Of a stretch of DNA of 64,000 nt, positions 1 through 64,000 are shown in pieces. Where the stretch lies: NCBI GenBank assembly GCA_907165135.1, contig OU015566.1:3100001-3164000 (forward strand), given 5' to 3'. A program made the translations under genes and the position numbers. How positions within the stretch are numbered: position 1 is the first letter of the stretch; every line of letters begins with the position of its first letter. The stretch comes from Oikopleura dioica (taxonomy: Eukaryota > Animalia > Chordata). The notes beneath the pieces were generated by a model. The model ran no database searches. It worked only from the letters and a program-made list of their open reading frames with translations, and had not been told where the DNA came from.

Positions 1-1166
1 TGAAAAAGCTGTTTCTGAAAGACCTGTGGAGAGAAACATAAGCATGAATTTTGCCATTGTTTGTGTAGTTGTTGATGAATTCAAGAGCAGCCATGGCGGC
101 TTGAGTTTCTTTCTCCGAATTGGGCGCGTCGCCGTGGAAGGTTTCAGAGCAGGTATTGCTGGAAGCGCCTTCAGTTCCCCAAGCAATATCAGCATTTCGA
201 TTGAGATCGGTTCCCAAGCATTGGCCGTTTACCGAGCTCGATCGGTTTTTTCTCCACATTCGATTGTCCGACCAGGTGTAGGCGTAACTGAAAAAGATTG
301 AACGTGAGGTTATTTGTTAAGAGTTGTTCTCCTTACCCGTCTGGATTGTAGATTGGGATGACCCACCAATTGTAGAGCTGCATGAACTCGTCTCGGATAG
401 TCGGGTCGCATCTTTTTTCAGGCTCAAAATGTCTTTGAGAATGCTGATTTTCTCGATATTATTGTTTACCGAAAAAAAAATTTCTAGATTTTTTGAGCCT
501 TTATTATCGTAGTTGTGCTCTTCTGAGCATTTCATGAGCTCGTGGATGAAGAGGCGGCACATAGCTGAAAGTATTCAAAATAACTTTTCTCGAATAGTCT
601 TACCTGGCGAGATCCATTCTCGAGCGTGAATGCCACAATCAACAACGATATTTGGCTTGTTTGGATCTGGAATCGCGGGGATTGCTAGACCAGTAATTGG
701 GCGATTCTCGACAGTGTAGCCGAAGATTTGAGGAGAGATTTCGTTAGGATGATTAGTTGTCACGTGGTCGAGCCAGTCTTGCCATTCGTCGAAGTCGAGG
801 TACTCGTTGTAGGCGTAGTTGGCGGGAGATTCGAACTTACGCGCTGCGCGTTTTTCAAGATCGGCGTCGATCAAGCTCTAGAAAAAAATTAACAAATCGA
901 AGGAATTGGCCATCATTTACCTGGACATTTTCTTGAAGGACTTGATAGTCAGCTCCTTGGATTTTGACTAGCTTCTCGAACTTTTTAAAGTCCTTGGGAG
1001 AAATCAGCATGCGAACCTCCTCCTTGTTTTCATCAAAAACCCGGGAGTTCTTCAACAAGTCAAAGTGAAAATTTTCTCTGGCATCAGCATTGATTTTCAC
1101 GAGCTTGTGGCCCTCGAAAGATTCGGACAAAGCCGATCCGGCTAAAAATGACAGGAAAAGTTTCAT
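1..1166 (-). CDS. Zinc carboxypeptidase A/B-like (M14A), multi-exon, 3' part off-window
   Basis: Signal peptide and prodomain (MKLFLSFLAGS...), zinc-ligand motif DCGIHAREWISP, and downstream exon NRMWRKNRS...C.GTDLNRN read by hand at ~150-290. Confidence 0.92.
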
Positions 1167-2233
1167 TTTCGAAATAACGGAAAATAACAAGTCTTTTTAA
1201 TAACAGGAATTTGAAATTTTTCAACCAGATGGTTTTTTCCCAACAAGTTTTTGCGTAAAATTTCGGTAAACTCGGGTCAAATGATGTTGTTGAGATTTTG
1301 CAATAATGTAAAATTATTTTTAAAGAAAACGATTTTTATAATATTAAAACCGTTTTCATATCAAATCATATCAGATTAGTAATGACATGAAAAAACCTCT
1401 TTTATAATCAAATCGATAATTTCGACCCCTTTGAATACCCTCTGGCGATCAAGTTTATGCTTCAATTGCTTTCGAAAACGTCAACCCTTTTTGAACCCCA
1501 TTTTGAGTGAGTGACGCGATTTTTTTATTTCCTCCCGGCAGTCGTGTTTGCCCTCATAATCTCTTTCTTCCATCGATAAAAAGAAAGAAAGATTAAAAAC
1601 GAAGATTTGAAGAGAATTTCGAAAAATGGAGAAATCCGGGTCCCAGAAATTTTTGCCCGTTTTTTCGATATTTTTCTTTCCGCCTTGGCTGCTTTTATCA
1701 TTCTGTGCTGGATTCCGTTTGTTTATAAATATTCAAAGAAGATTCTTGGAATTCATAAGCACAAAAGGTAAAAGGAATGATCTTTCTTTTCGTAAAAATT
1801 TTCGAAGAATGACGGAAGAGTCGCCGCTCGGCAAGATTTTCAAGGAAAAGAACTCGATTGACTGGACTGAAGCTGAAGAAACTGAGCATCTGGTCTAGAA
1901 TTTTCACTGTAAAAATGACTTTTTAATGCATTTTAAAATTATCCTGCCAATAAAATTCAAGAAACCCTTGGCTTGAGCTATTTTCTGAAGATTTGCTAAT
2001 TCCAATGTCCCTTATCAAGTTTTCTTTCGAGCAAGTACAGTATGAAAAAAGCACTCAGCAGCGCAAATTTGCCATTCTCGCGACAGAAAGAAAGATAAGG
2101 CTATTCGTAACTTTTGTTCGAGATCTAAAGTTGTCCGGAAGCCTATTGTAATTGTATTTGCCTTCTTCTACGTGTAGAATTATAGGAAAGGGCGAATCAT
2201 CAGATTCCAAAAAGACTTTTTTCGGGGTCAGAG

Positions 2234-3793
2234 ATGAGGGTCTTGAGCAATTTTGTTGTGGCGGTTTTTGGGCAATGCGATCTTTTCCCAGGTGAGTTCC
2301 AGGCGACTTGAGAAATCAAGGAAGAAAATCTGAGTTTTTTAATTATCTTGATTTTCAGTTGATTACGGTTTCGGCGAGTCGATCTACCACCGAGCGGAGT
2401 ACTTTCTCCGAAATCGCTGCCACCGAACCCTCAATGACGGCGATTACCACAAGTTCGGCGCCCTCACTGATTTCGCTCTCGGCGGAACTGGCTACTACAG
2501 GTACAAAGTATCATATTTGTTGGTTGTTGAAATTGATCTAGAGCGACTGGATTGAAGGGAAAGGTCGACAATTTGCTCAATTTGCCACTGACTTGGGAGG
2601 AGACAATGAAGAAGAAGTATTCTGTTGGAGTCATCACTGGCTTTCAATCGCCGTTTGTAGAGATGGGCAAAGTGTTTGAGCTCAACTCTGCCTCTGTCGC
2701 CGGTTTCGTCAAGTCGGGAAAAATTAAAGGGACAAAAAATTATTTGTTTTTCTTTCAGTGGTATAATTTGGACCGATCATGCGTTAAAATCATACCGAGA
2801 AAAATCTGAGTGGGACATCATGAGCGATTTCGAAATGACAAATTTGCTGGATGAAGCTGTTGACGATATGTACGCCCAGTTTGAGTCGATTTTCCGAGGA
2901 GGCTTTCTTGATCCTCAAGAATTGACGATTCATTACGCCCAAATTTTGCTGAACGGGTACTGGCTCGTCACAACTGATGGTGTTCTTGGTCTTATTGAAG
3001 TAATTGAAAACAAAATTTTCGAGAGAAAAAAATAATAATTTTTAGTTTGTGGCATTTCTCGGCGATAAGTTTTTCTCCTGGCTTCCCTCAATTATGACCG
3101 CAAACATCTACGAGCTAATCATCATCGTCGAGGAAATCATTGTCTCCATCCAAAATTTAGTCAATTTCTTCATGACAACAGATACGATCGGTGATTTCTT
3201 CCCGAAGATTCATGATCTGTTCTCTGGTTTCCATCGCTTTTTCAGGTTTATATTTCTTCAGTAGCATTTTTTATTAATTTCTAAAGAAAATCTGTCCTTT
3301 CTCTTATCGATTTGCAAGTTTTGGCGAAAGAAAACAACAAAAACTTCCGACAATACGGTAACTCCTTCCCTCCAACAAAATTATATAACCGTCCTTAAAG
3401 GGCTTTATGGAACAGAATGTGAGCCCTTCGCGGCATTCCTCTGCCCTATTCAAACAGCTTTTCCAGCTTTGGAAGATGCGATTATTTTCATCAATGATCT
3501 TTATGAGTCGTTTTTCCTCATCGTTGTTGATTTCACCGAGCTGATCCTTGCGCGAGATTTCATCGACTTTTTGGACTCGGTTTTCGTGACCGTCACTATG
3601 ACAACTTGGATCGCCGCTTTCCCGATGAGATTTTATGAAGAAGCAATTTTAAGTATAATGGAAATTTGAATCAAGTAATATCTTGTTTCTAGAAATTCCA
3701 GCGCTTTTTGAGACAGCTACAGCAACTCCAACAGTAACAACCACTGCATCGATCGCTACAACAACAGCTTTAGCAACAACTACTGTTTTATAA
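2234..3793 (+). CDS. Secreted Ser/Thr-rich protein of unknown function, multi-exon
   Basis: ATG 2234 with hydrophobic leader and GT donor; Thr/Ser-rich exons; Thr/Ala-rich last exon ending TAA at 3791-3793. No family recognised. Confidence 0.5.
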
Positions 3794-3997
3794 TAAAAAT
3801 GCATTTCTCGATCTCAAAAAAATTGAGTCAAAACGAAAAATCATGACATTTTTTTGACATTTTCTAGCAAAAAAAGGAGATTTTTCCATGCAGGCAGTTG
3901 AGCAAATATCTCATGCTTGTAAAATTTAAATGACCCGCCAAAATAGCTTGAATTCGTTCATTCGCGCAGCGGAGAAAAGACAAATTCTTAGAGAAAA

Positions 3998-6900
3998 ATG
4001 CAAAAGATACGGCTTGGAAGTGGATTTCCCAGCTTAAAATTTGCGAAAAAATCGAACAGGTTCATAAAAAATCTACTAAAATTTTTCGTCATTTTACTCT
4101 TTGAAGAGCTGTTCCAGTAAAAGTTACGACTACAGATGGTTACGGAAATGCGTTCGTCTCAAACTCCACTATTCCCACTTCTCCGTCGTCTCCAGAGTTC
4201 ACAACTCTTTCAAGCGAGCAATTACGGGACATGGTCAGCCTGAGAGAGGCGATTTTCTGGCAGTTAGACTTTCTGGCAGTTAGACTTTCTGGCAAAGGCG
4301 ATTTTCTGGCACTGCCAGAAAATCTTATATGCCAGAAAATCTAATTTCCAGAAAATCGCCTCTTTTGATTTTGAATCTACAGTTAGTGATCCTTGAAGGT
4401 AAAAAAAAGGAGAGGGTTTTCGACAGTACCACCAATGTTTTCTTACACGTTTTATAAAAATTCATTGACAAAAGCCACTTTTGACCCATTTATTCAAGAT
4501 TATTGGCTGTAGATGAATTACCATAAGAATTTTTCGGCCGAAAAAAAATTTTTTGAGATAAGAACATATTCTGAAAGCCCAAGTCAAAATTAGTCGATTC
4601 CCAAATTTCTAGGGCTCAATGACGTCATTATGACGTCATTTATGATGAATAAATGTCCGAAAAGGCTCCAAATTCATGAGACTTTGGAACGCTTTTTGAG
4701 GCGGTTTTTGCTGGAAATAGATTTTTCGATTGATGGCATGTTGTTCGCCATCAAAAACTACGTAGGGACCCGAGGTTTATTTTCGAACCGACCGGTTTCA
4801 AAAATTGAACCGGTCGGTAATGGTTGATATTCAATGGTTTGATCCCGGGTCCCTACGTAGTTTTTCATGGAAAATCCAAATCCGTCGAGAAAGATAAAAT
4901 TAAAAAACGTTTTCGGCTCGAAAAAGCGTTCCAAAGACAAAATTTTCAAATCAGCCCGATGACGTCATAATGACGTCATCTGACCCTAGAATTTGGTGAT
5001 TCTGTATAACTTTTTACGGGCTTTCAGAATATACCAATATCTCAAAAAAAATTTTTTTGCCCGAAAAATTCTTATGGTAATTCATCTGTAGCAAACATAA
5101 ATCAGCTTCTTCCGGGAATTTTTGTGTTAACCCGTTAACAGGGTGGTCGATTTTGCCTACGCTTTTGCCTGTCTGTGATTGAGTGAAATCATGGATCCAT
5201 GCATACGATTTGCTACTCATTTCCACGCGTGGCCGTGAGACAGCCACGCGCCTGTTAACGGGTTAATAACCCGGTGTTATTTGCATCTGATTTCAAGTAC
5301 TTGGTCACAGTGGGCACCCACTGAGATAATGGCGCACGCTCATGCTTTTCGAAACTGAACTTGTTATAAAACTCTCCTGAAAATTCTTCCTCAGAAGGTG
5401 GTGTAATCGGTGTCATTTTCAATTTTTTTATCCGATTTTTCTTCCTCATCATTCTCCATTTTCTCAAAAAAATCAAAATCTAACTTTTCAGCTGCCTGTG
5501 AACCCGTTTGTCACTCCGAAAACAGCAAGAAATTTCAATTCCCATTTTAGCGCAGAAATCTCAATTCCCAATTCGTAGTCTTTTTTAGCGCCCTGAATAG
5601 TCGGCTTTTAGATCAAACGCTCCCGTCGAAAGGTGCAAACTCCTGCTGAAACTGCTCCGAAATGAAATTTGTGTGATAATCACCAGTTTTCGAATTTATA
5701 AAAAGATTTTATTAAAAAGAGTTTCTTGCAGAATTTCAAATAATATCCAGCCTATAAAGGCGATTTCACCACCTGAGGAAGAATTTTCTAGAGAGTTTTA
5801 TAACAAGTTCAATTTCATAAAGCATTAGCGTGCGCCATTATCTCAGTGGGTGCCCACTGTGACCAAGTACTCGAAATCAGATGCAAATAACACCGGCTGA
5901 TTAAGGCTATAACCTCTCTTTTTGCCTCTCTGGACAACGGACTTCCCTTGATCGATTTCAAAAATTAAAAAGGCTTATATACTCAAAATCTATCGTAGAT
6001 TTGAGAAATGCGATCAAAAATTATTTTTTCTTTCGAAATTTCGTTTTTACGATCATTTAAAAAACGCCATTCGGTTTTCCGAAGAATTTTACCATTACAG
6101 AGGTAGATTTTTTTCGATCAATAAATAGATTAAAGCCTTCTCTACAATCCCTATGGAAAAAATTCTCGATATCTCTTCAAATTTTCACTCTAGGGCCATG
6201 TTAGTGCTGGCACCTGAGGATAAAAATGCGCGTGGACGCGCTGCGCGGAGTGCTATCCTCCAGGCCAGAAAGAGAGCGCTGTTGGCGAGCGTGTGAGTCA
6301 AGCGATTCATCGCGCTCTGATTGGCTGCGCGGAGCTCAAGCGTCAGTCTATAAACAAAAGAGTTTTAAAAGAAGAGAGAACTATAATCCTAATTTGGACA
6401 ATTTCTTATTATTTTTTCCATAGGGATCATAGAATATGCCCTACTTAATATAATTATCGGATTTATTCTACCTCAGAACTTCCAGTTTTGCCGGAAAACC
6501 GAATGGCGATTTTTGAATGATCCTAGGGCAAAAAATTACCGATGAAAAATATTTTTTGGTTGCATTTTTGAATTCTTTAGGAGAAAACAACTATGTATGC
6601 CTTTTAAATTTTTGAAATCGACCAAGGGAAGTCCATTTTCCAGAGAGTCCAAAAGAGAGGTTATAGCCTTAACACAAAAATTCCCGGAAGAAGCTGATTT
6701 ATGTTTGCTACAGCCAATAATCTTAAAAAAAAAATGGATCAAACGTGGCTTTTGTCAATGAATTTAAAAAAATAACGTGTAAGAAAAAATTGGTGGTACT
6801 GTCGAAAACCCTCTCCGTTTTTTTACCTTCTAGGATCATTAACTGTAGATTCAAAATCAAAAGAGGCGATTTTCTGGCAGTGAGACTTTCTGGCAGTTAG

Positions 6901-8332
6901 ACTTTCTGGCAAAGGCGATTTTCTGGAAGTTAGATTTTCTGGCAGTGCCAGAAAATCGCCTTTGCCAGAAAGTCTAACTGCCAGAAAATCTAACTGCCAG
7001 AAAATCGCCTCTCTCGGTCAGCCTTGGAAAGTGCGAAAAGAAAACGGCATTTATGATTCCCGAGTTTGAAAGCTTCAATGTCGATGTCGAAATTGAGGGA
7101 GAAAAACAAACGCTACAGGTCGAAAGCGGTGTCGGAGACACGATTGTGAAGGAAGAATGGAGAGGAGAGCATGTTTGTAATGTCTTTTATCCGGCAACTG
7201 GGGGCCCTTTCAAGGTCATTATTCATACCAATGGCGGGGTTTCGCTGATGCAAGATGCCAGGAAAGGGCTTGAATAGAAAAATAAGAATAGAAGTTTCTA
7301 AGAATTCAAGACCCAATTTGAAAGATCCCAAATGCTTGCGAATCTTGGCTACTTGGTCGTTGAAGTCGGCTACAATCTGCCCCAATATGGCCAAGAACTC
7401 ATCTTTTTCCGAAAACAAATCGAGTTGGAATACTTTGAAGCCATCATCAAGCGAGCTTTGAAGCATGATAAGGCTTATGGAGATGAGGTTTGCTTCATTG
7501 GACATTCGAAGGGAGCTGATTTGGCGCTGTTTACATCTGTTTCTTGTCCGGAGCTGGTTAGTTTGACGATTTGCAGCTCAGGAAAGAGATTTTCATTGAT
7601 AAAAGAAACCTCTTTCTAGATTTTTTTCTAGAAAATTGAACATTTTTCCATAAGGCGGTTTCAATGCACCCGTTTTTACCGATTCGACTTATGGAAACCG
7701 ACGATTTCCCAACGCAGGAAATGGATTAGATTTCTTTCTCCTTTTCATCATTTAAAAAAAAAAATATCCATCAAAGGAAATCACCCCGTAAAACTCCTCG
7801 ACTTCGCCCACCAATCCGACGATGGCTTGATGCGATTAAGGGGACCCCACGGGCTCACTGGCGCAATGAGTCTCGCCTACCACTACCAAGATCACCCGCT
7901 GTACATTGCTGATAGTTTTGAATCTGGATACTACCTGAATCCAAAAGCGCTCGAAATTTCAAGAACTTATCCTTTTCCCAACCCCCGAAAGATGCTTTAT
8001 TTTATGACTCTTGATGATCCGATCGTCGCGCCGACGAGAGAAATGATGCTAGCGTTCATGAATGAGTTCACAGACCATTTGCCAAGCGGAGTGGAAGTTG
8101 AACTGCTTGAAGCTGGTCATTTATACGTTCTTCCAGATATCCCAGGTTTTATTTTTCCGCGACAATAAAAAAGAGCCCCTTAGTTTGCAACGAAGCAGTG
8201 ATGAAATTTGGCGACATCAAACTCCTGCTCGACTGGTCTTGGAATACCTCAGACGAAGATCGACTCAAAGAAGCTGCAGTTTACAGGCATGTTTGGAAAA
8301 GAATTCAACAAATGCTTTCTGATCACTTTTGA
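3998..8332 (+). CDS. Acyl-CoA thioesterase / bile acid-CoA:amino acid N-acyltransferase (ACOT/BAAT) family, interrupted by a transposon in exon 2
   Basis: LEYFEAII...CFIGHSKGADLAL nucleophile motif, LDDPIV (Asp), EAGHL (His), C-terminal VWKRIQQMLSDHF*. The reading frame is continuous across 4241/7025 once the insert and one TSD copy are removed. Confidence 0.88.
4513..5085. mobile_element. Palindromic MITE nested in the left arm of the 4242-7015 element
   Basis: TIR ATGAATTACCATAAGAATTTTTCGG at both ends; CTGTAG duplicated at 4507-4512 and 5086-5091 (TSD could be read as 2, 4 or 6 bp); the host right arm shows the empty site. Confidence 0.88.
5131..5262. mobile_element. 132-bp piggyBac-type MITE
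   Basis: TTAA-CCCGTTAACAGG...CCTGTTAACGGG-TTAA. Confidence 0.85.
5267..5900. mobile_element. TTAA-flanked palindromic MITE stacked at the same TTAA site
   Basis: ~150-bp inverted arms starting CCGGTGTTATTTGCATCTGATTTC; TTAA at 5263-5266 and 5901-5904; the host right arm has a single TTAA at the mirror position. Confidence 0.82.
6317..6354 (+). promoter_or_regulatory. CCAAT-box plus TATA-like motif in the non-palindromic core of the foldback element
   Basis: CTGATTGG at 6317-6324 followed by CTATAAA at 6348-6354 in a GC-rich island. Motif match only. Confidence 0.3.
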
Positions 8333-8428
8333 TTTTGCCGAAATTTAAGAAAATAGAAATTTTATTTTTTTTTTATTTCAAGAAAAATACAATTATTGAG
8401 AAGTTTAAAAAAGAAGCAGGAGGAAAAA

Positions 8429-9476
8429 TTATTCCTCGCAGGAATAATGAACTAGTAAATATTTTTCCGAGTCTTCACAGAAGCCCTTATTCTCTTCTGG
8501 AATTAAGCCTGTTGTCAACGAGCAACTTGTTTGATCTTCGCATGCATCAGAAATCGAGCTCTTTACATCCTCCTTGTGACTGCAAACCGAAAAATGGCCC
8601 TTCGGAAAATTCCCGAGGCATTCGTGGCCATTTTGTCGCCCGAAAACGGCAGAATCGATCACGAGTTTCTTGTCGTCCTTGCAGGAGATTTTTTGTTCGA
8701 TGTCATTGTTTCCTGCATCGATGTCGCAGACGACTGCTCGTTGTTGAAATGGAGCGTTCTTTCCGTATTTGCCTTCGATCCAAGCTTGTTTTCGGGGATG
8801 AGCACGAATGTTCTTTTTGTTGTCCAGGTATGCCCAGCTGCATTGGGGGACGGTCGAGTCGAATCGGTGACAGTAGTGCCACAAGGCTAAAAAGAAGTGA
8901 AAAACTCTTTGAATTGTAAGAAACTTACTGATAAGACGAAGTCGCTCCAATCGTCGCATCAGGATCACCTGCTGCTTTGTGCATCTAGAAGATCCAGTGC
9001 TGAAAACTTGCCGGATATATACAGCGATTTTTCTCGCGAGCTGAATATGAAATCTTCTGTACATCGTTGTATTGATCAGTTCATTCCCTCCGTAGCTAGT
9101 CAAATCTGGGAATTCAATCGGGGCGATGTCGAAATCGCCGAAGCATTTTGCCGTGTCGCTTCGAAGTCGATCTTCGAGCTTTTCAAATTGGTCGTTTATA
9201 GTGTTCTTGACCGTTGTTCCTCGCATTCCTTCACTAAAAATTATGAGAAAAGGGCTTCATTAGGGAAACGAACATTGGTGCCGGCCAGTCGAAAAAGAGT
9301 TTCGCCCTCATATCGCGGATCGCAGCGAGCTCGTCGTTGAGATATTGCTCTTCCAATTTGAAGTTCTTATTGTCGATGTTCATGAAGCCTTCTTCATCAA
9401 TGAAGACCCTCTCATCAGCATTCGCGGGTCGAGAGAGTTGAGAGAAAGTCGCAAGCAAAAAGGTTGAAATTTTCAT
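8429..9476 (-). CDS. Secreted protein with C-terminal SUEL (rhamnose/galactose-binding) lectin domain
   Basis: Signal peptide MKISTFLLATF; C-terminal ISC...VIDSAVFGR...C...C...C...C...FCEDSEKYLLVHYSC cysteine pattern of SUEL lectins. Confidence 0.8.
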
Positions 9477-9839
9477 TTTTTTTCTTTCAGAAGAGAGTGA
9501 TGAGGAAAGAAGGTATAGGTCGTTGTTTAAATAGGCCGCTGCCACGTTGTGTCACTCAGGGGTTCGATAGAATCTAAAGACATCTCTATCGTAAAGGGAT
9601 GTTGTTATCCGAAACACGGGGGTTACGGGCCTCTGAGTGCGATTAAAGTAACCAAAAACAAAGGAACGTTACCCTCAGAATCCTTTAAACATGAATTACG
9701 AGCACGTTGCCGTGCATTTTGAGGAGGTAATTATAATTTGCAAAAAGTTCAAACTAAAAAAATGATGACAAAAGGAAATGAATTTCTAATGAGTTTTTAC
9801 TGATTAAAGTTTATTTTTTTAGAAGTCATTTTTTCTCTT

Positions 9840-10603
9840 TAATGATTGTAGACATCGATTCTGATACTTCCGACTCCAGGAGGGCTTGATCCAGTGGCGA
9901 AATTTCCGAAGAAAATCAAATCGAACTGATCGTTTATTTCAACGTCAACCTCCTCATTGCCGCAGAATTTCTGTCCTAAATATATTTCCTAGGCTTTTAA
10001 AATTTGCTTGTTTGAATACCATTTATTTCAACGAAGGCATCCTCACATGCAAAATTGGATAAGGCAACATTTCCTCTTGCTAAAAATTCGTTTGAGGGAA
10101 TTATTTCTCATAATTTTTGTACCGGAGATACGAGAGTTACTCGGATTAAGAATCGTCAAGCTACAGTCCTTTCCCGCAATGGAGGGGTCGATGAAGGACT
10201 CGTATTTGTCTCTGTTGAATGCGATTTGATTAGCAGGGAATGTAAGATGCGCGCTAGCAGGGCCATCCAACAGCGGCGATTATTATGACAAGGCAGCAGC
10301 AAAATGAGGCGCAAAATTTCGACCCGTTCGATTCTATAAAAACTTTTTTCTCGAAGTTTCGAATGACTCCTGCCTTGTTTATTTTGCTGATAAGACGAAA
10401 CCGGTTGGTTTGCGCTCTGGTTAAAATTCGAATGCGAGAACTGTTGAACTGGAGTCGGAATTGGATTCAGAGCTAGAGCTGGAGCAGGAGCTTGAGATGG
10501 CTGAAAATTGGAGCTTTGGAAGGATGGTGGAGAGCTATAAGAACTGTCCCCGTAGGTGTATGTTGAACCCCAAGGGTCTCCCTGATTTTGGCCGTAGTAC
10601 GAC
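9840..10603 (-). CDS. Gln/Ser/Pro-rich protein with a possible CUB-like C-terminal domain; ends approximate
   Basis: Low-complexity exon, then CSLTILNPSNSRI...GQKFCGNEEVDVEINDQFDLIFF (hand translation), loosely CUB-like. Confidence 0.4.
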
Positions 10604-11336
10604 ATTTTGAAACTGATTGATGAAAAAAAAAAACACAATAAAGTACAAATTAGGTTCTAGAAATTATCAATTCAGAGATTTTTTCTTATTTTTTTAAACA
10701 GATGCAATTTGAATCATTATTAATAATTCTTATGCTGCATAAGTTATGCACGAGAAATGAAAAAGTGTCAAAGCGTTTTCGCTTTACTTTCACTTTTATA
10801 AAATAAGACAGAAAAAGGCGAAATTGAAAAAAATAATAGTTCATTTTCAAAATGGATTAATTTTTGATCGAGATTTATTCGACATCATATAAAGCTGGGT
10901 AGACAAGGAAAACAGTTGATTCGCTATTTTACCTTTTTCGAGAAAAAAATGAAATTTTATCTTTTGGGTGTATTCCTTTGCTTTGAATGCTCGTCGCAGT
11001 TTCATGAAAACAACAGTTTTAATGATTTGAACAAAATGTACTTCAACTGCTTAGGTATAGGATATTTTGATCTCTTTTTCCTGGCGGAGAGAATTTCATT
11101 TAGACTTTTCAAAGATGAACAAAATTGCGCTGCCAAGCTTTGAGAAAATTTGCAAGATGATTGTTGCCACGGAAATTCGACACCAGCAAAAAATGTATTT
11201 TTTCTCATTTTTCTTTTCAAATTGAGTTTGTTCCTCAGCGACAAATACATGTTAGCTGGAAGATTTGGTTGACAGAATTGAAGAAGAAGATTACAAAGAA
11301 AAAATCGATTTTCTTCAGAATTTTTATCGAGAGTAA

Positions 11337-11474
11337 TGAATTGTGCCGCCTTGCGCCGCATTGTGCCGCCCTTTGCCGGTCTGTGCCGCAATGCGCCGCT
11401 CTGAGACCCGATTGGTTCCGGGCGGCGCTAGGCGGCGCAGAGCGGCAAGGGTCGGCAAAAGGCGGCACAATTCA
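11337..11474. mobile_element. Short GC-rich palindromic MITE-like element
   Basis: TGAATTGTGCCGCC...GGCGGCACAATTCA inverted ends with internal TGCCGC/GCGGCA repeats; TSD not resolved. Confidence 0.6.
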
Positions 11475-12070
11475 GTGTATCCCTTTTTATCTTCAAATAA
11501 AGAAGAAACAATAAATGAGTCCTGTTCGTTTTGAAGAGAAATTCCATTAACAAAATTCAGCGCGAAAATCGCAGTAAAAAAGAGGGGCGCTCTCACACGT
11601 GCCACCTAGTCTACATTAGGTTTAAGCCGATTTCTCATCAAGCTGTTGGTTTTTCTTTTCTTGTTGTCGTAAAAACGCTCGGCGGAGGAAATAAAACTTT
11701 TGCTCTAGCTGTCGTCTCACGAGTGTGTGTTTTTGAAGAGCTCAAAATTAAGCGCAGATTATCAATCTTGCTTTTTTGAAGAATTATTTGATTTTTTAAA
11801 TACAGAATTTTAATAGGGACGAAAAGGAGTTACCCATTGTTCGAGACTATTTGCCGAAGTCTCTCTGTTTGAGAATGCTGCTGAAAAGATAATTACAAGC
11901 TGAATACAGTCATGTTCTTTTTTGTTGAAAATGGAAATTGAGAGATTTGATGAGGTGAAATCAAGGAAGATAAACGATAGAAGATACCGTATTTAGTTTA
12001 AAAGGCTTAGATGATAAATCCCCAATTTGAAATTGGTAATTTTCAAAGTCAAACCGTTATTTTAGCCCAA

Positions 12071-12250
12071 TATTTCGATTTAGGTCAAATATTTCAATTT
12101 TGGACAAAAATTTCGATTTTGGTCAAAAATTTAAATTTGGTCAAAAATTTCAATTTTGGTCAAAAATTTAAATTTGGTCAAAAATTTCAATTTTGGTCAA
12201 AAATTTGAATTTGGTCAAAAATTTTAATTTTGGTTAAAAATTTAAATTCT
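12071..12250. repeat. 19-20 bp minisatellite (TTTTGGTCAAAAATTTCAAT-like), about 9 copies
   Basis: Directly visible tandem copies that degenerate toward ~12350. Confidence 0.9.
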
Positions 12251-13361
12251 GTTCTTAATTTTCAACTCAAGTCAAAAATTAAAGCTTTAGTCAAAAATTT
12301 CAATTTGAGTCGAAAAAACAAGTTTTGGTCGAACAATTCAATTCGGGTCGAAATAAGATTTTTCTTTGAAATGCCTTTTTGATCAGAAAAATGAGTCTTT
12401 ATTACGATGATGAGAAAAATAAGTCGTCATAAAATGATAATTATCGTTTCCGTCGCAGGATTGATTTCTGCTGGCAAAGTTGAAAGGTTGGAGCATTTTA
12501 TGATGATCGAGGCGCGCTCAGCTGCGAGGACGTTGTTAAATGATTCCTCCCATCTCACAATCATAAATTTTTGCCCTCTCTCTAATCAAAATTCTTACTC
12601 ATCGTAAATATCTTTTCATCATCATTTTCAATTCATTCTTAGAAGCGAAAGACTTATTTAAACGAAAACCATTTTTTTTCACAGGGCAATGCATTTGCCC
12701 CGAGGCGTGTTCCCCGCTTTCCCGGAGCTACTTTCGCCTCGGGCGCGCATTCGAACGTGAGCAACTGTTGACCTGTCAAATATTTAAAAAATTTGGCTCA
12801 TTTCAATTTCGATTTTTGAGTATTTTACAGCTCTAGACAGCGGCCTTCGTTTGCACAAAAATCTATTTGAAAGACAATTATATTTTTCTACCGTTTTTAA
12901 TCCGGCCAAAAATAACCCTTTTTTATTTCGAGATATTTAGAAGAAGCCGAAGAAAAGCAAAATCGTCAATAAAGAAAAAAACTAGAAAATAAATTATTCA
13001 TTATTTAAGTTAAAATAATTAAGGGGGTATCCTACCTTACGGATAATATTTTTCTAAAGTCACCTTCTGAGGCTTTTCTTTGAGTTTTCTAGCCGAATAC
13101 GGATATCTTATCGGTTGAAAATTTTGGCTTGAAATTTGGTCAAAAATTTTGACTCCAAATTTTTGGCATAAACTATCGATTTGTTCTGCTTATTCTTATT
13201 GAAAACTCCGAACTGTATTTCGTTACAGCAGATGAAAACAGTAAAGAAGATCAAAAGCCTAAAGACAATATTTTTCAGCGAGAAGGAAATCGTAAGATTG
13301 TGAAAGATCGAAATCGGCTCTCCTCATCATATTCTGTTGAGAGAAACGAACAACCTTGAAA

Positions 13362-16300
13362 ATGCTTTTCAAACACAGGTAAATCGCAAATCTATTTTCA
13401 GAGGGTTCATTTACCAGCCAGATGCAGGGCAGTGCAGGTGTAGACTAGTTGGAAACATAAAACGCGCTGGTTTGAGCAATTAGCTCGAGCTGGCCGCTTC
13501 ACAAACGTGAACTTTTCGACAAGAGCGCATCGCAAAGTTTACGATCAAAAGGAGGGAGACAGCTCAAAAGTACTCGTAAATCTTGAAAAAAGATTCTTGC
13601 TTGCCGAAAAAATATAGAACGATCACGATAAAATTGTTTCTTTACTATTTCCTAAAAAATTTTAATAATTTTCTTAAAAAAATTTTTTAAATTATTTTCT
13701 AAAAATTTTTTTAATAATTTTTTAAGTCAGACTTAAAATTCTTATTATGAGTTTTGCGACATGAACCCCTTCGATTTACAATTATGACACATTTTTTCTA
13801 GCCTTGTGCTGTTAGGGTTAGCTTCGGCTAACTCGCCCTGCTACGACGAATTCGGCGCGGCACAAGCTTGCTCCTCGGACTTTCAGAACATCGTCAGCGG
13901 GAAGCTTTTCGACGCCTCCTCAACTTGCGGCCAGGTCGCTTCGGAGACCTTCTTCAAGCACAAACGACATGGCCAGTTTGCAGAGGTGAGTTAACTCGTT
14001 TGCGGCTTTGGGACAGTTAAATGCTTCCGCCGGATAAACTTTGGAATTTTCACTCAAAAGAAGAATCTTTCTCGAAAAAATTAATTTAGAAATTTTTTAG
14101 AACAAAGTTTATACCTGCAACACCCGCGGATCCGTCGAAAACCACGATGCTTCCCGATTGACCGACAATTCTACTGCAACTTGGTGGCAATCCGAATCCA
14201 TCTATTCCTCCCGAAAATACGGCCGGGATATCCGGGACAACGACGTTACCCTCACCCTTGACCTTCAGAAGGTGAGCTAGTTTTAACGAGCCCGGCGCGC
14301 GAGCACGCGGGAGCAATTTTACACCAGAAAATACTTCCTCAATGAACTTTTGCAAAAAGCATGCTTCCAGGCATTTTTTCTTGACTGACAGTCGAAAACA
14401 GTTACTGGCTTTGTTCCAAAGCAGCACCTGGATTTCTGAATTTTATCGGTCTATAACGGAAATAGAAATTTTGCAATTGACCTTTTCGAGTTCTCATGCT
14501 TCTAACTTCTTTATTTTTGTCGAATGAAAGAAGCCTTGTTGGTAAAAAATGACCAGCTGCAAGTTTTTACACATGCATTTTGACAGTCGTTGAACAAACT
14601 GAAGAAATGTCACCTCAATTCAAACAATAACTCGTTTTTTTTTCCGGATGCAAATCTTTCTTCTTCTTCCAATACTTATATTTCTATCTAGAATTACGAA
14701 GTAACTGCGATGATCCTCAACTTCACCTCTCTCCGCCCAGAATCCATGGTCATCGAAAAGTTCCAAAACGGCAAATGGTCGGCCATGCAGTACTACAGCT
14801 CCTCCTGCCTTCGAACTTTTGATCAAGTTTCTGATGATTATGTCCGCGCAGAAATGCCACAAATGGCCATTTGCAGTTCAAAATTCACCTCAACTTCGCC
14901 GATTCAAAACGGAAAGATTCTCTTTGCTATTCTCGAGGGGCGACCTGGCGCGACCAATTTTAAGTACGATGCTCAGCTCCAGGACTTTTCGACTGTCCAG
15001 AAGCTTCGATTCCGATTCGTCCGACTCAACACCTTTGGTGACGAAATCTTCAGCAATCCCAAAGCCCTCAGGTCTTACTACTACACTGTTTCGGAAATCT
15101 TCGTCATGGGTCGATGCAAATGCAACTTCCACGCCTCCCAATGTCTACCAGACAGCAACGGAGTCGACCAATGCCAGTGCGAGCACAACACGACTGGACC
15201 TGACTGTAACATGTGTAAACCACTGTACAACAACAAGCCCTGGGCTCGAGCCACACCTGAAGACGCAGCTGAATGCGAGAAGTGCGAATGCAATGGTCTC
15301 GCAGACGAGTGCGTCTACGACGAAACCCTCGGACATGGAAGATGTCTCAACTGCCAGGACAACACTGCCGGGCCAAGATGCGAAGAGTGCGCTAAGGACC
15401 ACTTTCGAGATCCTTCCACAGGCCGATGTGTCCCCTGCAACTGCTCAGAAGACGGCGCCAATAGCTCACAATGCGACGCAAATGGCAAGTGTTCTTGCAA
15501 ATTCGGTGTTGAAGGCGACCAATGTGATCGATGCAAGCCCCAGTTTTTCGGCCTCAGCCGTGGTGGATGCCAAAGCTGTCAGTGCAATAGCGCTGGATGC
15601 ATTGAAAACACTCCAAGCTGCGATCCAATTACTGGACAGTGCGCATGCAAAGATAATGTCGCCGGACAGAAATGCGACAAATGCAAGAATGGCTACATGG
15701 GAGCCAACGTCGAAAACGAGCCCGATGAAGAAAACACTGATGGTTGCATCAAGTGCTTTTGTTACAAGCACAGTAACCAATGTACTCCCGCAACGGATTT
15801 TGTCAAGAAAGATATCGTCGAGCCTTTTGCGGACAAGACAATCACTGGTTGGTCCGATCTTAACGGCAACGATGTCGACTATGATGACATTTCCGGCGGC
15901 GTGATTTCTGAAGACGGTTTCGTCACGACTAGCGAGAAGTTTACTGGAAACCAGCGAAAATCATACAATGAGTTTTTGACAATGGAGGTTCATCTTGGTG
16001 ACGAATTGGATGCTATTGATAATGCCAAGGTGACCATCACCGGAACTGACGAATTTGGAACCCAAATCGAAGTCAGCAAAGAAGTCCCACTTTCCCAGAC
16101 CACTGATGAGCAGCTGATCTCCGTCAAGGTCAATGAGAAGGAATTCATTCCGCAACTTACTGATGAAGAATTCATCACAATGCTCGACAACATTGAAACC
16201 ATAGCCGTCGATGTTCCCGGCCGCCCTTGTCTATCAAAGGTCTCCCTTGGTAGCGCCACCAACGATTTCGACCAATCAGGAGATCAAGCAAGCCATGTCG

Positions 16301-19300
16301 AGAAGTGCTTCGACCCCAAGTATGAAAACTCTTCGCTTGACAAGTGTGCTCCAGGTTTCACCCGCTCTCCCGTCAAGAAATTCGTCAAAGATCAGTACAA
16401 CCCTTGTGTGCCCTGTGAATGCAACGGCCATGCTTTGGAACCATGCGATCCTGATACCGGTGTTTGCAAATGCCTCCACAATACCAAGGGCGACAGCTGT
16501 GAGGAATGCGCCAATGGTTTCTTCGGCAACGCGCTCGACGGAACTAAATCAGACTGTCAGAAATGCCCCTGCCCCGAGGGCGCCACTTGTGCCCAGACAA
16601 AAGCAATCGCCGAAGGTGGAAGTGTCGATGATGACGTCACATGCTTCGACTGCCCCGCTGGTTCGACCGGAAACCGCTGTGAAAAATGCCAAACTGATTA
16701 TTTCGGAGATCCTTTGAATGGCCGACCCTGCCAAAAATGCAACTGCAACGGAAACATGGAACCCGGTGTCCCTGGAAATTGCGACGGAATCACAGGCCAG
16801 TGCAAGAAGTGCCTCCACAATACAAAAGGCTACAACTGCCAAGTCTGCGAACTTGGAACCTACGGAAATCCGTTGGCTTCGATCCAAGATCAGGGATGGA
16901 AGGGATGCAAGGATTGTGGTTGCAATCCTGATGGAACCCAAGCTGGTGAGGACAACTGCTTCCAAGATGATGGACAGTGCAAGTGCAAAAATGGAGTTGG
17001 TGGCAAGCAGTGCGATACTTGCTTGAAAGGATTTTACGGTCATGGAGAAGAGGAAGGTTGTCTTGAGTAAGTAAAAATGGGAATATTTGAGATTTATTTA
17101 TTTAGTTATTATTTTAGTTTTTTTTTACTTTCAAAATCATTTTCAACCTTATTTTTTGAAATAAAAATTTTTTCTATGAATTTTTTTTGAAATCTCGGGT
17201 TCAAGGAGAGTTTAAATCTAGAACCGCAAAACGGGCGAAATATAAAAAAAATCCAATCTGTCTACAGCCTGGATAATATAAAATCGAAAGCTAATAAAAC
17301 AAATTTTATGGGAGCGCTCGAACAAAATCGAGTGCCATTATTTGCCTTCCCAAAATCCAAGAAATGCCAAAATTCTTCTTTTTTTCGATTTTTATACAGA
17401 GTTGCGTTTTCGCGCTTCAGTAAGAGAAATCGCGCCCCGGAATGAGATTTTTAACGACGATTTTAGATGTGGATGCGATGCACTTGGATCGGTTGATGAT
17501 CAATGCGATGATCGAGGAGTTTGTACGTGTCAGCCGGGAGTTTATGGTGCTAAATGTGACTCGTGCATGCCAGGTAATCAATTTTTCAATACTAAGGATA
17601 TTTGAAGCCGGAGCCTATTTTTTGGGGGTTCTGGAGGGGTGCTACGCCCCTTGATAGGGTTTAAGGTTGGAGCAGCTCGAAGAAAATCCCCATTTACTGA
17701 TTTTCTTTATGATACCTTCCTTTATTTTTTTCCTTCGAAAGCCGTGTTTACAGAAGAAAACAATTCAAGCCTGTTTATTTAAGGATTCTACGGCCTTTCC
17801 GCCGAAGGATGCAAGCCCTGTGAGTGTTCCCCTGATGGATCTCTCGACGCCCAATGTGACGAAGATGGAATGTGCCTTTGCAAAGAAGGCGTGGAAGGCG
17901 ACAAGTGCGACAAATGCGCCCGAAATCACTTTTATGAAAAAGATCAGGGCTGTAAGAAATGCGACGATTGCTACAACTTGGTTGAATTTGAGTACAACAA
18001 GCACCAGGACGAGCTCAATAGACTTCGACGAGCTGCTGAGACGATTCAATCTTCTCCAAGCATGCTCAGGTGGGATTTCTTTCTCGTCCCTCTTTCCTTA
18101 TATATAGGCTTCCCGCACCTTTTTCTATTTTTAAGGTTCTCTGGCCGAATCTAACCAAACTTGCTGGACATATGCATCAAGACAAGTTATGAAAAACTGC
18201 ACTAGCCGATTTTTCGAAATGAGTCTCTTTGACACCTTTTTGGGTGTTTTTTGACGAGAAAAAAGCACTAAAGTGATTAGAAGCTGATTAGAAGTGCCTT
18301 CCCACCGGGTCAGACGTTCGAGAGTAGCCTTGGAAGAAAGCTAAGGGTCAATTCTATCGACACACCAAAAATTGGTTTTGCACCTTGGTGTTATCAGTAG
18401 TATCTGATGCCTCAAAATTGACTGAAATTGTCAGATACGAAAATTCAAGATTTTCAACTTTTGATAAACGCGAGCTATGATGACGTTTTATAGCTCAAAT
18501 TGAAGCTTAGGAATCACTGAACTCACTGAACCGGTTTTTACCGAACCAGCCGGTCATTCTAGCGTTTCACCGCGGTTAATCGCTTTTTATTGAATATTTT
18601 CACTCAAAAACGAAATAGAACCATGAAATAAGTCAATTCAGAGCCTTCTGGTGTTTCAACTCGAGCTAACCGAAAATAACCGGACGGTTGATAAGGCGGT
18701 TCAAAGCGGTTCAGGCAGAAAAATGATCGGAAATACAGCAATATGCACATGAAATTGCTCCTTATTACACGACGATCATTTTGAACATATTTTTGAACCG
18801 ATAAAACAAACCATGTGGTCAATAAAGCGGTCCCGGGCGGTTCATCGCGGTTCACGCTAAAAATAGTAAGAAATATCGCAAGATGTATATCAAATTGCTT
18901 CTTATCTGAGTACGAACATTTTAAAAATATTTTCAAATCGATCGAGCTGACCAGGTGGTCGATAAGGCGGTCAAGGGCGGTTCATCGCGGTACATGCTTA
19001 AAAATAGTCAGAAATATGGCAATATGTATATCAAATTGCTTCTTTTCTGAAAACAATCATTTTGAAATATTTACGAATCGATCGAACTAACCAGATCGAT
19101 AAGGCGGTTCAGGGCGTTTGATCGCGGTTCAAGGTCAAAAATTAAAAATTGAAAAACAAGAAAATGAGACTTTTTCTATTGATTGCGCCTGTAGGCCTGC
19201 TTAAACAATTCAGTCTGAGACGGGGCCAAGCCGATCCGAAGGGGAGGCCAGGCCCATTTACACAATTCAGTCTGGAACGGGGTCAAGCCGACCCGAAGGG

Positions 19301-22300
19301 GAGGCAAGGCCCGTTTACACAATTCAGTCTGAGACGGGGCCAAGCCGACCTGAAGGGGAGGCCAGGCCCGTTGACACAATTAAGTCTGGAACAGGGCCAA
19401 GCCGACCCGAAGGAGAGGCCAGGCCCGTTTAAAATTCAGTCTGGAACGGGGCCAAGCCGACCCGAAGGAGAGGCCAGGCCACTCTACACAATTCAGTCTG
19501 GGACGGGGCCAAGCCGACCCGAAGGGGAGGCCAGGCCCTCTACACAATTCAGTCTGAGACGGGGCGAAGCCGACCCGAAGGGGAGGCCAGGCCCATTTAC
19601 ACAATTCAGTCTGGAACGGGGCCAAGCCGACCCGAAGGGGAGGCCAGGCCTCTACACAATTCAGTCTGAGACGGGGCCAAGCCGACCCGAAGGGAGGCCA
19701 GGCCCGTTTACACAATTCAGTCTGAGACGGGGCGAAGCCGACACGAAGGGGAGGCCAGGCCCGTTTACACAATTCAGTCTGGAACGGGGCCAAGCCGACC
19801 CGAAGGGGAGGCCAGACCCATTTACACAATTCAGTCTTGGACGGGGCCAAGCCGACCCGAAGGGGAGGCCATGCCCGTTTAAACAATTCAGTCTGAGACG
19901 GGGCCAAGCCGATACGAAGGGGAGGCCAGGCCCGTTTACACAATTCAGTCTGGAACGGGGCCAAGCCGACCCGAAGGGGAGGCCAGGCCACTCTACACAA
20001 TTCAGTCTGAGACGGGGCCAAGCCGAACCGAAGGGGAGGCCAGGCCCGTTTACACAATTCAGTCTGGGACGAGGCCGAGACGACCCGAAGGGGAGGTGAG
20101 ACTAATTTATACAATTAAGCGTAAGACGGGACCAAGCCGACCAAAAGGGAGGCCAGGTTCGTTACACAATTCAGTCTAAGACGGGGCCAAGCCGATCCGA
20201 AGGGAGGCCAGGCTCGTTTATACTATTCAGTCTGCAACGAGGCCAAGCCGACCCGAAGATGAGTTGTATGAACGGGCCTGGCCTCCCCTTCGGGTCGGCT
20301 TGGCCCAGTCCCAGACTGAATTGTGTAAACGAGCCTGGCCTCCCCTTCGGGTCGGCTTGGCCCATTCCAAGACTGAATTGTGTAAACGGGCCTGGCCTCC
20401 CCTTCGGGTCGGCTTGGCCCCGTCTCAGACTGAATTGTGTAGTGGCCTGGCCTCCCCTTCGGGTCAGCTTGGCCCCGTTCCAGACTGAATTGTGTAAACG
20501 GGCCTGGCCTCCCTTCGGGTCGGCTTGGCCCCGTCTCAGACTGAATTGTGTAAACGGGCCTGGCCTCCCTTCGGGTCGGCTTCGCTCCGTCTCAGACTGA
20601 ATTGTGTAGAGTTGCCTGGCCTCCCCTTCGGGTCGGCTTGGCCCCGTTCCGGACTGAATTGTGTAAACGGGCCTGGCCTCCCCTTCGGGTCGGCTTCGCC
20701 CCGTCTTAGACTGAATTGTGTAAACGGGCCTGGCCTCCCTTCGGGTCGGCTTGGCCCCGTCTCAGACTGAATTGTGTAGAGTGGCCTGGCCTCTCCTTCG
20801 GGTCGGCTTGGCCCCGTTCCAGACTGAATTGTGTAAACGGGCCTGGCCTCCCCTTCGGGTCGGCTTGGCCCCGTTCCAGACTGAATTGTGTAAACGGGCC
20901 TGGCCTCCCCTTCGGGTCGGCTTGGCCCCGTCTCAGACTGAATTGTTTAAACGGGCATGGCCTCCCCTTCGGGTCGGCATGGCCCCGTCCAAGACTGAAT
21001 TGTGTAAATTGGTCTGGCCTCCCCTTCGGGTCGGCTTGGCCCCGTTCTAGACTGAATTGTGTAAACGGGCCTGGCCTCCCCTTCGGGTCGGCTTCGCCCC
21101 GTCTCAGACTGAATTGTGTAGAGTGGCCTGGCCTCCCCTTCGGGTCGGCTTGGCCCCGTTCCAGACTGAATTGTGTAAACGGGCCTGGCCTCCCTTCGGG
21201 TCGGCTTGGCCCCGTCTCAGACTGAATTTTTAAACGGGCCTGGCCTCCCCTTCGGGTCGGCTTGGCCCCGTCTCAGACTGAATTTTTAAACGGGCCTGGC
21301 CTCTCCTTCGGGTCGGCTTGGCCCTGTTCCAGACTTAATTGTGTCAACGGGCCTGGCCTCCCCTTCAGGTCGGGTTGGCCCCGTCTCAGACTGAATTGTG
21401 TAAACGGGCCTTGCCTCCCCTTCGGGTCGGCTTGGCCCCGTTCCAGACTGAATTGTGTAAATGGGCCTGGCCTCCCCTTCGGGTCGGCTTCGCCCCGTCT
21501 CAGACTGAATTGTGTAGAGTGGCCTGGCCTCCCCTTCGGGTCGGCTTGGCCCCGTCCCAGACTGAATTGTGTAAACGGGCCTGGCCTCCCCTTCGGGTCG
21601 GCTTGGCCCAGTCCCAGACTGAATTGTGTTAACGGATCTGGCCTCCCCTTCGGATCGGCTTGGCCCCGTCTCAGACTGAATTGTTTAAGCAGGCCTACAG
21701 GCGCAATCAATAGAAAAAGTCTCATTTTCTTGTTTTTCAATTTTTAATTTTTGACCTTGAACCGCGATCAAACGCCCTGAACCGCCTTATCGATCTGGTT
21801 AGTTCGATCGATTCGTAAATATTTCAAAAATGATTGTTTTCAGAAAAGAAGCAATTTGATATACATATTGCCATATTTCTGACTATTTTTAAGCATGTAC
21901 TGCGATGAACCGCCCTTGACCGCCTTATCGACCACCTGGTCAGCTCGATCGATTTGAAAATATTTTTAAAATGTTCGTACTCAGATAAGAAGCAATTTGA
22001 TATACATCTTGCGATATTTCTTACTATTTTTAGCGTGAACCGCGATGAACCGCCCGGGACCGCTTTATTGACCACATGGTTTGTTTTATCGGTTCAAAAA
22101 TATGTTCAAAATGATCGTCGTGTAATAAGGAGCAATTTCATGTGCATATTGCTGTATTTCCGATCATTTTTCTGCCTGAACCGCTTTGAACCGCCTTATC
22201 AACCGTCCGGTTAACTTCGGTTAGCTCGAGTTGTAACACCAGAAGGCTCTGAATTGACTTATTTCATGGTTCTATTTCGTTTTTGAGTGAAAATATTCAA

Positions 22301-24985
22301 TAAAAAGCGATTAACCGCGGTGAACCGCTAGAATGACCGGCTGGTTTGGTAAAAACCGGTTCAGTGAGTTCAGTGATTCCTAAGCTTCAATTTGAGCTTT
22401 AAAACGTCATCATAGCTCGCGTTTATCAAAAGTTGAAAATCTTGAATTTTCGTATCTGACGATTTCAGTCAATTTTGAGGCATCAGATACTACTGATAAC
22501 ATCAAGGTGCAAAACCAATTTTTGGTGTGTCGATAGAATGGTTCCTTAGCTTTCTTCCAAGGCTACCTTCGAACGTCTGACCCGGTGGGAAGGCACTTCT
22601 AATCAGCTTCTAATCACTTTAGTGCTTTTTTTCTCGTCAAAAAACACCCAAAAAAGGTGTCAAAGAGACTCATTTCGAAAAATCGGCTAGTGCAGTTTTT
22701 CATAGCTTGTCTTGATGCATATGTCCAGCAAGTTTGGTTAGATTCGGCCAGAGAACCTTGAAAATAGAAAAATGGTGCGGGAAGCCTACTTATATATCTT
22801 AGATCCGATGGTGAATTCGATCAAGCCCTGAGCAACCTCCAGCGGGACTCGGAAGATCTCGAAGACAAGGCGGAAGAAATCCTCAGTGACTACAAACAAA
22901 TGATCCAAGAGCTCTCCGACGCCGGCCAATCAGCCCAAGATGTCCAACTCAAACTCGATCAGTTCGCCAGTTCTCTTGAATCTTGCGAAAATAGCGTTTC
23001 TGCTTCAAAGGTTGATAAACCCCATTTTTTCAAAAGAAAACTCATCTTTCAGGAGAAACAAGAAGCAACAAAAGGAACCATCAAGACTCTTGAAAACGAA
23101 ATCGTCAAGATCGAAGAAAACATCGTCGCCACTAGCGATGATCTCGACGCCATCCAAACCATTGCCGATGCTCAGGAGCTCAAGAACGAGGAACTCAGAA
23201 AACTGGCCGAAAAATCTTCCAAATTCATCGAAGAAATTCAAGCCAAGAGCGAAGAGGTACAATTTCACACCGAAAATTTTCATTAATCTTTCATATCAGG
23301 TCCAAGAAAAAGCTCAACAAGCTCGGGAAACGGCTCAAAATGCCAAAGATGAAATGGAAAACAGCATGAAAAAACTCGCCAAGCTCAAGAAAGATCTTGA
23401 AATGATCCGATCTGACGACGTCAAGGTACTTTTTAGAATTCCTCTTCAAATCTCAATCTCACTTTCAGGCAACAACTGAGCGAATCATCGAAGCCAAGAG
23501 AAAAGCTCAAGCTGCCCGTGACGAAGCCAAAGCTGCCAAACAACGCGCCGTAGAACTCTACGAAAAGATCAAGAGTGACGTCAGGGTAAGTCAAGAACCA
23601 ATAACGATCTTAGAACAAGAATACTGTAATGGACGTGGGAAAGTTGAAAGTGATTATTTTAGATTCCAAACATTGGCGATCTCTTTGACAAACAAGATGT
23701 TAAAGAAAAAGCTCAGCTGATCAAAGAGGAGGCCGCGGATCTTCAGAAAAAGGTCGATCACTTGATGAATCAATTCGAGGCGAAGAAGGATGATCTCGGA
23801 GAAAGGTACGTGACTGTATTAGAAAATCTAATCATCTTTTTTCTAGCGTCGAATTGGCAATGGCAGAGTACGAAAAAGGCCGCGAATACTTGAACAAAGC
23901 AGATCGACTTCTCGCTCAACTTGACGGCGCAAAACACGACTCTCAAAACAGCAAGGCTTTGATTGACGAACTCACCGCCAAGGCAGAGCGTCTCATCCAA
24001 GATCTTAGAAAAGTTGTCGCAACTGCCGGAGACATGGAGGATTTCGACAGTACTCAAATGTAGGATCATGTTTTGAGGAAAATCCGTTGATAAAAATTCT
24101 AGCGCTTCCTTGGACGAACTGCAATCGCGAGTCAAATTGGCTGAGGATCTTCATGAGAACTTGAAAGACAACGTCCAATTGATTTACACCGAAGCTGAAA
24201 AAGCCAACGAAGGAGCCCAGAAGCTCAAGGATTCTTCCATCCAAGCTTTTGAGGTAAAAAACCAGCTTTATAAACGGTTTCATTTTCTGCTAGGACGCTG
24301 AAAACAACAAGGACAAGGCCGAAAAGATCCTCCAGGGAGTTCAGGATGCGATTAAGGATGTCGAGAGCAAAACTGGAATGTCCGATGAGATCCAAAGTGC
24401 TTTTACGGCGAAAGAAAAAGAGGTTTAAAAATCTTCTCATCTCAAATTTTTAATTATTTTTAAGATCGACGAAGCAAAGCGCGAATCCGATCGAGTCCTC
24501 AAGATGGCTCAAGGAGCTGAACAACAAGTCATCGATAGTAAAGAAGATTTGGACGAGATCAAAAAACTGGTCGAAGAAATCAAAACGAGAAAGCTCCCAG
24601 AAATCGTTGACAGTATTGGAAGCCTCGTTGCCGAAGAAAATTATGCTGTTAAGACTTCGGTATTATTGAAAATTAAGGATAGTCGATGAATTTATTTTAA
24701 GGGTATCCAAGCTGAATTGGAGGCACTGGCGAAAAAGTTCGCCGATATCAAGAAACATCAACAGGGTCAAATTGATATAGTGACCCAGCAATTGGCCGAA
24801 GACGAGCGCAACTTGGTAAGAAAGCATAAGTTTACACAGTGACACCCTTAAAAAATTAATTTAAGTCATCCCTGACAGACAAGAAACAAAAGCTTCAAGA
24901 AGAAGTCGACAATTTGGAGCGAATCAGTAAGCTTCTTCCCGATTGGTGTTCCGGCAGCGCGAGCAGTTCGAACGAAAATCCTTAG
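13362..24985 (+). CDS. LAMC1: Laminin gamma chain (LN, LE repeats, L4, LE repeats, coiled coil; no LG domains)
   Basis: Exons 13362-13378, 13802-13987, 14101-14271, 14692-17066, 17467-17573 and 17784-18069 join in frame, then resume at 22803 with coiled-coil exons. LN motif HxAxxLTD...TWWQSE, many 8-Cys LE repeats, ends LPDWC...NENP*. The specific gamma paralogue is not established. Confidence 0.95.
19203..20258 (+). repeat. 57-bp GC-rich tandem array, left arm (about 18-19 units)
   Basis: Unit ACACAATTCAGTCTGAGACGGGGCCAAGCCGACCCGAAGGGGAGGCCAGGCCCGTTT; units diverge toward the centre. Confidence 0.95.
20272..21688 (-). repeat. 57-bp tandem array, right arm, inverted (about 25 units)
   Basis: Reverse complement of the left-arm unit. 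Confidence 0.95.
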
Positions 24986-25335
24986 ATTTCCCGATTTCTA
25001 GAGCTCGTTAACTCTCGATTTCGCGATCTTGTTTTAGAAAGATGATAAATTTATTATTGTACCACCTTATTGATACCTCACGTCCACACTGGCCCAGTGC
25101 TGGACCTTCTGCCAGTTAACTTTCAACCAGTTCCTGGTGCCTTTTTTAACTGACAGTCAATCTTTGAAAATATTGACTGTTACTACTTGTATCTCAGTTT
25201 CTTTACAACGAATACAGCATACATCCCTTCTCCTGTATAAAACGCTCAGCAACAAATTTAAACAGTATTGAAAATGCCTCAAAATAAAAAATATCAAAGA
25301 GTTCAATAAAAAGCTATTTATTCGATTGACAAAAA

Positions 25336-26120
25336 TTAAAGGTCGCCAAAAACTGGGAGAATGTCTGTCAATTGATAGGGTTTATTGCAGAAAGGACATC
25401 TTCCAGTGTTCTGCTGAATTTGTTCCAAGCATCGCTTGCAAAGAATATGACCACAGATTTTTGAGATTGATGTCGCATGCTGACCAGAATCGTATGCGCT
25501 AAAAAGACATGATTTTTTATTCTCGAAAATTGGAGCCGAATTGACTTAAAACTTACATAGAACAGATAGAGCACTCGTTTGGCTCCTGAGAGGCTTTCTG
25601 AAATTTAAGTTGTGCGATTTCCCTCAACATGAGCTCCTCCTTTATTCTTAACCCTTGGATTTCCTGAATTGCCAAATTACAGGTATTTGTCTTTTCGTCT
25701 TTCTCAGAAGTAAGTTTTTTATTCATGGAAAAGAGAGAATTAATATTCTTCTCCAAGTTTTTAATTTTTTCTTCGGACTCATGGATTTCCATGGCCATTC
25801 CTTTATTTTCCCTTGTCAATCTTTTGATGTTCATTTCAAGTCCTGAATTTAGTTGATATTTAGTCTAAATTTGTGATTCACCATTGATTTGAGTGTTTTT
25901 CTCCTCAATAAGTGAAACTGTGTTTACAGTTTGTTCAGGCCTTGGAGTATTTATTTCAGGAACAATCTTCTTCTCCTCTTCTTTCAAATTTTCAAGAAAA
26001 AATTCGAGTTGGACCTGAAAATCGACATCGTCTAAGACTTCTCGAAAACAAATCCAGAACCAGCAATATAAAATACTGAAGACGAATAAACCAAGACAAA
26101 GCTCCCAATGTTCCTAGAAA
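25336..26120 (-). CDS. Coiled-coil protein with C-terminal RING-HC (C3HC4) finger; 5' end approximate
   Basis: Spliced translation ECSICSIAYD...KICGHILCKRCLEQI...RCPFCNKPY...GDL*; heptad-rich upstream exon. Confidence 0.8.
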
Positions 26121-27889
26121 ACAATAGCGTATTTTTTTATATTTAATTTGTAACACAAATATATATTCAATTATTAATTGACAAATAAGCTAAAAAACCT
26201 TGTTCTGAGCTTTCAAAACACCAAGGCTGTAAATGAGTTCCATAAGCTAGTACAATGCTAAAAAAGGTCGATATGATTTTTAATAAAGAAATTTAACAGT
26301 CTGATATCAAACTGAGATAATACTAACTTATAAGTTATGAGTCATAAATTATAACTCATAATATGATAATGAGTTATAAATCTGTTGTATGCATTGTTTA
26401 TGCTCAGTAACTCCTCCTTATAGGCGCAGGAAGAAATGACAAATATGCGATCACTGCAAGAGAATTAAATGAATGCAAGAGAATTTTGAATGCATATTTA
26501 TATTTCACGTTTTCGTCCAGAAAACGATTAGTCATCATCCTTAAAAAATTATCGAATGATCTAACAAATAATTGTTACCAGATAAACAGGAACGGCGAAC
26601 TAAGAAAAAATATGACTTGAAAAGAAACAAGGTAGGAAACGAATGTTGTTATTCTCAGAATAAGCCATCCGAACTGTATGAAAAGATTTTCGCATTTCAT
26701 TTTTTCTCTCTGCAAAGAACTTCAAAAATTCAGAAACTCTTCTTTTTTCGACTTGATTTTATTTCATATAAACATAGATTTAATGACAAATTTCATTCTC
26801 TGGAAGAATAGGCTTTCTTTTGGGAACATTATACTCTCAAATACCAACTATAAAACTGGGATCCATTCAGAATAGACTATAAAATGCTTGAGGTAAATCT
26901 AAGAGGAGAGAACGCCAAAAGAAACAAACAACTGCATTTTGGTGTTGGAACAGAAATTTTAAATTTTTGTCAGACAAAAGTTTTGTCTTGCATATGAGTA
27001 AAGAAAAGAATCCAATGTGAATAGGTTATCTGCTAAAATAATTACTATGACTCATATTATTTGAGTTTGTCAAGAATCGTTGTTGATAAACTTAAAGAAA
27101 TCATATACATTTTATTCGACAATATTTACACATTGATCGTTACAGATGTAATTACTAGGCGTTGCGCCACAGGATGTTCTCTTCGACGCATTTATCTTTC
27201 AAAAAGCTCCGAAATCATCCTTACCAAAAAAGCCCTAAACATTCTAGAGCCCTTCCGATGCACCAACGGTGACACAATCCTCTTTAGTTTTCAAATAAGT
27301 ACTCGAAACATCCTTAGTGAGAAAACTCTTACGTGTAGCTAAATCTGAAGTGATTGTTCGTCCTTTAGAGTTTCTCGTGATTTTCGTGGATCTTCGATTT
27401 TTCGAGCCCATCCACCTTGGGAACGAATATTTTGCCAGCTTCGCTCGTATCTAGAAAAGTTTTGCTTTCGACGGAAATAAGGGGGTTACCCTCGATTTGC
27501 ATCCATTCCAGCGTCGGCGAAAATCTTGCCCGAGAAAAATGTACATGAGAGGGTTTATCGCGCTAAATTCCAACCTCATTTTCGGCTCGAAAACTTCAGT
27601 TTTACCTGGACATGTATGCAAGACAGAATGTTACATCAGTTATTATTTCGCAGTTCTCCAAAGGGATTTGGAAGCCATGCGCTTTCACCAAATGCCAAGA
27701 ATACCTTAAACATAAAAAAGGAGAGATTGAACTCAATTAACCATGGAAGCCGGCAGATGACGAATGTTGAAAGCAGCAGGGTCACGAAACGATTAAGCTT
27801 TAGAGAGGGATAATCGAAATAGGAGAGTGAAGTATTCATCAAAGTTCAATCAGGTTGTTAGGGTTAGGAATCAATTTCATCCCTTTCCT

Positions 27890-29400
27890 GTCTTCTCGCC
27901 GTTGATTCCTTATTCATCGGCATTTTCAAGTGTATTTTCGCCTCCTTTCATTACTGGTTAACCTCCTTGCCTCCTCCAAAAAACCATATTCTCTTGGTTA
28001 ACCAGTGTTCCTTTTTCATGCCATATTTGACAAAGGGCTGTGTCACTGTGTCCGTAAACGCGCGCCACATCGGGTTGTCTTTGATGTCTTTTGACACGAA
28101 GCGTTTCGCGCGTTTTTCAGTATGCTTCACTTTCATCATAATACGTCCGTAGCAATAGCAAATCACCCCGAGCGGGATGATGAAGCCGAGCACGAAGATC
28201 GAATAAAGATACTGAAAATACAATGATCATCATCAATTTTCTTGTTTTACCTGAAGAAGCATCTTTGATTTGGTAGTTTGGCATTTGTGGAGGACTCGTT
28301 CTTTGAGCAAATTGAAGATATCAGCCATTTTGCACTCAATTTCGTCGGATTTTTCGTCGGAATCGTCGGTTGGGAGACTGTTTAGACCTAGCAAAATGCA
28401 TTTTCTGTCAAATAAAAGGGTTTGATTATTGTTTTTTATGCCCGAAAACTCGATAAAATTGAAAGAAAGCTTAATTAAGGGTATCACTTTGCTAATTCCC
28501 TCGATGAATACGGTATTCAGAATACCTGATAAATCCAAAGCTGGAACTGGGCTAGCTGACGAGTTGAACTGGATTGGCGGAAAATCTCGTCGATTTCGCA
28601 TGAGAGAACCTTCTTTTTCATCAATTGTTACAGTATCATTTGGCCTAAGCACTGATAAGGCTATTTTCATGATTATAACTTACAGTGATAGTTGATTGAA
28701 ATTTACAGTGGGCAGGTCTTTCGGCAAGTTAAACCCCGGCATTGGCAAATTTCCAGTCGGAATCGCCCCGAAATCCATCCCCCCGGAAAAGGGATTTGAT
28801 GTAACGGGTGCTGCTGGTTGTATTTGCGGATCATCGTCTGAAGATTGATTGATAAATAAAATCAAGGAAGAGGAAAGTACTCGGGAATTTTTGAATGCAC
28901 ATGAACTGGCCTTCGTTTCCTTGAATTTGAGTGTAGTGAAGAATTGGCGAAACCATGGCGATGGAAATAAACCAAACAACGACGCAGACGGAATGGGTAA
29001 AAATCGGCGGCTTTGGGCGGGATTTTCTGACCCGAACGACCGTGAGATACCTATCTGTCGAAAAGGTCCATTTATCGAAAAATTGCGTACGCCAATTTGC
29101 CGAATGTCAAATGATTTGTTAATAAGCAAACATATTTGTCCGAGAATATCCTCCTTACTCTTACGTAACTCGAAAAGAAGAAACCTTTTCCTACAGCCAT
29201 TAGAGATATGAAAAGAATGGAGTTGAAAAAATTGATCATTTTCAAGCTCTCATTCATTTTACAAGCCATCCAGCCAAATCGCCAACTAGAATTGTTCAGC
29301 CTCGAATCTGCATTTAGCGGAAGAGTCGTCTTTCAAAGGGATTTTGAAGAGGAAAAACGATGACATCGTAAGACATTGTCAGACCTTCGAAGATACATTT
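27890..29400 (-). CDS. Probable single-pass membrane protein of unknown function; ends approximate
   Basis: Open exons at 28233-29129 and one hydrophobic helix (SIFVLGFIIPLGVICYCYG) followed by a basic stop-transfer segment. Confidence 0.45.
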
Positions 29401-29547
29401 GAGGGGACATGTTAGAACATCGAAAGAAAGAGAATCTATGGGAGGATGTTAATGTGTGTATAATCCCGCTCAAAAGAAGAGTATCGGCGAGGGACAAGTG
29501 AATAATGTGGACGGTTTAAAAAAGGGATAATCAAGTGATTGAAAAGC

Positions 29548-30563
29548 TTAAAGCTCGCTAGTCAGATCATCCCAAACGAAGCGGTCTTGACCGGCGACAC
29601 CATCAGCACGAGAATAATTGCCAAGTTGGCGATTAAGCCGACAGAGAAGTACACCAGATAAGTAATGATCACAGCATATTGCTAAAAAGAAGTGAGAATT
29701 TAATCGGAACGAAAAAAACAATACAGTAAAAACCCGAAAATTGGCCGGTTTTCGGATACAAATTCCCGAAAAAGCGGCCAAATTTTGGGTTTTCTGTCGG
29801 GTAGTCAAGTTTCGCCTTGAAAAAGCGAAGTTTCGAAATTTTCGAAAATCGGCATGATTTTCACATTTTTGAGAAATTTTATTCAAATTTTTGCTTGCTT
29901 GAAGACATTTTTATTTGAATTTTGTCATTTAAAATGATAAATACACCTGAAAAAAGATTGAAATGATCAAAAATAGCATCATTTGGGCCCAATTCTGATG
30001 GAAAATTTTTTACTTTTGAAAAAGCGGCCAAATTTTGGGTGGGCAATTTTTGGGTTTTCACTGTACAGGACAATCAGACAATCAGGACGAGTTTTTTCGA
30101 ATAACTTGAATTTGCAAGTCTGATTGGTCAAAGATTTGACCAAATTTTTGGTAAAAATTCTCGGATTTACCGTGGATTCGTGATCATCCCTCGTTCAATT
30201 AGGGCTAATGAAAAATGAGACATGATTGGTCGAAGTCCATGAGTTTGCAATCTGATTGGTCGAAATTGAGAAAACCATATTTTTTAGGATCAAATGAAAA
30301 ATTCGAGTAGAAAAAAAAGTTTAACAATATTCTTTATTGTAGGGAAGTCCTTAACTTACATTCCAAGCCATTTCGTCCGTCATCCCGTTGTCCATGATTG
30401 GTTCTAGCGTTTCATTTTGCGCCGCGTAATTCTGAAAAAATACTTTTTTCTCTGAAATCAGGAAAAGATAAATAATCCCCGGAGGAATCTGGGATAATGA
30501 CGGTCTCGTCGAAGCGATGAGTCGCGCCCCGGGGCGAGAGAGTGTAGATACTAAACATTGCAC
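29548..30563 (-). CDS. Small protein with mitochondrial-presequence-like N-terminus; exon structure unresolved
   Basis: Arg/Ser/Leu-rich acid-free start (MQCLVSTLSRPGARLIASTR) and short exons with GT/AG boundaries. Confidence 0.35.
29724..30063. mobile_element. Tc1/mariner-type MITE (TA TSD)
   Basis: TA-CAGTAAAAACCCGAAAATTG...CAATTTTTGGGTTTTCACTG-TA. Confidence 0.7.
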
Positions 30564-31317
30564 TTTGGCGCCGTGATCAGTTTATTTTCTATTATCTTTT
30601 CTTGTTTGCAAAATGTATTGGAAAATATCTGATATGATTGAACTTGACAGATCTGTATGCAAGCGCAGCGATACGGTCTTTTAATATTTTAGGTAGTGGA
30701 CATAGAAGGTGTCAACTATTATTTCCGACTGTCCAATTTGATCTCGGGGCGTCTCAGGACAGACGCAAAAATTAATCTTGTAATAACTAGATTTTCATCA
30801 TTTTTATTAACAAAAATGAATTTCGATCGCCTTTATTTTAATGTCACTTAAGGGACAAAATTCCTTCAAAATATTTCTCTAGAATTTTAAATAAAAGACC
30901 ATTAATGAAAATTTAACGCTGCACTTATATTTTTATCTGTATCAAAGAACTTTTGAAAGACAATCATAAGCCATTCACAGAGTTTTGCGCCTAAGGTTCT
31001 AATCCTCAATCATGAAAAACGCTATGAGTTAAAAATTACCTGAATATTCGGGTAGGTTTCATTGCAGTTATTGTAATGGTTATTATCAACATATTGCTGC
31101 ACATTCGCAAAACCATTAAAAAATCTTTTAAGCGGGTCGATTGACGACAAAACGATGAAAGGACAACTTATTTTTTAATAAATCAAAAAAGCTCTTTTAG
31201 AACAATTTTTCTTTCAAGTCAAGAAAGAAGGAAAAATCATCAAAGAAGACTTCTGCTATTGAACAGAAGAAAGCCTGTATTTTCTACTGCTGGACTCGGC
31301 AACCTGTGTTGGAAGCA

Positions 31318-31432
31318 TGAGTCAGGGTCTGAAAATTTTTTTATGAAGAGCCCCATCGCGGCTTTTTTCAAAACAAAGCCGCAGAAAATAGAGAGGCGGC
31401 TTTTCATTCATAATCTTTCAGACCCTGACTCA
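31318..31432. mobile_element. Small palindromic element
   Basis: TGAGTCAGGGTCTGAAA...TTTCAGACCCTGACTCA with internal AAGCCGC/GCGGCTT motifs. Confidence 0.55.
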
Positions 31433-33945
31433 GGTTTTCATACACTGGGCCAAGTTCTAGTGTTCTAGACCCTTCCTAGAAGAAATTTCGTCATTCATCT
31501 TTTTTTTCTTCAAAAAGGCGTTTTTCCTTCTCTGGACCTGTTTTCTCTTTAAAATTATCTAAACGCGTCCAAAAACGCGAGCAAATGTATTGCACTGAAA
31601 ACTGTGATAATATGTATGCTGAACACGGAGAATGATTGATGTATAAATATTAACGAGGCGGTAGACGAAAAAATTGCTTGGAGAAGGTTGAAAACGGTTT
31701 CCAGTCACAAATGAGGTTTTAAAAGCATTTTCCCTTCATAAAATCCGATTGCGTCGTGATTGTCTTTAAATTTTTATGGCGCAAATGAAATGGTCAGTTC
31801 AAGGTGATAGAACGTCTAGAAAGATGCTTATTCTTTACTGATAGGCCGGACAAGACGGCCTACCGGTAGTAGGGGCAAGATTCTAACCCTAACAGATATA
31901 CCCCTGATCGAGAATTCCTCGAAGAAACATTTGGATATCATAATCATCCGGGATGAATCATCCCCCTTAACTTCTCATTACACGGGCGCGCGACTAAGCG
32001 CTCAAAACACGGGGTCCAATTATTGGACCACAATGCATTATCCAGCCCCGCGCGGCGCGCCAAATTCAGAGTGTGAAAAACAGCGCTCAGGACTTTTGGC
32101 TCTAATTGACGTTTCCGTCGGGTAAAAAAGCTCGTGAATATATTGCTAGAAAGCTTGAACCCTCTTCTATAAAAGTAAACAATTGTAAATGGAAAAATCC
32201 GTTCCGATTTTTCACCAGAGAACGAAAGAGAAATCTGGCGCAAAACGCCACCACTTTTGAGTTTTCACTCGAAACTTCACAGAGTGGTTCGTTTTTGTCT
32301 TGTCAGCTCACATTACAAAATTCAGGTCAAACAGATAACTACAACGGGAATTACAGGCGGTCAAAGTCCCCGTGGTCCAATCATTGGACCACGTGCATTG
32401 GGAGCCCCTCCCCCGTCAACAATTTTCCTCAAAAACTCGTTGAGAGCAATTTTTGATCATTAAAAATCTAAATTTTTAGCGAAATTGGGACTTTTAGTGA
32501 TTTTTGTCCTTAACCTTAGCCGGTCAAGGTACTCCAATTTTGGATCATGGGTCATTCGATCGCATTTAGCTTCAAAAGTTGAGGAAAAAAATTTTATTTG
32601 AAATTCACTTTGAGGAGTATTTTTCGATCGCCTTTCGACTGGTAGGGGTTTTAACCCGTTTCAGATTGACCAAAATGTTGGCAGAGCCTCATTTTCACGA
32701 GAACTCAAGGCGCCATATATGGCGCCGGGTAATAAAAGGAGGTACTCCATATATGGCGTCCTTTGACCGGTACCCGAGCTTTTTCCCGGCAGCGGGCCTA
32801 TAAATTTTTCTCGAAATAGATGTTATAAAACTAGTTTTTTTTCATAATAATGATAAAATATGATTTTCATCTGGAAAACAAGCAGAAAAAAGCATTATTT
32901 AGCGTTTTTCATCCGAAATCAGTTTTTGACTTTTTCTCGTCAATGATCATCAGCGAGAAAATTTTTTCGGATTCATAATTTCTTGGAATTGATACAATTA
33001 ATCCATGCTTACATTAATAAAAATGATTTTTAATAAATTAATATAAAAATTTTCAGAAAAATTTTGATGATTTCTATTAAAAGCCGCGCGGCGCCATATT
33101 TGGCGCCTCTTGGCCGGTACCCGGAGAAAATCATTTTTGGCCGATTCTCAAACGCGATTTTGAGGGTCTTAGAGTCAAAAAAGACCCCCAAAAATGAAGC
33201 CTCAAAATCGTTTTTTGACCTGAAGAATCCATTTCCGGGGTCAAAATTTTTAATTCCGAAAATCGATTTTTCGAAAATTGTTGACGGGGGGGGAAGTGGT
33301 CCTTAAATAAAGTGCCTGATTATTAAATGAGTGTCTGATTATTATCAAAATGTCTTACTTTTTCGCATGGATGCGTTTGCAAATAAGTCTCGATTCTCCC
33401 GAGCACCCTTGCTTGAAAAATCTCTTTTGGAGGTAGTTCTCTTCCATGATTTCATTCTTCTGATTTTTACTTCTCGTTTTTGCTCACATTGACCTCAAGT
33501 CTTTTCTCATTCTTTGACAGTTATTTTCGGATTTGAACGGCTCAGGTGACTGAGGCCCGAGCAAATGGACTAAGAGAGAGAGAAAAAGTATAATTGTAAT
33601 TAATGTAAGTGACGAAAATGTCGATATTTCTCCGTTTTTGTCTCCGAAGCACAATTATTTCGGTTTTCTTTTTGAATTAAAAAGTGTGTTGAAATTATAA
33701 AAATATAGAAAGAGGGATGAAAGATCCAAATCTAATAATAAATCGGATCCAAGAGGATATACTCCTTGAGTGCATCTTTATTTTTAAGTTTTATCGGCCT
33801 TTTTATCTTATTTTTCTTGGAATCCTCGAAGAGACACTGTATATAAAAATATATAATATATTTCATATATATATATATTATATATTATATATATATTGAT
33901 AAATGATGACATCTCGTCGATAAATGAGTTCGTTTTATTTGCAGT

Positions 33946-33987
33946 GGCTTAACGTTTTCGGAACAGCAAAGTTCCATCATCAGAGCC
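33946..33987 (-). ncRNA. Minimal type I hammerhead ribozyme (inverted pLTR copy)
   Basis: Reverse complement of the copy at 34295-34337 (stem II loop one U shorter). Confidence 0.85.
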
Positions 33988-34294
33988 GAAGTCTTGGAAT
34001 TACTTGTAAACCTTCCAAAAACAGACAAACGTACCTTTTGGTGAAAACTGCAGAACTGATCAAGCTCCCAAAAACAACCATCCCTCCAGATAGTGTTCTA
34101 GAGAATTTAACCCATTAAAAACTCGAAAATTTGTCAGAGGCTCCTACTCAATTTTACGAGTTTTTAATGGGTTAAATTCTCTAGAACACTATCTGGAGGG
34201 ATGGTTGTTTTTGGAAGCTTGATCAGTTCTGCAGTTTTCACCAAAAGGTACGTTTGTCTGTTTTTGGAAGGTTTACAAGTAATTCCAAGACTTC

Positions 34295-34337
34295 GGCTCT
34301 GATGATGGAACTTTTGCTGTTCCGAAAACGTTAAGCC
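34295..34337 (+). ncRNA. Minimal type I hammerhead ribozyme (5' pLTR)
   Basis: GGCU-CUGAUGA-U-GGAAC(UUUUGCU)GUUCC-GAAA-ACGU-UA-AGCC: intact core, stem I GGCU/AGCC, palindromic ACGU stem III. Confidence 0.88.
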
Positions 34338-34370
34338 ACTGCAAATAAAACGAACTCATTTATCGACGAG

Positions 34371-36865
34371 ATGTCATCATTTATCAATTCTTATGGCAAG
34401 CGACATCAAGATTTCAAGTCCTTGGATACTCTTGCAAGTAAATTGCACAGGACCAGGCAAACGCTGCATTTCTTAGACAACTGCGTTTCTGATCAAGTAC
34501 TTCCAATTTTTACCAAAATCCCAATTCAGGTGGTAAAATTTTGTAAATGGGGTCGAAATAAAATTAAGCGGGAACGATTAAAAATTTTAATTAATGAACA
34601 AAAAATCTGTAGTTACAAACTCGAGGAAATTCGAATATTATTCAATGAAAGTCTATCCAAATTTTTTGAGAAAGAAGGTATTGGTTGTGAAAAAGAAAAA
34701 ATGATAATAATTTTAGATTTAGAAAATCGTGCGAGAATCCGAGATGAGGAACGCGACAGAAAAAGACAATTAAAATTCGGCAAATTGAAAATTCAACAAT
34801 CATTTCGGAAACCACTTAAATATGAAGTAAAAAATTTTTCAAAAAAACAAATTCCTACTAATATAATAAACATTCTAGAAAGAGGTTGGAAGGCCCCTCT
34901 TGGGGGGCGACCGCACTCGATAAATTTGCTCCAACAATTTGATAGCCTGATGGGCCATATAATAAAATATGATCAATTTCAACAACTCACACCAATGACT
35001 CAATTTCAGTTAAAAGGCAGATTGACTTCGATTCACGAAAAATTAACTACTTGTTTCGGTAATGACAATAGTAACAGGATGATAAGACAGTATTTACGGG
35101 AAAACAGGGAAAGTGTGTTTGTTTTATCGGACAAAGACTCAGTTATTTTAATTTTGGACCGTTCTCAATACGAGAATTCTATGCATCGAGAATTTTCAGA
35201 TAAGACAAAATTTATTCAATTAAATTCCGATCCAACTGAGGAGGACACTTTGGAAATGAGGCAAAATTTACGCAAAATGGAAAAATTTGCGGACAAGAAT
35301 TTTTCAATAGAAATAAACCGGTTTCGAGGATAAAAGACGCATATGGACTTGGCAAATGCCATAAAGAAACTTTCGAGCAGGAGCTTAATATGAGAACTAT
35401 AGTTTCAGCAAGAAATTCTGTTTGTGAAAATTTTCATAAAAATTTTTTGGCAAAATTATTAAATAATCTCAAAAGCAAATTCTCACTTCGTGGGTCTAAA
35501 GAATTCGGCTTATGGTTTAAAGAGCAAAAATTCAATTTTGATGAAGTTGATTTTGCAAGTTTTGATATAGTAAAACTCTACCCAAGCTGCGATACAACTC
35601 ACCTGATTCATCTCCTCTTGAAAACAATTTATGACGATAATTCGCCATCCAAAATGTTACCTCGATACCGGGATGAGAATAAAAGACTGCTAAGACCAAT
35701 TCCAAAAAATGTTCTCCGACCAGTTTTGGATTCAGTTTTGAAAAAACTAACTGCATTTCGGTTTGCAGACAGAACTTATCGTCAGATATCGGGTCTATCA
35801 ATGGGCGACAGTAGTTCTCCAAAATTAGCGGATTTCTATCTGTTTATGCTTGAGAAAGATAAGATCGAAAAACTTATTTCGGAAAAAGTGATTTTAGGCT
35901 ATAAAAGATTTCTGGACGACACGATTGTCTTTTTTCGACGCGGTTCGTTCGAAAAAGTCAACGAAGTTTTTCAAAATTTGCATGAGTCTCTTAAAGTAAC
36001 TGTTGAAAGGTCAAGTCCTGAAGGGATAAAATTTCTCGACTTTGTGGTCTATCCCTCGGAAACAAACACCCTGCAAATTCGTAATCATCGAAAACACACT
36101 GTTCCAATGAATTTTGTAAATGACATTGCTCCTTTGTCATTGAAAAAGGGTATTCTAACGTCAGAATATAAAAGGGCTTTATATAAACACTCAGATCCGA
36201 AAACCCTGGGGGATGAGTTTATAGAGATAGAGGAGAAATATCTCGCCCAAGAATATCCCTTAGAAATGATCCGTGATGTAGAAAAGGTGGTGAAAGAGGG
36301 AAGGGTTGACAAGAAAGATTGGAAAGAGGAAAAAAGTTTGCATCCAGAGAGGAATTTCACAGTTTCTATCCCCTTTACGTCCCAAAGGGTGTCCCGGATA
36401 ACGAGGGAAATGCGTAAGATTATCTCAACCTTTCTTCCCGAATTCAGCCTACATACGGCGTTGAGAACAGTATCGATGAGAAACACGATTATCTCCAATC
36501 TCTTACCTAAGCCGGAAGAGGAAAAGGCCATTAATGTGGTGTATTCCTTTGTCTGTAGTTGTGGGGAGGAGTATATTGGGGAATCCGAAAATTTACTGAT
36601 GAGAATTCGCGACCACGGGCAAAAATCAAAAGATACAGCTGTATACGCACACACTCAGTCATGTGAGCTTTTTCAGACAGGATTTAATGAAAAGTATCAG
36701 CAAAATAACCCGAAGTCCCGGTTTGAATATCTCAAATCGAAATTTACCCTGCTGCATAAGAATCTATCGTATGACAAACGAAAACAAGTAGAGGGACTTG
36801 AAATTTCGTTGAAAAATCCCAGTTTAAACAAACAGATACAGCATAGGAAAATCTTTATTTTGTAA
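34371..36865 (+). pseudogene. Penelope RT-GIY-YIG polyprotein with one frameshift near 35300
   Basis: YGLGKCHK...RTIVS, SFDIVKLYPS, YRQISGLSMGDSSSP, YKRFLDDT, KFLD; endonuclease VVYSFVCSCGEEYIGES..RI.DH...GLEI...LN. One extra T in the 35300-35304 run would fuse the two ORFs. Confidence 0.9.
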
Positions 36866-37052
36866 TACCAGTCAGAGGCATTGTAAAATTGAGTAGGAGC
36901 CTCTGACAAATTTTCGAGTTTTTAATGGGTTAAATTCTCTAGAACACTATCTGGAGGGATGGTTGTTTTTGGGAGCTTGATCAGTTCTGCAGTTTTCACC
37001 AAAAGGTACGTTTGTCTGTTTTTGGAAGGTTTACAAGTAATTCCAAGACTTC

Positions 37053-37095
37053 GGCTCTGATGATGGAACTTTTGCTGTTCCGAAAACGTTAAGCC
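37053..37095 (+). ncRNA. Minimal type I hammerhead ribozyme (3' pLTR)
   Basis: Identical to the 34295-34337 motif. Confidence 0.88.
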
Positions 37096-37158
37096 ACTGC
37101 AAATAAAACGAACTTATATATATACTTATTATATATATATTATATATTTCAGTCTTAA

Positions 37159-37894
37159 GGGACCCGGTTAGGTAGCGCCGCGCCGAACTTCAAGCGCTCG
37201 CCGTTATTCTTGCGAATGGGATTTTTCAAATTTTTTTTTTGCAAATGATATCTACAGCTCTTCAGCTTTCTCATTCAGTTTTCCGTTTTTCTCTATCACC
37301 ACTCATTGATGAGATAGATTAAAAAAGGGGATCGCAACTTCAAAAGGCATCAAGTCCTGCAAATTTTATTTTATCTTTTTGAAACCTGCACCATTAAAAA
37401 GCGCATGAAATTCTCTACAGATTCCACCTAATGCGCAAAGCTGAAACATTACTTATTTCGGATCAAAGGCTGATAAACCAGAGATCTTAGCGCGCTCAGC
37501 ACGGCGCGGCGCGACAGGACGCTATTTTGGGCTCCTGAGACATGATTCCAGCAGGGCGCGCGCTAGGAATTTTTGTTTGTATGACCCGTATCGCTTATTA
37601 GTACTGTTTCAGCTTTGCGCATTAGGTGGAATCTGTAGAGAATTTCATGAGCTTTTTAATGGTGCAGGTTTCTAAAAGATAAAATAAAATTTGCAGGACT
37701 TGATGCCTTTTGAAGTTGCGATCCCCTTTTTTAATCTATCTCATCAATGAGTGGTGATAGAGAAAAACGGAAAACTGAATGAGAAAGCTGAAGAGCTGTA
37801 GATATCATTTGCAAAAAGAAAATTTGAAAAATCCCATTCGCAAGAATAACGGCGAGCGCATGAAGTTCGGCGCGGCGCTACCTAACCGGGTCCC
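37159..37894. mobile_element. 736-bp palindromic MITE with TTAA TSD and GG...CC ends (Kolobok-like)
   Basis: TTAA-GGGACCCGGTTAGGTAGCGCCGCGCCG...CGGCGCGGCGCTACCTAACCGGGTCCC-TTAA; ~300-bp arms. Superfamily inferred from the termini only. Confidence 0.85.
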
Positions 37895-39088
37895 TTAAAA
37901 TGATTTCGCGTCTGAAAATTCTAAACCAATCAAAGTTCCGCATTTGGCCGGTGAGCCAATCAGATTTCGGCAGAAGAAAATTGAGTTTTTATTGCATTTT
38001 TATGACCATTTTTAAATTAAAAATTGTTTATTAATACCTTCATCCGAATTCTAACCCAAATCATACCATAAAGATACGAATTTCTCATCAAATATATCCA
38101 CTCACCGATAAAAGTCGCGAAATTTGAAAGTTTGAAAACTGAAAGATGCATTTCTCTAGCCATCGCGGGCTGAAATTCGGCGTCATTATGAACTGCGATG
38201 GAAAACTCATTTTGCAAAAAGCAAGGAAATAATATCAATCTCGAAAGAGGTTGAGCCTCGAATTAAGGTCACTTGCAAAGGAGAAAAAAAGGTTAAGCCC
38301 TGCGAATTGGCCTTTTTCATAAGTCTGTATTTTGATTTCTTAGATTAATTTATTTATTAATTAAACCACAGGATATCGAGCTGGCAAATATCAATAAGAA
38401 GAAAATCATAGACTCTTCATAAAAATCGATCTGAGGAATTTCTACAATATTTTTCGACACGAAAAATCAGAAAAGCTAAGTTTTCCAAAATCGACAATCT
38501 TGGTCGAAAATTATAATAAAAATCAACAATCTTCCCCAAAAAAATTTTTCATGAAAATTTGAGCCGAAAATCGACTGTTATTTTGACCGTTTGTCTGACA
38601 GACAACCCATGTCTGTTCTCATGAAAAACCTTCAGACATCCCATGCTATGCTTAATTTCCCTCATGATTTCGTCCTTTTTCTTTTCGAAAAAAGAAAACT
38701 CAAGCTTCACAAAGCTAAAAAATGAGCTCGTATCAATCGAGTTTTTATGTTCTTGAGAGCGAAAATGACATCGAGAGTTTGAACGAAGGCTTGTCTTCCA
38801 TCACCATTCAAGAAGAAAAAGACGAAGAAAAAACTGAAAAAGTAGAAGATCTCCTTAGCCGTTTGCAGATTATTTCTGAGAAAGCTACAGTCCTAAGACG
38901 CGCTTTTTTACGGTTGGATTTTATAACTTTTTATTCTGTCGGTCAATTTCGGAGTTCTTGGGCGCAAAATGATCGTCTTGAAAAATAAAAATTTTCCAGT
39001 GCATTACTTTTTTTTCAAAAAGTACCTAATACAACTGATATGAGCAAAAAGAGCGATAAAAAGAGTTTGAGAAAGCCTTTTGAGGTAA

Positions 39089-39182
39089 TTTTACCAGCAA
39101 ATTCATCAGAATGAAAATCTTGAAAATCTCAAAGTTAAAAAAGTACTCAAAAGTACTGATAAGACCAAAAAATACTGATATC
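39089..39182 (-). repeat. Single inverted partial copy of the 122-bp repeat unit
   Basis: Reverse complement reads GATATC...GGTCTTATCAGTACTTTTGAGTACT...TTCTGATGAATTTGCTGGTAAAA, matching unit 3 of the 39727-40140 array. Confidence 0.75.
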
Positions 39183-39726
39183 TTGGCTTTGATGGGGCAA
39201 ATCCGAATGATTTCAACACCAAAACCGATTTTTTTGTCTTCTTCTTTTTCAATTGGTCTCACGTGTATAAGATGGAATTAAATCATCAAATGAAATAAAT
39301 TCTAGCTTAAATGCTAGTAACTCTCATCTGTACTGCGATTTCAAATGAGCGGAAGTTCTCAAGAACCTCCGGAACATTTTATTAGAAAGGTTGATTTTCT
39401 TAAAAATATCTACTTGACGCAGCCGGTGGGCCAGATGAGCCAAAGAAGTAAATAACATACTCGACGTTGCCTTATCATATGGCCATATGCGCTTATTGCA
39501 GCTGTCCTCTCGTATTTAAATTGATCAGAACTCGGAATTTCTCATAGAACAGAATCTTTAACTATTTTTTATTGAAAAAATGTCTGGTGATAAATGTGGT
39601 CATGTTCGAGAAAAAATCTCTTGAAGCCTAATAACAATCGATAAGCCAGATAAAGTCCCATTTTTGACAATCAATACCTTCTTCATTTCGTACAACAACC
39701 TTGTATTTCACTCTTAAAAATTTGTT

Positions 39727-40140
39727 ATATCACTTTTTCCGGGCTTATCAGTAATTTAAGGTACTATTTTTATCGACTTCGAGTTTTGAAAATTTCTCTC
39801 CGATCAATTTGGTGGTGAAATCATTGGAAAGGATGCTTTCAAACTCATGATATCATTACTTCCGGTCTTATCAGTACTTATAAGTACCATCTTATCGATC
39901 ATGATTATTGAGAATTTCTTTCTCGTTAATTTGGTGGTGAAATCAGTTCATTAGATGCTCTCAAACTCGAGATATCGCTACTTCCGGTCTTATCAGTACT
40001 TTTTGGTACTTTCTTATCTATTATGATTGCAGAGGAATTCTTTCTGATGAATTTGCTGGTGAAATCACTCCAAAAGATGATCTCAAACTGAAGATATCGC
40101 TTTTTTTCTTCTTATCAGTACTTTAAGGTACTCTTATCGG
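39727..40140 (+). repeat. Degenerate 122-bp tandem array (3.4 units)
   Basis: Units start at about 39727, 39850, 39972 and 40094; conserved blocks ATATC...CTTATCAGTA, AATTTG(G/C)TGGTGAAATCA and GATG..(T/C)TCAAACT. Confidence 0.85.
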
Positions 40141-40232
40141 AAAAATAATGCATTGGAAAATTTTCATTTTTAACGAGGATCATTTTGCGCCCAAGAACTC
40201 CAAAATTGGTCGACTCTATAAAAAGTTATTAG

Positions 40233-41157
40233 AATCCAACCGCAAAAAAAGCGCGTCTAAGAGAGGAAAATAGCTCATTAAAACTTCGGAACGAGCAGCT
40301 GGAATCGCTGAATTCATCGCTGATTGAAGAGAATCATAACATCAAGTACAATCCTCTTTTTGCGTCGCAAAGTTCGATTGATTCGTTTGAGTCGGAAATT
40401 GACGATCAAGATGAGTTCTGGGACTTTGATGAAAAACTTGGGCTTGGAGTCGAGGTACTCTTTTCGGAGGAAAATTTTTCTAAATGAATGCTAGTGCCGC
40501 CGAAAACGCAGAAATGAAGCGCAAAAGCGATGCACTTACTGTACCAAAATCGTCCCGCAAATCACAGAATTCATTTCTCAGACGGGCGAGAATCACGTGA
40601 TCAGACAAAGCCTCTTCTGTGACTCAAAGAATGTGATCTACTTGGCCACGGTTTTGTCCTAGTTTATATTGTCAGGCTTATTTTCAATTCTTTTTAGTGC
40701 AAGAAATGCAATTTGAGCTCTGTCGGATCTTCAATCAACTTCAAAAATCGCCTTCAAAGCTATAAAAGAAATATTCTTGAGCGAATCGGGGACACTGCCT
40801 TTGAAACTCACATGCGTAAAATTCACTCGAGGTCAGACCCTTAATTTTTGAGCTTATCGATGAAGATTTATTAGGGTAAAAGATCCGCTATCGATTGTGG
40901 AAATTGTGCCGATAAGAAAATACGACCCGCGAACGCATAATGCTTCGCATTTGAGGGCACATGAGACACTCTGGATGAATAGGTTAAATACTCTTGAAAA
41001 AGGATTGAACAAAAGAGAGGAGAAATCAATTTGCTCATGTGTTGATTATGAACGCGAGGAATCCCTTATTTTGAATCATTTGGCAAAGTCAGTGCATGAT
41101 ACTCAAAAAGAACCAAGAAGAAGTCCAAGGAATAAAAAATCTGTGAATTATAAATAA
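40233..41157 (+). CDS. Stand-alone PLE-type GIY-YIG domain protein A (YIG motif altered); first exon not located
   Basis: Exons 40233-40454, 40495-40650, 40698-40831 and 40875-41157 splice to ...C..RCTYCTKIVPQITEFISQTGENHVIRQSLFCDSKNVIYLATCKKCNLSSVGSSINFKNRLQSY...RAHETLWMNRLNTLEKGLNKREEKSICSC... Confidence 0.85.
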
Positions 41158-42019
41158 ATCAAATGTTCAAATATTTGTCTCTTCTTTTTTTGTAAAGCAT
41201 TGTTGCTGTAAAAGATATTCTGCATGTAGATGCTGAGAATAAATTAAGGGAATCGCTTAACTCCGCAACTGGAGCTCGACATTTTTTTTCTCGATAAGGC
41301 CCGCTGTCATTATTGACTGAGATTTCGGAACGGAAAATAAAGTGTAATATAGAGTATTTGCACTGACCTTCCGCACCCTTAGCCAAAAGTAAGTCGCGCT
41401 AATCCCTCTCGGTGGGGGTTGGCACCGAAAACTGTCAGTAAAATCAGACGTGTTTTAGGAGGAAACTTTCTTATAACATTTTTATCCTGATGATATATCT
41501 GCATTTATGACCTGAAAACATCTCTTTATAGGTTTTCGAACATGCAGATTTCGAAAATTTCATTAAAATAACGAAACTCCGACCTTTTTTTGGAGACAGT
41601 CGTTAGAATTTGAGCGAGATATAGCTGAAATAGGGACAAACTAAAAACGCCATGTGAAAAACACATTTAAATTAGTGTGTCCACGAAGATTCAGAAAATT
41701 ATCTCGACGGGAAGGTCTTTTCCACAAAAATTGTCGAGCTCGAGTTGGGAAGTTCTCGGGGCGCGCTCCACTTGGGGAGTTAATAAAAGCACGAATTCAA
41801 TTTGCGAAAAAAAAGGAAACTGCCGCGCTGTATACTGATCCGTCATTTTCCTTTTTAATCGATAAACTTCGACTCTCTCGCGCTACGATTTATACTAGTT
41901 TGAAAAGTGAAACATTCAGGGACATATTGAGAGAAAAAGATGCCGCTTCTTTTTAATAGTTTTTCATATTTCTGTATAATTGTACACTAAAATTCGTTTA
42001 ACCCCTTCAAATTAAGAAA

Positions 42020-42955
42020 ATGTCGGCGAGCAACGAAAACAATGAGCAGGAACCCATGAAGCAAGTGATATGGGAAATTGAAGATTGGTTTGGGAAAATA
42101 CGTTTTACAGCAGAAGTGAAAGGCGTTATCGTGAGTTAAACAAAATTTTTATTTTCCGATAAAATTATAAATCGACTGCTTAATTTTAATTTATAAAGTG
42201 CCGTAACCCATGGGAAGTTCCAGGAAAAGAACTTTGTACTTATTGCAAAGATTTTGTGCCACAAATCAAAGAATTCATTGTTGACTCGACAGGCGATACT
42301 TACAGACTCACGCAAAATCTTGCTTGCGACCATACTGATGTAGTCTACTACGCTCGGGTTTGTTCAATCATATGATTAATAATAACTTTATCTTAATTTC
42401 TAGTGCAAGCCTTGCAAAAAAGGTTATGTCGGTTTCACGACCGACATGAAATCAAGGCTTGCCGGATACAAGTCAAACATTGTTGCACGACTTGGTCGAA
42501 CAGCAATTGAGAAACACCTGCGTGAGAAACATGCTGAGTAAGTTGAAATAATTATTGAAATGAAAAATATTATTAATTACTATATATTATTATCTTGTTA
42601 CAAAATGTATTGATAAGGTGATTTTTTAAGTTCCGAAAACCCATTAGATCTTTTTGAGATCTTTCCTTTCATTCATTACAAGAAGCACGAAAAGATTTCT
42701 GAGTACAAGGCGCACGAGTCCCTTTGGATGCAACGATTCAAAACGCTGGCAAGAAATGGCGGCGGATTGAATATGCGGCTTGAGAAGGGTACCTGTTCCT
42801 GTCCTGAATATGTTGCTGAGCAGACCCTTCTCTGGGAAATGCAGCAAAAAGAGGAGCCGGAAAAAAACGAGAAGCCAAAAGACGAGAAGAAGAAAAACAA
42901 GCCAAAGAAAGCCAAACAAACAAAAAAATCAGCAAGAAAAACAAAGAAGAAGTAA
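42020..42955 (+). CDS. Stand-alone PLE-type GIY-YIG endonuclease B (motifs intact)
   Basis: Exons 42020-42130, 42199-42357, 42404-42537 and 42631-42955 splice to ...C..LCTYCKDFVPQIKEFIVDSTGDTYRLTQNLACDHTDVVYYARCKPCKKGYVGFTTDMKSRLAGY...KAHESLWMQRFKTLARNGGGLNMRLEKGTCSC... plus a Lys-rich tail. Confidence 0.88.
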
Positions 42956-43330
42956 AAATATCATCAACTGCATCTCCATTTATCATTGTGGACTTTAGAA
43001 TTCCGTGTTTTATTTGTCTGTAAAATCTCTTTGCAAAATAAGGGCGATTTTTTCGTCTTTAAAATAAAAATAATTGAAGAACTTTGATCGTTTATTTATA
43101 ATTGTTTGACTGTAATATTACAGAATAAATTTAAGTTTTCAGGTCTGACAATGTTTTCAGGAGCAAGAAAAGAGATTCTTCAAAGAGGGATCGAAAGTTA
43201 AGAGGGGAGCATAAGTTTACTTATTCAAAGAAAGCACCGCTTTTTGATACAACTTAGTTTTGGGCATGTTTCGTTCCACCACGGAAAAGAGTTTAAATAA
43301 TCATTTTACAAAAGAAAAAAGAGAGAGTCT

Positions 43331-44644
43331 TCAGTAGAAAACATGATCATTCGCCGGCGCCGGTATCTTTTCCGGAAGAAACGCCGGGAGCGGAGATCCC
43401 TCTCCAGTCGGAGAGATCAATTCAGGGTTGACGCAGAGAAGTCGGTAGTTTTCGCCGTCGTTGTTGTCCCAGAACTCGGTGTCGTTGGCGGCGTAGCAGA
43501 TGCAGAACTCGATTGTTTTCGTGGAATCGTAGTTTTTCGGGATCGAAGTGGTGAATTTGAACGTATTTGTCCTGAAAGAAAAGGTCAGTTTTGACAGGTT
43601 AAAAGATAAGGATGTCTCTGTAATCTAAAGCGCTACAAGCTGCTCGACAATCTGGTTACCGCCCCTTTTGAATTTTTGTCTCTCTAAAAATTGGAATTCC
43701 AAATTTGACAGTTAGACTCAATTTGAAAACGTGGTTCTATCGAATCAGATAAAGCCATAATATTTAAGAGCGCTTGTTTAGATAAGCAAAGACATCAAGG
43801 CTGGGGATTTATTTACCATTCTCCTTCGTAAGCGTTTCGAATATAAGTCGCCTCCACATCGCTGAACGTCTCCCAGCCATCGAATGAGATACGGACTGTC
43901 ACGTTCTTTTCAAACGCGATGTTTTTAACCTTAATTTTCATTTTGGAAATTTGGCTCAAAAGATGAAATTTTACCTTTATAGTGCCAAGAATTGTGCGGT
44001 GTCGAATAACCATGTTTTCTAGGGAGACGTTTTGCTCATCAACTTTTCTCTAAAAACAAGTAAAGAAGGAGTGCCGCGAAATTAAGGGTGTATACCTTGA
44101 ATTTTAAATAATCCGACATTGGTTGAGGAAAGCAGATTTCAAAAGTCTTCGGCCTCGGAGTGGTCTCAGAAGGAATCGCCAATCTGAGTCGCTCTAGAAC
44201 TGCTTTTTCGGAAGGTCGGGGGAGGCTTGGTTCGTCGGGTTTCTCTGTGAAGATTTTTTCTGAACGAGAACTTGAAGGAGGAAGAGAAGGGGGAGTGGCT
44301 TACCTTTGCAAAGTGGTTTTCCGTGGTCGTCAGCAAACGTGACTTTTCGCTCCTTCGTTGTTTTACTTTTTCTAATTGGTTTTGGCTTTGATTGTTGGGT
44401 GTTTAGCGCCATCTGGATCTGGAGGAAAAGGTTGAAAATGAAAAAGGAGGATCAGAAAACTTACGGTATTGTACAGCTGTGTTGCTTTGGCGCTAGGAGA
44501 AGGAGCAAAAGATTTGGTCCTTGGAAGATGTCGATGGCGCTGGGGCTTGTTGTCGAGAAGGGACGGACTGAGGTCGAACATCGACGCGGTTAACGCCTTC
44601 CATTCGGGCGAGTGCGAGATGAAACACGCTACGTCGGCGGGCAT
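43331..44644 (-). CDS. PPP1R3: Protein phosphatase 1 glycogen-targeting regulatory subunit (PPP1R3 family, CBM21)
   Basis: RVxF motif RKVTFADD; FPQPMSDYLKF, GTIKVKNIAFEKNVTVRISFDGW, IEFCICY...FWDNNDGENY. Confidence 0.92.
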
Positions 44645-47600
44645 CTTTTCGCTCCTGAAAATATCCTTGAAAATTGCAATACAACAGAATCAAAATTACT
44701 CATTTATTCAAATTTTAGCGCCTTTTATCGATGTTTTTTGACATCCCAACTAATAAAAGAAGATTAAAAATAAAAATAAATTCAATTCTTTTACGTAACA
44801 GGTCGGCAAATTCTAGAAAAATGCAAAAAGAAAGTCTTTTTTTGATGAAGATTCGAGTTTTTCTGATGATTCATCATCAAATCCTAAAAAAACCAGCCAC
44901 TTAGTCGTAGCAAAGTGCTAGCTCCGTGGTATAATTAAAACGCATCTGTAGAAAAAATGCTTGTCGCGCTAGAACTTGACTTCTTTTTAGAGAGGATAAC
45001 GTCGCCTTAGGAGCTGAGAAGCTATCTCTCTTTTGCGACACGTTTTTGATTCGTTCACGTTACTTTTGAGCGCAAGCGGGTTATTTATGGACAATCATCA
45101 TAATTAGTCTTGCCGTCCTTCATTCCAAAAAAGAGGTCTAAAATTGGAAGATATTGTAACTGGAAAAAGGGGGTGGGGCGATTCTTTGAACCGCCCGGTT
45201 AGAGCTTATGAAATCAGTTTTTAGCAACAACAAGAAGTTATTTTAAGGGAAATAATTCAAATTATCAAATACGTTCTCCAATAAAAGATGAACAAATTTT
45301 CAATTATCGATAATCAAAATGTAATGAGACGATAATTGTCCAAAAATTCGATGATTTTGTACATTTTAAACGATAAAAGGGGTATTTTAATGGAGAATGT
45401 TTATATTTCAATGACTTTAAATGCCTTGATTAGGGGATTTTTTGGCCGTAAAATTTGAAAATTAAGGGTTTACCTGTCGAAGTATTTAATTTTGCCTGAT
45501 TTTTATGAACCCTCTTTAAAATAAGCTCTCTCTTTTTTCAGATATACTTTTGGAGAATGCCTCCTTATATCTTTTTTTTTCTCTTGATTTTCGTCTGTAA
45601 AAGCTTATATTTTTCAATTTTTTACGCTTTTACTTGATCAGTTTTCGGGTCAAAACTCGTAACTGTCAAAAAATCAGCGTCTAAAAAGCGTCTTTTCAGT
45701 AAAGCGGAAAGAGAGAGAGAGCGATTTTCGCGTTCCTGGCTTGTTCCAGGGTCGAGATTTGGTGGCGCCCGCGGGTAAAACCAGAACCGTCATGAAACAA
45801 GTGCTAATTACGGGACCCCGTAAACAGGAAAATAAATTGTGGAGTGCTCTTTCACCGAGACCAATTAGAAATTAATGTTTTAAGAAAGTCATTTGAATTT
45901 TAATAATATAGAATTTTTTTTAAAAATTAGATTTGCTTTTCGATGAAAAAAAAAGAATTTAATTTTTGAGCACAAAAAATATATTTTTGAATTTTGTTGC
46001 AAAAATAAATAAAAAGAGCTTTTTCGAATAAAAAAGCCATGAAAAGATAATTTTAATAAAAAATCAAGAAAAAAATAATTTACCTCAAAGACTGAACTTT
46101 CGCCATTTTCAATAAAAATTCTCTTTTTCTCTCCGAACGAAAAAATAAACAGCCGTTTACGGTATGATAAAATCTCGCTTTGAGAAATGAACTTTGAAAG
46201 AACTCAAAAAACCTCAAAAATTTCACAAAATTAAGCGTGGCGTCATTTTCCGATTTTCATCGCGCGTACAAGTGTTTCGAACTTTGGCGGGAAGGGCAGA
46301 ATCGAGGGCGTGAATCAACCCTCTGGGCAAAATTTTTGAAAGGAGAAATTTTGAATTTGACGATTTAGGGACTTACAGAGGTATTCTCATTTTTCGTCAA
46401 AAACAAAGTTTTTCTTTTTCAGTAAATCTCTTAGGAACCGATTTGATCTCTATGGATTGGTTGTAAAAATGGTCAAAATCATTGAAGTCATTTTGAAGTA
46501 CGTTTTAAAATCATTAAATTGTTTGAGTGAAAGCGGGGCCCAGGGCTGGCTAGTGGCCAAACTGCGGCTTGCCCGGGACCCAAGGGCAGCAAATAATTGT
46601 CAAGTGATTAGGACCCACTCCAACGCAATTTTCTGAGAAGCTAGGTCTCTTTCTTAGTATAAGAAAATAATTTTTTTTTATTTTTTTAGTCAATCAAATT
46701 TTGTAAATTCATTTTTGAGTCAATAAAAAAAAGAAATTTTCTGATAAACTTTTAAATTTACCTTTTGTTTAGAAAATAATATTGATGCGTTTTCTTGAAT
46801 CGGGTGATTTTTCTTATTACTGATATTTTTTCTCGCAAATCAAAATGGAAAAAAACAAATGACTAAAGGAAATGATCCCCTTGAAAATCAAATCCCAAGT
46901 GGCCACTTGTTGGCGCTTGGCCCACGTCAGGCCCGATTGGAATCACACATGCGTGCCTGCTGATTGTTATGTAACCAGCAGGCGGCGCACCTGTGTCCGC
47001 GAAATTTGAAATTATTTCTCTCAGAAGCAATGCAATTTTTTCAACCCTATCCATCTTACGGTCTCTAACCGCACCAGAAAATAGTTAAAACAGACCATTT
47101 TGTTGATTCTGAATTACCATTGTGAGACCCTTAAAAATAATGCTCATTTTTTAGTTCATAAAAATTGAATTTTCTTCAAAATGAAATATAAGTCAGTGAA
47201 ACCCTTAAATTTTTGTATCAATCAAAGAAAGGCGATTATATAAAATGATCCGTCAATTTTTTTCGGGGAGACCCTTAATTTGGGAAATTTTTATAGGAGA
47301 TTTTTTTCTTTGAAATCAAGGAAGACTACTCCCGGAAACCCCCCTTTTCGACGCCAAAATTTTTACCTGCTAATTCTCCTAACTCTTCTGTTTCTGATTG
47401 GTTTTGGTCCAACTCCAACAGAATGCGGCATTCTCTCTCTTTTAGATTTTCGTTGTTGAAGAAAAGGGAAGAGAGGGGATGATCCGATTTTATCGATTTT
47501 GATTAAAAGCTTCGTGCGACAACTGAAACAGGATTTTGGTCCAAAATCTTCTCTTTGATTTTCAGCTCATTCGACACGAATCTCACTTGTCTGAAAATGC

Positions 47601-48420
47601 ATTCTTGTAATTACGAGAAACGGTCGTAAATGATGATAATGACGAGGGGTTAAAAAGAATGAATTGAGTTCGAAATTTTGGGATTTTCAACCAAGCAGCT
47701 CAGTTTTGCAAAGCTCGAAAACCTGGGTCAGGGTTTGAAATATCTCTTTTGAAAAGCCGCGAAGTTAAAGTAAATTTTGCAGACCTTCAATATTCTAAGT
47801 AAGCGGCGAGTTTGGAAAGTAGACAATCTCTGACTTAGTGAACAATATAAAAAAAAACGATCGAACGATGATTTCAACATGCTCTCAAGTTGAAATTTAG
47901 AGTGCCTCACGCCTATTTTGCGTGCTGCTCCAATTTCGCCAGATCCTGATTTCTCTCTTCAGACAAGTTACGTAACTACTCTTGAAGATTAGCACAGCCT
48001 GGAAGAAGAAAAATAGGCCATAAAAATCAAGAAGCTGACAAAATTTTTAAACATTGTTTCAGCGAAATCAGCGAAAAAACGAGTGGGTCTATTAATTCCT
48101 GAAAAGATGAGGAAAAGAATAATATTTTTGAACTGATCACGCGCCGGCTGCGTGATCTGGTGGAGGTGCGCCGCTGAACTTAGAAAACGAGCATCATTCG
48201 GAAGAAAACTGTCAAAACAGAATATTTTGGTAGCGGAACATAGCGGCTTTCAAAATTTCTTTCTAACGATAGTGACACCCTTATTTTTGAAGCCGAGTAT
48301 TTCTTGATTTTCAATTCTAATTTTGATTTTTGATTAAGAAAACTTCTCAAAAAAGGGAGCCGCATGCGGCTTCGAATCATTAAGAAAAATAAGCCGCGCT
48401 TTGTGCGGCTTTTTCATTTT

Positions 48421-50560
48421 TCAATTACATAATTCCCTGATTTTTAACATCTTTTTCAACCGGCTCGAACCGGTCACAACTTTCTTCTTCATGTAAAAAC
48501 GCTGATCTCTGGCTGATTTTTTCTCAAACGAAACACACCCCGTTTTTCTCTCTTTCAATAATGAAAAGCCTGGACAAATCACGCAGCTTCTGCGTGCTTC
48601 TCGGATGATCTCTCTTTTTGAGCTTTTCTTTCCTTTGTTGGATTCATTATCGATTTTATGGAGGAGTAAACAGAAAATGGCGAGTTTTAACGATTCGAAA
48701 ATATCATAAATTTTCTTGCGACGATCATCATCATAAAGACCGTTTTTGATTTCTAAGCGGAAAAAGGGAGAATAAAACAAGAGTTCAAATTCGTTATTCT
48801 GTTTTTATCCAATAAAGTGCTCTAGAGCTATTTTTCTTTTTCGGGATTGTGAAGAGGGATAGTCATTTAAAACTGTTGCAAGTTTGAAAAATAGAATTGC
48901 GCCTTAGGCGATGATAGTACGACTGAAATGACCTCGATAAAGGTTCAACGAAGTGTTGGGTTTACGAAATTTCGACAACACTATCGACATCCTTAGGTTA
49001 AACTAAATTAGGGGATGGTCTTATCGGAATCAAAAAATAATCAAAACTATTTATCCATTTTCTTATTTTTAAACTTTATTTTCGGAAGCAAAAGTAAAAC
49101 AGTCAAATAGAATATTTCAATATCTTTCTAATTTGTTTGAAGAGGTCCTTCGGATCACTCTGAATTAACTGTTCTCAATTTCCGGTTTCTGAAAGGATCC
49201 TTACCTTCAATGTACTCTTCCTTGATTTCAACTTCATTTTCACCATCAAGAGTATGAACAGAACAGTGTTCTGGGTGGTCGTTTTGAAAGACGATTTTTC
49301 CCAGGCTCTAAAAGATAGGTCAGAATTCTTCCGTCTAACCGAGAAAATTACCTCGCACTTCTCGATTTTCACCTCGACAGTTTCTTCATTATCGTCTTTT
49401 AGAAAAGCAGTCTCAGATTCTTGAAGTCCAACAGGTTTTTCACCACATGCAACTGGGCCGAAATCTTCAAACTGGCCAGGTTTTTCCGGGTTTTCAAACA
49501 GACAATCTTGAGGAGGACAAGTTTCGTTGCCGATAAACTCCAACAATGGCAGTTTTCTTTTCAGAGAAGCAGGATTTTCTGAAGGCAAATCATCATCATA
49601 GATTTCTTAAGCAAAAAAGGCTTACTTTTCTTGGGAATCGGGTTTAACCAGGGCTGCCAAAGATCCGAATTTCTTGGAGCTTTCGGAGCTGATTCATCGT
49701 TTTGCAGTTTTTTCTGCTGAATTGCGATGATTTTCGACTTTTTGGGCGTGAAAATCAAAATCTTTCCAACTGGATTATCTTCCCATTGAATACCAGCATC
49801 TTTTTTCGCCAGTTCTTGTTCGTTGTTCGTTTTTTGTTCTGCTTCTTTGGCATTTTTAGGGACTGTCAGGTCGATTGGCTCTTCGTTGATTTCAGCAACA
49901 GGGACTGGTTTTAGTCTTTTCTTCCTCGAATTTATCATTTTGAGATGCTCTTCTGCTAGCTGTTGCCTTTTTTGAACAGTAAGGTTGCTTCTTGTTTTAA
50001 CATGCTCATTTTTGTTTGCCTGAAGTTTTCTCTAGAATAGAAAGTGAGAATTTTTTCCGAAAAAGGCTTCTTACCCTTTTTGGCATGTAAACTCTCATGA
50101 TGTCTTTGATGTATCCTTTTTCGCAGAAATTTTTGATCAGCTTCGTCAAGTCTTCCGCTTTCGTCGCGCAATGATCCCAGGATGTCGCTTCGAAGTGCTC
50201 GTACAGGTTTGGAAAGACCAATTGGTAAAACTCCTTGATCGCGATTTTTCGAAAGTCGCCATAGTGATTTTTTCCGACGCCTTCTCGTTTTCGCTGTTGT
50301 AGAATTCCTTGTTCAAAATTGAAAGAAAACCAAAATTAATAATTTTAAAATACCTAGTGCTTTTATGACGAGTTGAGATTCCTGCTCAAAATTGAGGGGT
50401 AGTTGCTTTAGTTCATCTGATTTTTTCGCGTTTTCGCTGTTTTTGCTCTTTGGCGAAGACATTTTCTTGAATCTGCTTTCTGGAATCAACTTTTTGACAA
50501 TAAATTCTCTTCTTCTAGAGATCTGCAACTGCATGGAAAATGCTATTTTCTAGAGATCTA
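48421..50560 (-). CDS. Uncharacterised, probably nuclear protein(s); may be more than one gene; ends approximate
   Basis: Several open exons, basic NLS-like runs, a PIDLT (PxDLS-like) motif and a RRSCVIC segment. Family not recognised. Confidence 0.35.
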
Positions 50561-50799
50561 TCGTAAAAACATGTAATTTTCATCTGTTTTTGCGTTTTTA
50601 GGAGTATTTTTTTTCAAAGCTCTATTTTTCAGTTTACTTTTCTTCTTTATTTACAGACAATAAACAGTTTTTAAACATGATAACCAATGCTCGTCTTCAC
50701 CAGCGTAAAATCATCTGCTTTCTCAGCAACAATCGAGTCCTCATATCTTCTCTCTCCCCACGGAAAGCTCTTCGGAAAAATATCCGAGTAATTCGGGGG

Positions 50800-52075
50800 G
50801 CATTCGCCGAGATGAACAGGTCTCAAAATCGGGCCATTTGTTGGTGAGAATCGAAAAGAATCGTTCGCGGAAATCGAGTAGATTCCTGTTGATGCAGTGT
50901 TTTGAGCGGCGATTTCGTCAATGTCGAGAATTTGGAGGCCGGGTTGGACGCGGTTTCGGACGATCCAGGAATCAGTCGTCTTGGAATTTTTTTAAGTTTT
51001 GAAAATTAAAAGTCAAATTCGAGTTAAAATATTGCAAAAAAAATCTCTGAAATTTGATTTTTTTTTTACCTTGAGTTTTCTTTTCTCCTCCTCGGCCTGT
51101 TTGACCGAAAGAAGCCAGTTGCCCCCGACTAAGAATGGAATTGTCGTGCAAAAAAGACCAAAGGCTCCCGCAATTTCACATAGAAGTACCAAAATCGCAA
51201 ATTGACTTTCATCAAGCAAAATGAAAACGGCAACTAGGGCGCAATCGATGACAAAGAGGGCGCCGGAACAAATTGCTAAAAGGAAAAGGTTAGTTTTAAT
51301 TGATCTTTGATGTCTTTTTGGCGTGTACCTGTTAGGATGGCGAAGGCGAATTGCATGCGGACGAGGGTGATTGAAAGATTGCAGCACCACATGGTGACGC
51401 AAATGAAGACCAGGAAGATGTCTGAAGGAAGAAGTTAAGGATTGAAGATGGCCCATCTTAGATGGGAGATAGGGAGCTGATGAAAAATACTCCCATTAAA
51501 ATCCATATGTAATCCTTGTATGATATTCATGAATCCGTGGCAGATGTGACCACGTGACTCTGGCCGCGAGCTGTCAAGGGTATCATCAGGCCATCGATTT
51601 ATGCGTTTTTGGAATTAATCTGATTACAGAGCGAGCATTTTTTGGCAGAGCGAAGAAATAAACTAATTTTCATCTTGATCTGCGATGGTTTATTTGGCTT
51701 TTTCAGCGGTAGGGGCATAATGTCTTTTTTATAGAAATTAAATATGGATAAAAGCTGAAGATCTCAGATCGCTAAGGACGATCTTCGGCGAAATAAAAGA
51801 GATTTTAAAAGGTATATATGAATGATTCTATATCCTCTTTTAGCTCTATGTTCATTTTTCTTACCTAAAAACGGTCCAGTAAAACCGCCAAGAGCAAAAG
51901 TACTCGATTTCTTATAAATAAAGATTCCCTGCGTCGCCAAAACCACCATCGAGCTGATCATATTTATGACCAAGACGATGCCCACGTGACAAGAAAGTCC
52001 AAACAGCCCACATCGCATCTCAAATTTGCTTCCTTTCCATTTTGGTCCGATTGGTCTTTGTTCGTTGACATTCAT
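50800..52075 (-). CDS. Small multi-pass membrane protein (about 4 TM); 3' end approximate
   Basis: Hydrophobic exons VGIVLVINMISSMVVLA, DIFLVFICVTMW, LFLLAICSGALFVIDCALVAVFIL and FAILVLLCEIAGAFGLF. Confidence 0.5.
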
Positions 52076-54600
52076 TCTTTTTCTCTTGGTCTTTTGGTTC
52101 GAAAAAAATCGAGTAAGTGAGATAGTGACAGTAAATAGGAGTCACATGGCCTCCAGCGAGCGCGGCGTCCCAGGAGATGGAGGATGGCGCCAAATTATGT
52201 CGCGCAAGAGGGAGGAAATTAGGGGGCCAAGGATGCAAATTGGGAGCAGGATAATAAGCCGGCAGGAGCTTTTATGGTCGAAAAAAGGGAGAATCACTTG
52301 ATTGAAGATTGAACATCATGTCTTATCTTGTTTATATGGATAATATTTATCTGCGGATATTATTTTGGACGCAGCAGGAAACGGGGACATGAAAATGAAC
52401 CAATTTTAAGGAGCTTGATTTTGCACCGTTTTTATTAAGGGTATCAATGCGTTTTTCCTCATGAAATAACCTGTGAATTCAATAATTACATAATCGCGTC
52501 TATATATTCTGCAGATGACAGTCGCGCTCCTAATTTATATTCTGGGGACTTAATTTGGCAGGTCGGATCTTGCCTGACAGAATCCAATTAAGAAGGGCAG
52601 AATGGGAGATACGAAGGAATTAAGGATATCTCTCTTTAAAATTATCGCTGATTAAGGGTTTCAACATCGATTTTGGCAGTCATACCCTTAATTTAATTCA
52701 TGCTTTTCTTTTACTAAGAAATTTATAAAATTATTAAGAATAATTAATAATTTAATTTATTTAATGAAAATCCGAAAAAAAATTTATTTAGCGTCTAGAC
52801 GCCCTTATTTTTGGCTTCAAAATGCATGCTGAAAAGCTGAATAATATAAAGATCTTGTGAAACGAATTTTACAAGTATGAGCATATTTCACCGTGAAAAT
52901 GAGCTTCCGGCTAAGGACAAATTGCGCAGAAGGGCGCAAAATTCAGATCGATTTTTCAAAATCAGCAAAACACATGTTGGATTTACAACACTTTCCGCAG
53001 GCAATATGGCGAAGGAGATAGATAGTAGCGCGAAATCGAGCGGGCTTCATTGTCTGCGAAACTCGCTCCGGGGCGAGTTAATTGATCATTGAGGGATCAT
53101 TAAGCGGATAGGAGATACATAATTTGGCAAGCGAACACACAAAAGTCGACAGGCGAAAAGAAGGTTTATGCCGCCGCCGAGATATTCTTATGCTTTATTA
53201 TAAAGGTCATATAATAGGCTTTCTCCGAAATAATAAGTTTTTAAAAAATGAAAAAATAAAAATCATAAATCCAAAAAATCAATTTATTTCTTATTTTGTA
53301 GAACTCAAAAATCACTAAAAATTAAAAATTTAACAATTAATTTGAAGCAAGAAAAAAAATATTAAAAATAATATTTTTCAGAAGTGAAAATTTTGATCGG
53401 GTTAATTCTATTCCGAAACTTTCAGTTGACCAAATTTAAGGGTATCCCCTTAAAAATCAAATTTTAAGCCGACATGACAGAAGTTTAAAAGCATCCTAAA
53501 AGATATCTGATGTGGATTTTGTGACAACAACGAAGGGAGTAACGCTTTCATGCGCCGCCCCGGGGGAACCTGTCGATTTCGATTTTCTGTCAGAAGATCA
53601 AAATCATTGAGATACAGTGGGACACTACAAAGCGGCGATGAAAATTTTAGGCACAAAACGGGAACTTTCAACAGGTGACTATCAAAAGTCAATATTCTTC
53701 ATTCGTCATTTTCTTATTATTTTCGCGAACGTGAGTTTTTTCCCCAGCTGGAATGAGCTTTATCAAAAGTCCCTTACATAATCTTTCTCATTTCTTAACT
53801 CATCAAGTTCCAAAAAAGTCATGTCCCGGGCCTTATCAACAACAACGATGGTCATATAAAAATATCACCGATGCCAAGGGTCTTCACATTCTTTTTTCGA
53901 TAAAGAAAAAGAAGAGAAAAATATTCGAAGGATGAAAGGGTTTTCGTTCGCTGTTTTTCTGACAAGTGCTTTTGCTGGAAAAATCGTGAAGTGCAACAAT
54001 GTCATAATCGTAAGTCCAGTTTTCAAAAAAGAGTGAGTCATTTTTTTCAGTTTTTGGAAGAAAATGGAATCAGAGCCGAGAATCGGGTTCATCGACGAAT
54101 TTCTCTTTTCAAATCACAGCTTTTTCCTCTTGTCAAAGATCGGGCTTCAAGCTGCAGTCCGGAGTTACAGAGTCGGATGGATGAAATGGAGGAAGCAGAA
54201 GAACTTGATGATGTCGGGCACAGAATGACATTCGAAACCGTTGGCAACAAGGTAACACTAGAATGTGGATGCTCGGGGCTGAATTTTTAGATTTCCTTGT
54301 GCGCCGATTTGTGGGATGAGTACATTCAGCGAAAACTGCCATTTGACGTGTGCCCAAAAGCGAATAACAAAGCGAATCGAAAACTTCGCCGATTCACGAG
54401 CCAACTGCTCCGAGGTTCTCACAAAGCGCATGTGAGAACTGTTCTGGAAAGTTGAATTTTTTTGACTTGAATTTCTGTAAATAAAGAAAGAAAAAAAATG
54501 GTTTAAAAAACTAAACAATTTATTGTATTAAATAAATAGAAATGCTGATTTCAGAAAGTCATTTTTTTACGAAAATAAAAGAGAAAAATGGTTTATTTTT

Positions 54601-57600
54601 TTATCGAATTCGTCGAGTTGGAGATCGACCTCGACGAGTTGGGGATGGCGAAGTTGAACGACGGGTTGTATGGAGGAGCTAGAAAGAGTATTTTTGGGAA
54701 GGCTGGAGGGATCTTACCGCTCCTCGTTTTGTATGTGCTTCTCCCTTGGCAACGCAGTCCTTTCCGTCCATCAGGGCGGGCCAGGTGTAGAAGGCAACAA
54801 GAGGGGCGGTGTATTCGGAATCGTAGGTTCGTCGGTATCTGGGAAAGATGATATGAATTGAATTATTGGTTTGAAAATAAAGATTCTTATTTTATCCACC
54901 AATAAGATCATCAAGATGGCGCTCCTGGCACAACAGCGCCACCAAGAGAATGGTTTTCTTACTTTTTCTCGTCATAAAGTTCTCCTTCCGAAGCATGAGC
55001 AATATCGATTCGGGGATTTACTGCCTGCATTTCGAAAGCTAGAAATAATCATATTCATCCTTGCGAAAAGTTTTTTTAATACCGATTTGGCAAGCTTCTC
55101 GAATATAATTGTTGATCAACATAAAGTCGCACTCTGCTGGGTGAGAAATGACGGCATTATTGTCCATTTGTCGAACAACATCTCGGACGCAAGATTCGAT
55201 ATCGAAAAGATCCATGTTTCGGACGACGTAGTCTTCAACGGCTTCAGAAAGGAGTTCTAGGGATGGTGGATTAGTGATTGGTCAAGAAATAAGGGGGTTA
55301 CCTGGGCCAGTGTGAAGCGGGGCAAGAGTTTTGGATGCTCGGTCTTTGAAAGATCTAAAAGCAAAAAGGGTTGAAAAAGAGGATGAAAGAATGCGAACCT
55401 GTAGGCAATCTTGGCACTATGGAATGCCTCAACAGTTGCAATGTAAACGATTCGTCGGCACATTTCTTCTTCGTCCACAAATCGTCGAAGAACATCCAGG
55501 GCGTTGAGTCGAGAGGAAGAGAAGAGACTGCTGTATCGGGAGATAAGTCGATTGGCGCGAATGTCATTCGTCAGGGCGGCCCGGGTTGGAGAAGGGGATC
55601 GGTAAGTCACTGAAGAAAAATCGGTAAATTTTAAGAGAAAATGGAGTTTTACCGATGTGGCGGACGGGCGAGGTAGATCGAAGGTAGGAACGAGTCAATG
55701 GGTAGGGATATTCCAAGTCCGAAATTCGAGTCAAGAGCTCTCGCTTTTCAAATGATAAGAGACGGATGTCAGATCGGAGTCGAGCGACTTGGGATTCGTA
55801 GTCACCAACAAGATCAAGTCGAGAGTTGGTAGCAGACAGCTCGAGCTTGGCATCAGCATTTCTAGAGATATTGATATGAAATGTCTTGACAAAAATTCGA
55901 GCAAAGCTTACTTTTTTCTGAGCTCCAAAATCTCCTCTTCGCTTGCTTTGAGAGTTCCAGCAGATTCCAACTTGTGAGCTTCTAGTTCCGAAGTCAGCTG
56001 GCTGACCTTCTCCTGTTCCTCGGCAAGTTGAGCCTTGAGCGTGTTGATCTGAAGCTCGAGCTGCTTCTGAATTTGAGCAGAATTTCTCATCGCTTCTTCG
56101 AGTTCCTTCTGCTTCTCGACTTTTTCCTTCAAAAGCACAAGTGAAGTGTCGTTTGAAACTTGCCCCTTTGGCGCTGAAGAATAGAAATGTTAGAGTTCTG
56201 ATGAGCGTCTTTTATGGTATTTGAACTTATGAGTCCAAGTTAAATATTTGAAAAGAGTCGACTTTTAAATGAGAGATAAGCTGCGCATTTGACGTTATTA
56301 GCAGCGATTGAATAAAGCACTTGTTTTTTGAAGACCATTCATCAATTTTCTCTGACGGAAATCTGTGAATCAAAATCATGGGAGGATGGCATTTACAATA
56401 AGAATTTGACACGACATTTGTCACTTTATTTAAAAATTTAAATTAAATTAAATGCTGTTTTTATCCCAAAATTAAGGGTATGCAACCCATATTTTATAAC
56501 TCTAAAGATAAAAATTTCTTATTTATCAAATGAAATAAGGGTGTCACTCCCTTAATTCCAAAAAAAAACTATTTGTTAATTACCGTAATTCTCGTTGCTA
56601 ACCGAGTAAAAGATACAATAAGGGTGTCTCTATCTTAAGGGCGAGATTTTGATTGGTGGTTAATGATGTCTGTTCCCATATTTTTTCTCTTACTTCTGAG
56701 TTTGTCCGCTTTTCTCGAGTAAACCGGCTCGCCGAGTCTGCCGTCTTTGACAGTAAATGTACAATTCGAGCGAAAATGCTCCATTCTCTTCCTATCCGAT
56801 CAATATTCTATTTTCTCCCTTTCAAAAATCTACGAGATTATCCTCGTCTTTTCTCGCCCGAAATAGCTAGATCTTGGCCTTGCTGGAGAACATAGAAAGA
56901 GCAAGAAACAAAGGCCCTCCCCTCAACAATATAAAAACGCAATTTATGGGAATGTTAAGACTCAGCGAAATCGACTCACAATGGGACTTTCTCAGCTGGG
57001 GGAACACTGTTGAGTAGGTAAAGAAAAAGAGAGTTAAAAAACCTGCTTTGATCTTAAAACATTCTGGGAACGACAAAAAATTTTGACAAATTTTGCGTGG
57101 AAATTTTCGACCAATCAGAAGCCCGGATTCGGCTGAAGGACCTATAAGAAGCCGAGAAGCCGCCAACGAAAAATTTGTCGAAATTTTTTTTGTCGATTCT
57201 TGACGCCCGCTTACTCTGACGAAAATATAGAATATAATTTATTTCGGGTTGGCTTCTGGAACCGACAAAAAAATTTCGACAAATTTTGCGTGGGCGGCTA
57301 CTCGATTGCTGATTGGCCGGTGAGCCAAATCCTGGCTTCTGATTGGTTGAAAATTTCCACGCGAATTTTGTCGAAATTTTTGTCGGTTCCAGACATCTCC
57401 CCTTTTTTTCTAGTTATTTATTCTTGAGTCTTACAAACACGATTGAAGTCAACTTTCTCTTTCTTGATTCCCGCCTTCTGAAAAAACCTCTTCAGAAAGC
57501 TCTTAAGAGCGCTAACTTAACTCCCCACTTCAAAAATTTTACCTCAATTGTTATCTGAAAACCCACCTTATCGATATTTGTCAGAATGGAGGAATAATCT

Positions 57601-58318
57601 CTCTAACGGTCTCTTTACCTTGACTTTTTTCAGTATAATGAGATGGCAGAGCAAAGTTTAACTCTCTTTGAATGGAAGGCGAAAGAATCTGATTACCTAG
57701 GAAACCATTACTGATCCACGGAAGGACGCGTGTTTGAAAAACATCAGAATCCGATGCCTGTGACAGAGTGGAGACCGCGCTTTCAAGAGCTTTCGAAAAT
57801 ATTAACAAAAAAACTTCGGAAAAAATTTTTCAGAACAAAAAATAAAAAGACCATAAATTTTCTCAAAAAAGTAAAAGACTTGGTTTTTTCCTCAAAAGGA
57901 AAAGACGAGAGGCCTAATTCACAATAATTAAAAATGAAAGCATAACGAAAACTTATGGCAGGGGCAAAAATCTCATCAAGAGAAAGCTCTTTCCTGAAAA
58001 GCTCATGCTGAACTTTGGCAGTCAATTCCAATACTTCGATTACTTTTTCAATTTGCTCTTTGGAGACCTCCTCTTCTCCCGACTCTTTAATGGCTCCATC
58101 CAGTCTCTGAATTTTTCATCGTGAGTTTCAACAAGATCAAATATCATAAAACAGCTCAAATTTTTTTTCATCTCAAAAAAAAAAATTATTTTTTTGAATC
58201 TTCAATTTCAAAAATTTTTTTAAGAATATTCTCTTATTAAATATTTTAACAAAAATCAATTAACCTCTTGAAGCTGGGTAAAGACAGCGCTCTGGCTTAA
58301 ATTTTCCAAGCTCTCCAT
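54601..58318 (-). CDS. SPATA18: Mitochondria-eating protein (MIEAP)
   Basis: N-terminal MESLENLS...[21 protein letters not shown]; coiled coil; C-terminal [46 protein letters not shown] and [23 protein letters not shown]...KGEA.TKRGA; RSPSP tail. Confidence 0.9.
57063..57393. mobile_element. Palindromic MITE-like element in a SPATA18 intron
   Basis: ~60-bp inverted ends TCTGG(G)AAC(C)GACAAAAA...CCAATCAGAAGCC, with an internal direct copy of the left end near 57255. Confidence 0.65.
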
Positions 58319-59246
58319 TTTTAGCGATTCTCTTCGTTGATTTCAAAAAGAGAAAAAGGGTCTCTGGAATTCGAAAAGTCGTCTTCGCGGTGGGTCGTAG
58401 TTAAGTCGAAAGCGGCGATTTTTCTGTCGTTCAAATATTTGACGATCCTGCGCGGCGCAGCACAATGCCTGAATCGACTCACAATTATTGCTGCTTGTAT
58501 TTGAAAAAGAAGTTCTGCCAATGAGCAAATAAAGATAGAATTGTGCCCGTGATGATAGTGTCCAAGGAACACTGTTTTCAATCACCAATAAGACTGTTTG
58601 ACATCAAGGAAGACCTGATTATTCAAGTCGATATCTAAGTTCACAAAAATACCAAAGTGATACCCTTATTTTTCATGAAAAAGCCCCCTTTACCTTTTTT
58701 GAAGAAAGAAGTAAACTCTGAAGGTGCTGTATCTGAAGTGTGAGGCTTTCTGAATCTCTGAACTGGTTTTTTTTTGAAGAGAGGCTAATCCCGTCGCAGA
58801 GGCTGTTATTGTGACGACAATGGGCGAGAATGGAATGGCCCAGAGACTATATTGTTTCGATTCTTGTTTTCACTGTTTTGGCAGTTTTTTGTTGCTCGCT
58901 TGAAGACTGTCAGTCAATGTCAAGCACATGAATCGGCTCTTTTCTCACTTCGTTCTGTAGATAAAATTTCAGACCGATTCAGGCACCATAACTCCTTATT
59001 TCTGAAATCAAGTTTAGTTTTTCTGATGGTTAATTATCTAGTTTTGTCTTTTTATCCTAGGCGATAATTATTCTCATTCTTTGAACCCTGGTTTGTCATA
59101 ACTGGGGATCGTTTTCATCAAAAAAATCATTCAAATGAATTATTGTATTGCGAAAACGTCACTAGGCGGGGTAAAATTTGCAAAAGGAGCGTTACCTTTT
59201 AAATAGGGAACAATTCAACCATCATTGTGATTGATAATAAAATTTC

Positions 59247-59811
59247 ATGAAAGCATTGACGCTATTTCCAATAATTATTTCTGCCTGGAATCTTCCGCCA
59301 GGATGGGTCGAGAGAAAAAATGAATTCATGAGAAGAGTCAATGGAGAGGATCCAATGGGTAGGGTTTGGGGTAAATCTGAAAGTTATGTTTTTCAAAGGG
59401 TGGTGGATGAAGCCTGCTTCCTTTCCTCTTCAGGAAGATAAGCACGCGGAATTGAAGCAAGAAGCGGGAAAAAGGCTGGAAATTTATGATGCGATAGATT
59501 TTATCAAAGATACTGAAATCGTCAAGGTAGCTTTTTGAGAAGAAGAAAAATCACCAAAAATTCAGGAGCTGGATGAAACATATCCAATTGGGCCAATCGT
59601 TGACATCATCGACGACGCAGTTGTCTTCCCAAGAGAAGAAAACGAAGAAAGGTCAGCGTTTTCTTTTATTTTTTTTCATTTTTTTTTCTAGCTCTGCGAT
59701 CCTCCCAACAACTGGTTTCCTGCATATAATGACTCTGGCTCTCATAGTTCTTTTGAAATAAATTTTATTTGTTATCTTATGAAAAGAACGGTTTATCGAG
59801 TTTTCCTCTAA
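59247..59811 (+). CDS. Small secreted protein of unknown function (4 exons)
   Basis: Signal-like start MKALTLFPIIISA; short GT-AG introns join the frames to TAA at 59809-59811. Confidence 0.4.
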
Positions 59812-60590
59812 GTTTGTCCAGGCCTTCCAAATCAGCTTGGTCAGTCAGAGCTACAGGCATGATAAAGTCAAAAGAAGGTGGAATATTTTCAGGAACAGTA
59901 TCGGAAAATAACAGCAGCAGTGACTTGTATTCTTTTATTTCTTGAGCCGGTGGAATTTGTTCTAGAGATGTTCGATTTGAATTGATGCAGGAAGATTCGA
60001 CAAGATCAGAGGCCAGGAAAATATCCGCTCGGGAGGAGAGGGTGATTTTTGAAGATTGCTGACGGTTTAAAATAGTCAGGAGATCGGGATAAAATGTCGA
60101 TCTTTCGCCGAGTTTGAGGATCGAAAATACGTTTTCGGCGAATTCGCTTATTTTTGGACAAAGATCCTTGTCTTATGAAAAAGTTTTACTACAAGAAAGC
60201 ATTGAATCTCACCTGGAGAATATATTGAAACAAAAATCGACATCGGACTTTTCTCATTTTCCCCAATCAGATTGTTCAAAAACGGCACTTCACAAGAGCA
60301 CTTCTCACAAAAACACTGACAGCTTATATTCCTCACTCTCAATTTCTTCGCTTGAGCGAAAAGGATCAAAATAAAAATCAATTTTGTCATCATTTTTCTC
60401 TCAAAATAACAAATCGACCAAATGACTTATTTTATTGCCATGAATCAAATATGAAAATTATTTTTTATTGCTTCACAGAATCAACCCGATTTGAGTTTTT
60501 CTGCAACAGAACTGTCAAAAAAGCTAAGAAAAGTGTCGGTTGAAAGTTGAGAATTGCTCGTCGAAGATTTGAGCTGAACTTGCGGCGGCT

Positions 60591-61867
60591 CTACAAATTC
60601 GGCAGAGAATGGCAAGGTCGGGTGGTGGAAGTTTTCAGCGTGTCTCTGAATCGATTTTTGAGCTGACGAAAAGACGGAAACCAAACCTGGCAAGAAATCT
60701 GCAAATAATTTAAATTAAACAAATTTCTTTGATAATCCCTCGTGTTTAGAATTTCTTTGCCAAAAGGATCGGAGCACCAGCAAATCGTTCTTTTTCGATT
60801 GCATTGGAAAGCTTGGAAATATCCCTTGTCATCGCAGCTTGGAACGTCTTTCATTTCTCGATGAAAAAGGCTAAGGATGGGTCCGCCGCCAATTTGGGTC
60901 AATTGCTCGTTGAATTGGGTGTATATTTGGGCGAGTTCTGAGCAAGGCCCTCGGATTTGGCCCGGGCTAAAGAAGATTTTTACTCAGCACAAAATCAGGG
61001 TCCTAAAAGAGCTCAAATGAAAAGCCGGGAAGCGGCTTTTAAAGAATCGAAGCCGCAAGGCGGCTTCGCCGGAGGTTAACTTGATTTTAGTTGAAATATT
61101 TTTGAAGCCGCTTTGCGGCTTCGCTTCTAAAAACCCACTGCGCGACTTTTCATTTAAGGTCTTCTATAGACTATAGCCTTAGTCAGGCTTACCTCTGGTT
61201 TTCTTCAGCCCATTCTTTTGCCCGCAGATTCTCCGGAATAGCCATTCTTGCTGCTTGATTATTCCTCAAAATCTCATCGCAATCCGGTCTCTCTTCATTG
61301 TACACAGTCCTCTCCGTATGAGGAATTTTAAACATTCCAATATAGCAAGTACAGACTCTCATCATTCTCTGATGCGCAGCTCCTTGTCCCTTCAACGCGA
61401 CTGGAATTGGATAGAGTGAGGCTAAAGGACCTGGCATTGATCTCCCTCGATTTGTGATGAAAGCGGGGGAGGAACAACTGTGGTAGAATTTTGAGTCGGA
61501 GAAAATAACTGGAAAAGAAAAAAGGGAAAACTTCATTTTGTCGTGGCTCTTGCTCTCAAAATGGATGTTTTTAAATTTGATGCATTTTTGCTTTACTGAT
61601 CTATTTATGCGCTGAGAAACCGCCTCGAGGGATGAAAATTCTGAGGAAAGAAGCATGTTGCAAAAATCTTTACCTGCGATCACGAGACCTTCGGAGGGAT
61701 TTAGGGATTATGCGCGTTCTAGAAAAATCTTTATTTTTTGAAATTCTTGTACAAATCAATTCAGTGGTAAAACTTAGACATATCCATATTGTTTCTTGAG
61801 ATTTCCAACAGATTTTCCTGTCTTTGCTTCGATTTCTCCTTCCATAGCGCTCAATTTGCTCGTCCAC
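60591..61867 (-). CDS. Thyroglobulin type-1 repeat protein
   Basis: PSCDDKGYFQAFQCNRKRTICWCSDPFGKEILNTR matches the Tg1 QC...CWCV signature; an upstream Cys-containing exon may be a second diverged repeat. Confidence 0.75.
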
Positions 61868-62104
61868 TTAATAAAATATATTTATTTAAGAAAGTTTTTA
61901 GAACTTATTAAAACTTTTTAAAATTTAATAAAATATTTAATAAATTTTTGCTAAAAGAAAGCTCTTTTTTTCTAGAAATTGTCCCTTTATCAGTTTTGAA
62001 ACCATAAAAGAATAGTTTGAAATTATAATAAATATTTATTGTTAGGTATTTTCGTCGGTAATAAACATTAACAGTCACATATCACTTGTGAATCCTGATG
62101 GTGT

Positions 62105-62708
62105 GACGTGCTTTTTTTAAGGTTATGCAATTTATTTCTCTGATTTTATCCATTATCGACCCAGAACACTATATATATTTAGAATCAGTGAAAAAAATCT
62201 AGAAACTTGACCGTTTTAGTTTTTCGAAATTCACTTCCGGTTACGATTCTAGAGCCGGAAGTAGGCGAAATTTTGGAGTCATGGTAAAGTGTGACCTATC
62301 AAATTGATGCGCAGAAGATTCTCAGTCATCTCATCATCGATATACTTGAAGAAACAGTCCCAAACGCGCTTAAACTGACCGGTAAAACTTTGAAAAAAGC
62401 ATGAGTTAATGAGAAATTTTTCAATTTTTACCGGTCGTTTACCGGCGGTTTTTGACCGCGGTAAGACTCGGTTCCGATAAATAATGACTAGATTCGTTGT
62501 GAGCTTCAATTTGATAGGTCCTATGCACGCTTTTCTTATAAATTTCGTGAACTTCCGGCTCTAGAATCGTAACCGGAAGTGAATTTCGAAAAACTAAAAC
62601 GGTCAAGTTTCTAGATTTTTTTCACTGATTTCAAATATGTATGGTGTTCTGGGTATTAAAATGAGGAAGTAGGTGAAATAAATTGCACAACCTTAAAAAA
62701 AGCACGTC
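62105..62708. mobile_element. 604-bp palindromic MITE
   Basis: GACGTGCTTTTTTTAAGG...CCTTAAAAAAAGCACGTC with ~200-bp matching arms; TGT on both flanks (possible 3-bp TSD). Confidence 0.85.
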
Positions 62709-63520
62709 TGTGCATTTAAGGCTATGATTTTTATATTGAAAAAATTAAGTTAAAAGACATATATTGAGCTCTGAGGAACAAACCTTTGATTCTTGAAGGT
62801 TTTCCTTCGCATAAGCTTCAGCTGCTTTAAGGGTGTCGCTGTGCAATAAATCATACAATCTATCGTCCACCTTTCGCAAGCCAGTTTTCAAATCATCAAT
62901 TGCAAGATCATCGCGCAGAATATTCTAGAACAGTTCATTCATCCAACTCCCACAGAAAAAAACACACTTGCCTTAGAAACAAGTTCGGCAGATCTGTAGG
63001 ACATGTTAGCGATTCGGCAGACGTTTGAGGAGCGTTTCATCATGTTCATGTCCAACTCTACTTGACGGTCTTTTTTGGGTCGAAAAAGACAATTTTCTTC
63101 AAAAAAATTATAAAAAAAGATTCCAATTTTTTCTTCAATAAAAGCGTTTTTTTCGACCCTTTTCCCATTCGAGCCCGGATCAAATCCGGCAAAGTCAAAT
63201 CTTTCTGAACTCCCATGATGTTTTTTTACTCTCTGTAACTATCGTTCAATCGTTAAACTTTGTATGAAGCTCAGAAGGGGTGGGAAAAGGTGAGAATACT
63301 GTCTCGTAAATTTTAAGCCATCAGAAAAAGCGTTTATCATCGCTCATAAAATATGCTGAACTCAAGTTCTCGATTTCACGCTGACTAATCAAAATATTTT
63401 TCATCCCTTTTTCCTCCTGATCAAAAACTATCGGCAAAGTATTGAGATATTGGTCGCAGCGATTTATTTGACAATTGAATTTTATTGACTAAAAAGGGAA
63501 CAGTAGAAGAATTCGAATTT

Positions 63521-64000
63521 TCATGAGCATTCGATTGCGCTGAAGTGAGCATTCCAATATTTTTCGGATGCTCGCGGGGCAAGATGAACTGCATCCTTGT
63601 TGAAGTCTCGCTTTGTCAGGATTGGAGCGGCGGGCGAACAAGGGTACTCTTCCAGAACTTCCAACAGCTCTTCGTACACTTCCAGCGAGACTTGTTCCTC
63701 TTCGCCGTGGAACGACCATCGCGGCACTTTGATCGGCTTGACGAAGTGGAGACTCTTCAGTTTCGGCATGCAGTAGTTGATGTCCCTGTGCAGAGAATGC
63801 ATTAGTTTGCCGACATCTTGATTTTCGAAAGCAGCTTGTGACGCTTTGAGAGCATTATTGAGGCCGATCCCGATTACGAGTCGGCCGGTGAATTTCTTCA
63901 TGCAGTTGCTCTCACAGCACGGACAGATGGTCGACAGAGGCATCATCTTCTTCTTGTCGCCGTTTTGAAACTTATCTCTGTTCGATTTCGTCGAGAAAGG
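63521..64000 (-). CDS. SGNH/GDSL hydrolase-like ORF, 5' part off-window
   Basis: LVIGIGLNN (block III GxND-like) and DFNKDAVHL (block V DxxH); block I serine not within the window. Confidence 0.55.
   Translation of the reverse strand, partial: PFSTKSNRDKFQNGDKKKMMPLSTICPCCESNCMKKFTGRLVIGIGLNNALKASQAAFENQDVGKLMHSLHRDINYCMPKLKSLHFVKPIKVPRWSFHGEEEQVSLEVYEELLEVLEEYPCSPAAPILTKRDFNKDAVHLAPRASEKYWNAHFSAIECS

What the first reader, a model, noticed from the sequence alone, without database searches (positions are those of the whole stretch)
40233..42955. Tandem pair of intron-containing, RT-less Penelope-type GIY-YIG nuclease genes, one intact and one altered
Seen: two co-oriented genes, not captured by the ORF track because introns split them, share C-x10-CTYC-x4-PQI.EF...TG...C...V(I/V)Y-x3-CxxC...VG...R L..Y...HE.LW...GLN.R.EK..CSC. 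All three internal intron positions and phases are identical (before the first Cys, after the VIY/VVY strand, after the H-x-x helix). Gene B keeps YVG, Arg, Glu and Asn; gene A has SVG instead of YVG and carries an N-terminal coiled coil. Both end in basic tails. No RT, pLTR or transposase is attached. Established: the TG..Y.I...C...VIY...CxxC..YVG layout with an upstream Cys cluster is typical of Neptune-type PLE endonucleases, and the second Tyr is a catalytic residue in GIY-YIG enzymes. It differs from the CxC-type EN of the neighbouring Penelope at 36.5 kb, so these genes are not derived from that copy. Inference: a domesticated nuclease family, possibly an active/pseudo-nuclease pair acting in genome defence, repair or rearrangement, or cargo of an unrecognised mobile unit.
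Basis: partly seen in the sequence, partly recalled or inferred. Interest (0 to 1): 0.86.

Follow-up and report, generated by a model that had tools for sequence, protein, structure and literature searches.

The report
Host genes derived from Penelope endonuclease
Two neighbouring Oikopleura dioica genes encode a DNA-cutting domain that came from a Penelope-like retrotransposon but has lost its reverse transcriptase; one is kept by selection in several related plankton lineages, which would make it a rare, apparently unreported case of this transposon nuclease becoming a host gene.

Summary
The window is O. dioica OKI2018_I69 chr1. A and B are 39% identical (E 7e-46) and share three GT-AG introns at identical positions and phases.

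Both belong to a small RT-less family. Its profile matches the C-terminal endonucleases of RT-bearing Penelope-like ORFs at about 1e-20. It has the PLE hallmarks: a CxxC between GIY and YIG plus two His, and an upstream Cys linker. Structure neighbours are animal RT/GIY-YIG proteins and I-TevI, not SLX1, ANKLE1 or UvrC.

Gene A has relatives in Bergen O. dioica and at least five other marine lineages. None has an RT, pLTR or hammerhead nearby. dN/dS is about 0.06-0.08, and one relative has a spliced transcript.

Corrections:
- Gene A starts at 38722.
- In this genome its first exon carries a 1359-bp inverted-repeat insertion with a 5-bp duplication. A GT-AG intron (38890-40232) could remove it in frame.
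- The Tyr-to-Ser change recurs in partner-less orthologues, and RT-linked PLE nucleases carry Gly there, so the "pseudo-nuclease" reading is weak.
- B is known only from this genome and looks like a fast-evolving but constrained duplicate.
- "Neptune" cannot be told from Nematis or Naiad.

The parts
38722..38889 (+). Gene A exon 1: ATG and N-terminal 56 codons, MSSYQSSFYVLESEND...EKAT.
   Evidence: tblastn with the N-terminus of relative P0012 finds it. It is 75% identical in DNA to the start of the Bergen orthologue. Reading frame checked.
38890..40232 (+). Putative intron 1 of gene A in this genome. A GT...AG of 1343 nt that would remove most of the insertion in frame, replacing Val-Leu by NPTAKKARL.
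   Evidence: Frame arithmetic and sequence. Splicing itself is not shown. Annotated model g813 instead starts from a 7-nt exon at 39580.
38898..40256 (.). 1359-bp inverted-repeat (foldback/MITE-like) insertion in gene A's coding exon. It holds a 122-bp tandem array at 39737-40139 and is flanked by the 5-bp direct repeat CTAAG at 38893-38897 and 40257-40261.
   Evidence: Inverted arms of 113 nt and 98 nt at 77-80%. Tandem array. The Bergen locus L006 and Tara contig L009 read straight through the site with one copy of the target.
40233..40454 (+). Gene A exon 2. The ancestral coding sequence resumes at 40257. It encodes the leucine zipper L-x6-L-x6-L-x6-L and the acidic EFWDFD motif.
   Evidence: Translation. 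Weak coiled-coil Pfam hits. The zipper register is conserved in P0012, P0019 and spZ.
40495..40650 (+). Gene A exon 3: Cys linker C-x11-CxxC, a fourth Cys, and the GIY strand (NVIYLAT).
   Evidence: HMM E 6e-26.
40698..40831 (+). Gene A exon 4: CKKC, SSVG (Ser codon 40719-40721 in place of the YIG Tyr), Arg, and the His pair HMRKIH.
40875..41157 (+). Gene A exon 5: AHETLW (Glu), GLNKR (Asn), the family-specific CxC..YERE motif, a basic tail and the stop codon.
42020..42130 (+). Gene B exon 1: ATG and a short N-terminus. It is homologous only to the acidic motif at the end of A's exon 2 and has no zipper.
   Evidence: HMM E 4e-6.
42199..42357 (+). Gene B exon 2: Cys linker and GIY strand (DVVYYAR).
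42404..42537 (+). Gene B exon 3: CKPC, GYVG (Tyr codon 42425-42427), Arg108, and His128/His133.
   Evidence: Pfam GIY-YIG 24.7 bits, above the 22.6 cutoff on the whole protein.
42631..42955 (+). Gene B exon 4: Glu164, Asn182, the CSC motif, a Lys-rich tail and the stop codon.

Best explanation
A and B are host genes whose nuclease domain descends from the GIY-YIG endonuclease of a Penelope-like retrotransposon, of the kind that carries a Cys-rich linker upstream of the catalytic core. The reverse transcriptase and terminal repeats are gone.

Gene A is the conserved member. It has a leucine zipper, an acidic motif, a basic Cys linker, a GIY-YIG core with an embedded CCHH site, and a C-terminal CxC helix. 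It occurs once per locus in several marine lineages, presumably appendicularians, and is under strong purifying selection.

Gene B is a 5'-truncated tandem duplicate. It arose in the O. dioica lineage after that lineage gained its three introns. B has diverged fast but kept the metal ligands and catalytic residues.

Inferred, not shown: the proteins are nuclear, zinc-stabilised DNA-binding nickases or endonucleases that act on host DNA, and A dimerises through its zipper. In this individual, A's first exon is interrupted by a transposon that may be spliced out as a new intron.
For: Identity of the genes: B equals annotated g814 and A equals g813 plus an upstream exon.

Homology to PLE endonucleases:
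- The family HMM matches the C-terminal EN of RT-bearing ORFs from metagenomes at 1e-20 to 1e-22 over about 140 residues. L014 has an RVT_1 match at E 7e-6, 26.4 bits, just under the 29.6 cutoff.
- The CxxC between GIY and YIG, the His pair and the linker Cys residues align. Craig et al. 2021 (PMC8557442) define these as the PLE-EN hallmarks.
- ESM Atlas structure neighbours are HTH_animal + RVT_1 + GIY-YIG clusters, TM about 0.70-0.71.
- An AF2 model with pLDDT 89.6 matches animal GIY-YIG or RT-domain proteins in AFDB at E 1e-10 to 1e-8, and I-TevI in the PDB.
- Phage and group I intron endonuclease models score only 1e-4 to 1e-2.

Family tree: the family is monophyletic, 97/97 and 98/98.

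Host-gene behaviour:
- The Bergen orthologue P0019 has the same three introns.
- OKI versus Bergen: 77% amino-acid identity, pN 0.14, pS 0.73, dN/dS about 0.06-0.08.
- Transcript L005 is 100% identical to genomic contigs L025/L026, which carry introns of 534-775 nt.
- No RT was found in the window flanks or in ten related loci. No hammerhead. No framing repeats.
- Only g813 and g814 turn up from the OKI proteome, and only one protein from Bergen.

Origin of B:
- Its three introns match A's exactly, while spX, spY and spZ have none at those exact sites.
- Both maximum-likelihood trees put B next to O. dioica A.
- B keeps 41 of 54 A-invariant columns, against 27% identity at variable columns (Fisher p = 4e-9).
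Against: - No expression or splicing data exist for either gene in this genome. The g813/g814 models are AUGUSTUS predictions with RNA-seq hints, and g813 skips the zipper.
- B has no known orthologue, so its selection regime is only inferred. Its position in the tree is unresolved: support is 65/41 and 39/32, and AU tests reject nothing.
- Synteny could not be used, because the flanks of the Bergen and OKI loci share nothing.
- The other lineages are unidentified metagenome contigs. Calling them appendicularians is an inference.
- dS is saturated, so the ratio is approximate.
- The direction of descent (transposon to host) rests on the family's narrow range and on a tree rooted by a very long branch.
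- No biochemical activity is shown.
Confidence: 0.75

Rival explanations
1. The genes are the stand-alone endonuclease component of a mobile element not yet recognised. This could be a split or non-autonomous Penelope-like element, or a large Terminon-like unit whose RT lies elsewhere.
For: Stand-alone endonucleases with both Cys motifs accompany Terminons in rotifers (PMC8557442). PLEs can carry and spread intron-containing genes (PMC3846280).
Against: No RT was found within the contigs of ten related loci, or in the window outside the known Penelope. There are no hammerheads and no repeats framing A, B or the pair. The neighbouring Penelope ends at 37121 with its own repeats and has an unrelated CxC-type endonuclease. 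There is one copy per locus, with strong purifying selection between lineages.
Confidence: 0.07
2. The direction is the reverse. The larvacean family represents a cellular, zinc-finger-bearing GIY-YIG nuclease of the kind from which Penelope-like elements acquired their endonuclease.
For: Craig et al. note that a free endonuclease with both Zn motifs would explain how PLEs gained their endonuclease, and that none had been found among homing endonucleases. The tree is effectively unrooted, since its only outgroup has a branch of about 7 changes per column.
Against: The family was found only in a handful of closely related marine lineages, out of 1.8 billion representatives. Linker-bearing PLE endonucleases occur across animal phyla. 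In the rooted tree the family nests among RT-linked endonucleases, with L013 as sister at 95/93.
Confidence: 0.08
3. In this genome the pair is partly decaying. Gene A is a null allele broken by the insertion, and B is a drifting, lineage-specific duplicate without function.
For: The 1359-bp insertion sits in A's coding exon. The annotators' model does not join exon 1 to the rest of the gene. B has no orthologue in any database searched and has the longest branch in the family.
Against: All A exons remain open, with canonical splice sites, and an in-frame GT-AG pair spans the insertion. B is open, its divergence avoids the conserved columns (p = 4e-9), and it keeps every Cys/His ligand and catalytic residue.
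Confidence: 0.1

Closest known systems
GIY-YIG endonuclease domain of Penelope-like elements with the upstream linker (Neptune, Nematis and Naiad clades; NCBI cd10442 as described in PMC8557442)
   Same: GIY-YIG core. CxxC between GIY and YIG plus two His (CCHH). A Cys linker upstream ending in CxxC. A conserved Cys before GIY. Arg, Glu and Asn. Profile similarity of about 1e-20 to RT-linked examples, and the nearest predicted structures.
   Different: No RT, pLTR, hammerhead or dispersal. The linker is widened to C-x9/11-CxxC by a basic insert. Added features are a leucine zipper, an acidic motif and a C-terminal CxC..YERE helix. Spliceosomal introns differ between lineages. The family is under purifying selection as a low-copy gene.
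Stand-alone endonucleases associated with Terminons in bdelloid rotifers
   Same: RT-less proteins with both the CX2-5CxxC and the CCHH motifs (PMC8557442).
   Different: Those lie inside giant Athena-type mobile elements and carry large unique insertions. No sequences were available here, so the relationship was not tested.
Catalytic domain of homing endonuclease I-TevI (PDB 1LN0, 1MK0)
   Same: Best solved structural match: TM 0.72-0.77 by target, probability 1.0. Same beta-beta-alpha-alpha-beta-alpha core and catalytic Tyr/Arg/Glu/Asn layout.
   Different: 14-16% identity. I-TevI has no Cys pair inside the core and no upstream Cys linker. It is a phage intron-encoded enzyme.
Cellular GIY-YIG nucleases SLX1, ANKLE1 and UvrC
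   Same: The same superfamily fold.
   Different: UvrC matches poorly (E 0.4-2.7, TM by query 0.26-0.30). SLX1 and ANKLE1 do not appear among the 50 best PDB rows or the 30 best AFDB rows. There is no RING, ankyrin or LEM domain.

Membership tests
GIY-YIG superfamily (Pfam PF01541) | Profile match above the curated cutoff | tested here: met
   B scores 24.7 bits against a 22.6 cutoff. Relatives P0012 and P0020 score 31.1 and 29.8. O. dioica gene A itself falls short: 17.3 bits for g813 and no hit for Bergen P0019.
GIY-YIG superfamily (Pfam PF01541) | Catalytic Tyr (GIY), Tyr (YIG), Arg, Glu and Asn | tested here: inconclusive
   B has all five: Y87, Y98, R108, E164 and N182. A has Ser for the YIG Tyr, as do Bergen, L009, L028 and L031. 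No activity was assayed.
PLE-type endonuclease domain | CCHH motif with both Cys directly between GIY and YIG | tested here: met
   C91-x2-C94 and H128/H133 are invariant in the family and align with the CxxC of RT-linked endonucleases. Definition taken from PMC8557442.
PLE-type endonuclease domain, linker-bearing clades (Neptune, Nematis, Naiad) | Upstream CX2-5CxxC Zn-finger-like linker | tested here: inconclusive
   The three Cys align with the linker of RT-linked endonucleases. The first spacing is 11 residues (9 in spZ), outside the published range. No curated clade references were available to tell Neptune from Nematis or Naiad.
Penelope-like retrotransposon (the element) | Endonuclease fused to a PLE reverse transcriptase in one ORF | tested here: not met
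   tblastn with four PLE RT queries finds nothing in the window outside 34371-36529, nor in L001, L002, L006, L007, L008, L010, L025, L028, L031 or L032.
Penelope-like retrotransposon (the element) | pLTR-type terminal repeats and hammerhead ribozyme motifs | tested here: not met
   No hammerhead at E up to 5 in 32000-47000. No direct or inverted repeats frame A, B or the pair.
Penelope-like retrotransposon (the element) | Multiple dispersed copies with target-site duplications | tested here: inconclusive
   Only g813 and g814 from OKI and one protein from Bergen appear in the protein databases. Whole genomes could not be scanned with these tools.
Domesticated transposon gene | Orthologues in several lineages under purifying selection | tested here: met
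   For gene A, OKI versus Bergen gives dN/dS of about 0.06-0.08. Open reading frames occur in at least five further lineages. For gene B this was not testable, as no orthologue is known.
Domesticated transposon gene | Conserved chromosomal position (synteny) | tested here: inconclusive
   The flanks of the Bergen locus and the window share no similarity beyond the gene.
Domesticated transposon gene | Expression as a spliced host mRNA | tested here: inconclusive
   Shown for relative spX: L005 versus L025/L026. No transcript data were available for O. dioica itself.
SLX1 / ANKLE1 / UvrC | Closest fold and accessory domains (RING, ankyrin-LEM, UvrBC-binding) | tested here: not met
   Fold searches and Pfam.

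The most novel reading that the evidence does not exclude
This is the first documented domestication of a Penelope-like-element endonuclease. Under this reading it is a conserved appendicularian nuclear nuclease that still nicks or cuts DNA and serves the host in transposon control, repair or rearrangement. In O. dioica it was duplicated into a Ser-variant zipper protein (A) and a fast-evolving, catalytically complete paralogue (B). In this individual, A would be caught in the act of turning a coding-exon transposon insertion into a new intron.
Probability: 0.3. Interest if true: 0.8.

Novelty: new variant of a known kind. Interest (0 to 1): 0.6.

Why it matters
Penelope-like elements are linked to one major host gene, telomerase, through their reverse transcriptase. 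For their endonuclease I found no reported host-gene descendant. A study of rotifer PLEs looked for exapted ORFs and found none (PMC3846280), and no paper in the searched library links GIY-YIG to Oikopleura or larvaceans.

A low-copy, selected, RT-less descendant gives several things:
- a tractable protein for studying how the PLE endonuclease and its two zinc motifs recognise DNA;
- a candidate nuclease in an animal with an unusually compact and rearranged genome;
- a natural series (Tyr, Ser, Gly) at a supposedly essential catalytic position.

The interrupted first exon of gene A is also a possible live example of intron gain by transposon insertion in a larvacean.

Tried and rejected
- Exon-by-exon Pfam gave only one weak GIY-YIG hit. 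The whole protein was needed.
- Word-indexed protein searches with B, with a relative of A, and with the family alignment found only family members and no PLE fragments. RT-linked relatives came only from the metagenome DNA scan.
- The first AF2 model, built from 5 sequences, was unusable at pLDDT 43. It was replaced by a 16-row alignment.
- A sequence search of the PDB found nothing meaningful.
- I considered the ORF MHWKIFIF... at 40148 plus an A7 frameshift as gene A's start. I rejected it once the real exon 1 and the inverted duplication were found.
- I considered precise removal of the insertion at its CTAAG repeats by splicing. None of the six possible registers gives a G*-AG intron; this follows from the sequence.
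- A first dN/dS run used a wrong frame and was discarded.
- An excess of OKI-specific changes in A (29 versus 6 and 13) is not evidence of relaxed constraint, because the lineage relationships are unknown.
- I could not identify the sample behind transcript L005.
- Earlier-findings look-ups by sequence were blank.
Full report
**What is there**

The window is Oikopleura dioica OKI2018_I69 chromosome 1. Splicing gene B at the GT-AG sites visible in the sequence gives 242 residues (exons 42020-42130, 42199-42357, 42404-42537, 42631-42955). These are identical to the database protein Oidioi.mRNA.OKI2018_I69.chr1.g814.t1.

They are also bounded by GT-AG introns, of 40, 47 and 43 nt.

A and B are 39% identical over 192 residues (E 7e-46). 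Their three shared introns lie at the same residue and phase, and the exon between the last two introns is 134 nt in both.

A 321-residue relative, P0012, comes from an intronless Logan contig (L005). It has about 60 more N-terminal residues. tblastn with that part finds an ATG exon at window 38722-38889.

The Bergen O. dioica orthologue is P0019: 313 aa, locus L006, four exons, with three introns at the same sites as here. Tara contig L009 carries another orthologue. Both read straight from this exon into the next one.

DNA alignment shows that the window carries about 1.36 kb extra at that point. The extra DNA is 38898-40256. It has imperfect inverted arms (113 and 98 nt at 77-80%) and an internal 122-bp tandem array at 39737-40139. 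It is flanked by the direct repeat CTAAG at 38893-38897 and 40257-40261, where the uninterrupted lineages have a single target.

This is a transposon-like insertion into the coding exon, placed exactly at the first Leu of a conserved L-x6-L-x6-L-x6-L zipper.

A GT at 38890 and the AG at 40231-40232 would remove most of it in frame, changing Val-Leu to NPTAKKARL and leaving the zipper intact. Whether this happens is unknown. The annotated model g813 (P0021, 234 aa) instead begins at a 7-nt exon inside the insertion, at 39580, and skips the zipper. The annotation was made by AUGUSTUS with RNA-seq hints (PMC8008620).

**What the domain is**

- Pfam GIY-YIG passes its cutoff on B (24.7 against 22.6 bits) and on relatives P0012 and P0020. 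It does not pass on O. dioica A.
- A profile of the last exon, run against 1.84 billion representative proteins, found only nine hits, all family fragments.
- A metagenome DNA scan with the family alignment returned one more copy of the Bergen-type gene and fourteen loci of a different kind.
- At least three of those loci are long ORFs in which the related domain is C-terminal. L014 carries a sub-cutoff RVT_1 match upstream of the nuclease (E 7e-6). L011 and L017 carry upstream sequence alignable with L014's by eye.
- The family HMM matches these endonucleases at 1e-20 to 1e-22 over about 140 residues.
- In the joint alignment the conserved columns are the linker Cys residues, a Cys before GIY, the CxxC between GIY and YIG, the VG of the YIG motif and the Arg.
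- Craig et al. 2021 (PMC8557442) give the CxxC-inside-the-core CCHH motif as the mark of PLE endonucleases. They give the upstream CX2-5CxxC linker as the mark of Neptune, Nematis and Naiad.
- The family's linker is widened to C-x11-CxxC (x9 in one lineage) by an insert that is basic (RRKRR-like) in the A-type proteins.

Structure agrees. The ESM Atlas neighbours of B's model are clusters carrying HTH_animal, RVT_1 and GIY-YIG (TM about 0.70-0.71). An AF2 model from the 16-row alignment (pLDDT 89.6) matches animal GIY-YIG or reverse-transcriptase proteins in AFDB at E 1e-10 to 1e-8, over residues that include the linker. In the PDB it matches the I-TevI catalytic domain. UvrC matches poorly, and SLX1 and ANKLE1 are absent from the listed hits. 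Phage and group I intron endonuclease profiles score only 1e-4 to 1e-2.

The neighbouring Penelope at 33895-37121 has its own terminal repeats and sits in a (TA)n tract. Its CxC-type endonuclease is not detectably related to the family (HMM E 2.7).

**Host gene or mobile element**

- No RT similarity exists in the window outside that Penelope, nor in ten related loci of up to 21 kb.
- Rfam finds no hammerhead between 32 and 47 kb.
- No repeats frame A, B or the pair.
- The protein databases hold two members from OKI and one from Bergen.
- Between OKI and Bergen, gene A is 77% identical in protein, with pN 0.14 and pS 0.73. This gives dN/dS of about 0.06-0.08, with dS saturated.
- In one relative (spX), transcript contig L005 is 100% identical to genomic contigs L025 and L026, which carry introns of 534-775 nt. 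The gene is therefore transcribed and spliced there.
- In trees of the nuclease domain the family is monophyletic: 97/97, and 98/98 without the very long outgroup. It lies beside RT-linked endonucleases.

Together these results fit a domesticated descendant of a PLE endonuclease much better than a mobile unit.

**Origin and state of B**

The three O. dioica intron sites are not shared by the other lineages:
- spY (L007) has no intron in the nuclease region.
- spX has one intron, 6 nt away from intron 2.
- spZ (L001) has one intron 5 nt away from intron 1, and another at a different place.

Three identical sites in A and B therefore point to a DNA-level duplication within the O. dioica lineage. 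Both maximum-likelihood trees put B next to O. dioica A. Support is weak, however, and AU tests reject neither placement.

B lacks the zipper. Its first exon is homologous only to the acidic motif before the linker. B's branch is long, yet it keeps 41 of 54 columns that are invariant among A-type proteins, against 27% identity at variable columns (Fisher p = 4e-9). No B orthologue was found anywhere, and the 10 kb downstream of Bergen A hold none.

**The 'altered' copy**

Ser in place of the YIG Tyr is shared by three O. dioica lineages: OKI, Bergen and L009. It also occurs in two other lineages, L028 and L031. spX, spY, spZ and B have Tyr. Three RT-linked endonucleases (L011, L012, L014) have Gly at this position.

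On the tree, Ser arose at least twice. The position is evidently tolerant in this branch of the superfamily, so an 'active plus pseudo-nuclease pair' is not supported, although it is not excluded.

**Mechanism**

Shown:
- the domain architecture;
- the conserved ligands (C38, C50, C53, C80; C91, C94, H128, H133 in B);
- the conserved catalytic Arg, Glu and Asn;
- the conserved zipper in A-type proteins;
- the basic linker insert or basic tails.

Inferred:
- two structural zinc sites;
- nuclear localisation;
- dimerisation of A;
- DNA nicking like that reported for the Penelope endonuclease (cited in PMC3846280), now directed at a host task.

**Literature**

No paper in the searchable library connects GIY-YIG with Oikopleura or larvaceans, or reports a domesticated PLE endonuclease. 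Transposon-derived introns in larvaceans are discussed in PMC11282704 (abstract only). UniRef labels the Bergen protein only as 'GIY-YIG domain-containing protein'.

**Verdict**

The finding is real and its main interpretation is right. The claim to keep is 'a selected, RT-less host-gene family derived from a linker-bearing PLE endonuclease, tandemly duplicated in O. dioica'. Gene A's structure needs the correction given above. The pseudo-nuclease and mobile-cargo ideas are downgraded.

Noticed in passing
window 38898-40256: A 1359-bp inverted-repeat element with an internal 122-bp tandem array and a 5-bp CTAAG duplication, inserted in a coding exon. A GT-AG pair (38890/40232) could remove it in frame, so it is a candidate transposon-to-intron conversion. 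No second copy of its terminus occurs in the window.
   Followed up: partly
window 33895-37121: A Penelope-like element with two ORFs (34371-35333 and 35390-36865; weak RT and CxC-type GIY-YIG matches). It has 215-nt direct repeats at 98% and 190-nt inverted repeats at 100%, and it sits in a (TA)n tract. It looks recently inserted, although PLEs are reported as almost absent from this assembly (PMC8008620).
   Followed up: partly
window 37155-37898: A near-perfect palindrome with 341-nt arms at 93% and a 62-nt spacer, lying between the Penelope and gene A.
   Followed up: no
window 41259-41754: A MITE-like pair of 29-nt inverted repeats (86%), 438 nt apart, in the A-B intergenic region. It overlaps a 100-codon ORF at 41654-41956 that has no convincing family match.
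   Followed up: no
L011, L012, L014 (metagenome loci): RT-linked PLE ORFs whose endonuclease has Gly (QGVG/QGIG) where the YIG Tyr should be. The second Tyr is therefore not universal in apparently intact PLE endonucleases.
   Followed up: partly
L001 6253/6583; L025 858/1634; window 40454/40495 and 40650/40698: Introns in different lineages lie 5-6 nt apart from the O. dioica sites, next to the first linker Cys and next to the core CxxC. This could be intron sliding or independent gain at neighbouring sites.
   Followed up: partly
window 39580-39586: Annotated gene model g813 appears to start from a 7-nt coding exon (ATGTCTG) inside the inserted element, spliced to 40330. This skips the leucine zipper.
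   Followed up: partly
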